Assembly (NCBI GenBank): GCA_024278335.1
Contig: JAJRTJ010000003.1
Coordinates: 101,297-165,296 of the forward strand
Direction of reading: 5' to 3'
Origin: an archaeon
GTDB taxonomy: Archaea; Nanobdellota; Nanobdellia; Pacearchaeales; GW2011-AR1
DNA length: 64,000 nucleotides
Shown: piece by piece, positions 1 to 64,000 of the stretch
Layout of the letters: every line of letters begins with the position of its first letter
Numbering within the stretch: the stretch's first letter is position 1
Notes under the pieces: model-generated
What the model was told of the DNA's origin: nothing
Database searches by the model: none
Seen by the model: the letters and a program-made list of their open reading frames with translations, nothing else
Position numbers and translations under genes: made by a program

Positions 1-1
1 A

Positions 2-274
2 AAAGCCCATCTTGTAGAAGTTCCTTTAATTATCCCCCTTGATGATGTTGCTTTAAATACTGTTCGATTAAAAGTAGATGAAAATGCCTGTGAAAGAAGA
101 CAAAGATATTTACCTCAAATAGCAAAATTTGAAACTACTCCAGAATATCTCTCTTTTTTGCAAGATGTTGCTTCTTTTGTTGGAGTAGACCCCTCAACTG
201 TTGGGCCAGTGAATTTTGGAAGAATTTCTGAAAGTTTATCTAAGTATCTTTCAAGGCCAAACAGCTCACAATAA
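2..274 (+). CDS. C-terminal end of an unidentified protein (gene runs off the left edge)
   Basis: Frame 2 is open from the window edge to TAA at 272-274. No family recognised from the ~90 residues. Confidence 0.3.
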   Translation, partial: KAHLVEVPLIIPLDDVALNTVRLKVDENACERRQRYLPQIAKFETTPEYLSFLQDVASFVGVDPSTVGPVNFGRISESLSKYLSRPNSSQ

Positions 275-304
275 TTTTATTAACTCTTATTCTCTTTTAT
301 TTCT

Positions 305-1777
305 ATGTCAGAAATTGATTATAAAAAAATTAAATTTAAGGCAGGATTGGAAATTCATCAGCAATTAGATAGTCATAAATTGTTTTGTTCTTGTCCTTCT
401 GTTTTAAGAAAAGATGAGCCAGATTTTGAGGTGCAGAGGAAACTTCATGCTGTTGCAGGAGAGTCTGGAGAGATTGATGAAGCTGCTTGTTTCCAGGCAA
501 AGTTGAATAAGGATTTTGTTTATCAAGGTTATGATACAACTTGCTTAGTTGAGTTAGACGAAGAACCTCCACATGAGATAAATTTAGAGGTCTTGAAAAT
601 TGCTGTTCAGATTGCTTTGTTAATGAATTGCAAGATTCTTCCAATTACCCAAATTATGAGAAAGACGGTAATTGACGGCTCTAATCCTTCTGGTTTTCAG
701 AGAACTGTGATGATTGGTTATGGGGGACATTTGAATACTTCTGAAGGTGAAGTTGGAATTGATGCAATTATGTTAGAAGAAGATGCAGCGAGAATTATTG
801 AACGCTGGGAAAAAAAGGAGATTTATCGTTTAGACAGGCTGGGAATTCCTTTGGTTGAAGTTGTAACCTCTCCTGACATTAAAAATCCAAAACATGCTCA
901 AGAAGTTGCCTTGATAATCGGAGATATTTTAAGAAGCTGTAAAGTTAGAAGAGGTCTTGGAACAATCAGGCAGGATATCAGCATTTCCGTCAATGATGGT
1001 AACCGGGTTGAACTTAAGGGAGTTCAGGATATTAATTTACTTCCTACAACAGTAAAAAATGAAGTTGAAAGACAGTTAAAATTAGAGGAGCAAAAAAAAC
1101 CTGTTCAGCCAGAAGTTAGAAATGCTTTGCCTAATGGAAATAGTGAATTTTTGCGGCCAATGCCTGGTTCTGCAAGAATGTATCCTGAAACAGATGTTCC
1201 TTTATTAAAAATTTCTCGGGAATTTATTAATGAGGCTAAAAAAACTCTTCCTCGGCTAAAGAGTGAGGAAGAAGCAGAGCTTAGAAAAGAAGGATTGAGT
1301 CAGGAAATGATTAAGATTTTATTTAAGCAAAACAAGTTAAAAGATTATAAAGAATTATATGAAATCTATCCAAAACCAATCTTTATTGCAAAAGTTTTAT
1401 TTTTATTTACAAAGGAGATTATTTCAAAAAGTAATTCGGCACAAAAGGCAGGTGTTCCCTCAAGTGTGAAAGCTGGGGGCAAAGAAAAACTTTCACAAGA
1501 GGAATTGGTCTTTATTATCCAGGCTTTGAAAGAAAAAAAGATTTCTGAATCAGAAGTCAAGGAAGTAATGAAAAGAATTTATGAGGGGGTGGAACTGGAA
1601 AAAGCAATTAAGTTTGAAAAAGTAGATTTGGGAGATATTGAAGAAAAAATTATGAAATTAGTTAAAGAAAAACCTGGATTAAATGCTAATGCTTATATGG
1701 GACTTGTGATGAAAGAGTTTAAGGGACAGGTTAATGGAAAAGAGGCTATGGAAATAATTAAAAAGTATTCTAAATAA
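305..1777 (+). CDS. gatE: Glu-tRNA(Gln) amidotransferase subunit E (archaeal GatE)
   Basis: GLEIHQQLDSHKLFCSC, TCLVELDEEPPH and MRKTVIDGSNPSGFQRT blocks fit GatE rather than GatB as I recall the families. Confidence 0.8.
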   Translation: MSEIDYKKIKFKAGLEIHQQLDSHKLFCSCPSVLRKDEPDFEVQRKLHAVAGESGEIDEAACFQAKLNKDFVYQGYDTTCLVELDEEPPHEINLEVLKIAVQIALLMNCKILPITQIMRKTVIDGSNPSGFQRTVMIGYGGHLNTSEGEVGIDAIMLEEDAARIIERWEKKEIYRLDRLGIPLVEVVTSPDIKNPKHAQEVALIIGDILRSCKVRRGLGTIRQDISISVNDGNRVELKGVQDINLLPTTVKNEVERQLKLEEQKKPVQPEVRNALPNGNSEFLRPMPGSARMYPETDVPLLKISREFINEAKKTLPRLKSEEEAELRKEGLSQEMIKILFKQNKLKDYKELYEIYPKPIFIAKVLFLFTKEIISKSNSAQKAGVPSSVKAGGKEKLSQEELVFIIQALKEKKISESEVKEVMKRIYEGVELEKAIKFEKVDLGDIEEKIMKLVKEKPGLNANAYMGLVMKEFKGQVNGKEAMEIIKKYSK

Positions 1778-1785
1778 GTTTTTAT

Positions 1786-3090
1786 ATGGATATGCAGAAA
1801 CTTCAGAAGAATCGGACTTTAATTAAAGATGCTTTTGATTCTAAAAAAAGTGTTGAGCTTACCGGATGGGTTTATGATACTCGGGCATTGGGGAAAATTA
1901 AGTTTCTTGTCTTAAGGGATGTTTCTGGAGAAATTCAAATTACTGCAGTGAAAGGAAAAGTTGCAGATGGGATTTTTAAGAAGCTTGATAAGGTATCTAG
2001 AGAAAGTGTTGTTTATGTAAGGGGAACTTTAAAAGAATCAAAACAAGCTCCAGGAGGAAAAGAACTTATTCCAGAGAAATTTGAAGTAATTGCAAAGGCA
2101 GAGGAATTACCAATAGATGTTTCTGATTTTTCTAAAACAGAGCTTCCAAAAAGATTAGATAATAGATTTTTAGATTTGCATAGAAAAAGGATTCAGGCTA
2201 TTTTTAAAATTCAATCAACAATTTCAATGGCTTTTAGACAACACTTTATTGAAAAAGGATTTATTGAATTTCAGCCTCCGTCAATTATTGGAGCTTCAAG
2301 TGAAGGAGGAACAGATTTATTTGAGGCAAAATATTTTGAAAAAAAAGCATTTCTTGCGCAATCCCCTCAGTTGTATAAACAAATGATTGCCTGTTCTATG
2401 GAAAAGGCAATGACAATCACTCCTGTTTGGAGAGCAGAAAAGCATAATACAATCAGGCATTTAAATGAGTGCAGACAGATGGATATTGAAATGGGGTTTG
2501 CAGATGCTTTTGTTGTAATGAAGCAAATTGAAGAAGTTGTTCAATATATTGTTAAGGAAGTTATTGAGAAAAATAAAGAAGAGCTGGAGTTGCTTGGAGT
2601 TAGGTTAAAAATTCCAAAAGCAAAATATATGACTTTTGCTGAAGTTGCAAAATTAATGAAAGAGCAGGGAGTTCATGTAGGCAAAGATGATTTAAGTGGA
2701 GAAGCAGAGAAAAAACTTGACGAATTATTTCCAGATACAATTGTTTTTGTTCATGATTGGCCTCTTTCAGGGAAGCCCTTTTATATTATGCCAAAAGGAG
2801 AAAAAGCAGATGCTGAATTAAGCGAGGGGTTTGACGCAATTTATAAAGGTATGGAAATTTCTTCTGGAGGACAAAGAATTCATCTTCCCGATTTATTAAT
2901 TGAAAGATTGAAAGCAAAGGGATTGAATCCAGTTGATTTTAAGGATTATGTTGACAGCTTTAGATATGGGGCTCCTCCTCACGGGGGTTGGAGCATTGGT
3001 TTAGAGAGATTTACTCAAGTTTTATTGGGATTGGAGAATATCCGGGAAGCAGTTATGTTTCCAAGAGATAGAGACCGGCTAAGTCCTTAG
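1786..3090 (+). CDS. aspS: Aspartyl-tRNA synthetase, archaeal type (class II)
   Basis: N-terminal OB fold, then QSPQLYKQ, WRAEKHNTIRHLNE and GGWSIGLERF class II motifs. 434 aa. Starts 9 nt after gatE. Confidence 0.8.
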   Translation: MDMQKLQKNRTLIKDAFDSKKSVELTGWVYDTRALGKIKFLVLRDVSGEIQITAVKGKVADGIFKKLDKVSRESVVYVRGTLKESKQAPGGKELIPEKFEVIAKAEELPIDVSDFSKTELPKRLDNRFLDLHRKRIQAIFKIQSTISMAFRQHFIEKGFIEFQPPSIIGASSEGGTDLFEAKYFEKKAFLAQSPQLYKQMIACSMEKAMTITPVWRAEKHNTIRHLNECRQMDIEMGFADAFVVMKQIEEVVQYIVKEVIEKNKEELELLGVRLKIPKAKYMTFAEVAKLMKEQGVHVGKDDLSGEAEKKLDELFPDTIVFVHDWPLSGKPFYIMPKGEKADAELSEGFDAIYKGMEISSGGQRIHLPDLLIERLKAKGLNPVDFKDYVDSFRYGAPPHGGWSIGLERFTQVLLGLENIREAVMFPRDRDRLSP

Positions 3091-3112
3091 AATTAAAAGG
3101 AGGTAAAATAAG

Positions 3113-3226
3113 ATGTGTTGCGGAGATTGTGAATCTGAAGAAAAACCTGCAGAAGAATCTAATGAATCTTCTGAAGAGTCAGAAGAAAGCTCTGAAAGTT
3201 CAGGTAAAGAAAGCTCGTGTCATTAA
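3113..3226 (+). CDS. 37-aa acidic Ser/Glu-rich peptide with Cys clusters at both ends (hypothetical)
   Basis: ATG 8 nt after AGGAGGT. Sequence MCCGDCESEEKPAEESNESSEESEESSESSGKESSCH. Too short for the ORF track. Confidence 0.25.
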   Translation: MCCGDCESEEKPAEESNESSEESEESSESSGKESSCH

Positions 3227-3306
3227 TTGAATTTATTTTATTTTTTTTCTTTTTAAGGCATTTAAATTATCAAATAACTTATAAATCCCAACTAACTCTG
3301 TTTTTT

Positions 3307-3570
3307 ATGGAAGATTTTATTTTTCATAGAATAGGCGAACAAGAGAAAGAAGAGATTAAGAAAAAAGCTAAACAGATAATGGATTCTTTTTCTAAAAAAC
3401 TTTCTAAGATTGATGAGACAGGTGAAGAGCCTTTTGTTGAAAGAGAAAATTGCGAAAGAGAGGAAGGAGAAGGGAAATGCGAAGAGTTGGACAGAGACCT
3501 AATGTTTGAGAATGCTCCTGAAAAAAATAAGGATTTTATTATTGCTGAAAAAGGGGGATGGGAAGAATGA
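3307..3570 (+). CDS. GatC-like small protein (possible amidotransferase subunit C)
   Basis: C-terminal RDLMFENAPEKNKDFIIAEKG resembles the GatC (R/E)D..(L)..NAP....F.V(P)K tail. Start moved to the internal ATG, because the track N-terminus is Phe/Leu-rich and looks spurious. Confidence 0.4.
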   Translation: MEDFIFHRIGEQEKEEIKKKAKQIMDSFSKKLSKIDETGEEPFVERENCEREEGEGKCEELDRDLMFENAPEKNKDFIIAEKGGWEE

Positions 3571-3640
3571 AGGGATTAAAAGAATTTAGAAAACAGATTG
3601 ATGAAATTGATGCCATAATTTATCTAGCGAGGTTTAGGAA

Positions 3641-4054
3641 ATGTTTGAAGGGAAATTTATAGTTGCTTCAGGTTCTGTTATTTTAGAAGAAGGGAAATTA
3701 ATGGTAAATAGGGATGATAAAGATGATTTTTATAAACTTCCTGGAGGAACAATTGAAGAAGGGGTGGAAGATTTGGAAGAAGCTTGCCATAGAGAATTTT
3801 TTGAAGAAAATAATGGGAAAATTGAGATAATTAGGCCATTGCATCCCGTGCTTATTTGGAAAAATCCTCAAACAAAGGAGAAGATGGCAATCTTGCTGAT
3901 TCATTATCTTGCTAAACTATTAAATAAAGAGGAAGTTCGACCAAAAGGAGAAATTAAGGAGATTGCCTGGCTTCCTGTGAAAGAAATTAAGGAAGGCAGA
4001 CACCGGGTGGCGCCTAATATAAAATTTTTAATTGAGAAGAGAGATATCAAATGA
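3641..4054 (+). CDS. Nudix hydrolase
   Basis: Nudix box GGTIEEGVEDLEEACHREFFEENNG (GX5EX7REUXEEXGU). Confidence 0.8.
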   Translation: MFEGKFIVASGSVILEEGKLMVNRDDKDDFYKLPGGTIEEGVEDLEEACHREFFEENNGKIEIIRPLHPVLIWKNPQTKEKMAILLIHYLAKLLNKEEVRPKGEIKEIAWLPVKEIKEGRHRVAPNIKFLIEKRDIK

Positions 4055-4344
4055 AAACTCTAAAAAGTTCAAAAAAAATGATATTAAATGGAACAGAGAA
4101 TAATGGAATTAGACATAGATATAATTTTGATAAAATTAAAAGCTTTAAAAGAGAATTTTTGCTTCTTATGGAAAGTTTAGGTTTTGATAGGCAAAAGATT
4201 AATGATAAGTTTGTTGTTAAAGAGTATATTGATACAGAAGAAGGGGAAACAGAAAAAATTTGGGTTAAAGAAGTGACTGATTTTATAGATGTTTGTTGGT
4301 TTTTTAAAAATAAGGAATATGAAGTAGATATTTTTTTGGAATGA
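4051..4344 (+). CDS. Hypothetical protein
   Basis: 97-aa ORF whose ATGA start overlaps the Nudix gene stop. No family recognised. Confidence 0.4.
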   Translation: MKTLKSSKKMILNGTENNGIRHRYNFDKIKSFKREFLLLMESLGFDRQKINDKFVVKEYIDTEEGETEKIWVKEVTDFIDVCWFFKNKEYEVDIFLE

Positions 4345-4520
4345 AGAAAGTTATAATTTTAATAAGAACAGATCAAAAAATCAAAAGAGAAAGAAGGAGA
4401 AACATGTTAGATAATTTAGAGAAAAGGTCTGAGTGGATTTCTGAGAAAGAAAAGGAAAAGCGGAGGAATAAAAATAAGGAAGTAATTGAGATTAAATCTG
4501 AAGCAATTAAAGTAAAATGA
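4341..4520 (+). CDS. Hypothetical basic 59-aa protein
   Basis: ATGA overlaps at both ends (4341-4344 and 4517-4520) link it to the flanking genes. Lys/Arg/Glu-rich. Below the track size cutoff. Confidence 0.3.
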   Translation: MKKVIILIRTDQKIKRERRRNMLDNLEKRSEWISEKEKEKRRNKNKEVIEIKSEAIKVK

Positions 4521-5842
4521 AAACAACAGAAAAATTAAAGAAATATTTGGAGAAAATCAAAAAACAAGACAAGGAAATAAATTCTTTTATAGAGTTAAGA
4601 GATGAAAAGGAATTGATGAAAGAGGCAGAAGAGATTGATAAAAAAATTTCTTCTGGAAAAGCAGGCAAGTTGGCGGGAAAGATTATTGGGGTAAAAGCAA
4701 ATATTAATGTCCTTGGAATGACTGCTTCTTGTGCTTCCAAGGTTCTTGAAAATTATAAATCTACTTATGATGCAATTGCTATTAAAAAAATAAAAGATGA
4801 AGACGGTTTAATTATTGGAATGTGTAATATGGATGAATTTGCATGCGGGGCATCTGGAGAGACAAGTGCTTTTGGTCCGACAAAAAATCCCATTAACAAA
4901 AAATTTATTACTGGAGGGACAAGTTCAGGAAGTGCAGCTGCTGTTGCGGCAGGTTTTTGTGATGTGGCCTTGGGAAGTGATACTGGAGGCTCGATAAGAA
5001 ATCCTGCCTCTCACTGCGGAGTTGTTGGAGTTAAACCAAGTTATGGAGCTGTTTCAAGATATGGTTTAATTGATATGTGCATGAGTTTTGACCAGATTGG
5101 TCCTTTGACAAAAAATGTGGAAGATTCTGCATTACTTTTTGAAGTTATTAGAGGAAGAGATGAAAATGACTCAATTAGTCAAGAAGGGATTTTTAATTTT
5201 AAAGAAATTTTTCAAATTCCTAAAGGTTTGAAAGTTGGCTTGTTAAAAATTAAGGGAGTTGAGCCAGAAATTCAGAATTTAATTGAAAATAAATTGAAAG
5301 AGGTTTCAGAGAAAAAATGGTGGAATGTTGAAGAAGTTAAACTTAAGCATATTGATTTAGCAATTGAAACTTATTATCCAATTGTTTATACAGAGTTTTT
5401 TTCTGGAACAAGGAAGTTTGATGGCAGAAGATATGTAAAAAAAATTGAAGATGCATGCGGTCCAGAAGTTTTAAGAAGGATTCTTGGGGGGAACGAGATT
5501 ACTAAGGCAGAGCATGGGGGAAGATATTATAACAAAGCCTTGAAAGCAAAAAAGATTATTGAAAAAGAGTTTGAAGAAGCATTTAAGAAATTTGACTGCA
5601 TTGTTTGTCCGACTGTGCCAAGATTACCTCATAAGATTGGAGAAAAAATCTCTGTTGAAAAAATGTATGCTTATGATGTTTTAACTAGTCCAGTAAATCT
5701 CGCAGGAAGTTGTGCAATTTCTCTTCCTATTGGGAAATTAAAAGAAGAGAATGTTGAATTGCCTGTTGGTATGCAAATTATCTGCAATAAATTTGAAGAA
5801 CAGAAAATGTTTCAAATTGCTAAGGCTATTGAAGAACTATAG
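4517..5842 (+). CDS. gatA: Amidase-signature protein, Glu/Asp-tRNA amidotransferase subunit A
   Basis: GGTSSGSAAAVAAG and GSDTGGSIRNPAS amidase signature. 441 aa. Confidence 0.8.
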   Translation: MKTTEKLKKYLEKIKKQDKEINSFIELRDEKELMKEAEEIDKKISSGKAGKLAGKIIGVKANINVLGMTASCASKVLENYKSTYDAIAIKKIKDEDGLIIGMCNMDEFACGASGETSAFGPTKNPINKKFITGGTSSGSAAAVAAGFCDVALGSDTGGSIRNPASHCGVVGVKPSYGAVSRYGLIDMCMSFDQIGPLTKNVEDSALLFEVIRGRDENDSISQEGIFNFKEIFQIPKGLKVGLLKIKGVEPEIQNLIENKLKEVSEKKWWNVEEVKLKHIDLAIETYYPIVYTEFFSGTRKFDGRRYVKKIEDACGPEVLRRILGGNEITKAEHGGRYYNKALKAKKIIEKEFEEAFKKFDCIVCPTVPRLPHKIGEKISVEKMYAYDVLTSPVNLAGSCAISLPIGKLKEENVELPVGMQIICNKFEEQKMFQIAKAIEEL

Positions 5843-5876
5843 AAAGCCTTAAAATAAGCGATTTGATTTTAGCTTT

Positions 5877-6872
5877 ATGAAAATTAATCAGAAACAAGCT
5901 AAACAGTTTCTTGAAAATATTCAATCAAAAGAAAAAGTTGCGATTGTTCATCATGATGATTTAGATGGATTTGCTTCAGGAATTTTAATCTTTGATTATT
6001 TAATTAAAAGAAATATTTCTCCAAAAACTTTTGTCGCCAAAATTGGACCTGAACCGTTTAAAAAACATAGTTTAAAGAATTCTGAAAAAATAATTATTGT
6101 TGATTTGGCTGATGATGTTATTGTAAAAGATTTGGTTGAAATAAAGGAAAAAGATATTTTAGTAATTGACCACCACCCGAAGAATTGTAATCTTCCTGAA
6201 AAAATTTTAGAATTTAATCCAGCCGAGGAAGGATATTTTCCCTGTTCAAGAGTATGTTATGAGTTGATTGGAGGAAAACAATGGCTAGCAGTTTTGGGAG
6301 TTTTAGCAGACAAGGGAGATAAATACTTAGAAAATGATTCTTTTTTGGCAAAGTTTTTTGAAAAAGAAAAAGTAAAGAAAGAAGAGTTTTCTGAAATAGT
6401 GAAATCATTAATTTGTTACTTAGTCTCCTTTTAAAAAAACCCCCAAAAAGCATTTGCTCCATTAAGGAGTTTAGAAGCCTATAAAGATTTACACTTATTG
6501 AAAAAATATTATGGGTCTGTTCAAGAAGAAGTTGATATTTTTAAAAAAGATTTTGAAGTTAATCGAGAGGGGGCAGGAAATGTTTTCTTTTATTATTTTG
6601 AACCAAAGCATAAAATTAAACGACCTCTTGCCCATGAAATTGGAGAAAAATACGTAGACAAAATTTTAATTTTTGTTTCTCCTTCTTTCTCTTTTGATTT
6701 TTTGAGTCTCACAGGAAGAAATGCTTTCAAGGGAATTAGTGCACTAGAAGTTTTACAAAGAGGAATTGGGAGCTTAAAAAATGCCAAAGTTGGGGGACAC
6801 CCAAGAGGATGCGGGGGAATCATTCAATTAAAGGATTTTTTAAAATTTAAACAAAATATTTTGAAAGCTTAA
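5877..6872 (+). pseudogene. DHH/DHHA1 phosphoesterase (RecJ/NrnA-like) interrupted by one in-frame TAA
   Basis: The 5877-6434 ORF carries the DHH motifs (HHDDLDG, VIDHHP). The 6498-6872 ORF carries a DHHA1-like GGHPRGCGG. Both are in the same frame, with a single TAA at 6432-6434 and open frame between them. Confidence 0.6.
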
Positions 6873-6896
6873 ATTTTTAAATAAATTTAATTTTGT

Positions 6897-7574
6897 GTGA
6901 ATATGGAAATAGGTAAAAAACAAATTCAAATTAATTGGTTAGGTCATGCAGGATTCAAGATTAAAAATAATTGTGTTATTTATATTGACCCTTATCGGAT
7001 TGAAAATGACTCTGAAAAAGCAGATTTGATTTTATTAACTCATTCTCATTATGACCATTGCAGTATTGAAGATATAGAAAAAATTGCTAAAACTGGAACA
7101 ACTATTGTGGCTCCTGCAGATTGCCAGAGTAAAATTGCACGGATTAAAACTCCTCTAAACTTTGAGTTTGTTGAGCCTGAAATGGATTTTTCTTTTGGAG
7201 ACGTTAAGGTTTTAACTTTGCCTGCATATAATATTAATAAGCCTTTTCACACAAAAGAAGAGCATCTTGTGGGGTATGTTATTAAAATTGAAGATGTAGT
7301 CATTTATCATGCTGGAGACACCGACAAAATTCCTGAAATGCAAAAGATAACTGGGCATAAGCAACCAGAGACAGAGCTTGTTTTGCTTTTGCCTGTTGGA
7401 GGGAGATTTACTATGTGCTCTGAAGAAGCTGCAGATGTTGCAAAAGAAATTAAGCCAAACCTTGCAATACCAATGCACTATGGCTCTATTGTTGGGACAA
7501 AAAAAGATGCAGAATATTTTAAGGAGCTTTGTGAAGAGGCAGGCGTTAAGGCAGAGATTTTGGAAAAAGAATGA
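6897..7574 (+). CDS. Metallo-beta-lactamase-fold hydrolase
   Basis: LLTHSHYDHC metal-binding motif, with later HAGD and H residues. Confidence 0.75.
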   Translation: MNMEIGKKQIQINWLGHAGFKIKNNCVIYIDPYRIENDSEKADLILLTHSHYDHCSIEDIEKIAKTGTTIVAPADCQSKIARIKTPLNFEFVEPEMDFSFGDVKVLTLPAYNINKPFHTKEEHLVGYVIKIEDVVIYHAGDTDKIPEMQKITGHKQPETELVLLLPVGGRFTMCSEEAADVAKEIKPNLAIPMHYGSIVGTKKDAEYFKELCEEAGVKAEILEKE

Positions 7575-8031
7575 AAATTGGAATAATTGGGTCGAGTAAA
7601 TTAAGGGGGTTGCAGAGACTATTGCTAAATCTGGACATGAAGTTTGTTTAACTCCAGATAAAGGTTCTACAAGCGAGGCTTTTGCTAAAGTATATTTGGA
7701 AGAAGGAGGAAAGAAAGTTTTTGTTATTGCTATGATAGATGATAAAGAGTTTGGTTTTGATTGGTTGAATTTAGATATTGGAGAAATAATTAATTGCGGA
7801 ACATGGAGAAACCAACCAGGGAGATTAAATGAGGAAACAGATGTTTTAATTTGTCTTGGTTATTCTGCAGGAGGACTAGCAGAGATTGCTTATACAAAGT
7901 GGTTTAAACCAAAGAAGGTTTATGTTGTCAAGGAGTTAGTTAGTAGGGAGCTTCCCGAAGAGATTAATTTAGATTTGAAGTATGTCTGGATTAAAGAGTT
8001 GGAGGAAGAATTGGATAAAATTATATCTTAA
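7571..8031 (+). pseudogene. Rossmann-fold protein (TIGR00725/LOG-like) with a frameshift near 7595-7610
   Basis: MKIGIIGSSK starts at an ATGA overlap (7571) but stops at 7649. The rest of the protein (KGVAETIAKSGHEVCLTPDKGS...GYSAGGLAEIAY) continues in another frame and matches track ORF 7696-8031. Confidence 0.45.
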
Positions 8032-8069
8032 ATCAAAAACCTTAAAATCATCTTTCTTTTTCTTTTTTC

Positions 8070-8687
8070 ATGAATAGATTTCAACAACGCAAAAAAGATG
8101 TTTTAGCTAAACAGGATAAATCTTCAATTGGTTTTTGGGATAAAAGGATTTCTAAATTATGTGAGAAGATAAATTCTTTTGAAGAGTATTATACTACTTC
8201 GTCATGTTCTGGAAGGGTTGTTTTAATGATTGATCAAGAGAAGAAAGGTCCGGGATTGTTTGAGTTTGTTAGTCATGATGTTGTGGGTTTTGAAGAGTTG
8301 TGGAAGGAAATTAAGAAATTAAGTTTAAAAGACAAGGTTAAATTCAAACAAAATCAAAACAGGAAATTTTTCATTTGTCCAAATTTGTCATACAAATTTA
8401 AACAAGAACCTCCCATAATCCATGTTGCTTGTAAGGACTTGAAAAATGCTGAAATTATTTTAAAGATTGGAAGAAAAGCTGGTTGGAAAAAGTCAGGAAT
8501 CCTTTCTCTTGGAAAAAATATTATTGTTGAATTAAATTGCAGTTGGAGATTAGAATTTCCTTTAATAAAAGGAGGGAGGCTCTTGGGGGGAGGGTTTGTT
8601 AAAGAAGTTGTAAATAAGGTGAATTGGAATTTGAGAAGGGGGTGGCGAGCAATTTCTCGTTTGGAGGAGGAGATAGAAAAATTTTGA
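8070..8687 (+). CDS. taw3: tRNA wybutosine/wyosine synthesis protein Taw3/TYW3-like methyltransferase
   Basis: YYTTSSCSGRVVLM motif typical of the TYW3 family. Confidence 0.65.
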   Translation: MNRFQQRKKDVLAKQDKSSIGFWDKRISKLCEKINSFEEYYTTSSCSGRVVLMIDQEKKGPGLFEFVSHDVVGFEELWKEIKKLSLKDKVKFKQNQNRKFFICPNLSYKFKQEPPIIHVACKDLKNAEIILKIGRKAGWKKSGILSLGKNIIVELNCSWRLEFPLIKGGRLLGGGFVKEVVNKVNWNLRRGWRAISRLEEEIEKF

Positions 8688-8747
8688 ATTTGGAGAAAAT
8701 GGAAAGGATTAAACATCAAACTAAAGGAGAACGTGATTTTTGTTAAA

Positions 8748-9740
8748 TTATTTTTCTAATTTGAATATCTTTTCATATTGGTTTGCCCAATAGCTAATTA
8801 TTATATCTGCTCCTGCCCTGTTAAGTGCGATTAAAGATTCTTTAACTAATCCGTCTAATTCTGCAAATCCTTTTTCAATCATTCCATAAATCATTGCATA
8901 CTCTCCACTAACATTATAAGTTGCAATTGGCAAGTTTGTTCTCCTTCTGATTTCTGCAAGAATATCTAAATAAAATAAACCGGGTTTAACCATTAAGATA
9001 TCTGCCCCTTCTTTTTCATCTAACAAAGATTCTCGAATTGCTAGATTTTTATTTTGATGAGAGGTTAAATATTCTTTATGGGTCTTAGAAAAATCTAATC
9101 TAGGGAGAGGAAAAACCCTACAACAGTGTGTATCAAATTTGGTCGAATAACTCATTAAAATTACTTTTTTGTATCCATTTTTATCTAAAATCTTTCTTAG
9201 TTCTTTTACTTGCCCATCAATCATTCCACAAGGTGCAACTCCGCTTGCTCCAGCTTTTGCATAAGACAATGCGACTTTTTTAATAATTTCTAAACTTATA
9301 TCATTATCAAAATTCCCCTTTTCATCAGTTATGTGTGAATGCCCAGTTTTTGTGTATCCAGTAAGTCCAACATCTGCAAAGATTACTAAATCTGGAAATT
9401 CTTGTTTGATCTTTTTTATTGCTCTTTGAACTAATCCATTTTCATTATAAGAATATTCTGCGTTATTGCTTCTTAGTTTGTCCTCAATTACTCCAAATAT
9501 CAAAATACTCTTCACTCCCTGTTCAAATACTTTTTTAATATCTTGGCAAACTTGGTCAACACTATAATAAAATTGTCCAGGTAAGGTTTTCACTGGCTCT
9601 TTTAATCCAATTCCTTCTTTAATAAAAACCGGCCACATGAATTTTTCTGGTCTGGGAATCGGATTATTAAGCATTTTTCTAATTCCTTCATTCTGCCTTA
9701 ATCTGTTTAATCTCACATTGGGATAAATTTCAGTTTCCAT
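8748..9740 (-). CDS. hemB: Porphobilinogen synthase (delta-aminolevulinate dehydratase)
   Basis: RLRQNEGIRKML near the N-terminus. ILMVKPGLFYLDIL carries the Schiff-base lysine region. 330 aa. Confidence 0.8.
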   Translation of the reverse strand: METEIYPNVRLNRLRQNEGIRKMLNNPIPRPEKFMWPVFIKEGIGLKEPVKTLPGQFYYSVDQVCQDIKKVFEQGVKSILIFGVIEDKLRSNNAEYSYNENGLVQRAIKKIKQEFPDLVIFADVGLTGYTKTGHSHITDEKGNFDNDISLEIIKKVALSYAKAGASGVAPCGMIDGQVKELRKILDKNGYKKVILMSYSTKFDTHCCRVFPLPRLDFSKTHKEYLTSHQNKNLAIRESLLDEKEGADILMVKPGLFYLDILAEIRRRTNLPIATYNVSGEYAMIYGMIEKGFAELDGLVKESLIALNRAGADIIISYWANQYEKIFKLEK

Positions 9741-10557
9741 TTTTTTCCTTTGGTGTTAAAACCCAGTGTTTAAATTGTTTGAGTGTTCTTTTTCCAAGTT
9801 CATCTAACTCTGGAGTTTCTAGATCGGTTGGAGCAGGAATCCTTTCGACTTTAAATCCGTAATTTCTTAATTCGTTTTCTAACGATTTTTGAGAAATGTG
9901 TTGTAAAAGTTGGGAATTTCCGCTTTTTTGCACCATCATTTCAGACATGGCTCTAATTTCTTGATTTTGAGCAAACTCTGTATGGAAGGTGAGAGAATCT
10001 TCAAAAAACCACAATCCCCCTGTTCGGTTGAGAATTCTTTTTATTTGCACTGCTAAAAATGCCCTTTGTTCGGGATCAGTATATTGCATAAATCCTTCTC
10101 CAAAAATTGTAGTCGGCGTTCCTATTAATTTTGATTCGATGCTTTTCCAAGTATCTTCTTTAAAAATATCTCCCCCAACATAATAGACTTTTAAGTCAGG
10201 AGCTATTTTTTTAATAATTCTTTCCTTATTTTGACTATTCCTTGGCAGGTCTACTTCAATGTAATTCTCAACATTAGCCTGCAGATTTAATGCATGGGGA
10301 GAAAAACCAGCTCCTAATTCAATTACTTGTTTTATTCCTTTTTCTTGAATTAATCTTTCAGAACCTTTATACCTCGATTCTACAAAATAGGCCTTTCCCG
10401 TGCTTTTTCTTCCTACAAAATCCTTTGCCATTAAGTAAATTTCCCTAAGCACTTTTTTAGCATTAGGAATGCCTGTTTTCCCAAATACCATGTCTACGAC
10501 TGTCTTGTAAGCAGTATTTCTTATGTCTCCTTTGGTTTCTTGTTTTTCTTTTATCAT
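9730..10557 (-). CDS. Class I SAM-dependent methyltransferase
   Basis: VIELGAGFSPHAL glycine-rich SAM motif followed by an acidic EVDL strand. Its 3' end overlaps the hemB start by 11 nt. Confidence 0.55.
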   Translation of the reverse strand: MIKEKQETKGDIRNTAYKTVVDMVFGKTGIPNAKKVLREIYLMAKDFVGRKSTGKAYFVESRYKGSERLIQEKGIKQVIELGAGFSPHALNLQANVENYIEVDLPRNSQNKERIIKKIAPDLKVYYVGGDIFKEDTWKSIESKLIGTPTTIFGEGFMQYTDPEQRAFLAVQIKRILNRTGGLWFFEDSLTFHTEFAQNQEIRAMSEMMVQKSGNSQLLQHISQKSLENELRNYGFKVERIPAPTDLETPELDELGKRTLKQFKHWVLTPKEKNGN

Positions 10558-10656
10558 CTTGTAATAGTAACTATAAAATATCCTATAAATATATTTGTCG
10601 TAGGATTATTACTTCAAAATAGAAAGATATTTAAGGAAAGTTTTTGTATATGGATT

Positions 10657-11391
10657 ATGGAGAATAAAACAGCTTTGCTGGAGTGGGGGTTGAATGAAAG
10701 AGAAGCAGAATGTTATTTATCTGTTTTGAGAAATGGGCTTAGTTCTGCGAATGATGTTTCAAAAGCAACAGGAATTTTAAGACAAACGGTCTATGAAATA
10801 ATTGATAAATTGCAGCAAAAAGGATTAATTAGTCAAATTGTTAGAGATAATAAAAACTATTTTGAGGCTGCATCTCCTGAAAAATTTAAGTCCATTTTGG
10901 AAGAGAAAGAAAAAATAATTGATTCTGTTTTGCCCTCTCTTGAATCATTACAAAAACTTGCTAAATCTCATTCCAAAGCTCAAGTTTTCGTTGGAGTTAA
11001 GGGGATGAGAGCTTTAATTACAGATCCGCTTTCTTCTAAAACTGAAATAAAAAGTATCCAGCCAATTTTTGGGGAAGAGTATATGAAAGAATATTTTATT
11101 GAGAATTTTTTAAGAAAACGAATTGAAAAAAAAATTCCAATTAAGATTTTACGAGAAGAGACAAAAACAGGGTTTCAAAAACATACAATTAAAACAGACA
11201 TGAAAGAGTTCCGTGAAATCAAGTTGTTAAAAGAGCTTACAGGAATAAAGGCACATTTTTTTCAGTATGATAATAAATTAGTAATTGCAGTTTATAATGA
11301 TAACCCAATTGGAATTATAATTGAAGACGAGTGGATTGCAGAATCTTTTTCTATGATTTATAATATTTTATGGAAAATAGCCAAGCATTAA
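10657..11391 (+). CDS. TrmB-family transcriptional regulator
   Basis: N-terminal wHTH LNEREAECYLSVLRNGLSSANDVSKATGILRQTVYEIIDKLQQKGLI. Start moved to the internal ATG. Confidence 0.65.
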   Translation: MENKTALLEWGLNEREAECYLSVLRNGLSSANDVSKATGILRQTVYEIIDKLQQKGLISQIVRDNKNYFEAASPEKFKSILEEKEKIIDSVLPSLESLQKLAKSHSKAQVFVGVKGMRALITDPLSSKTEIKSIQPIFGEEYMKEYFIENFLRKRIEKKIPIKILREETKTGFQKHTIKTDMKEFREIKLLKELTGIKAHFFQYDNKLVIAVYNDNPIGIIIEDEWIAESFSMIYNILWKIAKH

Positions 11392-11678
11392 TTCAATCTA
11401 TTTTAGTATATTTTAAAAAGTGATAAAAACAACAATTTAATCTATCTCTAAAATCTCCATAATCTTTAAATAGAAATAGTTCTTTGTATTTTCATAATAT
11501 TAATTTACTTGGCGGTTGATTAATATTATGCTGGAAGTATTAAAAGAGGTGATCCTCTTTTTGAATTTGTAATTCTATACTGGGAAGTGGAATAACTATA
11601 TAAATATTTCGCTTCCAGAAATAGGGCTTTGCCTTTGGCAGAGAATACAAAGGTGAAAGGAGGTTAAAAAGACGTGAG

Positions 11679-12761
11679 ATGGTTTTAGATTTTGCAAAAG
11701 AAGCGATTAGTAATGCAGAAAGCCATAGCATTAATTTTGATGAACTAAGGGCTGGAAAAGCTAATATCAAAGTTATTGGATGTGGCGGATGCGGGGGAAA
11801 CATGGTTACCTGGCTTTTCAATAAGGGAATTAATGGAGCCACGGTTTATTCTGCAAATACTGATGCTTTGCATTTGAGTGTTACTAAAGCTGATGAAAAG
11901 ATTCTTGTAGGAAAGGAATTGACAAGGGGCCTTGGATGCGGTGGAAAGCCTGCAAAAGGGCGAGAAGCTGCAAAAGAGTCTATCTCAGAACTTAAGAAAG
12001 CTGTTGCAGGAGCAGACATGGTTTTTGTGCTTGCTGGAATGGGCGGAGGTTCTGGAACAGGGATGGCTCCAGTTGTTGCTCAGCTTGCTAAAGAAGCAGG
12101 AGCAGTGGTTATTGGAGTTGTGACTATGCCTTTTGAATCTGAAAAAGCAAGACTGGATAAAGCAGAGTTTGGACTGCAAGAATTGAGAGAAGTTACTGAT
12201 ACCACTATTGTTCTTGACAATGGACGGCTTGTAGATATTGCAGGACAACTGCCTATTGAACAAGCTTTTGCTGTTGCAAATGAGCTGGTTTCTACTATGA
12301 TTAAAGGAATTGTTGAAACAATTACTCTTCCGAGTTTAATAAACTTGGATTATGCAGATGTTTCAGCGATTATGAGAAACGGCGGAGTTGCAGTTATTAG
12401 TATTGGAGAATCTGATTCTCAGTCAGACAAGGTCAATGAAGCAGTTAAGCAAGCCCTGACTCATCCTCTACTTGATGTGGATTATCAAGGTGCTAGCGGA
12501 GCTTTAATTCATGTAACTTGTGGTTCTGATTTGAAATTAGAAGAGTTTGATATTATCGGTCGACTTGTTTCTGAAAATTTGAGCCCTGAAGCTCAGGTTA
12601 TTATTGGAGCAAGAATCAGCAAGGATTTTACTGGGAAGGTAAGGGTTATTACAATTCTTACTGGAGTCAAATCTCCTTATGTATTGGGAAAATCCAGTGC
12701 AGAAGAAGAAATGGTTCCAGCTTCTCAGGAAATTTCAGATTTAGGAATTGATGTTTTTTAA
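11679..12761 (+). CDS. ftsZ: Cell division GTPase FtsZ
   Basis: GCGGCGGNMV, tubulin signature GMGGGSGTGMAPVVA, NTDALHL, and T7-loop NLDYADV. GGAGGT lies upstream. Confidence 0.85.
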   Translation: MVLDFAKEAISNAESHSINFDELRAGKANIKVIGCGGCGGNMVTWLFNKGINGATVYSANTDALHLSVTKADEKILVGKELTRGLGCGGKPAKGREAAKESISELKKAVAGADMVFVLAGMGGGSGTGMAPVVAQLAKEAGAVVIGVVTMPFESEKARLDKAEFGLQELREVTDTTIVLDNGRLVDIAGQLPIEQAFAVANELVSTMIKGIVETITLPSLINLDYADVSAIMRNGGVAVISIGESDSQSDKVNEAVKQALTHPLLDVDYQGASGALIHVTCGSDLKLEEFDIIGRLVSENLSPEAQVIIGARISKDFTGKVRVITILTGVKSPYVLGKSSAEEEMVPASQEISDLGIDVF

Positions 12762-12773
12762 TTTTTGAGAAAG

Positions 12774-12807
12774 GGTCGCTCTTTTGGGCGGCCTTTTTTA
12801 TTTTTTT
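12774..12807. terminator. Hairpin plus oligo-T between convergent ftsZ and the nitroreductase gene
   Basis: GGTCGC/GCGGCC stem (one G-U pair) with an 8-nt loop, followed by T6 A T7. Confidence 0.4.
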
Positions 12808-12835
12808 AAGGGGTTTTTTGAGGGAGTTTTATTTT

Positions 12836-13393
12836 TTAAGCCAACCCTGTTTTTATTTTGTTCATTTTTTTATTTTTGTATTTGTTAAAATAGAGAATAT
12901 TGTATAGGTTGCATTTCTTTTTTGGTTTTGCTTTTATTTTATGTTCATATCCAATTGGAAAAATTGCCTCTACTTCTATTTTTGAAGAAATTCCAAGTGC
13001 TTTTTTCATTTCAGTGTTTTCAAAATGCCCTATCCAGCAGGTTGCAAGACCTTTTTCAGTTATTTTTAAGAGAAAGTTTTGAATTGCTGCTCCTGCTTGT
13101 TGCCTTAGATAATCATACCCTCTTTCTCCATAATACCTTGTTGTTTGTGTAGGATTAGAGCAAAATACAACTAAATATTTTGCCTGCTTGATGAAATCTT
13201 GTGCTGCTGCTTCTGCAACTCTGCTTATTGTTTCTGGATTATCTACTAATATGAACTGAAGAGAAAAAATATTTCCTGCCATTGGAGCATATCTTGCAGA
13301 ATCAATACATTCAATGATTGTCCTCCAATCTGGCTTTTTATCAGAAAATCTCCTGACACTATGTCTTTTTTGAATTGCTTCATCAAGTTTCAT
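12836..13393 (-). CDS. Nitroreductase-family oxidoreductase
   Basis: RHSVRRFSDK N-terminal motif and overall nitroreductase-like layout. Confidence 0.7.
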   Translation of the reverse strand: MKLDEAIQKRHSVRRFSDKKPDWRTIIECIDSARYAPMAGNIFSLQFILVDNPETISRVAEAAAQDFIKQAKYLVVFCSNPTQTTRYYGERGYDYLRQQAGAAIQNFLLKITEKGLATCWIGHFENTEMKKALGISSKIEVEAIFPIGYEHKIKAKPKKKCNLYNILYFNKYKNKKMNKIKTGLA

Positions 13394-13473
13394 GTTTTAA
13401 AAAAGAAAATAGTGTTAATAAAGTTTATGAAATTTTCAGATTAAAAGTTTTGTTCTTGTCCAGAAATAACTTG

Positions 13474-13498
13474 ATGAGGACGTCTCGGACTGGACTCG
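13474..13498 (-). repeat. 25-bp exact copy of the 3' end of tRNA-Asn plus 7 nt of its trailer
   Basis: ATGAGGACGTCTCGGACTGGACTCG at 13474-13498 equals 13544-13568. Confidence 0.9.
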
Positions 13499-13550
13499 GT
13501 ATGAAGTCTCGGGATTAAAATCCCTCGGCGAGCCACTCCGAAAATGAGGA

Positions 13551-13623
13551 CGTCTCGGACTGGACTCGAACCAGCGACCTAACGGTTAACAGCCGTTCGC
13601 TCTACCAACTGAGCTACCGAGAC
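13551..13623 (-). tRNA. tRNA-Asn (anticodon GUU)
   Basis: Hand-folded cloverleaf GTCTCGG/TA/GCTC-AGTTGGTA-GAGC/G/AACGG-CTGTTAA-CCGTT/AGGTC/GCTGG-TTCGAGT-CCAGT/CCGAGAC/G. No encoded CCA. T4 follows. Confidence 0.9.
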
Positions 13624-13631
13624 ATCTCTAT

Positions 13632-13687
13632 TCAGCTGGTTCAAGCCAGAATCTCGTAGAGATTTTCTGAGCATACCAACTGAGCTA
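13632..13687 (-). other. tRNA-Asn D-arm fragment (13673-13687) plus conserved 41-nt module (13632-13672) upstream of tRNA-Asn
   Basis: The minus strand reads TAGCTCAGTTGGTAT then GCTCAGAAAATCTCTACGAGATTCTGGCTTGAACCAGCTGA. The module is 38/42 identical to 54455-54496. Confidence 0.8.
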
Positions 13688-13710
13688 TAAAAAGATTAGA
13701 ATAAATTTGC

Positions 13711-13718
13711 TTTTAAAA
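13711..13718 (-). promoter_or_regulatory. TATA-like octamer TTTTAAAA
   Basis: Lies 23 nt upstream of the tRNA fragment at 13687, the same spacing as TTTTAAAT to +1 of tRNA-Ile. Confidence 0.4.
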
Positions 13719-13719
13719 C

Positions 13720-14232
13720 TTATTGTTGTCCCTTATCTTTTAATCCAAAATCACTAATTGGCTGGGGTTTGTGCTTTTCTAACCCCTTGTAAACATGGCT
13801 GTGGTGAGTTCCTTTTATAATTGAAACAATTCCTTCAATTGCGTTTTCAATATTTTCTGGGTCTCCAATAATTCCAACTTCGTTGTTTTTTAATTCAAAA
13901 CAGCATTCAGTTAATTGAGAAAAGGTTTTCAAGGCCTTTCCTCTTTTGCCGATTATTCTTGCCCTAATTGTTCTAAGGTCTTTTCTTTTTGTATAGTTCT
14001 TGATTTTTAAAACATCAAATTCTTTTTCTTCTGTTTTTATTTTAATCGCCTCTTTAATTGGAAAGCCCATGTTTATTGCTTCAATTACCTTTTCTGCAAT
14101 GTATTCATTTTCTGCAGAGCCAGATATCTCTATTTTTTTGCCCTTAAAGATTATTTTAACTTTAAGAAGCTCTTCTAATTTTTTTCTTGCTTTTATTATA
14201 CGCACTATTTTTTCAGAATAAATTGTTTTCAT
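13720..14232 (-). CDS. KH-domain RNA-binding protein (Pno1/Dim2-like)
   Basis: Two KH-like units, including IIGKRGKALKTFSQLT (GxxG-type loop). Confidence 0.6.
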   Translation of the reverse strand: MKTIYSEKIVRIIKARKKLEELLKVKIIFKGKKIEISGSAENEYIAEKVIEAINMGFPIKEAIKIKTEEKEFDVLKIKNYTKRKDLRTIRARIIGKRGKALKTFSQLTECCFELKNNEVGIIGDPENIENAIEGIVSIIKGTHHSHVYKGLEKHKPQPISDFGLKDKGQQ

Positions 14233-14256
14233 GTGATTATTAAATAAAACTTATTA

Positions 14257-14904
14257 TTAAGGTTTTTGATTATTGGAAAATTCTAAAACTTTTTTCATAA
14301 TTTTCCTTGTTAATTTAATCCGTTTTTTTAAGTTTCTTTTTCCAGAGGTTTCTGTTGCCATCACATATCTTGCCTCCTTTTTGTATAACTTTTCTTCAAA
14401 TCCCTTATCAGAAATGTTTGAGATAATTCCTTTTTCTGCATCTGCCCCATATATTTTTTTGTCTGATTTTATTGGGATGTCTTTTTTTGCTAATTTGATT
14501 ATCTCTCCATATATTTTTTCTTTTTTCTTTTCAAGGCAATAAAGATAAAATTTTGTTTCATCTACATCTTCATACAGTGAGTGGGAGAAAATTATTGTTT
14601 CTTTTTTTACTGAGTTGTATAAAATTTTGTTTTCATTTTTTAATGGCTTGTCAAAGAAGTGGCGGTTTATATCTTGGTTTAAAGAATTTCTTCGTTTATT
14701 TTTTTCAAATCCTGCCGGATTTACAAGCGGAAGAGTTATTATTTTTATTTTAGAGTATTTTTGTAAATCTGTCTTTTTTAAAAATTCTAAAATTGAATAA
14801 GGTCCGGCTTTTTTATAACCATGAATCCCCGCACAGAATAAAGCTGATTTTTTCTTTTTTGGATTAATAATTATTTTATAAAGAGAATAATTTTCTTTTT
14901 TTTC
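14257..14904 (-). CDS. M14 / succinylglutamate desuccinylase-aspartoacylase-like protein lacking a canonical start codon
   Basis: My own minus-strand translation gives a 215-codon open frame (..LFCAGIHGYKKAGPY..LVNPAGFEKNKRRNSLNQDINRHF..IIFSHSLYED..). There is no ATG, GTG or TTG until about 35 codons from the end, which explains its absence from the track. Confidence 0.5.
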   Translation of the reverse strand, partial: EKKENYSLYKIIINPKKKKSALFCAGIHGYKKAGPYSILEFLKKTDLQKYSKIKIITLPLVNPAGFEKNKRRNSLNQDINRHFFDKPLKNENKILYNSVKKETIIFSHSLYEDVDETKFYLYCLEKKKEKIYGEIIKLAKKDIPIKSDKKIYGADAEKGIISNISDKGFEEKLYKKEARYVMATETSGKRNLKKRIKLTRKIMKKVLEFSNNQKP

Positions 14905-14976
14905 CTATTTCTTTTATTAAGTATTGTTTTTTCTTACATATCTTTTTTATCTCTGAAATATATGTTTTATAATTCA

Positions 14977-15321
14977 TTAAAATTCATTTTGCTCTTGTTC
15001 AAGAAAGCCGTTTTTTCTCAGCCATGCTATTTGGTTTGGGCGATATTTAAAAATAATGTCTCCTCTTGTTTCTGCATCCAGCTCCCATGGCTCTATAATA
15101 ACTACATCTCCTGGCCTGAGCCACAATTTTCTCTTTAATCTTCCAGGAACTCTGCAATTTCTTTGTTTTCCGTCAAGACAAGAAACTTTCATTTTATTCC
15201 CCCCGTGTCTTTCTTCAATAATTCCTAAAACTTCTTTTCCCTTTGGAAGCCGAACTCTTGTGACAACTTTTGGAGCTGCAGCTCTTCTTTCTTCATCTTG
15301 TTTTTTTCCAGATTTTGCCAT
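14977..15321 (-). CDS. eif1a: Translation initiation factor aIF-1A
   Basis: S1/OB core GKEVLGIIEERHGGNKMKVSCLDGKQRNCRVPGRLKRKLWLRPGDVVIIEPW. Confidence 0.85.
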   Translation of the reverse strand: MAKSGKKQDEERRAAAPKVVTRVRLPKGKEVLGIIEERHGGNKMKVSCLDGKQRNCRVPGRLKRKLWLRPGDVVIIEPWELDAETRGDIIFKYRPNQIAWLRKNGFLEQEQNEF

Positions 15322-15413
15322 TTTAATAAATAAAGAAAATACTTTATAAGAGTTTGTATGAATTATGCTGTAAAATTAAAGTCGCCTAAAGTAGGGATAA
15401 GGACTACTGGTTT

Positions 15414-15596
15414 TTAGCTTTCTTTAATTTTCCTTTCTAGTCCTTTTTTAAGAGAATTTCTCTTTCTTGTTTGGCAGTGTTCTATTTCTTTTTTAATTAT
15501 CCATGAAAGAAATGTTGAAGAGGAAACTATTGCTGTTGCCAAGGCATAGGCTGCAGCATACTCAATTGAATTAATTACTTTTTTGTAAAAGTTCAT
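15414..15596 (-). CDS. Small membrane protein (hypothetical)
   Basis: 60 aa with one hydrophobic helix. Its start codon lies 2 nt downstream of the stop of the upstream DUF424-like gene on the minus strand. Confidence 0.3.
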   Translation of the reverse strand: MNFYKKVINSIEYAAAYALATAIVSSSTFLSWIIKKEIEHCQTRKRNSLKKGLERKIKES

Positions 15597-15597
15597 T

Positions 15598-15897
15598 TTA
15601 AAGTAAAACTAATGCAAAAGGAATTTCTTGAATTTTTTTTATATGGCTTTTTGTTATTATCCCTGCTTTAAGTGCTATTTCAGTTGATTGCTCTCCAACA
15701 ATATTAAATGTAGCGTCCTCTTTTTTCATATCTTGCATTATTTTTCTGACTTCTTCTGGAGTTTTTTCTTCCCCTTTATAAAAAGATTCTTTGACAAACA
15801 ATTGTTTTTTCCCTTGTTCAAAGGTTTTTCCAATTAAATCAGAGTCACATATTGCAACCACATCTCTATAAGACTTGATGATATTTACAAAGACCAT
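15598..15897 (-). CDS. DUF424-like protein
   Basis: The N-terminus ..YRDVVAICDSDLIGKTF.. resembles the archaeal DUF424 family as I recall it. Confidence 0.5.
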   Translation of the reverse strand: MVFVNIIKSYRDVVAICDSDLIGKTFEQGKKQLFVKESFYKGEEKTPEEVRKIMQDMKKEDATFNIVGEQSTEIALKAGIITKSHIKKIQEIPFALVLL

Positions 15898-16234
15898 TGT
15901 GATTATTAATAAGAGGAATATTTAAATATTATTGCTACATTTTTTAATTATGAAGAGATATTTAGCAAGGGTGTATGAATTTTTTGTTGGAAGAAAGAGA
16001 GAAGGAGGTTCTGGGGGGGTTAATATTAAAGAAGAATTTTCTGTATTAATGGAGGTTAAGGAAGAAATAGAGAGGCAGATGCGTGTCCGAGATGCAGTTT
16101 ATGAGAGAACTCACAGGGGAGATTGGTTATCTAATTGTTTGAGATTAGAACTTGAAAGAGCAAGCTCGCTTTCATCTGTTGTTTCTAATTGATTTTGAAA
16201 AAAATAGAAAAGCTCTTCATTGAAGAGCGTTTAA

Positions 16235-16426
16235 TTAAAAGTTTTTTTTAGCGCCATCAGCAATAGCCTTTTCAGCATTGTCTTTTGACATCATTGCACA
16301 CATTGTGGTTCCACAATCTGGGCATTTTCCCTTTGCCATATATCCGCCTTTCGCAGTCTTATTTATTACAGGGTCTTTCATTTCTTGGTTTTTTTTCTTG
16401 CATTTTACGCAGTAAGCCGTAACCAT
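16235..16426 (-). CDS. Small zinc-ribbon protein
   Basis: CVKCKK ... CPDCG four-Cys arrangement. 63 aa. Confidence 0.5.
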   Translation of the reverse strand: MVTAYCVKCKKKNQEMKDPVINKTAKGGYMAKGKCPDCGTTMCAMMSKDNAEKAIADGAKKNF

Positions 16427-16507
16427 ATTTTTTCCTCCTTGGTTTAATTAGATTCTTTGAATCTTATTTTTCTAATGTTCTTTTCTTTTTTAAAGTTATT
16501 TATTGGA

Positions 16508-16915
16508 CTATATTTTATGAATTGGGTGCTTTGCTCCGCAAGCAAGGCAATGCAAGAAATTTATTCTTCCTTGTTTTATTATTTCAGTGTCTGGTTTTTT
16601 GCATTCTCTGCATAATACAAACTCTTGGACATACTGCTCTGTTTTTTGATTTATTTTGTCTCTTGAAACTTTTTTGTTTAAAATTAATCTTTCACCCTCA
16701 ATTTGACCTGCAGTAGCTAATCCTTTTGTCAAGAATTTCTGAAAATCTTCTGGGTTTCTTCTTATTTGAGAAACTATCTGCAGAAAATTGGTAATAATTG
16801 TTTTTTTCCCTTCATATTTTCCTTCTGCTTTTGGAATTTCAAATCTTTCGCTACTTGATTCTACTTTTTTTACTTTTTTATATGCGTCTTCAAGCAATTC
16901 TTCATAGTTTGTCAT
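16508..16915 (-). CDS. eif2b: Translation initiation factor aIF-2 beta subunit
   Basis: YEELLEDAY start, TNF..I......R.PE block, and C-terminal zinc ribbon CRECKKPDT...CLACG. Confidence 0.85.
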   Translation of the reverse strand: MTNYEELLEDAYKKVKKVESSSERFEIPKAEGKYEGKKTIITNFLQIVSQIRRNPEDFQKFLTKGLATAGQIEGERLILNKKVSRDKINQKTEQYVQEFVLCRECKKPDTEIIKQGRINFLHCLACGAKHPIHKI

Positions 16916-17090
16916 GTTTTTTTAAAAAGATAAATGCTTTTAAAGCTTGGGGTAGAAATTATTCTTCTTATGACAGGTAAATTATCATCTCTTTTATTTG
17001 CAGTTTTTTAAAAATGAAAAATCTTCCAAAATTCTTTTTGTAGAAAAAACGAAAGCATAATTTTATAAATCTAGAAGACCTTTATTTAAA

Positions 17091-17612
17091 ATGGCTTTAA
17101 AGAATATAATTATTGGAATTACAATAATAATTTTAACTTTTTCTGTGGTTGTTTATGGAATTGCTACTTTTTATGAAAGACCAAGTTATAATGATTTTTG
17201 TCCTGATGTTCGGATTGCTAAGGTAATTGAAAGCCAGGCAGAGTGTGAAAGTATTGGGGGGAAATGGACTTCTTTTGAGAAAGAATGCATTGAAAAACCA
17301 TGTCCTGTTAAAGGCAGTTGTGACCCGGATTTTTCCTGCAGAAAAGATTATCAAAATGCTTTAGAAAAATATTCTTTGATTTTGTTTTTAATAACTCTTC
17401 CTTTAGGAATTTTAATTATTGTTTTGGGGGGAGTTGTTTTTGGCTTAGAAGATGTTGGAGCAGGATTAATGGGCGGAGGAGTTTTTACAATTTTATATGG
17501 TGTTGGAAATTATTGGAGATATAGTGGAGATGTTTTAAGATTTTTACTTTCTTTAGCAGGCTTAGTTGTTGTGATTTGGTTTGCCTATTGGTTTAATAAA
17601 AGAAAGAAGTAA
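17091..17612 (+). CDS. Membrane protein with Cys-rich extracytoplasmic segment
   Basis: N-terminal TM helix, seven Cys in about 60 residues, then further hydrophobic helices. Confidence 0.5.
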   Translation: MALKNIIIGITIIILTFSVVVYGIATFYERPSYNDFCPDVRIAKVIESQAECESIGGKWTSFEKECIEKPCPVKGSCDPDFSCRKDYQNALEKYSLILFLITLPLGILIIVLGGVVFGLEDVGAGLMGGGVFTILYGVGNYWRYSGDVLRFLLSLAGLVVVIWFAYWFNKRKK

Positions 17613-17661
17613 TGTTGTTGTGTAATAATCTTTAAAAAAAGAGTTTTGCGTTATTTATTTT

Positions 17662-17877
17662 ATGTGGACTTTGTTAGATAGAGTTAATAATAGAATTAGG
17701 AATAGACCTGGAATTAGAAGAGATGACCTGTGTTCTTTATTTCCAAATGAGGATGATTCTTCCATTAATGGCTTTATTGAAGAATTAGTTCGGGCAAAAG
17801 AAGTTATTGAGATTCATAAACGATATTCTCCTTGGGGGGATAAAAAATATGCAGAAAATCAGAGACAAACTAATTAA
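17662..17877 (+). CDS. Hypothetical small protein
   Basis: 71-aa ORF with no recognised motif. Confidence 0.3.
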   Translation: MWTLLDRVNNRIRNRPGIRRDDLCSLFPNEDDSSINGFIEELVRAKEVIEIHKRYSPWGDKKYAENQRQTN

Positions 17878-18509
17878 CCTAAATACCTAACTTTTCCTGG
17901 TTTTGGTTCAAAGATAATTCCTTCTTCAAGCATTTTTTTAATCTCTTGGTTGATTATTTCTGGAGAAGTTTCTCTTAATTCAAGAATAAGTTTTTCTGTG
18001 TCAATCCCTCCGTCTTCTTCAGAGGCTTTTATTTTTTCTAAAAGCTGGTCTTTTAAAGCTTTGACTTGTTCTTTTTCAATTGGAGGCGCTGTTTGGCTTC
18101 TTTGTTTTTCTAATTCAAGCTTTCTAATTAAAAGATATTTTGGGTCTTTTTCTTTTATAATTTCTGGAGAGATATATGTTTCATTATTAAAGTTTCTAAG
18201 AACTCCAATAACTACAACTGTCTGGCCCTGAGCAATTCCTGCGAATTTTTGAACGTCATCTCCAAATAATTTTAAGCTAATTTGTCCTGAACCATCGTCA
18301 AGTTTTAGAAAAGAATATTTTTTCTCTCCTTCGCTGTCATATCTTTCTATTATGTTTCCAATTACATTAACTCTTACTATTCTTTTGTCTCCTAATTCTA
18401 AAAAAGAAAACCTCTCTTGGTCAAAAATCGGCTTTCCAAGAAGCAAGTCTCCTATTCTGTATTTATATGCAATATTTCTTTTAAATTGCTGATTATCTTC
18501 ACCTGACAT
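17874..18509 (-). CDS. OB-fold ssDNA-binding protein, RPA32-like, with C-terminal winged helix
   Basis: OB core VRVNVIGNIIE...FLKLDDGSGQISLKLFG...VVVIGVLR, and C-terminal LEEGIIFEPKPGKVRYL. Immediately downstream of mcm on the same strand. Confidence 0.55.
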   Translation of the reverse strand: MSGEDNQQFKRNIAYKYRIGDLLLGKPIFDQERFSFLELGDKRIVRVNVIGNIIERYDSEGEKKYSFLKLDDGSGQISLKLFGDDVQKFAGIAQGQTVVVIGVLRNFNNETYISPEIIKEKDPKYLLIRKLELEKQRSQTAPPIEKEQVKALKDQLLEKIKASEEDGGIDTEKLILELRETSPEIINQEIKKMLEEGIIFEPKPGKVRYLG

Positions 18510-18600
18510 TTTATTCAGTTGAAAACCCTGAGAGGTTTATAAAGATTTATGGGCTTTTTAATAAAGAAAATGTTTTTTAGATTATCAATATATTTGCTTC

Positions 18601-20730
18601 CTATACTTTTTGAAGATAGCCTCTTCTTGGAAAAAATATTTCTCCAGATTCTCTGAGTTTTTGAATGATTTCATCAAATTCATCTTTTGATATTTTTCCT
18701 TCAATTTCTTTTTCAATTTCTTCAAGAGGAATAAGTTTGCCGAATTTTTCTTCTAATGCAGTAATTATCTCTCTTACACTAAAGATTTTATTTCTTTTTG
18801 AGCTGGTCATTCCTGTTGCAATTTTGTTTATGTCAAAAGTTTTTGTTTCATAATCATATCCTACTTGCATAAGATAGAATTTCATTAATTCTATTGCCTG
18901 TTCTGCATCTTTTTCAGAAACTTCTGGGCTGAGCCGGATTTTTGCTGAAGCTTCTGCCATTCTTACTAAGGCTCCAAGCTGTCTTGCTGAAATAGGAATT
19001 GCTCTTGTTGCACTCTCTGATTTAATTGGAGTGTTCCTTAATTTAATGTAAAAGTCTTTTAATTTTTTAACTGCTGCATCACTTAATCTTGGCTTGACTC
19101 TTTGTTTAGAATAAGCTACATATTTTCTAAATAATTCTGCTGAAATTGCACTTTCTATTTCTGAGCTTTGCTGTTGCTCTAAAATGTGGGAAGCAATTTT
19201 TTCATCTCTTTCTTTATTTGGAAGGTCTCTTAATGTGAAGATTATGTCAAAACGATTTATTAGTGTTGGAGGAAGGTCTATTTGCTGGGGAATTGATTGG
19301 TATGGGTCAAAAACCCCGAACTTTGGATTGGCTGCCGCTAAAACAGAGGTCTCTGCTTTAAGAGTTGCCTGCACACTTGCCTTTGAAATTGTTACTGTCT
19401 GCTGTTCCATTGCTTCGTGCATAGCCGACCTATCTACTGGATCCATTTTTTCCAACTCATCTATACAAACCAATCCTTTGTTTGCTAAAACCATTGCTCC
19501 TGCTTCAAGAGACCAACCCTTAAGATATTCATCTCTTACAACAGTTGCAGTCAATCCTGCTCCTGATGCTGATTTACCTACAACATAACGTCCTTTTGGA
19601 GAGATATTTGCCATATACCCTAAGATGACTGATTTTGCCACCCCTGGATCTCCCATAAGCAAGATATGGATATCTCCCCTTGTTTTTGAGCCTCCTGCTT
19701 GTTCTTTTCCCACACCTCCAAATAATTGAAGGACAAGGGATTTTTTGATTTCATCATATCCCCAGACACTTGGAGCAATGCTTTTTGCTAATTTAACAAA
19801 AACATCTGGGTCTTCTGAAAGCTCTAAAATCTGCCTTTCATCTTCTTCTGAAATCTCCAACTCTTCAAAAGTTTCTTCTAAAGGGATTAAATTATTTACT
19901 TCAATTGCAAGTTCAAATCTTGTTGAAAGCCCTCCTGTTGTTAATGGAACTGGAACTTCTTTTAAAACTCCAATTACCTTTATCCTTGCACCAGGAGTGG
20001 TTTTTTCCTCCATTCTTGGCTCAACGAGGTCTTCTTTTACAAAAACATTTATTCTTTTTGGCTGCTGACCTCCTGTCAAGGATTCTGGAGATTCTTCAAC
20101 TATAAGTCTTTGAGTGTCAACCATTTCTTTGCTTATTACCTTAAACCCGCCCCTTCTCCCGCAAGAACATCTTGTAGGCTCTCTAAATTTTTTATCAATC
20201 TGCAATACTGAGAGAATTGTTCCGCAGCTCGGACATTCAAATTTAGCATTCACAACCTGTGGTCTTACATCAGAAGACTGTCTTATAATCCCTTCAATTA
20301 CAATCATTTCATTAAGGTGCTTTGCCCTCAGGTTTCTTATTAATATTTCTTGCGACTTTGGAAGGTTTTCAAGTCTTACTCTGACTCCTTTTACAAGCCC
20401 CATTTCTTCAATTGCTTGTTCAATTATCCCAAGAGTTTCTTCTGGATTAGAAAGGATTTCTTCTGCAAGGTCTTGTGAGAATTCAGTTAAATCCAAAAAA
20501 TCAAGAATAATCACATTGTTTCCTTTTCTTAATGATTCTCCTAATGATTTTTTGTGAAAATCAAAGAATTTTTTTGATTCAAGCAACAATTCCTCTTGTT
20601 TTTGATTAAAGCTTCTTATTTCTTCTGGAATCTTCTCAGATGATTCAGATTCTTCTAACATTTGGTTTTTGTTAGTTTCTTCAACGGGGGAATTATTCAA
20701 ATCCTTTGCAAGTTCATCAACAGAGTCCAT
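18601..20730 (-). CDS. mcm: MCM replicative helicase
   Basis: Zn motif CPSCG...CSCG, Walker A GDPGVAKS, Walker B CIDELEKM, and arginine-finger region LINRFDIIF. Confidence 0.9.
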   Translation of the reverse strand: MDSVDELAKDLNNSPVEETNKNQMLEESESSEKIPEEIRSFNQKQEELLLESKKFFDFHKKSLGESLRKGNNVIILDFLDLTEFSQDLAEEILSNPEETLGIIEQAIEEMGLVKGVRVRLENLPKSQEILIRNLRAKHLNEMIVIEGIIRQSSDVRPQVVNAKFECPSCGTILSVLQIDKKFREPTRCSCGRRGGFKVISKEMVDTQRLIVEESPESLTGGQQPKRINVFVKEDLVEPRMEEKTTPGARIKVIGVLKEVPVPLTTGGLSTRFELAIEVNNLIPLEETFEELEISEEDERQILELSEDPDVFVKLAKSIAPSVWGYDEIKKSLVLQLFGGVGKEQAGGSKTRGDIHILLMGDPGVAKSVILGYMANISPKGRYVVGKSASGAGLTATVVRDEYLKGWSLEAGAMVLANKGLVCIDELEKMDPVDRSAMHEAMEQQTVTISKASVQATLKAETSVLAAANPKFGVFDPYQSIPQQIDLPPTLINRFDIIFTLRDLPNKERDEKIASHILEQQQSSEIESAISAELFRKYVAYSKQRVKPRLSDAAVKKLKDFYIKLRNTPIKSESATRAIPISARQLGALVRMAEASAKIRLSPEVSEKDAEQAIELMKFYLMQVGYDYETKTFDINKIATGMTSSKRNKIFSVREIITALEEKFGKLIPLEEIEKEIEGKISKDEFDEIIQKLRESGEIFFPRRGYLQKV

Positions 20731-20779
20731 GCAAGAAAAAAGAGATTATTGTTTAAATAGATTTATGAAATAAAATGAG

Positions 20780-21337
20780 TTAATAGTTCTTTAAAGCATC
20801 TTTGACGTTCTTAAGCATCATTCCCATGCTTTGGTCAAGTTCTGCTCGATTTTTGGTTCCAGTGCAAACAAGTTTTCCGTTTGAAAAAAGAAGAAAAGTT
20901 GCATTTGGTTCAATAAGTTTATAGACAAGCCCTGGAAATTGCTCTGGCTCATATTCAGTATTTTCCATTTCTAATGCAAGAAAATTTAAGTTTAATTTAA
21001 GATTTATTTCTCCTGAAGCTACAATATTTTGAACAGTTATTTTTGGCTGAGTTGTGATTTTTACATTTACCTTTTTTAATTGTTTTATTACCTCATTTAT
21101 AACTTGTCTGACTTGGGCAACAGATTTTGTTCCTGTGCAAACAAGATTTCCTGAAGAAAAAACTAAGACTGCTGATTTCGGTTCCTTAATTCTCAAAACT
21201 AATCCAGGAAAAGTTTCTGGATTATATTCTGTGTTAGGATTTGTCCTTGCAAGTTTTGTCAATGGAACTGGTTTCCCAAGGGAAGCAGTTGCAACAATGT
21301 TTTGAATCTTGTAACTTGATTCTTTTTTCCCTGCCAT
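20780..21337 (-). CDS. tbp: TATA-box binding protein
   Basis: Two direct TBP repeats (NIVATASLG...FPGLVLRI...LVCTG and NIVASGEIN...FPGLVYKL...LVCTG). Confidence 0.9.
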   Translation of the reverse strand: MAGKKESSYKIQNIVATASLGKPVPLTKLARTNPNTEYNPETFPGLVLRIKEPKSAVLVFSSGNLVCTGTKSVAQVRQVINEVIKQLKKVNVKITTQPKITVQNIVASGEINLKLNLNFLALEMENTEYEPEQFPGLVYKLIEPNATFLLFSNGKLVCTGTKNRAELDQSMGMMLKNVKDALKNY

Positions 21338-21434
21338 TTTATTAAATTTAGTGGAAAATTTGGTTTATAAAGCTTTTTAAATGGTTCGACGAGGGTTTTT
21401 TTTAGGAAAAGTTTATATATTAAGAATTTTTTAA

Positions 21435-24400
21435 ATGGTTATGAAAAAGGGTGTGACTTTGCTGATTATTGGAATTTTAATTCTCGGTGTTCTTGGGACA
21501 GTTTATGCTGATCGTTCAGAAAAATCAGATTCTTCTTCAGATAGTTCTGATTCTGAAGGTTCTTCTTCTGATTCAAAAAAAGAAAAAAAATCTTCTTCAG
21601 GAGGAGATGATAAGGATGAGGACGAGAAAGAGACTTCTTCAGGCAATGGTCATAAGGAAAGAGAGCGTTCTAAAAAAATCAAGCAAGAGATGAAAAAAAA
21701 GAAAAAGGAAATGGAAAAACTGTCTAAATCTATAAAAAAGAGCCATAATAAAATTAAAGTTGTTTCATTAGAAGAAGAGGATTCTTCAGAAGATGAAGAA
21801 AAAGATGGACATGAAAAAAAGTTTAAGCAGAGATTTGGTTTAGGAGATAGCGAGGTTGTTTCAGAAGTAAAGTTAAAAATAAGCAAAGATTCTTGGAAAA
21901 TTAAAGCAGAACTTTCAAATGGAGAAAAGGAAGAGATTAAAATTATGCCAAATGTTGCTTCAAAAATTGCTTTGGCTAAACTAAAAACAAAAAATCAATT
22001 TCTTGAATTAAAAGAAGTTGGAAAAGGAGATGATGCTAGAATTATTTATCTTGCTGAAGCAAATAAAACTGCGCGAGTCCTTGGAATGTTTAAAGCTAAA
22101 TATAAATTAAAAATAGAAATTGACAGTGAAAATGGGAAAATCCTTAAAAAACATCTTCCTTGGTGGTATTTTCTTGTTAGCGACGAATTAGAGGACCCTG
22201 AAGTTGAAAACACGACTCTTCAATTAATCAGACCAATTCAAGATATTGTTCTTGTAGGAATGCAAAAAGAAATTATTGATTTAGATACTTATTTCTTGAA
22301 TGCAGAATCTTATTCTGTATCGCTTGCAGAAAATATAAGTTTTGTTTTAGAAGAAAATCTTTTGACTCTTTTTTCTGAAGAAAATTTTACTGGAAATGCT
22401 TTTGTAAAAATTATGGCTCAGAACGGAGATGAAAATTTAGAAGTGGGATTTAATGTTCTTGTTTCTGAGGGCAATCTTTCTGTTCAGACTTTTCAGTATC
22501 CTGCAATTTTAGGGGAGAAAGTGAGGTGGAAAAAGACAATTTTAGCAGGAGATAAGGCAGTTAAAATAAATCTTCCCTGGTTTGCAGAAAACATAACTCT
22601 TTTTAAATTAAGTAATGGGGTTATTGTTGAAAAAGAAGAGATTCATAAAAAATCTTTGACAATTAAAAAAGAAAAAGAGATTGATTCTTATGAAATTGAA
22701 TATTATACTCCTGCACCTTCTTTTTTTGAAGAAAGAGGACTTTTTACAAACAGAAAGAAAGTTAAGGTTCATGGACCAGAAGATTTACTTTATAGTGATG
22801 TTTTAGCATTTGATTACCTCCCTTTAGAAGCAGAAGCAAAGGCAGTTAAATTATATGCAATAACCTCAAATGGAAAAGAGGAAATTAAGGTTTCTAAGCA
22901 TGATTTAAATAAAAATGGTTTAGTAGATTATATTGAGTGGGTTATTCCCTTATTAAATAATCAGACTTATGAGGTGATTATAGAAATTGCAGGGGCAGAC
23001 CATCTTGATTCTGCGAGAAATTTTATTTCAGATATTTATGAAGAAGTTTATCAGCTTGATGGTGTTTGGAGTGAGGAGATTCCTTCTCAAGATTATGTAA
23101 GAGTGACTTTTCAGGCAAAGTTAGATAATACTCGTGATATTAAAATATACCCAAAAGTTATTAGTGGGGACCCTCGAATTGAAGTTTATGAAGCAGATGG
23201 AAATGAGATTATTGCAGAGCTTCCTACTGTTAATTCAAATACTTATAATCAGATTTTGTTAACAAACCTTGTTGGAACCCAAGATACTTTTGATTTAAGG
23301 ATTGTTGGAGGAGATTTAGAAATTGACCACATTGTAGACCCTGCAGTCACTCTTGTTTCTCCTTTTGACAATACTTATTCAAGTAATCCAACACAAACCT
23401 TTACTTGTTCTGCTACAGATGATATTTTACTTTCAAATATTACTCTTTATGGAAGTTGGGCAGGAGGGTGGCATGCAAATGAAACTGTTGAAGTTACTGG
23501 AGTTTCTAATTCTACTAGTTTTATAAAAACCCTTTCTGATGGAGCATATATTTGGAATTGTCTTGCTTATGATAATGACAGTAATGCAGCATGGGCAATT
23601 AGCAATTATAGTATTGTAATTGATACGCTCTTTCCTGAGATTAATATTACTTTTCCTCAAAATCAAACATATAATTATGCAGTTTCTGGATTAAATTATA
23701 GTTATTCTGAAGATAATCCGGATGTTTGTTGGTATTCTACAAATTCTGGAATTACAAATTCAACCCCTGTTTCTTGCGGCACGGGGTGGACAGGAGTTTC
23801 TTCAACAGAAGGAACAAATATCTGGACAGTATATATAAATGACTCTACTGGAAGTGAAAATTTGACTTCAGTTGTTTTTATGCAAGATAGCCTTTATCCT
23901 CAGATTAATTATGGGGCAGGAACTGCAGTAGATTATGCAAATCTCTCTCAATCAAATGTTTATGTGGATGTAGAGGTTGTAGAAGCAAATGAGGATACGA
24001 TTATTTTTTCTCTTTATAATGCAAGCGGGATCGTTAATCAAAGCAGTTTTACTGATGGAACAAGGGCAATAAACTGGATTGATTTGGCTGATGGAACTTA
24101 TACTTATAATGTTACAATAAATGATAGCCTTGGTAATTCTAACATCACTTTAACAAGAACAATTACCCTTGATACTTCTTTTCCTTTAATTTCTTTTGGA
24201 GTAGGAACTGCAGTAAATTACGCTAATCTTTCCCAAAATTGGACTTATGTAAATGTTTCTACTGGCGAAGGAAGTTTGGCAAATATGGCTTTTTCTTTGT
24301 ATAAGGGAGGGGCAGTTGTCAATTCAACTCTTTATACTTCTGTTAATTATGAAATAAAGTGGATTTCTCTTGAAGATGGAATTTATAGCTACGAAGTAAA

Positions 24401-25121
24401 TATAACTGATATCGCAGGGAATAAAAATTCAACTGGCCTTAGGTATATTACACTTGATACTCATGTTCCAGAAGTTTCTATTTCATGCTCTAAATCTCTT
24501 TTAGCTGTTGGAGAGTCTTTGACTTGCACTTGCGATGTTACAGATAATCTTGACTCTTCTCCAAGCATTGATTATACAGAAACTCCTGTTACTTCTCGGG
24601 CAGGCTCTTTTACTACTACTTGCACAGCAACAGATTTTACTGGAAATAGTGCTTCAGATGATTTTAATTATGAGGTTGAATCTTCTGGAGGGGGAAGCTA
24701 TCCAAATTACCCTGTTCCTGTTTTAGATTTGTCTAAGGGGTATTCTCAAGTCTTAAGAAAGAACTGGAAAATGAATTTCAAACTTGATGATAAAAAATAC
24801 ACCCTTTTAGTTAAAGAAATTAAGGATAATGAGACAACTATTGTGCTCTCCCCTGCTGATTCTCAAGAGGAGAGTTTGGAAGTTGGAGAAGCAAGGAAAT
24901 TTGAGCTTTCTGGGGATGACTATTATGATTTTTTAGTGAAAGTAAATTCAATTAAGAAGTCTCTTTTGTTTTCTTCAGTTAATTTGACTGTTCAATCAAT
25001 AAATGAGAAGATTGCAAAAGAAGAATCTTTTGAAGATGAAAAGCCTGAAAAAATAGAAGATTCAAAGAGCGAGGGGTGGTTTGAGAGGCTGATTAATTGG
25101 ATTAAGAACTTATTTAGTTAA
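21435..25121 (+). CDS. Large secreted surface protein with tandem Ig-like modules (adhesin or S-layer-like)
   Basis: Signal or anchor helix, then a Ser/Asp/Lys/Glu low-complexity spacer. At least 3 tandem ~95-aa modules are bounded by (I/L)DTxFPxI. Many N-x-S/T sequons. Confidence 0.7.
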   Translation: MVMKKGVTLLIIGILILGVLGTVYADRSEKSDSSSDSSDSEGSSSDSKKEKKSSSGGDDKDEDEKETSSGNGHKERERSKKIKQEMKKKKKEMEKLSKSIKKSHNKIKVVSLEEEDSSEDEEKDGHEKKFKQRFGLGDSEVVSEVKLKISKDSWKIKAELSNGEKEEIKIMPNVASKIALAKLKTKNQFLELKEVGKGDDARIIYLAEANKTARVLGMFKAKYKLKIEIDSENGKILKKHLPWWYFLVSDELEDPEVENTTLQLIRPIQDIVLVGMQKEIIDLDTYFLNAESYSVSLAENISFVLEENLLTLFSEENFTGNAFVKIMAQNGDENLEVGFNVLVSEGNLSVQTFQYPAILGEKVRWKKTILAGDKAVKINLPWFAENITLFKLSNGVIVEKEEIHKKSLTIKKEKEIDSYEIEYYTPAPSFFEERGLFTNRKKVKVHGPEDLLYSDVLAFDYLPLEAEAKAVKLYAITSNGKEEIKVSKHDLNKNGLVDYIEWVIPLLNNQTYEVIIEIAGADHLDSARNFISDIYEEVYQLDGVWSEEIPSQDYVRVTFQAKLDNTRDIKIYPKVISGDPRIEVYEADGNEIIAELPTVNSNTYNQILLTNLVGTQDTFDLRIVGGDLEIDHIVDPAVTLVSPFDNTYSSNPTQTFTCSATDDILLSNITLYGSWAGGWHANETVEVTGVSNSTSFIKTLSDGAYIWNCLAYDNDSNAAWAISNYSIVIDTLFPEINITFPQNQTYNYAVSGLNYSYSEDNPDVCWYSTNSGITNSTPVSCGTGWTGVSSTEGTNIWTVYINDSTGSENLTSVVFMQDSLYPQINYGAGTAVDYANLSQSNVYVDVEVVEANEDTIIFSLYNASGIVNQSSFTDGTRAINWIDLADGTYTYNVTINDSLGNSNITLTRTITLDTSFPLISFGVGTAVNYANLSQNWTYVNVSTGEGSLANMAFSLYKGGAVVNSTLYTSVNYEIKWISLEDGIYSYEVNITDIAGNKNSTGLRYITLDTHVPEVSISCSKSLLAVGESLTCTCDVTDNLDSSPSIDYTETPVTSRAGSFTTTCTATDFTGNSASDDFNYEVESSGGGSYPNYPVPVLDLSKGYSQVLRKNWKMNFKLDDKKYTLLVKEIKDNETTIVLSPADSQEESLEVGEARKFELSGDDYYDFLVKVNSIKKSLLFSSVNLTVQSINEKIAKEESFEDEKPEKIEDSKSEGWFERLINWIKNLFS

Positions 25122-25137
25122 TTTTGTTTTTTAAATC

Positions 25138-26859
25138 TCATCCATATTGATAATTTCTTTTTTGATTTTTAAAGTCTTTTTTAATTTCTTCAAGAGTTGT
25201 TATTTCTGAAAGAGGTTTTTCTGGACGCAGGGAAATAAATCTTGGAAATCTTAAGGCAAATCCAGACTCATAATTTGGAGAGATTTGAATTTCTTGATAA
25301 TGGATTGTAACAATGATTTTTGGTTTTATTTTAACTGTTCTTGCTTTTTCTTCAATTATCAGGGGTTTGAGCAATTCAGTCATTTTTTCATATGTTACTT
25401 CTTGGTCACCTTTTTTTGATAATTGGGATCTTTCTTTTATTCCTGTGGACATTTTCCCAACTTCAATGTATTTTCCATTGTGTCTGCAAGATAAAATAAA
25501 ACTTGAGAGAACTCCAGATCTTTTTCCGGTTCCATATTCTGCCCCAGTTATTACAAGGTCATAATCTCTTTCGTCTGGTTTTACTTTAACCATTTGTCCT
25601 ACCCTTCTTCCAGGCCTATATGGAGCATCAAGATTTTTCATCATAACTCCCTCTTGATTTGCCTGTAAGGCTTGCTTATAGAATTGAGTTGCAGTTTTTT
25701 CATCGTCGGTAATAATTTGTTTTGCTTTAATAATCTTATATGGCTTGTCTGTTATTATCTGCTTAAGAATTTTGATTCTTTGTCTTAGGGACTTGTCTAA
25801 TATTGGCTTTCCATTGTAAAAAAGGATGTCAAAAATATTTAATTCTACTGGAAGTTTTTTTTGCAGTTCTTCAATATTATATTTTCTTTTTATTCTTTGA
25901 GAAATGCTTTGAAATTCCTTGTATTCTTTTGTCTTGCTGTCAAATCCAACTGCTTCTGCGTCAAGAATAAATGAATTTCCTTTTACATATTTTTCAATAG
26001 ATTCTTTTATTTCTGGAAATTGTTTTGTTACATTTTCAAGCCTTCTTGTAAAAAGAAATATTTTTTTTCCTTGCTTATGGATAATTAATCTAAATCCGTC
26101 ATATTTATATTCTATTGCACAGGGTTTGCCGACAGCCTCAAATCCTTCTTTAATTGTTTCAACTTTTTGAGCAAGCATTGCCTTAATTGGCTTGCCAATT
26201 TTAAGGGAGATGTTTTTTAGATTTTTGATATTTTTTGTTTTGCAAAGCTTGAGAATATTTTTTAAGTCATTTGATTTGTCTATTGCAAGTTGAATTATTT
26301 TTTTTGCATTTTCTGTTTTTGGAAAAAATGCTTTAACAAGCGCATCCCTGATTGTGCTTTCTTGAATTCCAATTCTCAAATCCCCTATCAATGTTCTTAT
26401 AAGATATTTTGATTCTATTGGAGACATAGATGTGAGAAGCTCTGTGATTAAAGAGATTTTTTTGTCTACGGTTCCTTTTCCTTCAAGCTCAGGAAGTTTT
26501 CTTAAATTTTCTAATACCTTTTTTATTGTAATTATCTGGTTTGCAAGAGTAGATTGTTTTTTTGAGCTTGTTAGTTTTTCTGCAACAAGCCCCAAGTCTC
26601 CGAGTTTTTTCCATTCTTTTGTTACTTTTTCAGGGGTGTTTCCTGTTGCTCTTGCAATTGCTTTTACTGCAAGCTGATTTGAAATTCCAATTTTTCTCTC
26701 GTCATACTGCGGGTAAATATTTCCTAAAAGAAGGTAGAGAAGATTTTCTTCTTCCTCGTCGAGATTTTTTAAAAATTCAGAAAGAATGTCTGTTTTTTCC
26801 AAGCGTTTTGTTGTTGAGGAGATTTTTTCATATAACTGCGCAAGTTTTTGATATTTCAT
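25138..26859 (-). CDS. lig: ATP-dependent DNA ligase
   Basis: Adenylation motif AIEYKYDGFR (KxDG), plus downstream ligase and OB-fold blocks. 573 aa. Confidence 0.9.
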   Translation of the reverse strand: MKYQKLAQLYEKISSTTKRLEKTDILSEFLKNLDEEEENLLYLLLGNIYPQYDERKIGISNQLAVKAIARATGNTPEKVTKEWKKLGDLGLVAEKLTSSKKQSTLANQIITIKKVLENLRKLPELEGKGTVDKKISLITELLTSMSPIESKYLIRTLIGDLRIGIQESTIRDALVKAFFPKTENAKKIIQLAIDKSNDLKNILKLCKTKNIKNLKNISLKIGKPIKAMLAQKVETIKEGFEAVGKPCAIEYKYDGFRLIIHKQGKKIFLFTRRLENVTKQFPEIKESIEKYVKGNSFILDAEAVGFDSKTKEYKEFQSISQRIKRKYNIEELQKKLPVELNIFDILFYNGKPILDKSLRQRIKILKQIITDKPYKIIKAKQIITDDEKTATQFYKQALQANQEGVMMKNLDAPYRPGRRVGQMVKVKPDERDYDLVITGAEYGTGKRSGVLSSFILSCRHNGKYIEVGKMSTGIKERSQLSKKGDQEVTYEKMTELLKPLIIEEKARTVKIKPKIIVTIHYQEIQISPNYESGFALRFPRFISLRPEKPLSEITTLEEIKKDFKNQKRNYQYG

Positions 26860-26907
26860 ATGAAAATAAAGGAGAAAGAGTTTTTAAGATTTGGGAAAAC
26901 ATAAAAA

Positions 26908-27489
26908 TTAATAATTTTCTTCCAAAACTTCATAATAAGCTTGAGGGTGTTTGCATGCAGGGCATTCTTGAGGAGCTTGCTCTGCTTCATGAACATAACC
27001 GCAGTTTCTGCATTTCCATTTTACAGATTGGGGTTTTTTGAAGACTTCATTATTTTTTACATTTTCTAATAATTTTCTATATCTTTTTTCGTGCTGTTCT
27101 TCAACTTCTGCAATTTCTTTAAATGAATTTGCAATTTCTTCAAATCCTTCTTGTCTTGCAATTTTTTCAAAGTCTGGATAAATCTCTCCCCATTCTGCTT
27201 TTTCCCCTTCTGCAGAAGCCAGGAGATTTTCTTCAGTTGTTCCTATTTTTCCAGCAGGATATTCTGCAGTTATTTCTGCAAGTTCTCCAATTTCATTTAA
27301 ATATTTAAAAAATATTTCTGCATGCTCTTTTTCGTTGTCTGCTGTTTCTTGAAATATTGCTGCAATCTGTTCAAAACCCTCTTTTTTAGCAACAGAAGCA
27401 AAAAAAGTATACCTATTTCTTGCCTGACTTTCACCAGCAAATGATTTTAATAGATTTTTTAATGTTTGGGAATTTTTTAAATTGGCCAT
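26908..27489 (-). CDS. rbr: Rubrerythrin
   Basis: Ferritin-like four-helix region with ExxH pairs, and C-terminal rubredoxin-like CRNCG...CPACKHP. Confidence 0.85.
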   Translation of the reverse strand: MANLKNSQTLKNLLKSFAGESQARNRYTFFASVAKKEGFEQIAAIFQETADNEKEHAEIFFKYLNEIGELAEITAEYPAGKIGTTEENLLASAEGEKAEWGEIYPDFEKIARQEGFEEIANSFKEIAEVEEQHEKRYRKLLENVKNNEVFKKPQSVKWKCRNCGYVHEAEQAPQECPACKHPQAYYEVLEENY

Positions 27490-27640
27490 TCTCTGAATTA
27501 AAATTATTGATTTATATATTTTTAGGACAACTCTAAAGTAAGTGAGTTTTTAATTGATTATTAAAATAAATTATTTATAACCACTTATTAGGAATAACAA
27601 TATAGAAAGGTTTATAAATAGAAAATTTGGATTTAAATAT

Positions 27641-35460: not shown

Positions 35461-36225
35461 TTATCTTCTCTTAAAAATTCTTTCCCAAATAGAAGGCTTG
35501 TCTTGGTCTGAGTCATATTCTACACCAAGAATTTTTGCTGCGATTTCTTTGTATGCCCGCGAAGCTTTTGATTTTGGGTGAGTGTGAATTATTGCATTTT
35601 TTTGGTTGAGAGCTTCTTTAATTGTCAAGTCTTCTGGGATCATTCCAAGAATTGGAACTTCAAGCATTTCTTTAACTGTTTCAGGGTCCATTTCTATTCT
35701 GTCTTTTCTGACTCTGCTCATAATTACTCCAGAAATTTCTTTTCCTTTTTCTTCTGCTACTTTGATTGTTTTTAGGGCATCGGTAATTGCAGGCATTTCT
35801 GGGTTTGTGACAATAATGATTTCATCTGCAAGCTCAATCGCAGCGAGTGCTTCTTCTCCAAGGCCTGCTGCACTATCTACAATCACGTAATTAGAAAGCT
35901 CTGAAAAATCTTTTTTAAAATCTTTTAATTTTTCTACTTTTGTTTTTGTGGATTCTTTTGTTGATAGAGAAGAAGGAATTATCTTCACTCCAGAATCATG
36001 TTCATAAACTGCTTCAAATGCATCTACTTTTTTTGCGAGAACTTGATTTAAATTAACTGGCACTTCTGGAGAGCCAAAATGAATTCCTACATTTGGAGTG
36101 GAAATATTCCCATCAATAATCAGGACTTCTTCCCCAAAATGATTTATAGCTGCTCCTAAGTTTATTGCAGTGGTTGTTTTTCCGACACCTCCTTTACCAG
36201 ATGTTACAACAATTATCCTTGCCAT
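35461..36225 (-). CDS. minD: MinD/ParA-family ATPase
   Basis: Deviant Walker A SGKGGVGKTT. 254 aa. Confidence 0.85.
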   Translation of the reverse strand: MARIIVVTSGKGGVGKTTTAINLGAAINHFGEEVLIIDGNISTPNVGIHFGSPEVPVNLNQVLAKKVDAFEAVYEHDSGVKIIPSSLSTKESTKTKVEKLKDFKKDFSELSNYVIVDSAAGLGEEALAAIELADEIIIVTNPEMPAITDALKTIKVAEEKGKEISGVIMSRVRKDRIEMDPETVKEMLEVPILGMIPEDLTIKEALNQKNAIIHTHPKSKASRAYKEIAAKILGVEYDSDQDKPSIWERIFKRR

Positions 36226-36239
36226 TTTATTTTTTTAGT

Positions 36240-36680
36240 TTAGGATAGAAGAAATTGTTTGACGGCACTTATAAACTTTTCTAACTTTTCTGCGCGGATT
36301 TTAAGTTCTTCAAGGTCCATATTAATCTCTTTTCCTTGATAAAAGATTCTTAAATTAACGTTTTTTCTAAATTCCCCAATTCTTTCAGTTCTTAGTTCTT
36401 CTAATTTTCTGAGCATTTCATAGAATTCAATAACTTCAATTATCTCCTTATCTTTTTTGAATAGTTTTTTCATTTGCTCCATCTGGCCAATTGGATTTTC
36501 AGGGATACTTTTGATTTTCTTTTTCTTTTTTGCATGAATCAAGACTGCATCAATGCTCGTATGGATCATTTTTCTCCACCTTAAAATAAGATTTTTAATT
36601 ACATCACAAGTTTTTGTATATTTCAAGCTAACATAGAGCAAGTGGTCTGCACTAATTTTTTCCTGTATTATATCTTCCAT
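36240..36680 (-). CDS. Hypothetical helical protein (paralog of 36753-37235)
   Basis: 146 aa. Shares the layout ..LLYVSLKYTKT..I.......I...I.AVL.. with its neighbour. Confidence 0.5.
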   Translation of the reverse strand: MEDIIQEKISADHLLYVSLKYTKTCDVIKNLILRWRKMIHTSIDAVLIHAKKKKKIKSIPENPIGQMEQMKKLFKKDKEIIEVIEFYEMLRKLEELRTERIGEFRKNVNLRIFYQGKEINMDLEELKIRAEKLEKFISAVKQFLLS

Positions 36681-36752
36681 ATTAGAAACTTTATCTTTTC
36701 CTCATTTCTTTTGCAGAAATTAAACAAGGAAAAAAGCCTTTTTATACTTTTC

Positions 36753-37235
36753 TTATATTTTTAGGTGATTGTTCTTTCTTAATTTTTGCTTTATTTTTTC
36801 TAAAATGATTCTTGTGATTTTAATTAACTCTTTTATTTTTTTCTCATTGATTTTATGGCATTTTAAATGTTTAGATAAAATTACAATTTCTTCTTTTCTT
36901 TTAAATTCCATCACACTTTCTCTGTGTCCTTTGTTTAATTCTAAAATTTCAATAATTGAGGTTTTTTCTAAGGAATTTAACTGATATTTTGGTGCGCAAT
37001 AATTGAAAAACCTTTGGAGATTTTTTCTTGGATTATTTGAAAGGCGTATTTGGTTTAGTGATGCTTCAGTGTATAGAACTGCTCTGATGCAAAATCCAAT
37101 TATTTTTTTTAAATCCCGAATTGCTTTGAGAATAATTGTTTTTTCTTTAAGAAGCGGGTATGAAAGATACATTAATTTTTCAAGAGAATAAATGGTTTTT
37201 TCTGCTTTATGCAAAAAAGACATTGAATTTTCCAT
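36753..37235 (-). CDS. Hypothetical helical protein (paralog of 36240-36680)
   Basis: 160 aa. ..LMYLSYPLLKEKT..I......II.FCIRAVL... Confidence 0.5.
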   Translation of the reverse strand: MENSMSFLHKAEKTIYSLEKLMYLSYPLLKEKTIILKAIRDLKKIIGFCIRAVLYTEASLNQIRLSNNPRKNLQRFFNYCAPKYQLNSLEKTSIIEILELNKGHRESVMEFKRKEEIVILSKHLKCHKINEKKIKELIKITRIILEKIKQKLRKNNHLKI

Positions 37236-37283
37236 AATAAATCAAGAAAAAAGAAGTTAATATATTTGATTGTGTTGAATAAA

Positions 37284-37619
37284 TTATTCTGAGAGCCTTA
37301 AAATTGCTTCTGCTAAGTCTCCATTAACAGATTCTAAAACTTCTTTTGCTTGTTCTGGAGTTGCTCCTGTTTTTTCTTCAACTGTTTTAATATCTTGTTC
37401 TGAAATTTCTGGAGCAGGAGTTTCTTTCTGGACTTCTCCGGTGATTTGGAATGATTCCTGACCTTGCATTTGGATTTTTGTTACAGAAGGATTTGCTATA
37501 ATAATGTTTGAGCCGTCTGTTTTTTCAATTATTACTTTTTCTGCAGAAATTTCATCTTGGGAGATTCCCATCTGCTTCATTATTGCCTGCATTTTTTTTG
37601 GGTTTATTCCGCCAAACAT
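37284..37619 (-). CDS. nac: Nascent polypeptide-associated complex protein (NAC)
   Basis: MFGGINPKKMQAIMKQMGI start, NAC beta-barrel, and C-terminal UBA-like EVLESVNGDLAEAILRL. Confidence 0.85.
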   Translation of the reverse strand: MFGGINPKKMQAIMKQMGISQDEISAEKVIIEKTDGSNIIIANPSVTKIQMQGQESFQITGEVQKETPAPEISEQDIKTVEEKTGATPEQAKEVLESVNGDLAEAILRLSE

Positions 37620-37620
37620 T

Positions 37621-37779
37621 TTATAAAAACATTGCTAATCCAATTCTAAAAAAGATTATTGCTAAAATAAATAAAATCACGTGACTTGGGTTAAGATTAA
37701 TTCGGCTTTCATATTCTTCATTATATCTTGTCAGACCGCCAAATCCTGCCGGCATATTAATTGTATTGTTTTTTGCCAT
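37621..37779 (-). CDS. secG: Preprotein translocase subunit Sec61-beta (archaeal SecG)
   Basis: My own translation is MAKNNTINMPAGFGGLTRYNEEYESRINLNPSHVILFILAIIFFRIGLAMFL. It shows the GL.RY.EE motif plus a C-terminal TM. Its stop lies 1 nt before the nac start. Confidence 0.6.
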   Translation of the reverse strand: MAKNNTINMPAGFGGLTRYNEEYESRINLNPSHVILFILAIIFFRIGLAMFL

Positions 37780-37873
37780 AAGAAAATTTTGTTTAAATGT
37801 TATTTAAATGTTGTTATTTAGTTTAATAATGGATTATCACAGGTTTTTTAAATCTCTATGAATAAGAATTTTA

Positions 37874-40240
37874 ATGGTTAAAAATAAATTCAATATTAAA
37901 GAATGTGAAGAAAAATGGAGGGCTTTTTGGGAAAAAGAAGGGATTTTTAAATTTGATTTAAAGAGCAAAAAGAAAATCTACTCTGTTGATACTCCTCCTC
38001 CAACTGTTTCAGGAAAAATGCATATTGGGCACGCTGCTTCGTATTCTCAGCAGGATTTTTTGATTCGTTATAAGAGAATGGCAGGATTTAATGTTTTTTA
38101 TCCTTTTGGAACAGATGATAACGGCTTGCCTACTGAAAGACTTGTTGAAAAAACAAAAGGAATCAGAGCTTCAGATATGCCGAGGGATAAATTTGTTCAG
38201 CTTTGCATGAAGCTATTAAAAGAAAAATTCCAGCAAGAGTATTTAGAGGATTGGAAGAGAATTGGGATAAGCTGTGACTGGGATATTTTATATTCTACTA
38301 TTGATGATAATTCTCGGAAAATTGCTCAATGGAGTTTTTTGGATTTATTTAAAAAAGGCAGGGTTTATAGAAAAGATGCTCCTGCAATGTGGTGCCCTGA
38401 GTGCCAGACGGGAATTTCTCAAGCAGAGTGCGAGGACAAGTCTCTTGAGTCTTCATTTAATACAATTGTTTTTAAGGTTGAAGGAAAGGATTTGGCAATT
38501 GATACAACCCGTCCTGAATTATTGCCTGCCTGTGTGGCGATTTTTTATCATCCTGAAGATAAGAGGTATAAATCTCTTAAAAGCAAAAGTGCGAAAGTCC
38601 CCTTATTTGATTTTGAAGTCAAAATTATGGAAGATGAGAGAGTAGACCCCGAAAAGGGAACTGGAATTGTTATGTGCTGCACTTTTGGAGACCAGACAGA
38701 TATGGAATGGCAGAGAGCATATAATCTTGAAATAAAAGAAGCTATTGACAAAACTGGAAAAATGACCTCCCTTTCTGGAGCTTATAAAGGAATGCCTGTT
38801 AAGGAAGCGAGAAAAAAGATTATTTCTGATTTGAGGGATGCGGGTTTATTATTGAACCAGAAGCCAATTGTGCATGATGTTAAGGTTCATGAACGTTGCG
38901 GGGCAGAGATAGAATTTGTTAAATCTACTCAGTGGTTTGTTAAATATCTTGATTTAAAGAAAGAAATGTTAAAGTGGGGGGAGAACTTAAACTGGCATCC
39001 AAAATTTATGTTTCATCGCTATGCAAATTGGGTTAAAGGACTTCAATGGGATTGGCTGATTTCTCGGCAAAGATATTTTGGAATTTCTTTTCCTGTTTGG
39101 TATTGCAAAAAATGTGGAGAAATTAAAATTGCTGAAGAAAAGCAACTGCCGGTGGATCCTATGCAGGATAAGCCTCTTAAAAAATGCAGCTGTGGTTCAG
39201 AAGAATTTATCCCAGAAAAAGATGTTTTAGATACTTGGTTTACCTCTTCTATGACTCCAAGATTATCAATTGAGCTAATAGATAAGAAAATTTGGGAAAA
39301 TTTATTTCCAATGTCTTTAAGACCTCAAGCTCATGATATCATTAGTTTTTGGCTGTTTAACACTGTTGTTAAAAGCAATCTACATTATGGAAAAAATCCA
39401 TTTAAAGAGGTGGCTATTTCTGGATTTGTTTTAGACCCTCATGGAAAAAAGATGTCTAAGAGTAAGGGAAATGTTGTTGCTCCTCAAGATGTTGTTGAGG
39501 AATATGGGGCAGATGCTTTGAGGTTTTGGGCCTCATCTGTAAAGCTTGGAGATGACATTAGTTATCAAGAAAAAGACCTTGTTGCGGGGAAGAAATTTAT
39601 TAATAAAATTTTAAATGCCTCCAGGTTTGTTTTTATGAATCTTGAAAAATATGGCGGAAAAAAGAAGCCTAAAAAATTAGAAGTTCTTGATGAGCTTTTT
39701 TTAGACCAACTTAATTCTGTTATCAGAGATTGCACAGAAAGTTTTGAAAAATATGAATACTCCAAAGTAAAGTCTAGAGCAGAAAACTTCTTTTGGCAGG
39801 ATTTTACAGATAATTATTTGGAAATTGTAAAAAAAAGAGTTTATCAAGGAAAAGGAGACAAAAAGCTGTCTGCACAATATACTCTTTATCAAGCTCTTTT
39901 GACTTTAATTAAGTTATTTGCTCCAATTACCCCCTTTATTACTGAAGAGATTTATCAAGAATATTTTAAAAAGTTGGAGAAAGATAAAAGTATTCATTTA
40001 AGCGAGTGGCCTAAAGAAATCAAAGCAAAAGGAGATAAAAAAACCTGGCAAAGGACTTTGGAGATTCTTGCTCAGGTTCGTCAGGCAAAATCCAAGGCAC
40101 AAAAATCAATGAATTCTGAGATTATTCTTAGTTTGGATAAAGAAGACCTAACCTTGATTGAAAAAGTTAAAGAGGATTTAATGGCAGTTACAGGAGCAAA
40201 AGAAATTAATGAAGGAGAATTTAAAGTTGTTTTTGTTTAA
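37874..40240 (+). CDS. valS: Valyl-tRNA synthetase
   Basis: PPPTVSGKMHIGHAAS (HIGH), KMSKSKGN, an editing-domain-sized insertion, and a CxxC zinc module. 788 aa. Confidence 0.8.
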   Translation: MVKNKFNIKECEEKWRAFWEKEGIFKFDLKSKKKIYSVDTPPPTVSGKMHIGHAASYSQQDFLIRYKRMAGFNVFYPFGTDDNGLPTERLVEKTKGIRASDMPRDKFVQLCMKLLKEKFQQEYLEDWKRIGISCDWDILYSTIDDNSRKIAQWSFLDLFKKGRVYRKDAPAMWCPECQTGISQAECEDKSLESSFNTIVFKVEGKDLAIDTTRPELLPACVAIFYHPEDKRYKSLKSKSAKVPLFDFEVKIMEDERVDPEKGTGIVMCCTFGDQTDMEWQRAYNLEIKEAIDKTGKMTSLSGAYKGMPVKEARKKIISDLRDAGLLLNQKPIVHDVKVHERCGAEIEFVKSTQWFVKYLDLKKEMLKWGENLNWHPKFMFHRYANWVKGLQWDWLISRQRYFGISFPVWYCKKCGEIKIAEEKQLPVDPMQDKPLKKCSCGSEEFIPEKDVLDTWFTSSMTPRLSIELIDKKIWENLFPMSLRPQAHDIISFWLFNTVVKSNLHYGKNPFKEVAISGFVLDPHGKKMSKSKGNVVAPQDVVEEYGADALRFWASSVKLGDDISYQEKDLVAGKKFINKILNASRFVFMNLEKYGGKKKPKKLEVLDELFLDQLNSVIRDCTESFEKYEYSKVKSRAENFFWQDFTDNYLEIVKKRVYQGKGDKKLSAQYTLYQALLTLIKLFAPITPFITEEIYQEYFKKLEKDKSIHLSEWPKEIKAKGDKKTWQRTLEILAQVRQAKSKAQKSMNSEIILSLDKEDLTLIEKVKEDLMAVTGAKEINEGEFKVVFV

Positions 40241-40308
40241 TATTTTGGGTTTTTTAAAGAGTATTTTTTATACAACTATTTTATAAACTCCTTATTTCTT
40301 TTTAAAAT

Positions 40309-41397
40309 ATGGCTATAGATAGAGAATATCTTGAAGAGGTTGTTGAAGAACTTTCACAGCATAAGGGAAGGCATACCGAATTAATTAGTGTTTATATTCC
40401 TGCAGGATATGATGTTAATTCCGTTCAAAAACAGCTGGAAGCAGAAAAATCTACTGCCAAGAATATTAAATCAACTGCTACACGAAAAAATGTGGGCGAT
40501 GCCTTGGACAAAATTGTCAGGCATTTAAAGACTTTGAAAAAAACTCCTGAAAATGGGCTTGCTATTTTTTGCGGAAATGTTTCTCAAACAGAGGGGCAGG
40601 ATAATTTGAAATTATGGGATGTTGAACCTTCTTTGCCAATTAAAGTAAGGCTTTACAGATGCGATAAAGAGTTTGTTTTAGAGCCTTTGGAAGAGCAGTT
40701 GGAAGTTTCAGAAATTTATGGATTGATTGTTATGGACAGAAAAGAGGCAACAATCGGAGTAATTGAAGGAAAGAGAATCAAAGTTATTCAGCATATGACT
40801 TCTGGAATTCCAAGTAAGGTTCGTGCTGGGGGGCAATCTTCTCAAAGATTTCATAGAATTACTGAGGGAATGACTAAGGATTTTTATAAGAGGGTTGCAG
40901 AAGAGGCAAAAAAGGCTTTTTTTGGAAATGAGAAAGTCAAGGGCATTTTAGTTGGAGGGCCGATTCCCACAAAAGATGAATTTTTAGACAATGGATATTT
41001 AATGACTCCGCTTCAAAACAAGGTTATTGGAAGAGTTGATATTGGAGACACTGATGAATCTGGATTAAAAGAACTTGTTGAAAAATCTCAGGAGATTCTT
41101 GCAAATCAAGAAATTATGCGAGAGAAAAAATTAATTGAAAGATTTTTAACAACACTTGGGGAAAATCCTGAACTTGCTGTTTATGAAGAAAAAGCTATTC
41201 GAAAAGCTCTTGAATATGGGGCAGTTGAAACTTTAATTGTTTCTAAAGATTTGGATAAAAAGTTGTTGAAAGAATTTAGAGAAAAAGCAGAAAGCATTGA
41301 TTCTGTTATTGAGACCGTTTCTTTAGACACTGAAGAAGGTCAGCAGTTTAAAAATCTCTCTGGAATGGGAGCAATTTTGAGATTTAGATTAAGTTAA
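40309..41397 (+). CDS. prf1: Peptide chain release factor aRF1
   Basis: NIKS (AKNIKSTA) and GGQ (RAGGQSSQRF) motifs. Confidence 0.9.
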   Translation: MAIDREYLEEVVEELSQHKGRHTELISVYIPAGYDVNSVQKQLEAEKSTAKNIKSTATRKNVGDALDKIVRHLKTLKKTPENGLAIFCGNVSQTEGQDNLKLWDVEPSLPIKVRLYRCDKEFVLEPLEEQLEVSEIYGLIVMDRKEATIGVIEGKRIKVIQHMTSGIPSKVRAGGQSSQRFHRITEGMTKDFYKRVAEEAKKAFFGNEKVKGILVGGPIPTKDEFLDNGYLMTPLQNKVIGRVDIGDTDESGLKELVEKSQEILANQEIMREKKLIERFLTTLGENPELAVYEEKAIRKALEYGAVETLIVSKDLDKKLLKEFREKAESIDSVIETVSLDTEEGQQFKNLSGMGAILRFRLS

Positions 41398-41899
41398 TAA
41401 TTTTATTTGAGAGAAGGCCGGTATCATTGCAGTGATAAACTTTATGAATTATTTGATTAGTTTGTCCTTTGATTGTAAAATTGTTTTCTTGCAAAAGTTT
41501 TTTATTTTGTTTTGAGAGTGCAAGCTGCGGAGCTTTGAAAAGTGTTGGAGCAGACTTAAAGCAATTTTTCCAAATTTGAATTGCAGACTCTAATTCTGCT
41601 TGGCTGATATTTTTTTCAAATTCCTTGTAAGTGTGCTTTATCCCATGCATGCCGATTATTTTATTTAATTCAAGGATTTCCTGACACCAAGTTTGGTTTT
41701 TAGAAATGTCTGTGTTATTATAATTAGGAATTATCCAGAGAATTTCTGGATTGTATTTTTTTAATTCTGAGCATAAAATTCTTGGAGTTACATCATCTAT
41801 TTCCTTTTGAGAAACTGCTCTAAGAATTAAAAGATTTGTTGCTAAAAGAAGGATTACTGCAATAGAAAACAATAATATAATTAAGGCTGTTTTTTTCAT
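41384..41899 (-). CDS. Signal-anchored hypothetical protein
   Basis: N-terminal hydrophobic helix. 171 aa. Its 3' end overlaps the convergent prf1 gene by 14 nt. Confidence 0.45.
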   Translation of the reverse strand: MKKTALIILLFSIAVILLLATNLLILRAVSQKEIDDVTPRILCSELKKYNPEILWIIPNYNNTDISKNQTWCQEILELNKIIGMHGIKHTYKEFEKNISQAELESAIQIWKNCFKSAPTLFKAPQLALSKQNKKLLQENNFTIKGQTNQIIHKVYHCNDTGLLSNKIINLI

Positions 41900-41946
41900 G
41901 AAAATTTATAGATAATGCTTTTAAATAAGCTTTTGTTTTTATTTAA

Positions 41947-42543
41947 ATGGAGATTTCAGCTAAGACTGCAGAGGAAATAGATGACTCTCGTGAAAAAGAG
42001 GACTTGAGAACTCTTGAAGCAGTTTTGTTTGTTTCTGGGAGATTTTTAAATATGACAGAGTTAATTTCACTTAGTGATTTTAATCCAATAATTCTTAAAG
42101 AGCTTTTGGAAAAATTAAAGGACAAATATGAAAAGATGGACTCTGCAATTGAAGTTGTTGAGAAAAATGGGCTGTGGAAAATGGATGTGAGGCAGGAATA
42201 TTCTTGGCTTGTGAATAAGCTTGCAACAGGAAGCTCAGAATTCACCAAAGCAGAAAAAGAGACTCTGGCAATTATTGCATTTAAACAGCCAATTAAGCAG
42301 TCAGTAATTATCAAGATTCGGGGAAATAAGGCATATGACCATATTAAAAAATTTTTTGACCTTGGATTAATTAAGAAGAAAAAAGAAGGGCATACGAGCA
42401 TTCTAAGTTTAAGCGACGATTTTTATGATTATTTTGGAATTCAAAATCCTGAGGGGGGAAATCCTTTAAAGATAGTTCTTAAGAAAGAGATGGAGATTGA
42501 AAAAGCAGGAGATGCTGAAGAAAGTTCAGTGAGGGAAAAGTAA
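41947..42543 (+). CDS. scpB: Segregation and condensation protein B (ScpB)-like
   Basis: LEAVLFVSGRFLNMTEL and tandem winged-helix layout. Confidence 0.7.
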   Translation: MEISAKTAEEIDDSREKEDLRTLEAVLFVSGRFLNMTELISLSDFNPIILKELLEKLKDKYEKMDSAIEVVEKNGLWKMDVRQEYSWLVNKLATGSSEFTKAEKETLAIIAFKQPIKQSVIIKIRGNKAYDHIKKFFDLGLIKKKKEGHTSILSLSDDFYDYFGIQNPEGGNPLKIVLKKEMEIEKAGDAEESSVREK

Positions 42544-42544
42544 G

Positions 42545-43780
42545 ATGGATTGGCTTACTATTCTTTATCTAGTATTTACTTTTTTAGGATTTTATTATTT
42601 ATTTTTGTTTATTTTAATTTATTCCCAAAATAAAAAACAAATGTTTGAAGTTATCAAGCCAGATAAAATACGTTCTTTGAGCATTGTTGTTCCTTGTTAT
42701 AATGAAGAAGAAAATATTGGGGAGACAATTAAAGCACTTTTAAGTTCAGATTATCCTGGGCTTGAAAAGATTTTTGTTGTTGATGATTGCAGTAAAGATA
42801 ATTCTTATAATGTAATCAAAAAATTTGCAAAGCAATATTCAAAAGTTGTTGCCTTGCAGACTCCTAAAAATACCGGGAATGCTGCTGGCTCTAAAAATTA
42901 TGGGGCAAAATTTGTGAAGACAGAATTAATTGGATTTAGTGATTCAGATTCTTTTCCAGAAAAAAACGCTATTTCAAATATGGTTGGATTTTTTAATGAT
43001 TCAAAAGTTGGAGCAGTTACTTCAAGAGTTTTAGTTAAAAACCGAAGAAAGTTTTTAGCAAAATTACAGACAGTAGAATACAAAATTATTGCCTTTACAA
43101 GAAAGTTATTGGGATTTGTTGATGCTATTTATGTTACAAACGGGCCTCTTAGTATTTATAGAAAAAAAGCTTTTGACAGGGTCGGGGGTTTTGATGAGAA
43201 AAATTTAACAGAAGATATTGAGATAACTTGGCATTTTGTGAAAGACGGCTGGAAAGTCCACATGGCTCTTGCAAGCCTTGTTTATACTGTTGTTCCAGAA
43301 ACTTTTACTGGCTGGTTTAAGCAGAGGTTAAGATGGAATGTTGGGGGAATTCAAACAATCAATAAATACAGGAAAACCTTTTTTTCATGCGGAATGCTGG
43401 GGGCATTTATTCTTCCTTTTTTTGTAAGCTCATGGTTTTTGGGGATTGCAGGACTGATTCTTCTTGTTTATCGTTTATCAAGGTATTTTATTGTTAAATA
43501 CCTTGCAGCATCATATTCAATTGAAGCTCAAACTGCTATTTTAAGATTAAATGATCTCAGCCTCTCTCCTTCTATTTTGTTCTTTTTTGGAATGATTCTT
43601 TTAGGCTTAAGCTTGTCTTTTAATTTTCTGGGTCTTTCTTATTCAAAAAAAGAAAAAGAAGAATTTAAAAGAGAATCCATCTTAGATGTTTTAACATATA
43701 TATTCATTTATTTGCTTGTATACCCTGTGCTGTTGATTGCCTCTTTATACAAGTATTTAACTGGAAATCATAAGTGGTAA
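42545..43780 (+). CDS. Membrane-integrated family 2 glycosyltransferase (processive type)
   Basis: VVPCYNEE, DDCSKD, SDSD, and QRLRWNVGG (QxxRW), with N- and C-terminal TM helices. Confidence 0.8.
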   Translation: MDWLTILYLVFTFLGFYYLFLFILIYSQNKKQMFEVIKPDKIRSLSIVVPCYNEEENIGETIKALLSSDYPGLEKIFVVDDCSKDNSYNVIKKFAKQYSKVVALQTPKNTGNAAGSKNYGAKFVKTELIGFSDSDSFPEKNAISNMVGFFNDSKVGAVTSRVLVKNRRKFLAKLQTVEYKIIAFTRKLLGFVDAIYVTNGPLSIYRKKAFDRVGGFDEKNLTEDIEITWHFVKDGWKVHMALASLVYTVVPETFTGWFKQRLRWNVGGIQTINKYRKTFFSCGMLGAFILPFFVSSWFLGIAGLILLVYRLSRYFIVKYLAASYSIEAQTAILRLNDLSLSPSILFFFGMILLGLSLSFNFLGLSYSKKEKEEFKRESILDVLTYIFIYLLVYPVLLIASLYKYLTGNHKW

Positions 43781-43781
43781 A

Positions 43782-44438
43782 ATGTTAAAAAGCAAAAAGC
43801 ATGTGTTTTGGGAAGCGCTGTTAATTACAGCAGTTATTTTTATTCTTGGAATTTTAATTGGCGTTGCAATTGAGTCAAAAAGAGTCAATAAAATTGGGGA
43901 GTATTACAGCCGTTCAGAAATTGCCCTTTTAGATGTTTTGGCTATGAATAGTTTTTTAGAGTCAGGTTCTTTGAGTTGTTCAGAAGTTATTCAGGCTAAT
44001 TTAGGGCTTGCAGATAGAGTTTATACTGAAGCTAAACTTTTGAACAAATATGAAGGCTCAAATAGATTAACAGATTCTGTTGATTTAGAGCATAAAAAGT
44101 ATGACTTGTTGAGAAATTTTATTTGGATTAATAGCCTTAAAATTTTTGAGAAATGCAATTCTTCCTTAGTTCCAGTGGTTTATCTTTATAATTATAATGA
44201 AAAAAATTTAGAGAAAAAAGCACTTCAAAATGTTTGGGCAAAAGTATTAGAGGAATTAAAGGAAAAACAAGGAGGAAATATAATCCTGCTTCCTATTGCA
44301 GTAGATACAGAGCTTTCTTCTGTTGATTTAATGGTGCAAAAATTTAATGTTAAAGAATTTCCAGTTGTAATCATTGGAGATAATGTTGTAATTTCAGAAC
44401 TTTCTTCTGTTAAAGATTTAGAAAAATATTTGAATTAA
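43782..44438 (+). CDS. Hypothetical membrane-anchored protein
   Basis: Starts 2 nt after the GT2 stop. One N-terminal TM helix. Confidence 0.5.
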   Translation: MLKSKKHVFWEALLITAVIFILGILIGVAIESKRVNKIGEYYSRSEIALLDVLAMNSFLESGSLSCSEVIQANLGLADRVYTEAKLLNKYEGSNRLTDSVDLEHKKYDLLRNFIWINSLKIFEKCNSSLVPVVYLYNYNEKNLEKKALQNVWAKVLEELKEKQGGNIILLPIAVDTELSSVDLMVQKFNVKEFPVVIIGDNVVISELSSVKDLEKYLN

Positions 44439-44490
44439 AGCTATCCTTTTATCATACAAATATTAAAAAAGATTTAAGCTATATAGTTTT

Positions 44491-45252
44491 ATGGTTAAGG
44501 AGTGCTTTAAATGCGGGATTTCTGAAGAAAAGGCTCGTCTTTTTGATGGGCTTTGTGAGGAAGGAATTGTGGGGGTTTGTTCAAAGTGTTCTTTAGAAGA
44601 AGATATACTTCTTATTAAAAAGCCTTGTTTAGAAGATTCTGAGCCAGCTGAGGAGAAAAAGCCAGAAAAAAAGATTTTTGGTTTTGAAAAACATCCCGAA
44701 GATGTTTCTTTGAAACAAATAGTAAATGAAAACTTTGAGAAAAAATATGAAAAAATTGAAAATCCAAAAAGAAAAGACCTTGTTGAAAATTTTCACTGGA
44801 TTATTATGCGGGCTCGAAGAAGAAAGCATCTAACTCGTAGGCAGTTTGCAGAAGCACTTGCAGAACCAGAATCTGCAATAATAATGGCAGAAAAAGGAGT
44901 TCTTCCAAATGATGGGAATAAATTAATCAGCAAAATCCAAAGTTATTTAGGAGTCAGGCTTATTAAGCCAGAATATGATGTTGAATTAAAACAAAGAGTA
45001 AAAGAAAAAGGATTAAATTTTGACCCAGTAAGTTTAAAGAGCTTAACTATTGCTGATTTAAAGGAATTGCAGGAAGAAGAGAAAAAAGAAATGCTCTCTA
45101 AAGAAAATAAGGAGGTCTCTGTTGAGACTGAAGAGGGAGAAGGAAAACTTGTTGTTGAAGAGGACAATACAGAAGAAGTTGAAATTGCCTCTGATTCAGA
45201 TGAATTTGGAATTGAAGATATGAATGAGTTGATTTTTAGAAAAAAAGAGTAA
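44491..45252 (+). CDS. Zinc-ribbon plus Cro/C1-type HTH protein (MBF1-like) with acidic tail
   Basis: CFKCG...CSKC N-terminus, and HTH ARRRKHLTRRQFAEALAEPESAIIMAEKG. Confidence 0.55.
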   Translation: MVKECFKCGISEEKARLFDGLCEEGIVGVCSKCSLEEDILLIKKPCLEDSEPAEEKKPEKKIFGFEKHPEDVSLKQIVNENFEKKYEKIENPKRKDLVENFHWIIMRARRRKHLTRRQFAEALAEPESAIIMAEKGVLPNDGNKLISKIQSYLGVRLIKPEYDVELKQRVKEKGLNFDPVSLKSLTIADLKELQEEEKKEMLSKENKEVSVETEEGEGKLVVEEDNTEEVEIASDSDEFGIEDMNELIFRKKE

Positions 45253-45289
45253 TAAAAAGCTTTATAAATTCATTTTATGACATCCTTTT

Positions 45290-45553
45290 ATGGAAGTAAA
45301 GGTTCTTAATGAATCAAAAGATATGATTGAATTTGAAATTAATAATGCGACTATTGCTGAGCTGTTAAGGGAGTATTTAAACAAAGATTCTGCAGTAGTT
45401 TTTGCAGCTTGGAAAAGAGAGCATCCAACAAAGGCTCCGATTGTCAAAGTTGAAACAAAAGGAAAAGATGCTAAAAAAGTCATCAAAGATGCTTTGAAAA
45501 TAATTGTTAAAGAGCTTGATTCTATTGAAGCTGATTTTAAAAAGTTGAAGTAG
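45290..45553 (+). CDS. rpoL: RNA polymerase subunit L (Rpo11)-like
   Basis: Size, and IEFEINNATIAELLREYL...VVFAAWKREHP, resemble the RpoL/Rpb11 fold motif. Confidence 0.6.
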   Translation: MEVKVLNESKDMIEFEINNATIAELLREYLNKDSAVVFAAWKREHPTKAPIVKVETKGKDAKKVIKDALKIIVKELDSIEADFKKLK

Positions 45554-45607
45554 GTTTATTTCTTATAATATAACAATGCTTATTAATCTTCAGCTAATTT
45601 TAGTTTT

Positions 45608-46354
45608 ATGAAAAATTTTTACAAAATAAACAAGATTTCTGCGGGGAGCTTTGATTTAAATAAATGGCTTTATGGAGGCTATGAAAAAGATGTGGTGACA
45701 ATGATCGCAGGCCCTCCTGGCTCAGGCAAAACTAATTTTTGCATGATGGCGGTCTGCAGTCAGGCAAAAAAAGATAGTAAAATTATTTTCATTGATACAG
45801 AAGGAGGGTTTTCTTCAGACAGAATAAAGCAGATTGTCGGCGCAGAAGAAGCAGACAAAGTTTTGCAGAATATTTTTCTTCTTCAGCCAGTTGATTTTAA
45901 TGAGCAAAAAAAAATCTTTAAAACTCTTCTTGAAAAAATTAGGGCAGAACATATTAATTTAATTGTTGTTGATGGAATAGCAATGCTTTACAGACTTGAA
46001 TTAGGAGATGCTTTAAAGCAAGGAGATAGTTTTCAAATTCAGCAAGTCAATAAAGAGGTTGCAAAACAAATGAGGGTTTTGGCAGAAATTGCAAGAAAGA
46101 AAAATATTCCTGTTTTAATTACAAATCAAGTTTATAAGCAGTTTGTTTCTCAGGAGGATTGGATAAAGGGGGTGGAAGGAGAGACAAATATTGTTGGAGG
46201 AGATTTGTTTAAGTATTGGAGCAAGTGCATTATTGAATTAAAAAAAACAGGAAATAAAAGAAAAGCTGTTTTGTTAAAACACAGAAGCCTGCCTCAAAAA
46301 GAAATGGATTTTGTTATTAAAGATAAAGGAATTTTTAAAAGAAGATGGATATGA
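45608..46354 (+). CDS. radB: RadB/RecA-superfamily ATPase
   Basis: Walker A GPPGSGKT, and Walker B LIVVDG. Confidence 0.7.
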   Translation: MKNFYKINKISAGSFDLNKWLYGGYEKDVVTMIAGPPGSGKTNFCMMAVCSQAKKDSKIIFIDTEGGFSSDRIKQIVGAEEADKVLQNIFLLQPVDFNEQKKIFKTLLEKIRAEHINLIVVDGIAMLYRLELGDALKQGDSFQIQQVNKEVAKQMRVLAEIARKKNIPVLITNQVYKQFVSQEDWIKGVEGETNIVGGDLFKYWSKCIIELKKTGNKRKAVLLKHRSLPQKEMDFVIKDKGIFKRRWI

Positions 46355-46675
46355 TTTTGTTAAATTAAAATTTATTTAAAGGAGTTTTTCGTATGTTTAA
46401 TATGGACAGTAGAGAGAGCCAGAAAGCAAGTGGGAAATTGCAAAAGGCAATGGAGGGTTTGAAGTATGTCCGATTAACTCCTAGGCAGGTTAGGAAGTTT
46501 GATGTATTACGAGCTTGTGAGAGAGTCTAAACATTATAAACCTCACCAGATAATTGGACCAAAGATGGAAGGGAATTATGATTGGAGAGGGAAAAATACT
46601 GGTTATTCTAATCCCGCTTAATTGCTTAACTATTTTTATATTAATTAATTTAAAGTCTTGTTGTCTTATAATTTT

Positions 46676-47884
46676 ATGGAAAAGATAAAGTTTGAAGTTA
46701 TGAGTAAAATAGCTAAGACAAATTTTAAAACTGTTAATATTAAAAAATTGTCTAAGATTGATACAATTAGTCCACCGAGTGTTTTTGTTGGTTCTAAGTT
46801 GCGTTACCCTAATGTAAATGTGGGAATTTTGAGTCCGCTTGAAAAAGAGGAAAATGCCTGGATTTTTGATGCTCCGCATTATTGGGCTAAGGAAGATTTT
46901 CAGGTTGGAGATGTGGTTAAATTAAGAGATAATCTTCTTAATTCAAGGTTTAGAAGCAATGTTCATTCTGTTAGAAGCAAGATTAAGAATAAGTTTATGA
47001 ATATTGTAAAAGAAATTGCAATTGCATCAAAGCCAGTTGATATGGAGATTGAGTTAAAAAATAAAATGTATTTTGCTCGAGAGAAGGATAGAGTTTTGTT
47101 GCATCAAGGATTAAAGGCCCCGTTGAAAAAGGCAAAGATTGTATCAAATGTAAAAGTTCATCAAGCAGTTGATAAAATTATTAATGATGAAATTAAGTCT
47201 GGGGAGGGGTTGGGGATTTTGTATAAAAAGGGATTTGATGAAAATGTTTTATCTAAAATTCTGAGTGTGGGGGTTATGGGGTTGAAGAAAGATAAGAAAA
47301 TGGTTCCTACTCGCTGGAGCATTACTGCAACTGATGATACTTTGGCAAAACAGATTTTAGAGCAGGTTCGAGAGCATAAATGGGTTGAGGATTATGGGTT
47401 GTTTTTTGGAGAATTTATGGGAAATCAATATCTGATTATGTTTTTCCCTGGAGTATGGAGTTATGAGTTATTTGAATTATATTATCCTGGTTCAAGCTGG
47501 AATCCTGGAACAGAAATAAAGGCTTCAACAGATGACGAGGGGTTTTATGGAAGAAAAAGCTATGCTTCAAATTGTGTCGGGGGTTATTATGCTGCGCGTT
47601 TGCCGATTGTTGAGTATTTGAATAAAATAAAGAGGCAGGCGAGTGTTTTAGTTATTAGGTTAGAAACTCCTTCTTATTGGGCTGCTTTAGGAGTTTGGGT
47701 TGTCAGGGAGTCTGTAAAAAAAGCTTTACAAAAAAACATGAAATTTAATTCAAGAGAAGAATTGCTTGAAGGAGTTAAAAAGATTGCTAAGATTAAGTAT
47801 AATTTTGATGTTGATTATATTCTTGGTAAGAGTAAATTATTAAAAAGATTAAGAACTGAAAGAAGTTTAAGGGAGTGGTTTTAG
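46676..47884 (+). CDS. nreA: NreA-like DNA repair protein
   Basis: PPSVFVGSKLRYPNVNVGILSP and VPTRWSITATDD blocks typical of the archaeal Nre family as I recall it. Confidence 0.65.
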   Translation: MEKIKFEVMSKIAKTNFKTVNIKKLSKIDTISPPSVFVGSKLRYPNVNVGILSPLEKEENAWIFDAPHYWAKEDFQVGDVVKLRDNLLNSRFRSNVHSVRSKIKNKFMNIVKEIAIASKPVDMEIELKNKMYFAREKDRVLLHQGLKAPLKKAKIVSNVKVHQAVDKIINDEIKSGEGLGILYKKGFDENVLSKILSVGVMGLKKDKKMVPTRWSITATDDTLAKQILEQVREHKWVEDYGLFFGEFMGNQYLIMFFPGVWSYELFELYYPGSSWNPGTEIKASTDDEGFYGRKSYASNCVGGYYAARLPIVEYLNKIKRQASVLVIRLETPSYWAALGVWVVRESVKKALQKNMKFNSREELLEGVKKIAKIKYNFDVDYILGKSKLLKRLRTERSLREWF

Positions 47885-47915
47885 ACGTCCCATAATTTTT
47901 TTAAATTAAGAGGCT

Positions 47916-50387
47916 TTATTTATTTCTCTCTTTTTTCTCATACTCCTCTATTCTTTCTTTATTGGTTTTACATTCCCTATTAAAACAAAAAATCCAAGGT
48001 CTTTTTCCTTTTTGCAATCTCATTAGCTTTGGAAACTCACATTCTTCACAAATTTGGTCTGCTTTTTTTATAATTCCATTTGGAGGAAGAGAATAAGTTG
48101 TTTTACACTCTGGATAGGCGTTGCATGCGACAAAATGTCTTTTGTTCTTTTTTGAATAAGTTATTGCAAGACTTCCTTTTTTACAAACAGGGCATTTGAT
48201 TAAGGTGTTTTCAATTTTTTGTTGTTCAATATAATCTAAATTTGCCTGCAAAAGCTCTCCTCCGATTCTTGCTTGATTTGTCTTAAAATCTTGTGCTATT
48301 TTTGTAATTGTTTTTTTTGCTTTGTTAATTATAGATTCTTCTTTTTCTTGGAATTTATTGTCTTTTATCTCTCTTATTTTTTCCATCTCTTCTTCAAATT
48401 CTCTTGTAAGTTTTTCGTCTATGATTATTGGGGAATATTTTTCTAAGGTATCAATTAGGGAAATGCCCAGCGGAGTTGCTTTTATGCTTTGGTCTTTGAT
48501 ATATCCTCTGTCATAAAGAGTTTCAAGAATGTTTGCTCTTGTTGCTTTTGTTCCGAGATTCTTTTTTTCAAGCAGAGATAAAATTGAGGCAGGAGAGTAT
48601 CTTTTGGGAGGTTGTGTTTGTTTTTCTTCTATTTTTGAATCAATAATCTTGGCTTCACCATTTATATCTGGAAGCGGGGTTTCTTTTGATTTAGATGGAT
48701 AAATTTCCATCCATGCTTTTTTTACTATCTCTTTTCCAGTAGTTCGGAATTTTAAATTATTTATTTCTGCAGTTATTGTCTTGTTTTCAATGATTGCGTT
48801 TTCACAAAATAAAGAGAGAAATCTCTTTACAATAAGGGAGTAAATTTTTTCTTCATCTCCTGAAAGAATTTGTGTGTTTCCTGTAGGGTAAATTGAGGGA
48901 TGGGCAGGGTCTTGTTTTTTCCCTTCAATGGGCTTGCTGTTTTTAATCAAATGTTCTACTTGATATTGTTTTGCGAGTTTTTTTAGAATTTCTTTATATC
49001 CAACAGATTCAGGAAGTTTTTGCGAAGAGGTCCTGGGATAAGAAATTAATCCAGAAAGATAGAGAGACTGGGCTGCTCTTAATGTTGCAGAAGGGGTTAT
49101 TCCATAAAACTTATATGCCTCTGTTTGAAGAGTAGTTAGATTAAATGGAGGATTTGGAGGAAGTGATTGCTCTTTTTTCTTTGTTTCAACTTTGCAAGTT
49201 TTTCCAATAAGATCTTTAAATTTATCTAAGTCTTTTTTATTGAATATATCTTTAATATGTTTTAATTCAATTTGGTTTTTGTTGTCATCAATTTTTATAA
49301 AAATCTGCCAGTAAGGCTCTGGCTTAAATGCTTGGATTTCTTTTTCTCTTTTGACGATTAAATTTAATGCTGGTCCTTGCACTCTTCCTATTGAGATAAT
49401 CTTAAATCTTCCGGTTGTTTTTATCGCATTCATTAATGCTCTTGAAAGATTAATACCATAAAACCAGTCCAAATAATGCCTTGTTTCTCCTGCATATGCC
49501 TGCCCCCAGTTTAGTTCGTCAGATGCCTGCTCATAGGCTTTGTTTAGTTCATCTTTTGTTAAAGTGGAGAATTTCATTCTCTTTGCATTTTTCTGCCCGC
49601 AAATAAACCTTACAACATTCCAACCAATAATTTCTCCTTCAATATCAAAGTCTGTTGCAACTATGATGCTCCCTGCGCCTTTTGCTAATTTTAAAATTGT
49701 GTCATAATATCTTTTTGTAAAGTCTTTTTTTCTTGCAAGATAATTTGGAATCCAGTCTATGTCAAAAGTAGGAATCTCAGAGCCTGATTTGTTTTGCTTT
49801 AATGTGAAAAGATGGCCTACTGCACATGCAACAATTATTTTTTTTCCATTTCTGTCTACTTCATAATATGAGACTTTGTTGTTTGTTCTTTGAGTTGCTT
49901 CCCCTAATGCAGTAGCAATTTTAGTAGCTGCTTGTGGCTTTTCAGTGATGATTAATTCGTATCCGGATTTTTTTAAAGAAATTTTCGGAGGAGAGTAAGG
50001 AACTTTTTGAATTTTTATTTTTGGCTCTTTTTTTCTTGAAACTCTTTTTTTTCTTTTAGTTTTCTTTTTTGGCTTTTCTTTTTTCTCTCCAATATATTCA
50101 ACTGTTTCAATTTGGCTGAGTGTTGGTCTTTTGTAAACTTTTTCAACTGTTCCCTTTAAAAGCTCTTGTTTTTTTGGGATTCTTTGAACCGGTTTTTCAG
50201 TTGTGTGTTTGAGATATTCTTCTTTGAAACCCGGCTCTTTGATTTGCTTTTCAGTTGTTTGTTTTACATCTTCTTCTTTTAATGGAAAAAAGTTTTCTGC
50301 TAATTTTTCTTCTTTTGTTTTTTTAGGTTGTTTTGGCATAAAATTAGGTAGCAAGTGAGTTTTATTATTTTTTGGTTGTTGAGACAA
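47916..50387 (-). CDS. topA: Type IA DNA topoisomerase with Lys-rich N-terminal extension and C-terminal zinc ribbons
   Basis: Toprim ELIITEKPQAA and DFDIEGE, active-site ISYPRTSS, and C-terminal CPVCKK...CNAYPEC and CEECEF. Confidence 0.9.
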   Translation of the reverse strand: MSQQPKNNKTHLLPNFMPKQPKKTKEEKLAENFFPLKEEDVKQTTEKQIKEPGFKEEYLKHTTEKPVQRIPKKQELLKGTVEKVYKRPTLSQIETVEYIGEKKEKPKKKTKRKKRVSRKKEPKIKIQKVPYSPPKISLKKSGYELIITEKPQAATKIATALGEATQRTNNKVSYYEVDRNGKKIIVACAVGHLFTLKQNKSGSEIPTFDIDWIPNYLARKKDFTKRYYDTILKLAKGAGSIIVATDFDIEGEIIGWNVVRFICGQKNAKRMKFSTLTKDELNKAYEQASDELNWGQAYAGETRHYLDWFYGINLSRALMNAIKTTGRFKIISIGRVQGPALNLIVKREKEIQAFKPEPYWQIFIKIDDNKNQIELKHIKDIFNKKDLDKFKDLIGKTCKVETKKKEQSLPPNPPFNLTTLQTEAYKFYGITPSATLRAAQSLYLSGLISYPRTSSQKLPESVGYKEILKKLAKQYQVEHLIKNSKPIEGKKQDPAHPSIYPTGNTQILSGDEEKIYSLIVKRFLSLFCENAIIENKTITAEINNLKFRTTGKEIVKKAWMEIYPSKSKETPLPDINGEAKIIDSKIEEKQTQPPKRYSPASILSLLEKKNLGTKATRANILETLYDRGYIKDQSIKATPLGISLIDTLEKYSPIIIDEKLTREFEEEMEKIREIKDNKFQEKEESIINKAKKTITKIAQDFKTNQARIGGELLQANLDYIEQQKIENTLIKCPVCKKGSLAITYSKKNKRHFVACNAYPECKTTYSLPPNGIIKKADQICEECEFPKLMRLQKGKRPWIFCFNRECKTNKERIEEYEKKERNK

Positions 50388-50461
50388 AGAGTTTAAATTA
50401 TATTCTGAAATAAAGAAAAATTTTTAAAGTCAAAATATTAGTGTTTTAATCTAAAGGAGGA

Positions 50462-50743
50462 ATGAAAATGAAAATTAGGCCTCTCGGTGAGAAAATTTTA
50501 ATTAAGCCAGTTAAAGCAGAAGAAAAAACTTCGGGAGGTATTTATATTCCTGAAGAAGCAAGAGAAGAAAAAAAGCAGGCTGTTGTTGAAGAAGTAGGGG
50601 TTGTTTCTGGAGGAAAGGAATTGCCTTTAAAAAAAGGAGATAAGATTCTTTATGGAGGATATTCTTCTGATGAATTTGAGATAAATGGAGAAAAATATTT
50701 AATAATTGAGTTAAAAGATGTTCTTGCAGTTATAGAAAATTAA
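50462..50743 (+). CDS. groES: Co-chaperonin GroES
   Basis: IRPLGEKILIKPV..EKTSGGIYIPE mobile-loop pattern. GGAGG lies upstream. Confidence 0.85.
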   Translation: MKMKIRPLGEKILIKPVKAEEKTSGGIYIPEEAREEKKQAVVEEVGVVSGGKELPLKKGDKILYGGYSSDEFEINGEKYLIIELKDVLAVIEN

Positions 50744-50744
50744 A

Positions 50745-52717
<1,973 letters not shown>

Positions 52718-52775
52718 GTTTTGTTATTTTTTGGTTGTAATAGAATTTTAAAAATGAAATTATTTTGGTTTTTAG

Positions 52776-53295
52776 ATGAAAAAGATTGTTCTTGCAGGGG
52801 CGCTTGTTCTGGAAAAACTACAATTATCAAGGAACTGGAAAAAAAGATTTTGATGTTATTCCAGAATTTGTTAGAGAAGTTTTAAAGGAAAGGAGAAATT
52901 TTCAAGAAACTTCCAAAGAAATTTTAATCAGGCAAAAGCTGATTTTTGAGATGCAATTGCAGGAGAAGAAAAGTTTGAAAAATTCCTCCATTATTGAATT
53001 TGCTTTTTTAGATATGTCTTTAATTGATGTTCTTGCTTATTGCAAAATTAAATTAGGGTTTATTCCTGAGAAACTTTTTGAAAATGCAAGGCAGGTAAAA
53101 TATCATAAGGTGTTTGGTTTAGAACAATTGCCATTTAAAAAAGATGAAATAAGAATTGAAAAAGACGAAAAAGAGGCAAGAAAATTGCACGAAAAAATTT
53201 TGGATTTTTATAAACAGCTTGGTTATAGGCCGACTATTGTTTCAGTAATGCCTGTTGAAAAAAGAGTGAATTTTATTCTTAAGAATTTAAATTAA
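52776..53295 (+). pseudogene. P-loop ATPase (AAA_28/NadR-like) whose N-terminus and Walker A are out of frame with the body
   Basis: ATG at 52776 gives MKKIVLAGA. A second frame gives CSGKTTIIKELEKK. The track ORF (52786-53295) carries the remainder (DFDVIPEFVREV...) behind a nonsense-looking N-terminus. Confidence 0.45.
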
Positions 53296-53909
53296 ATTTC
53301 AAAAATTGCAGGATTTCTTGATACATGGATTACTTTTGTTTTTCCTATTTTTTCCTGCAATCCTCCCGCTTCATGAATATGTGAGCAGATTGCAATATCA
53401 GGGGTAAATTTTTTAATGGCTTCTTTGACTGCTTTTGAACCTTTAAATCCAGAAAATTCTGCCTGGCTTTTATGAGGATGCATATGAGTTACCATTATTT
53501 TCTTTTTTGCCTGTTTAAGAGAGTCATTTCCTTTTTTTAAAAGATTAAATATTTCTGTGTTTGTAGGATTTTCTTCCTCCCAATCAACTGTGCCTGCTCC
53601 AAATATCCCTATTTCTCCTTTTTGAAAAGAATTGCCATGAATGTTTCTCGCACTCCCATACATTTGGCTGATTGTTTCAATTGTTTCTGGAGGTTCATGA
53701 TTTCCTGGAATCATTAAAACTGTTTTATTGATTCTCTCAAATGGTTTGATGATTTCTTTAAGTTCCAGGTTTCCCCAAGTAATGTCTCCTGCAAAGATTA
53801 CCAAATCTACTTTTTCTTTTTCTGCGATTTTTGAAAGTTTTTTTGCCAGACCCCTATCTGCATGAATATCCCCCATTGCAAGTATTTTTATTTTCCTTGT
53901 TTTTTTCAT
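53292..53909 (-). CDS. Calcineurin-like metallophosphoesterase
   Basis: GDIHAD, GDITW, GNHE, HMHPH and SHIHEAGG motifs. Confidence 0.8.
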   Translation of the reverse strand: MKKTRKIKILAMGDIHADRGLAKKLSKIAEKEKVDLVIFAGDITWGNLELKEIIKPFERINKTVLMIPGNHEPPETIETISQMYGSARNIHGNSFQKGEIGIFGAGTVDWEEENPTNTEIFNLLKKGNDSLKQAKKKIMVTHMHPHKSQAEFSGFKGSKAVKEAIKKFTPDIAICSHIHEAGGLQEKIGKTKVIHVSRNPAIFEI

Positions 53910-54041
53910 TGAATTATCTTGTTTTTTTCATTTAATAATTCTTGCTATTTTTCTCCTTTGATTTATCACTACTGTGATTGAATGATATGGTTGCAAAACA
54001 TATATAAGTTTGATACTATCCGATTATATAAGTTAAATACC

Positions 54042-54332
54042 ATGGGTTTGAAAAAGAAAATTAAAATGAAAGAAAATTTTGATATCTTTTTTCGTAGAAA
54101 GCCGGCTTTGATGCTGGTTTCTCTTAAGAAGAACAACCGTATGAGATACGGGAGTGTTTTGGCTAAGGAAGTGGACTGCACTTACAGCCATGCTGTGAAG
54201 ATATTGCAAACCCTTGAACACCTTCGGTTAGTTGAGTTTGAAAAAAAAGGAAGAATCAAACTCATTAAACTGACTAAAAAAGGAAGGGATGTTGCTGATG
54301 CAATTGAAGACATTCACGGCTTAATTAAGTAG
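54042..54332 (+). CDS. Winged-helix transcriptional regulator
   Basis: RYGSVLAKEVDCTYSHAVKILQTLEHLRLVEFEKKGR wHTH pattern. Start moved to the internal ATG. Confidence 0.55.
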   Translation: MGLKKKIKMKENFDIFFRRKPALMLVSLKKNNRMRYGSVLAKEVDCTYSHAVKILQTLEHLRLVEFEKKGRIKLIKLTKKGRDVADAIEDIHGLIK

Positions 54333-54392
54333 TTTTTTTATAGACGGCTTTTAGCCATAGAGGTGATGTCTCTTTTTTTCTTATAAGAAGTT

Positions 54393-54400
54393 TTTTAAAT
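54393..54400 (+). promoter_or_regulatory. TATA-like octamer TTTTAAAT
   Basis: Lies 30 nt upstream of the tRNA-Lys 5' fragment copy. There is no comparable element at promoter distance from the full tRNA-Lys. Confidence 0.35.
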
Positions 54401-54430
54401 TAGCTTTTTATTTTGGTTATATCCTTTACT

Positions 54431-54496
54431 GGCTCCGTAGCTCAGCCTGGTTAGGCTCAGAAAATCTCTAACGAGATTCTGGCTAAAACCATCTGA
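54431..54496 (+). other. Exact copy of tRNA-Lys positions 1-24 (54431-54454) plus conserved 42-nt module (54455-54496)
   Basis: GGCTCCGTAGCTCAGCCTGGTTAG equals 54510-54533. The module GCTCAGAAAATCTCTAACGAGATTCTGGCTAAAACCATCTGA matches 13632-13672 (minus) at 38/42. Confidence 0.85.
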
Positions 54497-54509
54497 CCTG
54501 CAAATATAT

Positions 54510-54584
54510 GGCTCCGTAGCTCAGCCTGGTTAGAGCACCAGACTCTTAATCTGGGTGTCGTGGGTTCAAATCCCATCGGGGCCA
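54510..54584 (+). tRNA. tRNA-Lys (anticodon CUU)
   Basis: GGCTCCG/TA/GCTC-AGCCTGGTTA-GAGC/A/CCAGA-CTCTTAA-TCTGG/GTGTC/GTGGG-TTCAAAT-CCCAT/CGGGGCC/A. No encoded CCA. Confidence 0.9.
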
Positions 54585-54598
54585 TTTGGATTTTTAAA

Positions 54599-54928
54599 AT
54601 GAGCATGAAATTTTGTCCAAGATGCAAAAAAATATTAATTCCTGAAAAAAAGGAAAAAGAATTTTTTATTAGTTGTAGATGCGGATTTTCTGAAAAAGTT
54701 GAAAAAGGCACTGAAATTCCTGAAAAATTTTCTTTAAATGAGAGGGGGAAAGGGTTTGTTAAGGGAGAAAATGAATTTGCAATTTATGAAAATGTCTGTA
54801 AAAAGTGCGGATATAATAAAGCTCAGATAATTGATATGGGAGTTTTTTATGGAGATGAAGATAATCTTATTTTATTGAAATGTGGAAGGTGCAATTTTTC
54901 TGAAAGAATTGGCAAGAAAGTTAGTTAA
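54599..54928 (+). CDS. TFS/RpoM-like double zinc-ribbon protein (divergent paralog)
   Basis: N-terminal CPRCKK...CRCG and C-terminal CKKCG...CGRCN ribbons, without the QTRSADE hairpin. Start moved downstream of tRNA-Lys. Confidence 0.55.
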   Translation: MSMKFCPRCKKILIPEKKEKEFFISCRCGFSEKVEKGTEIPEKFSLNERGKGFVKGENEFAIYENVCKKCGYNKAQIIDMGVFYGDEDNLILLKCGRCNFSERIGKKVS

Positions 54929-55233
54929 CGATAATCCCTTTTTGTATGCTCGCATTTTGTGCATTTAAAGAACTTTGTTTCTGCTTCGTCTGAAGCCCGT
55001 GTCTGAACAGTCCAAAAATATGCAGTTTCATTCCCACATTTTGGACATTTTTCTGCTACTACTGGAAGAGTGGGCTTATCTTTATCTGAAACAACTGCAA
55101 CTTCTTTTCTTTCATTAACTTTTTCAGAAACATTAATTTTTAGTTTTCCTTTTGAAGAATATCCGCACCGAGGACATCCTGCATTTTTTGTTTTTTGTAT
55201 TAAAACTGCACCACATTTAGGACAAAATTCCAT
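54925..55233 (-). CDS. tfs: Transcription factor S (TFS)
   Basis: CPKCG...CPRCG N-ribbon, and C-ribbon CPKCGNETAYFWTVQTRASDEAETKFFKCTKC. Confidence 0.8.
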   Translation of the reverse strand: MEFCPKCGAVLIQKTKNAGCPRCGYSSKGKLKINVSEKVNERKEVAVVSDKDKPTLPVVAEKCPKCGNETAYFWTVQTRASDEAETKFFKCTKCEHTKRDYR

Positions 55234-55401
55234 TTTTATCTCTCCTTTGAAATTTTGTCGACTACTTCGCAGACACAGTCGCTCAAGTGACAAAATTCCA
55301 TTTTATTTTTTAAAATTTATTTTTATTAGATTTTACTTATTTCTTTGTTTAAATAGTAAAATTCTATTTTTTGGTTACTTAAACTTTCTTTAAAAATGTT
55401 T

Positions 55402-56022
55402 TTATTTCACTCTGCAAAAACCTCTTTCATAAAAAGATCTTTTATTTTCAAAAAATATTAATTTTAGCCATCCAATATAAGGCGCAATTTTAACCATCGC
55501 TTTTCCAACTAATTCTTCTTCGGAAATCTTTTTTTCAAATTCATGCTGTCCATTATTGTTATCTCCTATTGTTGAAAAATATTTTTTGCCTCCTTGTTTT
55601 GTAATTTTTATTATTCTGTGGATTACAGGATTAGCTTGATTTGCATTAAAAATAATGATGTCTCCTATTTTTAGTTTTTCTGGATTAGCCCTAGTTAATA
55701 GAAGAATGTCTCCTTTATTGAAGCCATTTTTTAAGGGAAAAGTTTTGAATTCTTGTTTTTTTATATTAAACTCATCATATTTGTTTTCGTGTTCTTGCCA
55801 CCAAGAGTTATAATTTTGCAATATTTCTCCATGATACATGCTGCATGATTCTACTATTGCTAATGGAAGAGAGGTTCCAGTTAATAGGTTTAAAAAAGGG
55901 AAAAAAATGAATTTTATGAGGAGAAACAAGATTATAACTGAAAAAATCCACCCTTTTAAACTTTCATCTTTCCATAATACATTCCAGAAATATTCCAAGG
56001 ATTTTTTTATTTTTTTATTCAT
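55402..56022 (-). CDS. Signal peptidase I (archaeal/ER type)
   Basis: N-terminal TM, catalytic-Ser box VESCSMYHG, VIHRII, and GDNN. Confidence 0.7.
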   Translation of the reverse strand: MNKKIKKSLEYFWNVLWKDESLKGWIFSVIILFLLIKFIFFPFLNLLTGTSLPLAIVESCSMYHGEILQNYNSWWQEHENKYDEFNIKKQEFKTFPLKNGFNKGDILLLTRANPEKLKIGDIIIFNANQANPVIHRIIKITKQGGKKYFSTIGDNNNGQHEFEKKISEEELVGKAMVKIAPYIGWLKLIFFENKRSFYERGFCRVK

Positions 56023-56072
56023 AAAATAAAGATGCCTGAAAGTTTTATAAATGTTCTTTTTGAAAATTTTTT

Positions 56073-56630
56073 ATGGGAGAATTGAAAATTAATGTTAGGA
56101 AGATTGAGGAAGGAGATTTTGAGCGAGTTTTTTTTCTTTGGGTTCAAGATTGTTGTGAAGCAGGGTATGAAGCACATTCTTGTCCTATTTCAGAGAGTAA
56201 AGGATATGTTTTTGGAAGGTGTTTATCTGGAAGAGGATTTGTAAGTTGCATTGCTGAGAGAGATATTTTTGGATTTGTTTTTTATGGTAAGCCTGTTGAA
56301 GAGTCTACAAATTGTGGATGGCTTTATAATTTGTATGTTTCCCCTCATTTTAGAAGACTTGGGGGAGGAAGCAGGTTAGTTTCTTCTGTTGCAAAAGAAT
56401 TTTTGTCTCAGGGTTTTTCAAGAATGAAATTAAATCTCCCTCAAATAGGTCCAGAGAGAGCCAGGAGATTTTATCAATCCCTTGGCTTTTCAATTCTTTC
56501 TGATGGAACAATGGTTCATTCAAATCTAAAAAAATTATGTTTTTTTGAAGAAGAACCTCTTTTAAAAGGAACTTTTTTTATACAGGCTAAATCTCCTAGA
56601 CAAAAACAATTTTCCGAAAGATTTAAATAG
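56073..56630 (+). CDS. GNAT-family N-acetyltransferase
   Basis: Acetyl-CoA loop VSPHFRRLGGGSRL, and C-terminal FYQSLGF. Confidence 0.7.
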   Translation: MGELKINVRKIEEGDFERVFFLWVQDCCEAGYEAHSCPISESKGYVFGRCLSGRGFVSCIAERDIFGFVFYGKPVEESTNCGWLYNLYVSPHFRRLGGGSRLVSSVAKEFLSQGFSRMKLNLPQIGPERARRFYQSLGFSILSDGTMVHSNLKKLCFFEEEPLLKGTFFIQAKSPRQKQFSERFK

Positions 56631-56651
56631 TATATACATCCAGTATATACC

Positions 56652-57002
56652 ATGATAGATATATTTGATACAACAATTATTTGTAAAAAATGCGGAAAAG
56701 AAATGCAAAAATCAAAGATAGAGAAAAATGGATTTGTTTTAAGGGTTGTTGTTTGTCCAAAATGCAGGGAAAAAATTGTTCATCCGCTTGATGAGGCAGA
56801 ATATAAAAAATTTTTAAACTTAAAAAACAAAGAATATAGAGTTAAAATGAGGTTGGTCGGAAATAGTTATGCTGTTTCAATTCCAAAAGAGATTGTTTCA
56901 TTTATGGAGCATCAGGAAAAAATAATGAATGAAATGGTTAGACTTTGTTTTGAAGATTTTGGAAGACTCTCTTTAAATTTTGGAGTAAAAGGAAATGCCT
57001 AA
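56652..57002 (+). CDS. Zinc-ribbon plus AbrB/SpoVT-type swapped-hairpin DNA-binding protein
   Basis: CKKCG...CPKC, followed by RLVGNSYAVSIPKEIV. The 3' end overlaps the cdc48 start by 8 nt. Confidence 0.55.
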   Translation: MIDIFDTTIICKKCGKEMQKSKIEKNGFVLRVVVCPKCREKIVHPLDEAEYKKFLNLKNKEYRVKMRLVGNSYAVSIPKEIVSFMEHQEKIMNEMVRLCFEDFGRLSLNFGVKGNA

Positions 57003-59328
57003 AAAGAATATTAAATTGACTGTTGTTGAAGCAATGCAAGATGATGCATATAAGGGAATTGCAAGAATTGACCAAACAATTATGAATGGGCTTGGAATTA
57101 AAAGAGGAGATGTGATTAAGATAAAGGGCTCTCGAGAAACTGTGGCTATTGCAGACAGGGCTTATCCTGCAGATGTTGGGGAAGGAATAATTCGTATTGA
57201 CGGGATTTTGAGAAGAAATGCTGGAACTGGTATTGGAGATGTTGTTGAAGTCAGTGCATCAGAAGTAAAAGAGGCAAAGAAAATTATTATTGCTCCAGCT
57301 CAAAAAGGAATTATGGTTCAGGCAGATTCTGAAACATTGAGGAGAGGCCTTTTAGGAAGAGCATTGGTCAAGGGGGATTTGGTTGTTTTAGGAGGAGTGC
57401 AAAGAAGAAAAGACTTGTTTTCTGAGATGGGAGGATTGTTTGGAGATGAATTTGAAGAAATGTTTGGTGGAGCTTTTGGGGAAATGGGCTTTGGAGGACT
57501 GAGCGGAGGATTGACTCAGATTAAATTTGTAATTATTAATACAAATCCTGTTAAACCAGTAATTGTAACTGAAAATACAGAGGTTGTTTTAAATCCAAAA
57601 GCAGTTGAATCCTCTGATGAGAGAATCCCGGATATTACTTATGAAGATATCGGGGGGTTGAAGGAAGAAATTAAAAAAATCCGAGAGATGGTTGAAATTC
57701 CAATGAAGCATCCAGAGATTTTTGAAAAGCTTGGTGTTGAACCTCCAAAAGGAGTTTTGTTGCATGGTCCTCCTGGAACAGGCAAGACTCTTTTAGCAAA
57801 AGCAGTTGCAAATGAATCTGAGGCTAATTTTGTTTTATTAAATGGTCCGGAGATTATGTCTAAATTTTATGGAGAATCTGAAAAAAAGATTAGGGAAATC
57901 TTTGAAGAAGCTGAAAAAAATGCGCCCACAATTATTTTTATTGACGAGATTGATGCAATTGCTCCAAAGAGAGAGGATGCTCAAGGAGAAGTTGAACGAA
58001 GGGTTGTTTCTCAGCTTTTAACTATGATGGATGGTTTGAAAGCTCGAGGCAAGGTGATTGTTATTGGAGCTACAAATAGGGTTAATTCTATTGATGAAGC
58101 GTTGAGAAGGCCTGGGCGTTTTGACAGAGAGCTTTCTATTGGAGTTCCGGGAAAAGAAGGGCGTTTAGCTATTTTAAAAATTCATACTCGTGGAATGCCT
58201 TTGGAGAAGGATGTTAATCTTGATGCCATTGCTTCTCTTACTCACGGGTTTGTTGGTGCAGATTTAGAAGCTTTAACAAAAGAAGCGGCTATGAGTGTCT
58301 TAAGAAAAAATCTTCCTGATTTAAAGATAGAAGAGGAGAGCATTTCTCAGGAATTTTTGGAAAGTCTTGTAGTGAAGCAAGATGATTTTGAAAATGCATT
58401 GAAGGTTGTAAGACCCTCTGCTATGAGGGAAGTTTTAATTGAGACTCCAAATATTTCTTGGGAGGATGTTGGAGGCCTTGAAGGAATTAAACAAGAACTT
58501 AGGGAGGCAGTTGAATGGCCGATTAATAATCCGGAGAGTTTTGCAAGGCTGGGCATTCGTCCTGCAAGAGGGATTTTACTTTATGGTCCTCCTGGAACAG
58601 GCAAGACTCTTTTAGCAAAAGCAGTTGCAAAAGAAGCAGAAGCTAATTTTATTCAAGTTAAAGGACCTTCTCTTTTGAGTATGTGGGTTGGAAAGTCTGA
58701 AGAAGGAGTTAGAAAGATTTTTGAAAGAGCAAGGCAAGTTGCTCCATGTATTATCTTTTTTGATGAGATTGATTCTCTTGCAGGGAGAAGAGGACAGGAA
58801 AGCGGAACAAAAGTTACTGAAAGAGTATTAAACCAATTGCTTTCTGAAATGGACGGCTTAGAAGATTTAAATGATGTTTTAGTTATTGCTGCTACAAATA
58901 GGCCAGATATGCTTGACCCTGCTGTTTTAAGGCCTGGAAGATTTGATAAAATACTTTTAGTTAATGCTCCTGAGCAAAAAGGAAGGGAAAATATTTTAAA
59001 AATTCACACTGAAAAAATGCCTCTTGGAACACAAGGCAAGGTTTTTAATAAAGCAGATAAAATAAAGTTTATCAAGGAAATTGCTAAGAAAACAGAAGGC
59101 TATTCTGGGGCGGACCTTGAAGCAGTTGTTCGTGAAGCTGCAATGCTGGCATTAAGGGAGAATATTAATTCCAAGATTGTCGCTAAAAAGCATTTTGAAA
59201 AAGCCATTAGTAAAATAAAACCAAGTATTACAAAACAGACAATTGAAATTTATAAAAAAGTTGAAGAGAGTTTTTTAAAGTCTGCTAAGTCTGGAGTCAA
59301 GGAAAACGGAAATAGTTATTTGGGATAA
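56995..59328 (+). CDS. cdc48: CDC48/VCP-like AAA+ ATPase
   Basis: N-domain, then two AAA modules, each with [12 protein letters not shown] and second-region-of-homology blocks. Confidence 0.9.
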
Positions 59329-59359
59329 TCAGAATTTTTCAGAGCCAAGGCAGATGTTT

Positions 59360-60247
59360 TTAGTTTGTAGTCACAATAACTTTTTCCCCCTCAATTAAAA
59401 GGGTATGTTCAGCTTGAGCGACTTTTGCACCAGAAACTTCTGCAAGCTGTTTGAAGTGGTGGAGATTTGAATTTTCTTCGAGCTGTTTTAAGGCAATTTT
59501 TGCTTTTGCTCCAAATTTTCTAATTATCCATCTTGAACAAAAAGGAAGGGTTTGGTATTCTTGCAGGGCATATTCTAAAATCTCTCTTGCAAGCTGGCTT
59601 CTTGGAGTTTTTGTATCTTTAATTAAATAAATTTCTGAAGGCTTTCCGTCCTTTACTTTACCGCTTCCTGTTGTTGAAAAAGGCTCAATTGCATAAAGCC
59701 CCGAATCTATTTTTTGAGATTGTTTTGTGTCTATGTTTGGAATGCTTATTCCTGCATGAAGGTCATATTGCTCCATTCCATGTCCAGTTAAATTTGTTAT
59801 TGGAGAGAACTTCTGCAATTCAATTGTTTTTTGAATAATTTGCCCTATTTCTCCAAGTGTTGTTTCTGAGGATTTTTGTTTTATTAACTCTATTGCATTT
59901 TCTAAGGCTTGTTCTGCAGTTTGAATTAATTGTTTGTTTTCTTTGGAGTTTTCTAAATCAATGCTAAATGCAGTATCTGCTATCCATCCATCAACATGAA
60001 CTCCAATATCTATTTTTAACAATCCTGAAGCAAGAGTTTTGTCTTCTATTGTTGGAGTATAATGTGCTGCGATTTCATTTGTAGAAAGATTAACTGGAAA
60101 AGCAGGTCTGCCTCCAAGCTCAATTATTTTGAATTCTATTTTTTCAGAGATTTCTAAAAGAGGAACATCTTTTTTTGTGATTGTTTTAGCATAATCTACC
60201 ACTTGTTTTGCTATTTGTCCTGCTTTTAGGATTCTTTCTTTATCCAT
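59360..60247 (-). CDS. map: Methionine aminopeptidase, type 2
   Basis: Pita-bread fold blocks (DIGVHVDGWIAD, GHG, AQAEHT) with the type-2 helical insert. Confidence 0.8.
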   Translation of the reverse strand: MDKERILKAGQIAKQVVDYAKTITKKDVPLLEISEKIEFKIIELGGRPAFPVNLSTNEIAAHYTPTIEDKTLASGLLKIDIGVHVDGWIADTAFSIDLENSKENKQLIQTAEQALENAIELIKQKSSETTLGEIGQIIQKTIELQKFSPITNLTGHGMEQYDLHAGISIPNIDTKQSQKIDSGLYAIEPFSTTGSGKVKDGKPSEIYLIKDTKTPRSQLAREILEYALQEYQTLPFCSRWIIRKFGAKAKIALKQLEENSNLHHFKQLAEVSGAKVAQAEHTLLIEGEKVIVTTN

Positions 60248-60347
60248 GAAAGTAATAAAAAAGAAATGTTTATTAGTTTTCCCTTTTTTTGGTATTTTCT
60301 ATTTTTTGTTTAGTTAGATTTAAATAATCTTTATTTGGCTCTTTTTT

Positions 60348-61256
60348 ATGAAGTTTACTAGAAGAGAGTGTATTGGGAAAATAGGGGGTTGTTTAGCTGG
60401 CTTTCTTTTTGAACCGGTTTTGTCTGCAGAAGAATTTTTCTGTGGGTGGATGAAAAAACATGGAGTTATTTTAGAACATGATTTTAATTCAGAGGAATTA
60501 TCTGATTTTGAACAGATTTTGGATTCATACTCCTCTTTGATTGGCGATTTAAGAGCTTTTTCCTTTAATTTTAGAAAAATGAAGTTTGATAAAGATTATT
60601 GCTGTTTGCAGGTTAGAAGCGAGGGAACTTTTCATCCTAATCCTCTTTCTGGTTATTGGAGCAGAGGTTTTACTTCTCCAGTAACTCATAAAATTACTTT
60701 GGCTCCGAAAAAAGCTTTGGAAGATTTTGAAATTTTTTTGTATAAACGAAATTTGATTCCATTAGGGGAAGAAGGAAGAACCCATGGCTTTAGATGGACT
60801 TTGGCTCATGAAATGGCTCATTCCCTTGCATTTAAGTTAGGTTTTGGTTATGAATTGATGGGGCTTTTCTCTCTGCCAGATAATGTAAAATACCCTTTTT
60901 CTAAAGAGTGGATCAATTTAAGCTGGAGGATTAAGGAGAATATTAAAAATGCGGAACATAGGTCTTTTAAAGGACGGAAAAAGAGGGTTGAAGGATTTCC
61001 TACATATTATAGTTATTTTGGAAGTAGGGGGAGAAGTTCTGAACATGAGACTTTTGCAGATTGTGTTGCTTACCTTGTTACAGGTTCTTCTTATGCAGAA
61101 GGAGATGTTTTTCTGGAAAAAAGACTTGATCTTATTTTGGAAAAATTTAATGGAATTAGACAAAATGGGCATGGACAATTATTGGCCCCCCCCCCGGTAA
61201 GAGACTATAAGAAAAAATTTTCTAATAGCTTTTATCCCCGCGTTTTACAGAAATAA
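60348..61256 (+). CDS. Putative secreted zincin-like metalloprotease
   Basis: HEMAH (HExxH), an N-terminal RR-containing segment, and a hydrophobic stretch. Confidence 0.45.
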   Translation: MKFTRRECIGKIGGCLAGFLFEPVLSAEEFFCGWMKKHGVILEHDFNSEELSDFEQILDSYSSLIGDLRAFSFNFRKMKFDKDYCCLQVRSEGTFHPNPLSGYWSRGFTSPVTHKITLAPKKALEDFEIFLYKRNLIPLGEEGRTHGFRWTLAHEMAHSLAFKLGFGYELMGLFSLPDNVKYPFSKEWINLSWRIKENIKNAEHRSFKGRKKRVEGFPTYYSYFGSRGRSSEHETFADCVAYLVTGSSYAEGDVFLEKRLDLILEKFNGIRQNGHGQLLAPPPVRDYKKKFSNSFYPRVLQK

Positions 61257-61257
61257 T

Positions 61258-61731
61258 CTAACCCTTCTCTTTTAATCTTCGATTCTTTGGAATAAAGTTT
61301 GAGATTTTTTCTGCAGAAGCTTTTCCTGTTCCTAAAAAATCATTTTTGTATTTTATTACTATAAACCCTTGCTGTTTTGGCTTGAGATTTAATTCATTTC
61401 CATGCATCCATTTTAACATTTGTTTTTCTGTAAGCTGAAAAATGTTTTTTGTTATTTGATCTGCAAGAATCTGTGTTCCTTCAATTGACAGCCGTATTCC
61501 TTCCCCAACTTCTTTTGCAAAATAAACTCCTGCTCTTTCAATTGGAATTTCTTGTTCTAAATTAATTATTTCTTTTGGCGCAAGATCTCCTTGATAAAGA
61601 AAGATTCTTTCTGCCCCTTTTTTAATTAATATTCCTGGAATTTCTTTTATGCCAAATTGTGATTGGAGTTTTTCTTTTATTTTTTGAGTTTCTTTTTCTG
61701 AAAATATCTTAAGGTAATGGTGTTCTCTCAT
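61258..61731 (-). CDS. Hypothetical protein, possibly PUA/RsmF C-terminal-like
   Basis: 157-aa ORF downstream of the m5C methyltransferase on the same strand. Assignment is weak. Confidence 0.4.
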   Translation of the reverse strand: MREHHYLKIFSEKETQKIKEKLQSQFGIKEIPGILIKKGAERIFLYQGDLAPKEIINLEQEIPIERAGVYFAKEVGEGIRLSIEGTQILADQITKNIFQLTEKQMLKWMHGNELNLKPKQQGFIVIKYKNDFLGTGKASAEKISNFIPKNRRLKEKG

Positions 61732-62140
61732 GTCTTTTTTAATTTAATTAAGTTTATAAAATCTTAGACTTATTTTTTCTTATGCTTAAAAAAAGAACAA
61801 AACTTTCTAAGCTATGCAATTTAGTTTATGGGGGTTTTATGACAAATGCTGTTTTAAATCTCGGTCCTGCTTTTGTGAGTTTTGGATTTTTAAATATCTT
61901 AGAGTATGCAAATTTTCCAAAAGAGCAAATTGAGGTAATTAGAGAGATGCTTATGATTTTGCAAGTCAGGCATTGATTTTTGGTTATTTTTCTTCTAAAA
62001 AGGAAAAAAGTCGTTCAAGACCGCACTATTCTCCAAAAATTATTTTTCAAGAACAGCCCCCTTCTGTTCCAATGCCTTTGTTAAATCCTAAAAAGCCTTA
62101 TAACAAACATCCTTGGCACCATTGTTAATTCTACGGATAA

Positions 62141-62182
62141 TTAATCTTTTATTTTTTTAAATTTAGCAATGAAGAATCCCTC
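62141..62182 (-). repeat. 42-bp copy (41/42) of the 3' end of the m5C methyltransferase gene
   Basis: TTAATCTTTTATTTTTTTAAATTTAGCAA[T/G]GAAGAATCCCTC at 62141-62182 and 62232-62273. The orphan copy encodes ..EGFFIAKFKKIKD* on the minus strand. Confidence 0.85.
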
Positions 62183-62231
62183 AACTCGGCACTCTTCATT
62201 GGGATTTGTATTTTGTTTTTATTTGCATTGT

Positions 62232-63200
62232 TTAATCTTTTATTTTTTTAAATTTAGCAAGGAAGAATCCCTCGGTATTATTGTCTTGAGGGTAAACTCT
62301 GCAGGAAAATTTTACTTCTTCAAGATATTTTTCTTCTTTCCACGAGGTTATGCCTTGTCTTGGATTTATTGGGAGCTTGATTTTTTCAATCTTGACTTTG
62401 TCTGTAAATTCTTTTAGAAAAAAATTTACAACTGCCTCATTTTCTTCAGGTGCATGAGTGCAAGTTGAATAAACTATTTCTCCGTTTGTTTTCAAAATAT
62501 CCCAGCTTGCTTTAAGCATTTGCTTTTGCAGTTTTGAAAGGGAAAAAATTGTTTTTGGGTTCCACATTAAATAAGTTTTATGGCTTGAACGCAGGGTTCC
62601 TTCTCCAGAGCAAGGAGCATCAATTAAAATTTTGTTAAATTTGAATTTTATTTTAGCAAGTCTTCTGCAAAGAGCAATGCCGTCTTTTTTTGTTATTATT
62701 GTATTTGTTACTCCGCATCTTTCTAAATTACTTGCAAGTATTTTTAATCTTGACATTGAAATTTCATTTGCAATAATTATTCCCGTATTTTTCATCATTG
62801 CAGCTATCTGGCTTGTTTTGCTTCCTGGAGCAGCACACAAATCAAGAACTTTTTCTTTTGGTAGGGGGTTTAAAGCAATTGGGGGAAGCATTGAAGCAAG
62901 CTCTTGAATATAATAATATCCTAAAAGATGTTCTAAAGATCTTCCGAGCTCGCCAGGTTCAAGTTCAGATTCAATAATCATTACTTTTGGATAATCTTTC
63001 CATGGCTGAATAATCTTCCAATTATATTTTTTTTCTAATTGTAATTTTAATTTTTTAGGAGAAATCTTTAAGGTATTGCATCTAATTGAACGCACTGGCT
63101 CTTGTTTAAGGATTTCTTTATATTTTTCAAAATCTTTTCCGAGAAGATTCTGCATTCTCTCTTTAAAAAGAAGCTTCATTTCTGGAATTTTTCTTTTCAT
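62232..63200 (-). CDS. NOL1/NOP2/Sun-family RNA cytosine-C5 methyltransferase
   Basis: DLCAAPGSKT, DAPCSGEG and YSTCTHAPEENE motifs. Confidence 0.85.
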   Translation of the reverse strand: MKRKIPEMKLLFKERMQNLLGKDFEKYKEILKQEPVRSIRCNTLKISPKKLKLQLEKKYNWKIIQPWKDYPKVMIIESELEPGELGRSLEHLLGYYYIQELASMLPPIALNPLPKEKVLDLCAAPGSKTSQIAAMMKNTGIIIANEISMSRLKILASNLERCGVTNTIITKKDGIALCRRLAKIKFKFNKILIDAPCSGEGTLRSSHKTYLMWNPKTIFSLSKLQKQMLKASWDILKTNGEIVYSTCTHAPEENEAVVNFFLKEFTDKVKIEKIKLPINPRQGITSWKEEKYLEEVKFSCRVYPQDNNTEGFFLAKFKKIKD

Positions 63201-63239
63201 AAAAATCTAAGATTAAAGAAGTATTTAAGATTGTAGTTT

Positions 63240-63632
63240 TTAATCTTTTGCAAGCCTTTTCCAATCAATTCTTGGGTCTTGTCCTCTTTGTTCTCCGCTA
63301 CTAATTACAACAAGGTTTTGATATCCTGGGATATGTTTTCCTCTTAAGGCTGGCTCAAGATAATGTTTTGGAAAGCTATGCGGAAGAATTCTTTTTAATC
63401 CAATTCCTCTTGGAGCCAATATTGCAAGTGCATAATTTTCTTTATTTTCTCTTATTCCAAAAACCTCTATTTCAGGCTCATTTAGTGCTTTCCATACTCT
63501 TGCCCATTTTTTATCTTCTTCATCTAATTCAAAACAAAGCCAGTCTTTGCAGGAGCCAGTTTTTATTAAAATGGTTCTTTCTGGTGATTGACTTTTTTTA
63601 ATAACTCTTGCAAATAATCTTTCTAATGTCAT
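63240..63632 (-). CDS. Hypothetical protein
   Basis: 130-aa ORF with no competing frame. No family recognised. Confidence 0.4.
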   Translation of the reverse strand: MTLERLFARVIKKSQSPERTILIKTGSCKDWLCFELDEEDKKWARVWKALNEPEIEVFGIRENKENYALAILAPRGIGLKRILPHSFPKHYLEPALRGKHIPGYQNLVVISSGEQRGQDPRIDWKRLAKD

Positions 63633-63726
63633 AAAAGCGGTAAAAATAAGGGGTATTTAAGACTTTTGTTTAAATTTTTGTAATAATTTTAGCAAAATTT
63701 ATAATCTTTAAAGTATCTATTTTAAA

Positions 63727-64000
63727 ATGGATGATAAAGAAAGACAATCCCTGCTTAGAGAATTGTCTAAAACAAGGAGTCCTGGGGAGATTGTGGTGAG
63801 AACTATTGTTTTTGATGATGATATTAATGATTTTCTTAAAGGTTTGCAAAAAGCAAGAGACAGATTTAAAAAGTCAAAATTGGTTGTTGGCTCTGGAATA
63901 GCAAGAATGAGGAAGGCAAGCGAGGTTCCTACACAATATGAGTTAAGTGAGCAAGTAGATTATTTTGCAGGAAAACTCTCTGGTTCTTATCGCCTTAGAA
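63727..64000 (+). CDS. 5' part of an unidentified gene (runs off the right edge)
   Basis: ATG at 63727 opens a frame (MDDKERQSLLRELSKTRSPGEIVV...) that is still open at the window end. Confidence 0.3.
   Translation, partial: MDDKERQSLLRELSKTRSPGEIVVRTIVFDDDINDFLKGLQKARDRFKKSKLVVGSGIARMRKASEVPTQYELSEQVDYFAGKLSGSYRLR

What the first reader, a model, noticed from the sequence alone, without database searches (positions are those of the whole stretch)
13624..13718. The same module upstream of tRNA-Asn follows a fragment of the tRNA-Asn D-arm at promoter distance from a TATA box
Read on the minus strand, the order is:
- TTTTAAAA (13711-13718), then 23 nt.
- TAGCTCAGTTGGTA(T) at 13673-13687, identical to tRNA-Asn positions 8-21.
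- GCTCAGAAAATCTCTACGAGATTCTGGCTTGAACCAGCTGA (13632-13672), then 8 nt.
- tRNA-Asn +1 at 13623.

The fragment is locus-specific: it has the Asn D-loop GTTGGTA, whereas the Lys locus carries the Lys D-loop GCCTGGTTA. The module itself is shared, so the fragments were copied from their own tRNA and not carried in with a common element. The 23-nt spacing from the TATA octamer to the fragment equals the spacing from TTTTAAAT to +1 at tRNA-Ile (30904-30911). This suggests transcription starts at the fragment and runs through the module into the tRNA. Here the module also forms a second perfect hairpin, CTGG-CTTGAA-CCAG. Unlike the Lys locus, the 7 nt before the fragment (CTTTTTA) do not match the acceptor strand (GTCTCGG). 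A simple long target-site-duplication model therefore does not fit both loci.
Basis: partly seen in the sequence, partly recalled or inferred. Interest (0 to 1): 0.7.

Follow-up and report, generated by a model that had tools for sequence, protein, structure and literature searches.

The report
Conserved hairpin insert ahead of tRNA-Asn
A 63-base insert between the promoter and the tRNA-Asn gene folds into a single hairpin, built from a copy of the tRNA's own D-arm, its complement and a cap sequence shared by many DPANN archaea; this looks like an undescribed small insertion element of stable-RNA genes.

Summary
The module's 3' tail is an imperfect reverse complement of the tRNA fragment, so fragment, module and tail form one long hairpin. 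That hairpin is capped by a bulged 26-31 nt hairpin, which I call H.

H is identical in 16 independent loci of Woese-, Pace- and Nanoarchaeota. It lies:
- upstream of tRNA-Lys, Cys, Asn, Glu and Thr;
- inside an RNase P RNA;
- in the 5' UTR of ribosomal protein S12;
- inverted, beyond the 3' end of a tRNA-Ile.

In nearly every case a TATA box lies 23-29 nt upstream of the fragment. Close relatives have the same promoter and leader abutting tRNA +1 with no insert, at both the Asn and the Lys locus. The insert is therefore gained or lost, and is most likely transcribed as a self-folding 5' leader.

No Rfam family, integrase, BHB intron motif or C/D boxes fit. My best reading (about 0.5) is a new small hairpin insertion element that duplicates its target and is removed with the leader. 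The main rival (about 0.3) is a host protein-binding RNA motif. The insertion mechanism is unknown.

The parts
13711..13718 (-). TATA-like box TTTTAAAA, the ancestral tRNA-Asn promoter
   Evidence: Sequence. The same box and leader are alignable in relative L002, where they directly precede tRNA +1. Spacing is 23 nt, as at the window's tRNA-Ile.
13688..13710 (-). Ancestral 23-nt promoter-to-start spacer
   Evidence: Its sequence gcaaatttattctaatcttttta aligns with ggaaatttattctaattttctta of L002.
13674..13687 (-). X1: 14-nt copy of tRNA-Asn positions 8-21; 5' arm of the hairpin and inferred transcription start region
   Evidence: Exact repeat of 13603-13616. It pairs with 13632-13640 in the MFE fold.
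13643..13673 (-). H: conserved bulged cap hairpin, (U)GC[U]CAGA[AA]AUCUC-UAC-GAGAU-UCUG-GC(U)
   Evidence: Covariance model R1 scores it at 50.2 bits, E 1e-12. The same 20-nt core occurs in 16 archaeal loci. The flanking pair covaries: GC 8, AU 5, UA 1.
13632..13642 (-). Tail (anti-X): GAACCAGCUGA; its last 9 nt, ACCAGCUGA (13632-13640), are an imperfect reverse complement of X1 and form the 3' arm of the hairpin
   Evidence: Nine contiguous pairs with UCAGUUGGU of X1, including one G.U. Its own tail pairs better than any of 15 foreign tails (-16.0 against a best foreign value of -13.5 kcal/mol).
13624..13631 (-). 8-nt spacer AUAGAGAU between the hairpin and tRNA +1
   Evidence: Sequence. It holds no TATA box. 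Length and sequence vary among copies.
13551..13623 (-). Intact tRNA-Asn(GTT)
   Evidence: Rfam RF00005 at 72.2 bits and ARAGORN. The cloverleaf folds independently of the leader hairpin.
13474..13550 (-). Mirror-image 3' structure: trailer, anti-Y (13529-13540), small hairpin GGGAUUUUAAUCCC, then Y2, a 25-nt copy of the tRNA 3' end plus trailer (13474-13498 = 13544-13568)
   Evidence: Exact 25-nt repeat. Anti-Y pairs with Y2 in the fold. The structure is absent from relative L001. L002 carries a 3' duplication with a different insert.
54430..54509 (+). Sister copy upstream of tRNA-Lys(CTT): X1 (54430-54454), H (54454-54485), tail (54482-54501), spacer (54502-54509)
   Evidence: The TATA-like box lies at 54391-54400.

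Best explanation
The segment 13624-13687 is one copy of a small hairpin insertion element, about 55-85 nt long, that lives in stable-RNA genes of DPANN archaea. No description of it turned up in Rfam or in the literature searches run here.

Each copy has four parts:
- a 5' arm that is a copy of the start of the adjacent gene (here tRNA-Asn positions 8-21);
- a sequence-conserved, bulged cap hairpin, H;
- a 3' arm that is an imperfect complement of the 5' arm;
- a short variable spacer.

The element lies between the ancestral promoter and an intact tRNA. Transcription therefore starts at the old start site, which is now the fragment. The insert folds on itself. This folding sequesters the tRNA-like fragment, so it cannot compete with the real tRNA for pairing. 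The whole hairpin is then cut off as a 5' leader, most likely by RNase P.

The element arose by an insertion that duplicated the target at the DNA level. It is gained and lost among relatives. Where the direct repeat starts at +1, as at the Lys locus, recombination between the repeats restores the original gene exactly. At the Asn locus the acceptor part of the upstream copy (positions 1-8) has probably been deleted secondarily.

H is the constrained part. Presumably it is what an unknown insertion machinery, or an RNA-binding protein, recognises.

Shown here: the sequence family, the fold and its covariation, the promoter position by comparison with relatives, and the presence/absence polymorphism.
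Inferred only: transcription through the insert, removal by RNase P, and the mobility mechanism.
For: (1) Family. The exact H core occurs in 8 loci of 7 genomes (one genome holds two) and in 12 metagenome loci, 7 of which add copies not seen in the genome loci. All are Woese-, Pace- or Nanoarchaeota, and the architecture is always the same.

(2) Fold. In nearly all copies the 5' fragment pairs with the tail.
- The Asn and Lys leaders have z-scores of -3.6 and -3.2.
- Own tails pair better than foreign tails: -10.6 against -7.5 kcal/mol, p = 0.008.
- The pair flanking H covaries: GC 8, AU 5, UA 1.
- A diverged variant in L012 keeps both bulges and the apical helix while replacing CAGA/UCUG by GG/CC.
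- Stems hold 23 G.U pairs against 3 A.C mismatches, so the sense strand is the folded one.

(3) Insertion polymorphism.
- The Asn site is empty in L001 and L002.
- The Lys site is empty in L032 and L034/L035, whose TFS protein is 79-81% identical to the window's.
- The Lys site is filled in L009, L018 and L027, whose TFS is 70-77% identical.

(4) Non-homologous sites.
- Five or more tRNA types.
- Inside an archaeal RNase P RNA, as a 57-nt insertion flanked by a 14-nt exact repeat (RF00373, E 1.6e-20).
- The S12 mRNA leader.
- Inverted, beyond the 3' end of a tRNA-Ile.

(5) Promoter. A TATA-like hexamer lies 23-29 nt upstream of the fragment in 12 of 14 copies.

(6) The duplication is made at the DNA level and comes from the target.
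- The L009 repeat includes 6 nt upstream of +1.
- L012 and L017 carry the same tail at two paralogous tRNA-Glu genes, yet each 5' arm matches its own tRNA.

(7) H is constrained. There are 0 changes in 26 nt between the window's Asn and Lys copies, against 4 in 16 nt in their tails. H is identical across orthologous Lys loci whose spacers cannot be aligned.
Against: - No transposase, integrase or reverse transcriptase lies near the element (Pfam on 30 window ORFs), and I know of no mechanism that yields a direct plus an inverted copy of the target.
- Repeat lengths vary from 5 to 30 nt, unlike a classical target-site duplication.
- At the Asn locus the copy is not adjacent to the insertion point.
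- Exact-H copy number is low, 1-3 per genome. That is few for a selfish repeat.
- H is perfectly conserved across lineages whose neighbouring proteins are only 45-85% identical. This fits host-level purifying selection at least as well as mobility.
- My searches required an exact H core, so the apparent invariance is partly ascertainment.
- RNase P was not found in the 64-kb window, and these lineages otherwise place promoters as if their tRNAs were leaderless.
Confidence: 0.5

Rival explanations
1. H is a host-selected RNA motif, the binding site of an unidentified protein. It is placed in transcripts of the translation apparatus: certain pre-tRNA leaders, RNase P RNA and the S12 mRNA leader. 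There it would control their processing, stability or translation. The copied arms merely supply an insulating stem so that the motif does not disturb the host RNA.
For: - H is 100% conserved across orthologous tRNA-Lys loci whose spacers are unalignable and whose neighbouring proteins are 45-85% identical.
- The variant copy shows compensatory changes, with both bulges conserved.
- The G.U excess points to an RNA-level fold.
- All host genes serve translation.
- Copy number per genome is low.
Against: - The set of genes carrying H is not conserved. The Lys site is empty in the window's closest relatives and the Asn site is filled only in the window.
- One copy is antisense to a tRNA 3' flank.
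- The same arm architecture occurs with unrelated cap modules (L010 Met, L016 Ile-TAT). The architecture is therefore generated by a process and is not designed around H.
- No candidate binding protein is linked to the loci.
Confidence: 0.3
2. The fragment and module are the scar of a site-specific integrative element, a plasmid or virus that integrated into the 5' part of the tRNA gene and was later almost entirely deleted. The precedent is the 5' tRNA-Thr fragment plus 1.8-kb recombinase element of Caldiarchaeum.
For: - Partial tRNA copies flanking inserts are the hallmark of tRNA-targeted integration (PMC3293823).
- All three tRNAs in the window carry partial copies at an end.
- 3' end duplications are common in related loci.
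Against: - In all 16 loci the insert is only 40-110 nt, and no long version was found.
- The same H lies next to different tRNA fragments. An attP would carry one fixed tRNA segment.
- Repeats as short as 5 nt occur (tRNA-Cys), as does an internal RNase P RNA site.
- The tail-to-fragment complementarity has no role in att sites.
- There is no integrase nearby, and H is not found in IMG/VR except as a chance match inside a coding region.
Confidence: 0.07
3. The module is an intron or split-tRNA relic. The upstream fragment would be the true 5' exon, and the module plus the second copy would be spliced out by the archaeal splicing endonuclease.
For: - DPANN archaea carry broad-specificity endonucleases and non-canonical introns (PMC5829648, listed).
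- The tail pairs with the would-be 5' exon, as intron guide sequences do.
- The RNase P RNA copy lies inside the mature RNA.
Against: - At Asn the upstream copy lacks positions 1-7 (it starts at position 8). At Thr (L024) its acceptor strand has diverged. Neither could give a functional tRNA.
- A complete, high-scoring tRNA follows in every case.
- There is no bulge-helix-bulge motif. H has 1-nt and 2-nt bulges on the same strand.
Confidence: 0.03

Closest known systems
tRNA-gene disruption by integrative elements (5' tRNA-Thr fragment + 1.8-kb recombinase element + intact tRNA in Caldiarchaeum subterraneum; Sugahara et al. 2012, PMC3293823)
   Same: A partial 5' copy of a tRNA lies upstream of the intact gene, separated by inserted DNA. 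The locus varies among close relatives.
   Different: - The insert here is about 50 nt, with no gene.
- One conserved hairpin accompanies many different tRNA fragments.
- The insert carries a complement of the fragment and folds with it.
- It also occurs inside RNase P RNA.
Hairpin-based non-autonomous repeats (REP/REPIN, and PATE elements derived from IS200/IS605); comparison from my own knowledge
   Same: It is a short, sequence-conserved imperfect hairpin with bulged bases. It is multi-copy, lies in transcribed non-coding DNA, encodes nothing itself, and varies in presence.
   Different: - Those elements have constant ends and no long target duplication.
- They are abundant, with tens to hundreds of copies.
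- Here the stem is built from the target, the copy number is 1-3, and no cognate Y1/HUH transposase was seen.
Intervening sequences / expansion hairpins in bacterial rRNA, and structured pre-tRNA 5' leaders removed by RNase P; comparison from my own knowledge
   Same: It is a self-contained hairpin inserted in or next to a stable RNA without destroying it. It is sporadically distributed and is removed or tolerated at the RNA level.
   Different: Those insertions have no conserved cap shared between unrelated host RNAs, and no duplicated host sequence forms the stem.
Templated (snap-back / template-switch) insertions at repaired DNA breaks; comparison from my own knowledge of microhomology-mediated repair
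   Same: The junction carries a direct copy and an inverted copy of the flanking sequence, 5-30 nt long and of variable length.
   Different: Such scars are unique events with no conserved inserted sequence. Here the same 26-31 nt hairpin sits at every junction and is under constraint.

Membership tests
Integrative-element att duplication at tRNA genes | Direct repeat of part of the tRNA flanking the inserted DNA | tested here: met
   14-nt repeat at Asn and 25-nt repeat at Lys, both exact.
Integrative-element att duplication at tRNA genes | The insert is, or derives from, an element with an integrase/recombinase gene | tested here: not met
   Inserts are 40-110 nt in all 16 loci. There are no integrase domains in 30 window ORFs and no genuine viral hit.
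Integrative-element att duplication at tRNA genes | One element family carries one fixed att (tRNA) segment | tested here: not met
   The same H lies next to fragments of Lys, Asn, Cys, Glu and Thr tRNAs and of RNase P RNA.
MITE / TIR transposon | Terminal inverted repeats constant among copies | tested here: not met
   The hairpin arms are locus-specific and follow the adjacent gene.
MITE / TIR transposon | Target-site duplication of fixed length, adjacent to the element | tested here: not met
   Repeats are 5, 14, 14, 14, 15, 19, 25 and 30 nt. At Asn the repeat is offset 7 nt from the junction.
MITE / TIR transposon | Multi-copy with presence/absence polymorphism | tested here: met
   There are 2 copies in the window and 3 in the E14 MAG. 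Empty Asn and Lys sites occur in relatives.
REP / PATE (IS200/IS605-type hairpin repeats) | Conserved imperfect hairpin with extrahelical bases | tested here: met
   H has an invariant U bulge and a 2-nt bulge, kept in the variant copy.
REP / PATE (IS200/IS605-type hairpin repeats) | Cognate Y1/HUH transposase (TnpA/RAYT) in the genome, and no target duplication | tested here: inconclusive
   None was found in the 64-kb window, and whole genomes were not searchable. Target duplication is present, which argues against membership.
Archaeal BHB intron | Bulge-helix-bulge motif: two 3-nt bulges on opposite strands separated by 4 bp | tested here: not met
   The folds show 1-nt and 2-nt bulges on the same strand flanking the 4-bp helix.
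Archaeal BHB intron | Interrupts the mature RNA, so removal is needed to make it | tested here: not met
   A complete tRNA follows the insert. The RNase P RNA copy is the only one inside a mature RNA.
Split / permuted tRNA gene | No contiguous full-length tRNA; the halves are joined through complementary leader sequences | tested here: not met
   Full-length tRNA-Asn scores 72 bits. The fragment lacks positions 1-7.
C/D box or H/ACA guide sRNA | C (RUGAUGA) and D (CUGA) boxes with a K-turn; or a pseudouridylation pocket, K-loop and ACA | tested here: not met
   There is no C box, tandem G.A pair or ACA box in the sequence. An Rfam E-value scan gives only noise, at most 14 bits.
Any Rfam 15 family | Score at or above the gathering threshold | tested here: not met
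   Only the tRNAs pass. The best hit on the module is mir-133 at 13.8 bits, E 2.4.
Structured pre-tRNA 5' leader removed by RNase P | Promoter upstream of the structure and none between the structure and the tRNA | tested here: met
   TATA lies 23 nt upstream of the fragment. The empty-site relatives share that promoter.
Structured pre-tRNA 5' leader removed by RNase P | RNase P present in the organism and cleaving at +1 | not testable with these tools
   No RNase P RNA or protein lies in the 64-kb window. An H-bearing relative does have RNase P RNA.

The most novel reading that the evidence does not exclude
H-elements are a new class of miniature mobile element of DPANN archaea. They insert into highly transcribed stable-RNA genes and, during insertion, copy the adjacent target once directly and once inverted. 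Each element thereby builds its own insulating stem and regenerates the interrupted gene. Insertions into single-copy essential tRNA and RNase P RNA genes are therefore harmless and reversible. The conserved bulged cap would be the handle for a still unknown enzyme.
Probability: 0.25. Interest if true: 0.85.

Novelty: new variant of a known kind. Interest (0 to 1): 0.66.

Why it matters
DPANN archaea have tiny genomes with single-copy tRNA genes, and their tRNA promoters are placed as if transcripts were leaderless. A conserved insert that turns some of these genes into long-leader precursors, and that also sits inside RNase P RNA, bears on three questions:
- how these organisms mature tRNA 5' ends;
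- how essential RNA genes tolerate insertions;
- how archaeal tRNA genes become disrupted, which is the long-standing intron and split-gene question.

If the element is mobile, its target-copying, self-insulating design has no described counterpart. If it is a protein-binding motif, it defines a new RNA regulon in a lineage with almost no experimental RNA biology. In either case the covariance model gives a concrete handle for surveys of metagenomes and metatranscriptomes.

Tried and rejected
- Rfam at gathering and at E-value thresholds: no family for the module.
- C/D box, H/ACA and K-turn readings: the boxes and G.A pairs are absent.
- BHB intron reading: the bulges are of the wrong size and on the wrong strand. 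The Asn and Thr upstream copies could not serve as exons.
- Viral origin: an IMG/VR scan gave only a chance match inside an ORF of a 159-kb contig.
- Integrase or transposase nearby: Pfam on 30 window ORFs found none.
- More window copies: the covariance model with filters off found only the two known ones. The 17-bit hit at 42232-42271 lies inside a coding region.
- A first pairing test, shuffling the tail within an MFE fold, was uninformative because AT-rich arms next to a strong hairpin pair spuriously. I replaced it with the tail-swap test.
- The 3' hairpin GGGATTTTAATCCC is not recurrent in the fetched loci. A possible shared 3' junction motif (GAACTTGTT) rests on only two loci, and the scan recovered only one of them, L002.
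- Literature searches found no description of this element.
- An exact-sequence look-up of the window's own KH protein failed, so the source contig could not be extended beyond 64 kb.

Full report
**Observation.**
- TTTTAAAA at 13711-13718, followed by 23 nt.
- TAGCTCAGTTGGTA at 13674-13687, an exact copy of 13603-13616, which is tRNA-Asn positions 8-21. A T follows.
- The 41-nt module at 13632-13672, followed by 8 nt.
- tRNA-Asn(GTT) from 13623 (Rfam 72 bits; ARAGORN).

The twin lies upstream of tRNA-Lys(CTT). It comprises a 25-nt exact copy of the tRNA start (54430-54454), the module, a 13-nt stretch and the tRNA from 54510. The shared core occurs twice in the window, against 0.00 expected in shuffles.

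The window is AT-rich, about 32% G+C. Its proteins place it among DPANN archaea of the Woese-, Pace- and Nanoarchaeota type.

RNA folding pairs the fragment with the module's tail. At the Asn locus UCAGUUGGU pairs with ACCAGCUGA, giving 9 contiguous pairs, one of them G.U. On top of this stem sits the shared core. The leader folds at -22.8 kcal/mol (z = -3.6). In the full precursor the hairpin and the cloverleaf fold independently. The Lys leader behaves the same way (z = -3.2).

**A family.**
One scan of representative genomes and one of JGI metagenomes with the core pattern returned 8 plus 12 archaeal loci, 16 of them non-redundant. All come from Woese-, Pace- or Nanoarchaeota. The bacterial and viral hits are matches inside coding regions.

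Almost every archaeal copy has the same layout. In order: a TATA-like box; 23-29 nt (12 of 14 copies); a 5' arm X1 that copies the start of the downstream gene; the cap hairpin H; a tail complementary to X1; a variable spacer; and the intact gene.

H reads (G/A/U)C[U]CAGA[AA]AUCUC-UNN-GAGAU-UCUG-G(C/U/A).

Host genes are:
- tRNA-Lys(CTT), in four lineages;
- tRNA-Cys(GCA), in four loci;
- tRNA-Asn, tRNA-Glu (three loci) and tRNA-Thr;
- the 5' UTR of ribosomal protein S12 (L005);
- the far side of a tRNA-Ile 3' end, on the opposite strand (L022);
- the interior of an archaeal RNase P RNA (L013). Rfam aligns that gene at E = 1.6e-20 with a 57-nt insertion, and the element is flanked by a perfect 14-nt repeat.

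**Structural support.**
- The pair next to the invariant core covaries: GC 8, AU 5, UA 1. The next pair out shows GC 6, GU 5, UG 2.
- A diverged copy upstream of tRNA-Gln in L012 keeps the U bulge, the 2-nt bulge and the apical AUCUC/GAGAU helix, while replacing CAGA/UCUG by GG/CC.
- Each locus's own tail pairs better with its own 5' arm than tails from other loci do: -10.6 against -7.5 kcal/mol, Mann-Whitney p = 0.008. Asn ranks first of 16.
- The basal stems contain 23 G.U pairs against 3 A.C mismatches. The strand that carries H in the sense orientation is therefore the one under structural selection.

The nine inner pairs of H are invariant partly because my searches required them.

**It is an insertion, gained and lost.**
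The syntenic Asn locus (KH protein - tRNA-Asn - nitroreductase) in relatives L001 and L002 has no module. Their KH proteins are 79% and 66% identical to the window's. In L002 the TATA box and leader align with the window's and run directly into tRNA +1.

The four Lys loci carrying H are syntenic orthologues, with neighbouring proteins 45-85% identical. Yet L032 and L034/L035, whose TFS protein is closer to the window's (79-81%), have an empty site: TATA, 24 nt, then the tRNA.

Where X1 starts at +1, recombination between X1 and the tRNA would restore the empty site exactly. This may explain the patchiness.

**Which parts come from where.**
- The L009 repeat includes 6 nt upstream of +1, so the copy was made from DNA and not from mature tRNA.
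- L012 and L017 carry the same tail at two paralogous tRNA-Glu genes that differ at one position in X. Each X1 follows its own tRNA, and the tail does not. X1 therefore derives from the target, and the tail is inherited with the element.
- The window's Asn tail resembles the Lys tail more closely (9 of 10) than it resembles the perfect complement of its own X1 (8 of 10).
- The Asn X1 lacks positions 1-7, although the ancestral leader abuts it. The simplest account is a secondary deletion of the pseudo-acceptor strand. In the Thr copy that same part has diverged, while the paired D-arm part is kept.

**Constraint on H.**
Between the two window copies, H shows 0 changes in 26 nt and the tails show 4 in 16 nt. 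Across the orthologous Lys loci H is identical, the tails are partly conserved and the spacers cannot be aligned.

**Broader context.**
The arm architecture is not tied to H.
- L010 tRNA-Met and L016 tRNA-Ile(TAT) have a 5' copy, an unrelated module, a complement, a spacer and then the tRNA.
- tRNA 3' ends are duplicated in mirror image. tRNA-Asn is followed by its trailer, an anti-Y segment, a small hairpin and a 25-nt copy of the 3' end plus trailer (13474-13498).
- The window's tRNA-Ile has a 33-nt 3' repeat.
- Several related loci do the same.
- L034 and L035, from the same species, differ by a 115-nt tandem duplication of the tRNA-Lys 3' end and its trailer module.

A DNA-level process that copies tRNA ends both directly and inverted thus seems to be active in these genomes.

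**Comparison with known systems.**
- No Rfam family matches.
- It is not a BHB intron. The bulges are 1 and 2 nt and lie on the same strand.
- It is not a C/D or H/ACA guide RNA.
- It is not a split tRNA.
- It is not a classical MITE. The arms are locus-specific and the repeat length varies from 5 to 30 nt.
- It is not an att scar. No long version and no integrase were found, the same H accompanies many different tRNA fragments, and one site lies inside RNase P RNA.
- The closest published precedent is the 5' tRNA-Thr fragment plus recombinase element of Caldiarchaeum (PMC3293823).
- Five literature searches found no description of this element.

**Verdict.**

I read the feature as a new small hairpin insertion element of DPANN stable-RNA genes, transcribed as a self-folding 5' leader and removed with it (confidence about 0.5). 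A host-selected protein-binding RNA motif is the main rival (about 0.3).

Transcription, RNase P processing and the insertion mechanism are inferred, not shown. RNase P could not be checked in the 64-kb window.

Noticed in passing
window 13474-13568 (-): The 3' end of tRNA-Asn plus its 7-nt trailer is repeated exactly (25 nt) at 13474-13498 and 13544-13568, 70 nt apart. The 45-nt insert between the copies holds a complement of the T-arm/acceptor strand (13529-13540) and a small hairpin GGGAUUUUAAUCCC. This is a mirror image of the 5' arrangement.
   Followed up: partly
window 30634-30881 (-): tRNA-Ile(GAT) carries a 35-nt intron. A 33-nt exact repeat of its 3' end plus trailer lies at 30756-30788 and 30634-30666. 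AGATTTGAA, a complement of the T-loop region, follows directly after the first copy. All three tRNAs of the window therefore carry end duplications.
   Followed up: partly
L013 598-974 (also L023): An archaeal RNase P RNA (RF00373, 73.9 bits, below the gathering score of 84) carries the H element as an internal 57-nt insertion flanked by the 14-nt repeat AAAAAGTTGTCAGG. There is also a 101-nt insertion near the 5' end.
   Followed up: partly
L012 6150-6220: A diverged variant of H (GGACUGGAUAUCUCUUACGAGAUCCGUCC) lies upstream of tRNA-Gln(CTG) with the same arm architecture. The family is therefore broader than the exact-core searches show.
   Followed up: partly
L010 7486-7606 (-) and L016 1347-1457 (+): tRNA-Met and tRNA-Ile(TAT) have a 5' copy of the tRNA start, a complement of it, and unrelated internal modules of about 30-55 nt in place of H.
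   Followed up: no
L034 and L035, downstream of tRNA-Lys: Two assemblies of the same species differ by a 115-nt tandem duplication of the tRNA-Lys 3' end, trailer and 3' module. The 17-nt junction insert (GAACTTGTTTCCGAAGC) is partly complementary to the acceptor strand. A similar junction motif occurs in L002.
   Followed up: partly
window 13688-13718, 30881-30911, 54391-54430; also L001, L002, L032, L034: tRNA promoters sit at a fixed 23-27 nt from tRNA +1. This is the arrangement described for leaderless tRNA transcription in Nanoarchaeum equitans. No RNase P component lies in the window.
   Followed up: partly
window 28997-30275 (-): Just beyond the tRNA-Ile 3' repeat lie a 136-aa ORF with an N-terminal CxxC motif (suggestive of a zinc ribbon) and no Pfam hit, and a protein with a type I restriction-modification specificity (HsdS) domain. 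This may be a small island next to the tRNA.
   Followed up: no
window 54458-54481 compared with 54536-54552: The outer helix of H (CAGA/UCUGG) and its AUCUCU segment resemble the anticodon stem (CCAGA/UCUGG) and loop (CUCUUAA) of tRNA-Lys(CUU). H may have originated from a Lys anticodon arm. The resemblance could be coincidence.
   Followed up: no
L005 5300-5440 (-) (also L021): An H copy with an AU-rich basal stem lies in the 5' UTR of the ribosomal protein S12 gene, 26-27 nt downstream of a TATA box. No direct repeat of the downstream sequence is detectable.
   Followed up: partly

What the first reader, a model, noticed from the sequence alone, without database searches (positions are those of the whole stretch)
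54393..54584. tRNA-Lys is preceded by an exact copy of its own first 24 nt plus a 42-nt module shared with the tRNA-Asn locus
Seen in the sequence:
- tRNA-Lys(CUU) at 54510-54584 is complete and canonical.
- 54431-54454 is a 24/24 copy of its positions 1-24. The identity begins at +1 of the tRNA (only the single base before +1 also matches) and ends one base into the 3' strand of the D-stem.
- Between the copies lies GCTCAGAAAATCTCTAACGAGATTCTGGCTAAAACCATCTGA (54455-54496). This recurs at 38/42 identity upstream of tRNA-Asn, 41 kb away, in the same orientation relative to that tRNA.
- The module holds a 6-bp hairpin AATCTC/GAGATT. Its loop differs between loci (TAAC vs TAC) while the stem is untouched.
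- The only TATA-like octamer (TTTTAAAT, 54393-54400) lies upstream of the fragment copy. Nothing TATA-like sits at promoter distance from the full tRNA.

Inference: fragment plus module are probably transcribed as a ~80-nt structured 5' leader of the tRNA. Alternatively they are the footprint of a small element that inserts into the D-loop region of tRNA genes while duplicating the cognate 5' part. A contiguous functional tRNA is present, so a split or permuted tRNA is not required. I know of no described archaeal tRNA leader or mini-element with this architecture.
Basis: partly seen in the sequence, partly recalled or inferred. Interest (0 to 1): 0.75.

Follow-up and report, generated by a model that had tools for sequence, protein, structure and literature searches.

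The report
Hairpin insert duplicating tRNA 5' end
A short hairpin-forming insert, found in several tRNA genes and one RNase P RNA gene of tiny DPANN archaea, follows a duplicated copy of the gene's first bases and so most likely becomes a self-folding leader ahead of an intact tRNA; this miniature form of mobile-element insertion into tRNA genes does not seem to have been described.

Summary
The 42-nt "module" belongs to a conserved hairpin family: core (G/A)C-U-CAG-AA-AAUCUC-loop-GAGAUU-CUG-G(C/U).

I found this core in Woesearchaeota/Nanoarchaeota MAGs and metagenomes. It lies upstream of tRNA-Lys, Asn, Glu, Cys and Thr, with a diverged variant at Gln, and inside one RNase P RNA gene.

The layout at the RNA-gene loci is [X1 = copy of the gene's 5' segment][core][X' = imperfect antisense of X][spacer][X2 = intact gene]. 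X1, core and X' fold into one long hairpin.

A TATA-like box lies about 30 nt upstream of X1 in 15 of 16 filled loci, and upstream of the real tRNA start in none. Fragment and module are therefore most likely a transcribed 5' leader.

Syntenic loci in relatives are empty (Lys: L032, L022, L054; Asn: L058, L059, L060) or hold a different insert (L033). The insertions are therefore gained or lost.

A mirror-image duplication of tRNA 3' ends is also common, including at tRNA-Asn and tRNA-Ile in this window.

It is not an intron, a split or permuted tRNA, a hammerhead or any Rfam family. The closest known kind is the att-type partial tRNA duplication left by integrating elements, but here the insert is only 50-170 nt and has no gene.

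How it inserts, and whether the core serves the host, remain unknown.

The parts
54393..54400 (+). TATA-like box TTTTAAAT, the presumed promoter of the whole unit. It is 31-38 nt upstream of the fragment copy, slightly further than the -30/-31 seen elsewhere.
   Evidence: A box at this distance from X1 occurs in 15/16 filled loci, and from X2 in 0/16.
54431..54454 (+). X1: exact copy of tRNA-Lys linear positions 1-24 (Sprinzl 1-22). The identity includes T at 54430.
   Evidence: 25-nt exact direct repeat, period 79.
54455..54483 (+). Conserved core hairpin GC-U-CAG-AA-AAUCUC-UAAC-GAGAUU-CUG-GC.
   Evidence: 98.2% of cells paired. The outer pair covaries (GC in 9, AU in 5).
54484..54501 (+). 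X': imperfect antisense of X1 positions 7-24, TAAAACCATCTGACCTGC. It closes the long leader hairpin.
54502..54509 (+). Spacer AAATATAT, unpaired, immediately 5' of the predicted RNase P site.
54510..54584 (+). Intact tRNA-Lys(CUU). Its first 24 nt are X2.
13711..13718 (-). TATA-like box TTTTAAAA of the Asn unit, about 31 nt upstream of X1.
   Evidence: It is homologous to the promoter of the empty L060 locus.
13674..13687 (-). X1 of the Asn locus: TAGCTCAGTTGGTA, a copy of tRNA-Asn positions 8-21. The 7-nt acceptor strand has been lost relative to L060.
13645..13672 (-). Core hairpin, Asn copy (loop TAC).
13632..13644 (-). X' of the Asn locus, TTGAACCAGCTGA. Its AACCAGCTGA forms 9 contiguous pairs with the Asn-specific UCAGUUGGU.
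13624..13631 (-). Spacer ATAGAGAT.
13551..13623 (-). Intact tRNA-Asn(GUU).
13474..13568 (-). Mirror-image 3' arrangement at tRNA-Asn. Y1 (13544-13568) is CGAGTCCAGTCCGAGACGTCCTCAT, running from the T loop to 7 nt beyond the tRNA. A 45-nt insert follows, which starts with an antisense of Y. Then comes Y2 (13474-13498).
   Evidence: Absent from the closest relative L058.

Best explanation
A small insertion colonised the transcribed 5' edge of the tRNA gene and is tolerated because it insulates itself.

The inserted unit is a hairpin core plus an arm (X') that is antisense to the host gene's 5' segment. It arrived together with a direct duplication of that segment (X).

The original promoter now drives one transcript: X1-core-X'-spacer-tRNA. 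During transcription X' pairs with the redundant copy X1, and the conserved core caps the resulting helix. The downstream full-length tRNA can then fold on its own, and RNase P cuts between 54509 and 54510 and discards the roughly 80-nt leader.

Inside RNase P RNA the same arrangement leaves a peripheral extra hairpin, whichever copy of X takes part in the native fold.

Shown: the anatomy, its recurrence in many genomes and genes, promoter-motif placement, filled versus empty orthologous sites, and the absence of a splice motif.

Inferred: transcription start, RNase P processing, the insulating role of X', and mobility of the core+X' unit. Movement from the Lys-type locus to Asn within this genome is one example. 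The insertion enzymology is not known.
For: Family and architecture.
- Exact-pattern scans recovered 7 archaeal loci in GTDB genomes and 9 in metagenomes (some duplicates of each other). All except L018 lie upstream of or inside an RNA gene, in the same orientation as the gene, with a cognate duplicated segment of 5-30 nt.
- One copy is inside an RNase P RNA: Rfam RF00373, E = 9e-20, full-length model, with a 57-nt insert.

Hairpin.
- X1-core-X' folds into one hairpin at every locus.
- Leader z-scores are -4.1 and -3.7.
- Cognate flank duplexes average -12.4 kcal/mol against -6.0 for flanks swapped between tRNA families.
- The core is 98.2% paired, with GC/AU covariation at the outer pair.
- Loop positions vary freely while stems recur.

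Leader.
- A TATA-like box lies upstream of X1 in 15/16 loci and upstream of X2 in 0/16. Empty loci have it at -30/-31.
- Whole-precursor folds give leader hairpin plus cloverleaf in 5 of 7 cases.

Gain and loss.
- The Lys loci are syntenic.
- Empty Lys sites: L032, L022, L054. Filled by another insert: L033, with flanks that align closely with L032.
- Asn sites are empty in L058 (79% aa identity), L059 and L060. The window's promoter region aligns with L060's.
- Lys and Asn modules in this genome are 38/42 identical, while their spacers and X are locus-specific.

Generality.
- 12 of 26 surveyed tRNAs carry a 5' duplication of at least 12 nt, including 4 of 13 not ascertained through the core. 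Wrong-side controls give at most 10 nt.
- Unrelated inserts (L004 Met, L010 Ile, L033 Lys) have the same X1-hairpin-X' layout.
Against: - There are no transcript data, so the transcription start and the RNase P cut are inferred from motifs.
- No RNase P RNA was found in this 64-kb window. It was found only in a related MAG.
- Hairpin stability is the same on both strands (sense more stable in 6 of 17, Wilcoxon p = 0.65). The G.U pairs therefore do not prove selection at the RNA level.
- In the Lys precursor the minimum-energy fold uses X1, not X2, for the acceptor stem. Insulation is incomplete here.
- Copy number is low: 1-3 exact copies per genome, and only one in a 623-kb contig. That is unlike a proliferating element.
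- The core stems are invariant in at least 13 distinct copies, whose loops differ and, among the four aligned Lys loci, whose spacers have diverged. This hints at a sequence-specific function that the "merely tolerated" reading does not explain. The copies were, however, ascertained with an exact pattern.
- X1 equals X2 exactly in four diverged Lys lineages. This needs gene conversion, repeated re-insertion or selection.
- One copy (L018) lies in the opposite orientation with no duplication.
Confidence: 0.55

Rival explanations
1. The leader is a host-beneficial regulatory device. The invariant core is the binding site of a specific protein or RNA. X' can pair with either X1 (tRNA or RNase P RNA free to fold) or X2 (native fold blocked). 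The leader would then act as a conformational switch or timer controlling maturation of selected stable RNAs.
For: - Core stems are identical in at least 13 distinct copies, whose loops differ and, among the four aligned Lys loci, whose spacers have diverged.
- The association with the same tRNA species is stable across MAGs: Cys in 4, Lys in 4, Glu in 3.
- Copy number is low.
- The X1 = X2 identity makes the two alternative helices equal in energy. The MFE of the Lys precursor does use X1.
- Leader structures that gate RNase P cleavage work in synthetic systems (abstract of PMC8925977).
Against: - Close relatives do without it. Orthologous Lys and Asn loci are empty.
- Unrelated inserts adopt the same layout.
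- X1 decays at several loci: Asn lost its acceptor strand, Thr keeps 17/22, and L010 has a 1-nt deletion. An exact X1 = X2 is therefore not required.
- No binding partner is known.
- The apparent invariance of the core is inflated by exact-pattern ascertainment.
Confidence: 0.2
2. The duplications are att scars at the DNA level. An integrase-type element carrying a copy of the tRNA end (attP) integrated into the tRNA gene, restoring it. Most of the element was later lost, or it is a miniature element mobilised in trans. The core would be an att-proximal arm, and any RNA folding would be incidental.
For: - The layout (partial tRNA direct repeat, intact tRNA restored, empty sites in relatives) is that of archaeal integration sites.
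- The closest precedent is a tRNA-Thr 5' fragment (positions 1-27), then a 1.8-kb recombinase element, then an intact tRNA (PMC3293823).
- The 3' duplications start in the T loop, mostly at C56, and run past the tRNA end, like classical tRNA att sites.
- Hairpin energy is symmetric between strands.
Against: - All 16 filled 5' sites hold only 50-170 nt, with no ORF or integrase remnant.
- Random deletion would not leave, each time, a hairpin whose arm is antisense to the local repeat.
- The same core serves different repeats, including a non-tRNA site.
- A viral-contig scan found no copy.
- My repeat search only looked within 300 nt, so kb-size elements were not excluded elsewhere.
Confidence: 0.15
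3. The segment from the core through X2 is an intron or alternative exon. The mature tRNA would be made by joining X1 to the body of the gene and removing one 79-nt repeat unit.
For: Removing exactly one repeat unit would yield the same mature sequence. The genome does use BHB introns: tRNA-Ile at 30771-30880 has a 35-nt intron.
Against: - Because X1 = X2, the 4-bp central BHB helix would have to be formed by the same sequence on both strands.
- The scan found no candidate of period 79 (Lys) or 71 (Asn) with more than 1+1 flanking pairs. The control intron scored 5+2.
- At Asn, X1 lacks positions 1-7, so it cannot be the 5' exon.
Confidence: 0.02

Closest known systems
Integrase-mediated integration into archaeal tRNA genes (SSV1 and pNOB8 types), and the Caldiarchaeum tRNA-Thr locus of Sugahara et al. 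2012 (PMC3293823)
   Same: A direct repeat of the 5' (or 3') part of a tRNA gene flanks inserted DNA. An intact tRNA is kept. The resident promoter stays with the upstream fragment. Relatives have empty sites. The fragment length (1-27 there, 1-22 here) is similar.
   Different: Known elements are kb-sized and encode a recombinase. Here the insert is 50-170 nt with no gene. It carries an arm antisense to the repeat, forms a hairpin with it, recurs with one conserved core at different genes, and also occurs inside an RNase P RNA gene.
Archaeal BHB introns and their transposition between tRNA sites
   Same: Short related sequences occur at non-canonical positions of different tRNA genes. Each insert contains a stretch complementary to the upstream exon.
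   Different: There is no bulge-helix-bulge motif. The exon sequence is duplicated. An uninterrupted gene copy is present.
REP/MITE-like hairpin repeats, and repetitive hairpin-forming elements in mitochondrial genomes (PMC2800124; title and abstract only, seen)
   Same: A small imperfect palindrome with bulges, no coding capacity, found in or next to RNA genes. A second such module (GGGGCAC..CCCCTTACACTAACCCC) is shared by L003 and L004.
   Different: Copy number is very low. Orientation is co-directional with the host gene in 16 of 17 cases. The flanking duplication is long, variable and anchored at the gene start, and an antisense arm is tailored to the target.
Split tRNA 5' halves of Nanoarchaeum equitans
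   Same: Same phylum. A tRNA 5' fragment with its own promoter is followed by a complementary extension. Lys(CUU) and Glu are among the tRNAs involved in both cases (split set as cited).
   Different: Here the extension pairs with the fragment itself, not with the leader of a 3' half. A complete tRNA follows, so no trans-splicing is needed.

Membership tests
Pre-tRNA 5' leader removed by RNase P | Promoter upstream of the leader and none at the mature 5' end | tested here: met
   A TATA-like hexamer starts between -38 and -24 of X1 in 15/16 loci, and of X2 in 0/16. Motif evidence only.
Pre-tRNA 5' leader removed by RNase P | RNase P present in the organism | tested here: inconclusive
   No RNase P RNA in the 64-kb window. 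An archaeal RNase P RNA is present in the related MAG L007 (72.2 bits, E = 9e-20).
Pre-tRNA 5' leader removed by RNase P | Transcript starting at the leader and cleaved at +1 | not testable with these tools
   No RNA data are available.
Integrated element with att duplication in a tRNA gene | Direct repeat of a terminal tRNA segment flanking the insert, with an intact tRNA restored | tested here: met
   25-nt repeat, period 79. tRNA scores 69.9 bits.
Integrated element with att duplication in a tRNA gene | Empty site in relatives | tested here: met
   Lys: L032, L022, L054. Asn: L058, L059, L060.
Integrated element with att duplication in a tRNA gene | Element carries, or is a remnant of, an integrase-bearing replicon | tested here: not met
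   The insert is 55 nt with no ORF. There were 0 hits in viral contigs. No integrase fragment lies between the repeats.
Archaeal BHB intron | Bulge-helix-bulge motif at both splice sites | tested here: not met
   no candidate of the right period with flanking helices. The control intron of tRNA-Ile was recovered.
Split or permuted tRNA | No contiguous gene; halves joined through complementary flanks | tested here: not met
   A contiguous canonical tRNA is present. X' pairs with X1 itself.
MITE / transposon with target-site duplication | Fixed-length duplication and terminal inverted repeats at the element ends | tested here: not met
   Repeat lengths range from 5 to 30 nt. The right end of the insert (the spacer) is not an inverted copy of the left end.
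MITE / transposon with target-site duplication | Many copies per genome | tested here: not met
   One exact copy in a 623-kb contig and two in this window. The covariance model adds no further copies in 440 kb.
Hammerhead ribozyme | Conserved core CUGANGA ... GAAA ... UH | tested here: not met
   GAA-stem-UUC fits. The CUGA that follows is CUGACCU or CUGAAUA (G8 missing in both, A9 missing in the Lys copy) and is simply the complement of the D-arm UCAG (sequence). No Rfam hit.
Any Rfam family | Covariance-model match | tested here: not met
   The E-value scan of 54380-54600 returns only the tRNA and chance hits.
K-turn / C/D-box RNA | Tandem sheared G.A pairs next to a 3-nt bulge; C box RUGAUGA | tested here: not met
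   By inspection of the core: bulges are U and AA on one strand, with no G.A pairs and no C box.
REP/RAYT or IS200/IS605-type hairpin element | Associated HUH transposase gene and a conserved flanking tetranucleotide | not tested
   The window's proteins were not screened. There is no fixed tetranucleotide next to the core.

The most novel reading that the evidence does not exclude
The 42-nt module may be a miniature, non-coding mobile unit that finds its targets by base pairing. Its 3' arm (X') would act as a guide for the 5' segment of highly expressed stable-RNA genes. Insertion would copy that segment from the transcript start up to an exposed loop, which suggests an RNA- or single-strand-templated step. 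The result is a promoter-bearing 5' fragment beside an intact gene, which could be the missing intermediate on the way to the split tRNA genes of Nanoarchaeota.
Probability: 0.15. Interest if true: 0.9.

Novelty: new variant of a known kind. Interest (0 to 1): 0.65.

Why it matters
Partial tRNA duplications are the classic footprint of integrating viruses and plasmids. Here the same footprint is made by inserts of only 50-170 nt that carry an arm antisense to the duplicated piece. It affects a large share of the tRNA genes surveyed in Woese-/Pacearchaeal relatives: 12 of 26 at the 5' side and about 9 of 26 at the 3' side, in a sample partly selected for the core.

If the reading holds, three things follow:
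- It shows a way in which essential structured-RNA genes, including RNase P RNA, can absorb insertions without losing function.
- It predicts long structured pre-tRNA leaders in a lineage whose ancestral tRNA promoters sit at leaderless distance.
- It provides dated filled and empty sites in the very phylum where split tRNA genes were discovered. Models of tRNA gene disruption could then be tested by comparative genomics and metatranscriptomics.

In practice, such fragments can confuse tRNA and RNase P RNA annotation. The L007 RNase P RNA falls below the Rfam gathering score (72.2 against 84 bits), probably because of the insert.

Tried and rejected
- Hammerhead reading. GAA / stem III / UUC fit, but the CUGANGA box fails (G8 missing in both copies, A9 in the Lys copy).
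- K-turn, C/D box and H/ACA readings. The motifs are absent; the "CUGA" is only the complement of the D-arm UCAG.
- BHB intron, and 5' maturation by the splicing endonuclease. No motif was found.
- G.U asymmetry as proof of RNA-level selection. Sense and antisense hairpins are equally stable, so I dropped that argument.
- RNAalifold on a sequence alignment of leaders. It recovers only the core, because the X1/X' arms differ by indels. I replaced it with the flank-swap test.
- Viral contigs: 0 hits.
- Bacterial hits of the pattern (L001, L002, L005, L009, L020) are coding-sequence chance matches.
- Looking up the window's own proteins to name the source contig failed. The identical KH protein is on a 243,915-nt NCBI contig with no name.
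- BLAST of the other inserts against all loci. They are mostly unique, apart from a second module shared by L003 and L004.
- Tandem-duplication origin. Rejected because the sequence upstream of X1 is not repeated upstream of X2.
- Plain homologous conversion from the Lys locus to the Asn locus. Rejected because X1, the spacer and X2 at Asn are Asn-specific.
- A possible derivation of the core from the tRNA-Lys anticodon arm (CAGA..CUCUAA..UCUGG) is only a visual resemblance and was not tested.

Full report
**1. The observation**

The window holds three tRNA genes:
- Asn(GUU) at 13551-13623 (minus strand)
- an intron-containing Ile(GAU) at 30771-30880 (minus strand)
- Lys(CUU) at 54510-54584 (plus strand)

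A 25-nt exact direct repeat starts at 54430 and at 54509. The reported 24-nt copy of the tRNA-Lys 5' end, plus the base before +1, is therefore real.

The 42-nt module at 54455-54496 recurs upstream of tRNA-Asn in the same relative orientation, with 38 of 42 columns identical. The core pattern occurs twice in the window against none expected.

- The Asn locus also carries a fragment copy (TAGCTCAGTTGGTA, tRNA positions 8-21, at 13674-13687).
- The 3' third of the module is an imperfect antisense of the fragment. Fragment and module therefore fold into one long hairpin, with z = -4.1 for Lys and -3.7 for Asn.

**2. A family, not a curiosity**

I scanned public genomes and metagenomes with CAGAAAATCTC-N3-6-GAGATTCTGG. 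The hits were, apart from coding-sequence chance matches in bacteria, only Woesearchaeota/Nanoarchaeia sequences. Viral contigs gave nothing.

The contexts were:
- tRNA-Lys(CUU) in four lineages
- tRNA-Cys in four
- tRNA-Glu in three
- tRNA-Thr and tRNA-Asn in one each
- a compensated variant at a tRNA-Gln
- one copy inside an archaeal RNase P RNA gene, with a full-length Rfam match (E = 9e-20) and the insert at helix P8

Except for L018, every copy has the same layout: X1 (a copy of the host gene's 5' segment, 5-30 nt), the core, X' (antisense of X), a spacer of 0-34 nt, then the intact gene beginning with X2.

The core is a hairpin with a bulged U and a bulged AA. It is 98.2% paired across 14 sequences, and its outer pair switches between G-C (9) and A-U (5). 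The second and third loop positions vary freely, while the first is always U.

Flanks pair with their own partner far better than with flanks from other tRNA families: -12.4 against -6.0 kcal/mol.

A covariance model found no further copies in about 440 kb of related DNA. Copy number is therefore low.

**3. Leader**

In 15 of 16 filled loci a TATA-like hexamer starts 24-38 nt upstream of X1. None lies at that distance from X2. Uninterrupted relatives have the same box at -30/-31 from tRNA +1.

The ancestral promoter therefore now sits in front of the fragment, and the full tRNA has no promoter of its own. The simplest reading is a single transcript whose first 50-170 nt form a structured leader.

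Whole-precursor folds give leader hairpin plus cloverleaf in five of seven cases. For the window's Lys gene the minimum-energy fold pairs the acceptor 3' strand with X1, whose first six bases are not covered by X'. Insulation is incomplete there.

**4. Insertion**

The Lys loci are syntenic: winged-helix gene, tRNA-Lys, TFS, signal peptidase, CDC48. I recovered further orthologous loci through the neighbouring proteins:
- L032, L022 and L054 have an uninterrupted tRNA-Lys.
- L033 encodes the same winged-helix protein as L032, and its flanks align closely with L032's. It carries an unrelated 154-nt insert flanked by ATGGCTCTGTAGCT, plus a new 18-nt intron.
- For Asn, the closest relative L058 (79% identity in the KH protein) is empty on both sides, as is L059. 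L060 is empty at the 5' side.
- The window's promoter region aligns with that of L060. This shows that X1 of Asn later lost its seven acceptor bases.

The Asn module is thus a lineage-specific gain. It is nearly identical to the Lys module of the same genome, whereas X, the spacer and some bases of X' are Asn-specific. The unit that moved is therefore core plus X', not a block copied by simple homologous conversion.

Filled and empty lineages are about equally distant from the window. The distribution is patchy.

**5. A wider phenomenon**

Of 26 tRNA genes in these loci, 12 have a 5' duplication of at least 12 nt. Four of these are among the 13 genes not selected through the core. About nine have a 3' duplication. 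Wrong-side controls never exceed 10 nt.

Unrelated 5' inserts (L004 Met, L010 Ile, L033 Lys) again begin with X1-hairpin-X'.

X starts between -6 and +2 in most cases, and at position 8 in tRNA-Asn and in L010 tRNA-Ile. It ends at 5, 10, 12, 14-15 or 21-22, the last two classes being the borders of the D loop.

The 3' repeats start mostly at C56 in the T loop and extend 1-20 nt into the trailer. Here the antisense copy follows the tRNA. In this window tRNA-Asn and tRNA-Ile both show it.

**6. What it is not**

- No Rfam family matches.
- A BHB scan that recovers the genuine tRNA-Ile intron finds nothing able to remove one repeat unit. Because X1 = X2, the central helix would need a palindrome.
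- The hammerhead-like GAA-stem-UUC lacks the CUGANGA box.
- There is no K-turn and no C/D box.
- A contiguous tRNA makes split or permuted readings unnecessary.

**7. What remains open**

- Hairpin energy is the same on both strands, so the G.U pairs do not prove selection on the RNA.
- X1 equals X2 exactly in four diverged Lys lineages, with five tRNA positions co-varying. At Asn, Thr and L010 the copy has started to decay. Gene conversion, re-insertion or selection could each account for this.
- The stems of the core are identical wherever found, although loops differ and, among the aligned Lys loci, spacers have diverged. That suggests sequence-specific recognition. However, the copies were ascertained with an exact pattern.
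- The generating mechanism is unknown. Two features suggest a step that acts on folded single strands or on transcripts: the repeats are usually anchored at the start of the transcribed gene, and the junctions cluster at exposed loops. This is inference only.

**8. Comparison and verdict**

The nearest described case is the integration model for disrupted tRNA genes. That model involves a 5' fragment (positions 1-27), a 1.8-kb recombinase-encoding element and an intact tRNA-Thr in Caldiarchaeum, and att repeats of tRNA ends in general (PMC3293823). Partial tRNA fragments have also been noted in Crenarchaeota (PMC3218864).

The present structure shares the repeat, the restored gene and the empty sites. 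It fails the defining feature of a recombinase-bearing element, and it adds an antisense arm, a conserved cap and a non-tRNA target.

I file it as a new variant of a known kind.

Noticed in passing
window 13474-13568 (minus strand): tRNA-Asn also has a 3' duplication. The 25-nt CGAGTCCAGTCCGAGACGTCCTCAT occurs twice, 70 nt apart start to start. The 45-nt insert begins with an antisense of the T arm. It is absent in the closest relative L058. L060 has a different insert at the same starting base (C56).
   Followed up: partly
window 30634-30796 (minus strand): tRNA-Ile(GAU) carries a 35-nt canonical intron and was missed by default ARAGORN. It is followed by an 89-nt insert and a second copy of its last 18 nt plus the T-rich trailer (33 nt exact, 41 nt at 93%). 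The downstream copy has a CCCAAAT T loop.
   Followed up: partly
window 62141-62273: A 42-nt direct repeat (98% identical, 91 nt apart) that includes a TATA-like TTTTTAAATTT box. The first copy is followed by a short hairpin (AATGAAGA...TCTTCATT). It could be the same kind of duplication at another transcription unit.
   Followed up: no
window 4373-4404 and 6674-6705: A perfect 32-nt inverted repeat brackets 2.3 kb containing two ORFs: a 441-aa amidase-like ORF by eye, and a 185-aa ORF. It may be an invertible or mobile segment.
   Followed up: no
L007 685-972 (same as L016): An archaeal RNase P RNA scores 72.2 bits, below the Rfam gathering score of 84, probably because of the 57-nt insert (core plus duplicated AAAAAGTTGTCAGG) at helix P8. 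Such genes would be missed by routine annotation.
   Followed up: partly
L033 7881-8143 compared with L032 10349-10425: These are two close relatives: they share an identical neighbouring protein and their flanks align closely. They differ by a 154-nt leader insert with internal repeats and by a new 18-nt intron in the anticodon loop of tRNA-Lys. This is a recent pair of gains, or of losses.
   Followed up: partly
L004 7490-7562; L003 6480-6640: A second small module (GGGGCAC..CCCCTTACACTAACCCC) is shared between the leader insert of a tRNA-Met in one MAG and an intergenic region (two tandem copies) in another. These genomes therefore hold several families of short hairpin repeats.
   Followed up: partly
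L018 104-143: One copy of the core lies in the opposite orientation, 41 nt downstream of a tRNA(CAT). It has only GCTA on both sides and no long duplication. This is an exception to the orientation rule. The contig is too short to judge further.
   Followed up: partly
window 51101-52717: A 538-aa ORF looks like a bacterial-type GroEL chaperonin, judged by eye from its N-terminus, in an otherwise archaeal gene context. It was not checked with any tool.
   Followed up: no
L022 10401-10522: The orthologous tRNA-Lys is inverted relative to the window and empty at its 5' side. It has an 18-nt 3' duplication (CAGGGCCATAAATTTTTA, 54 nt apart).
   Followed up: partly
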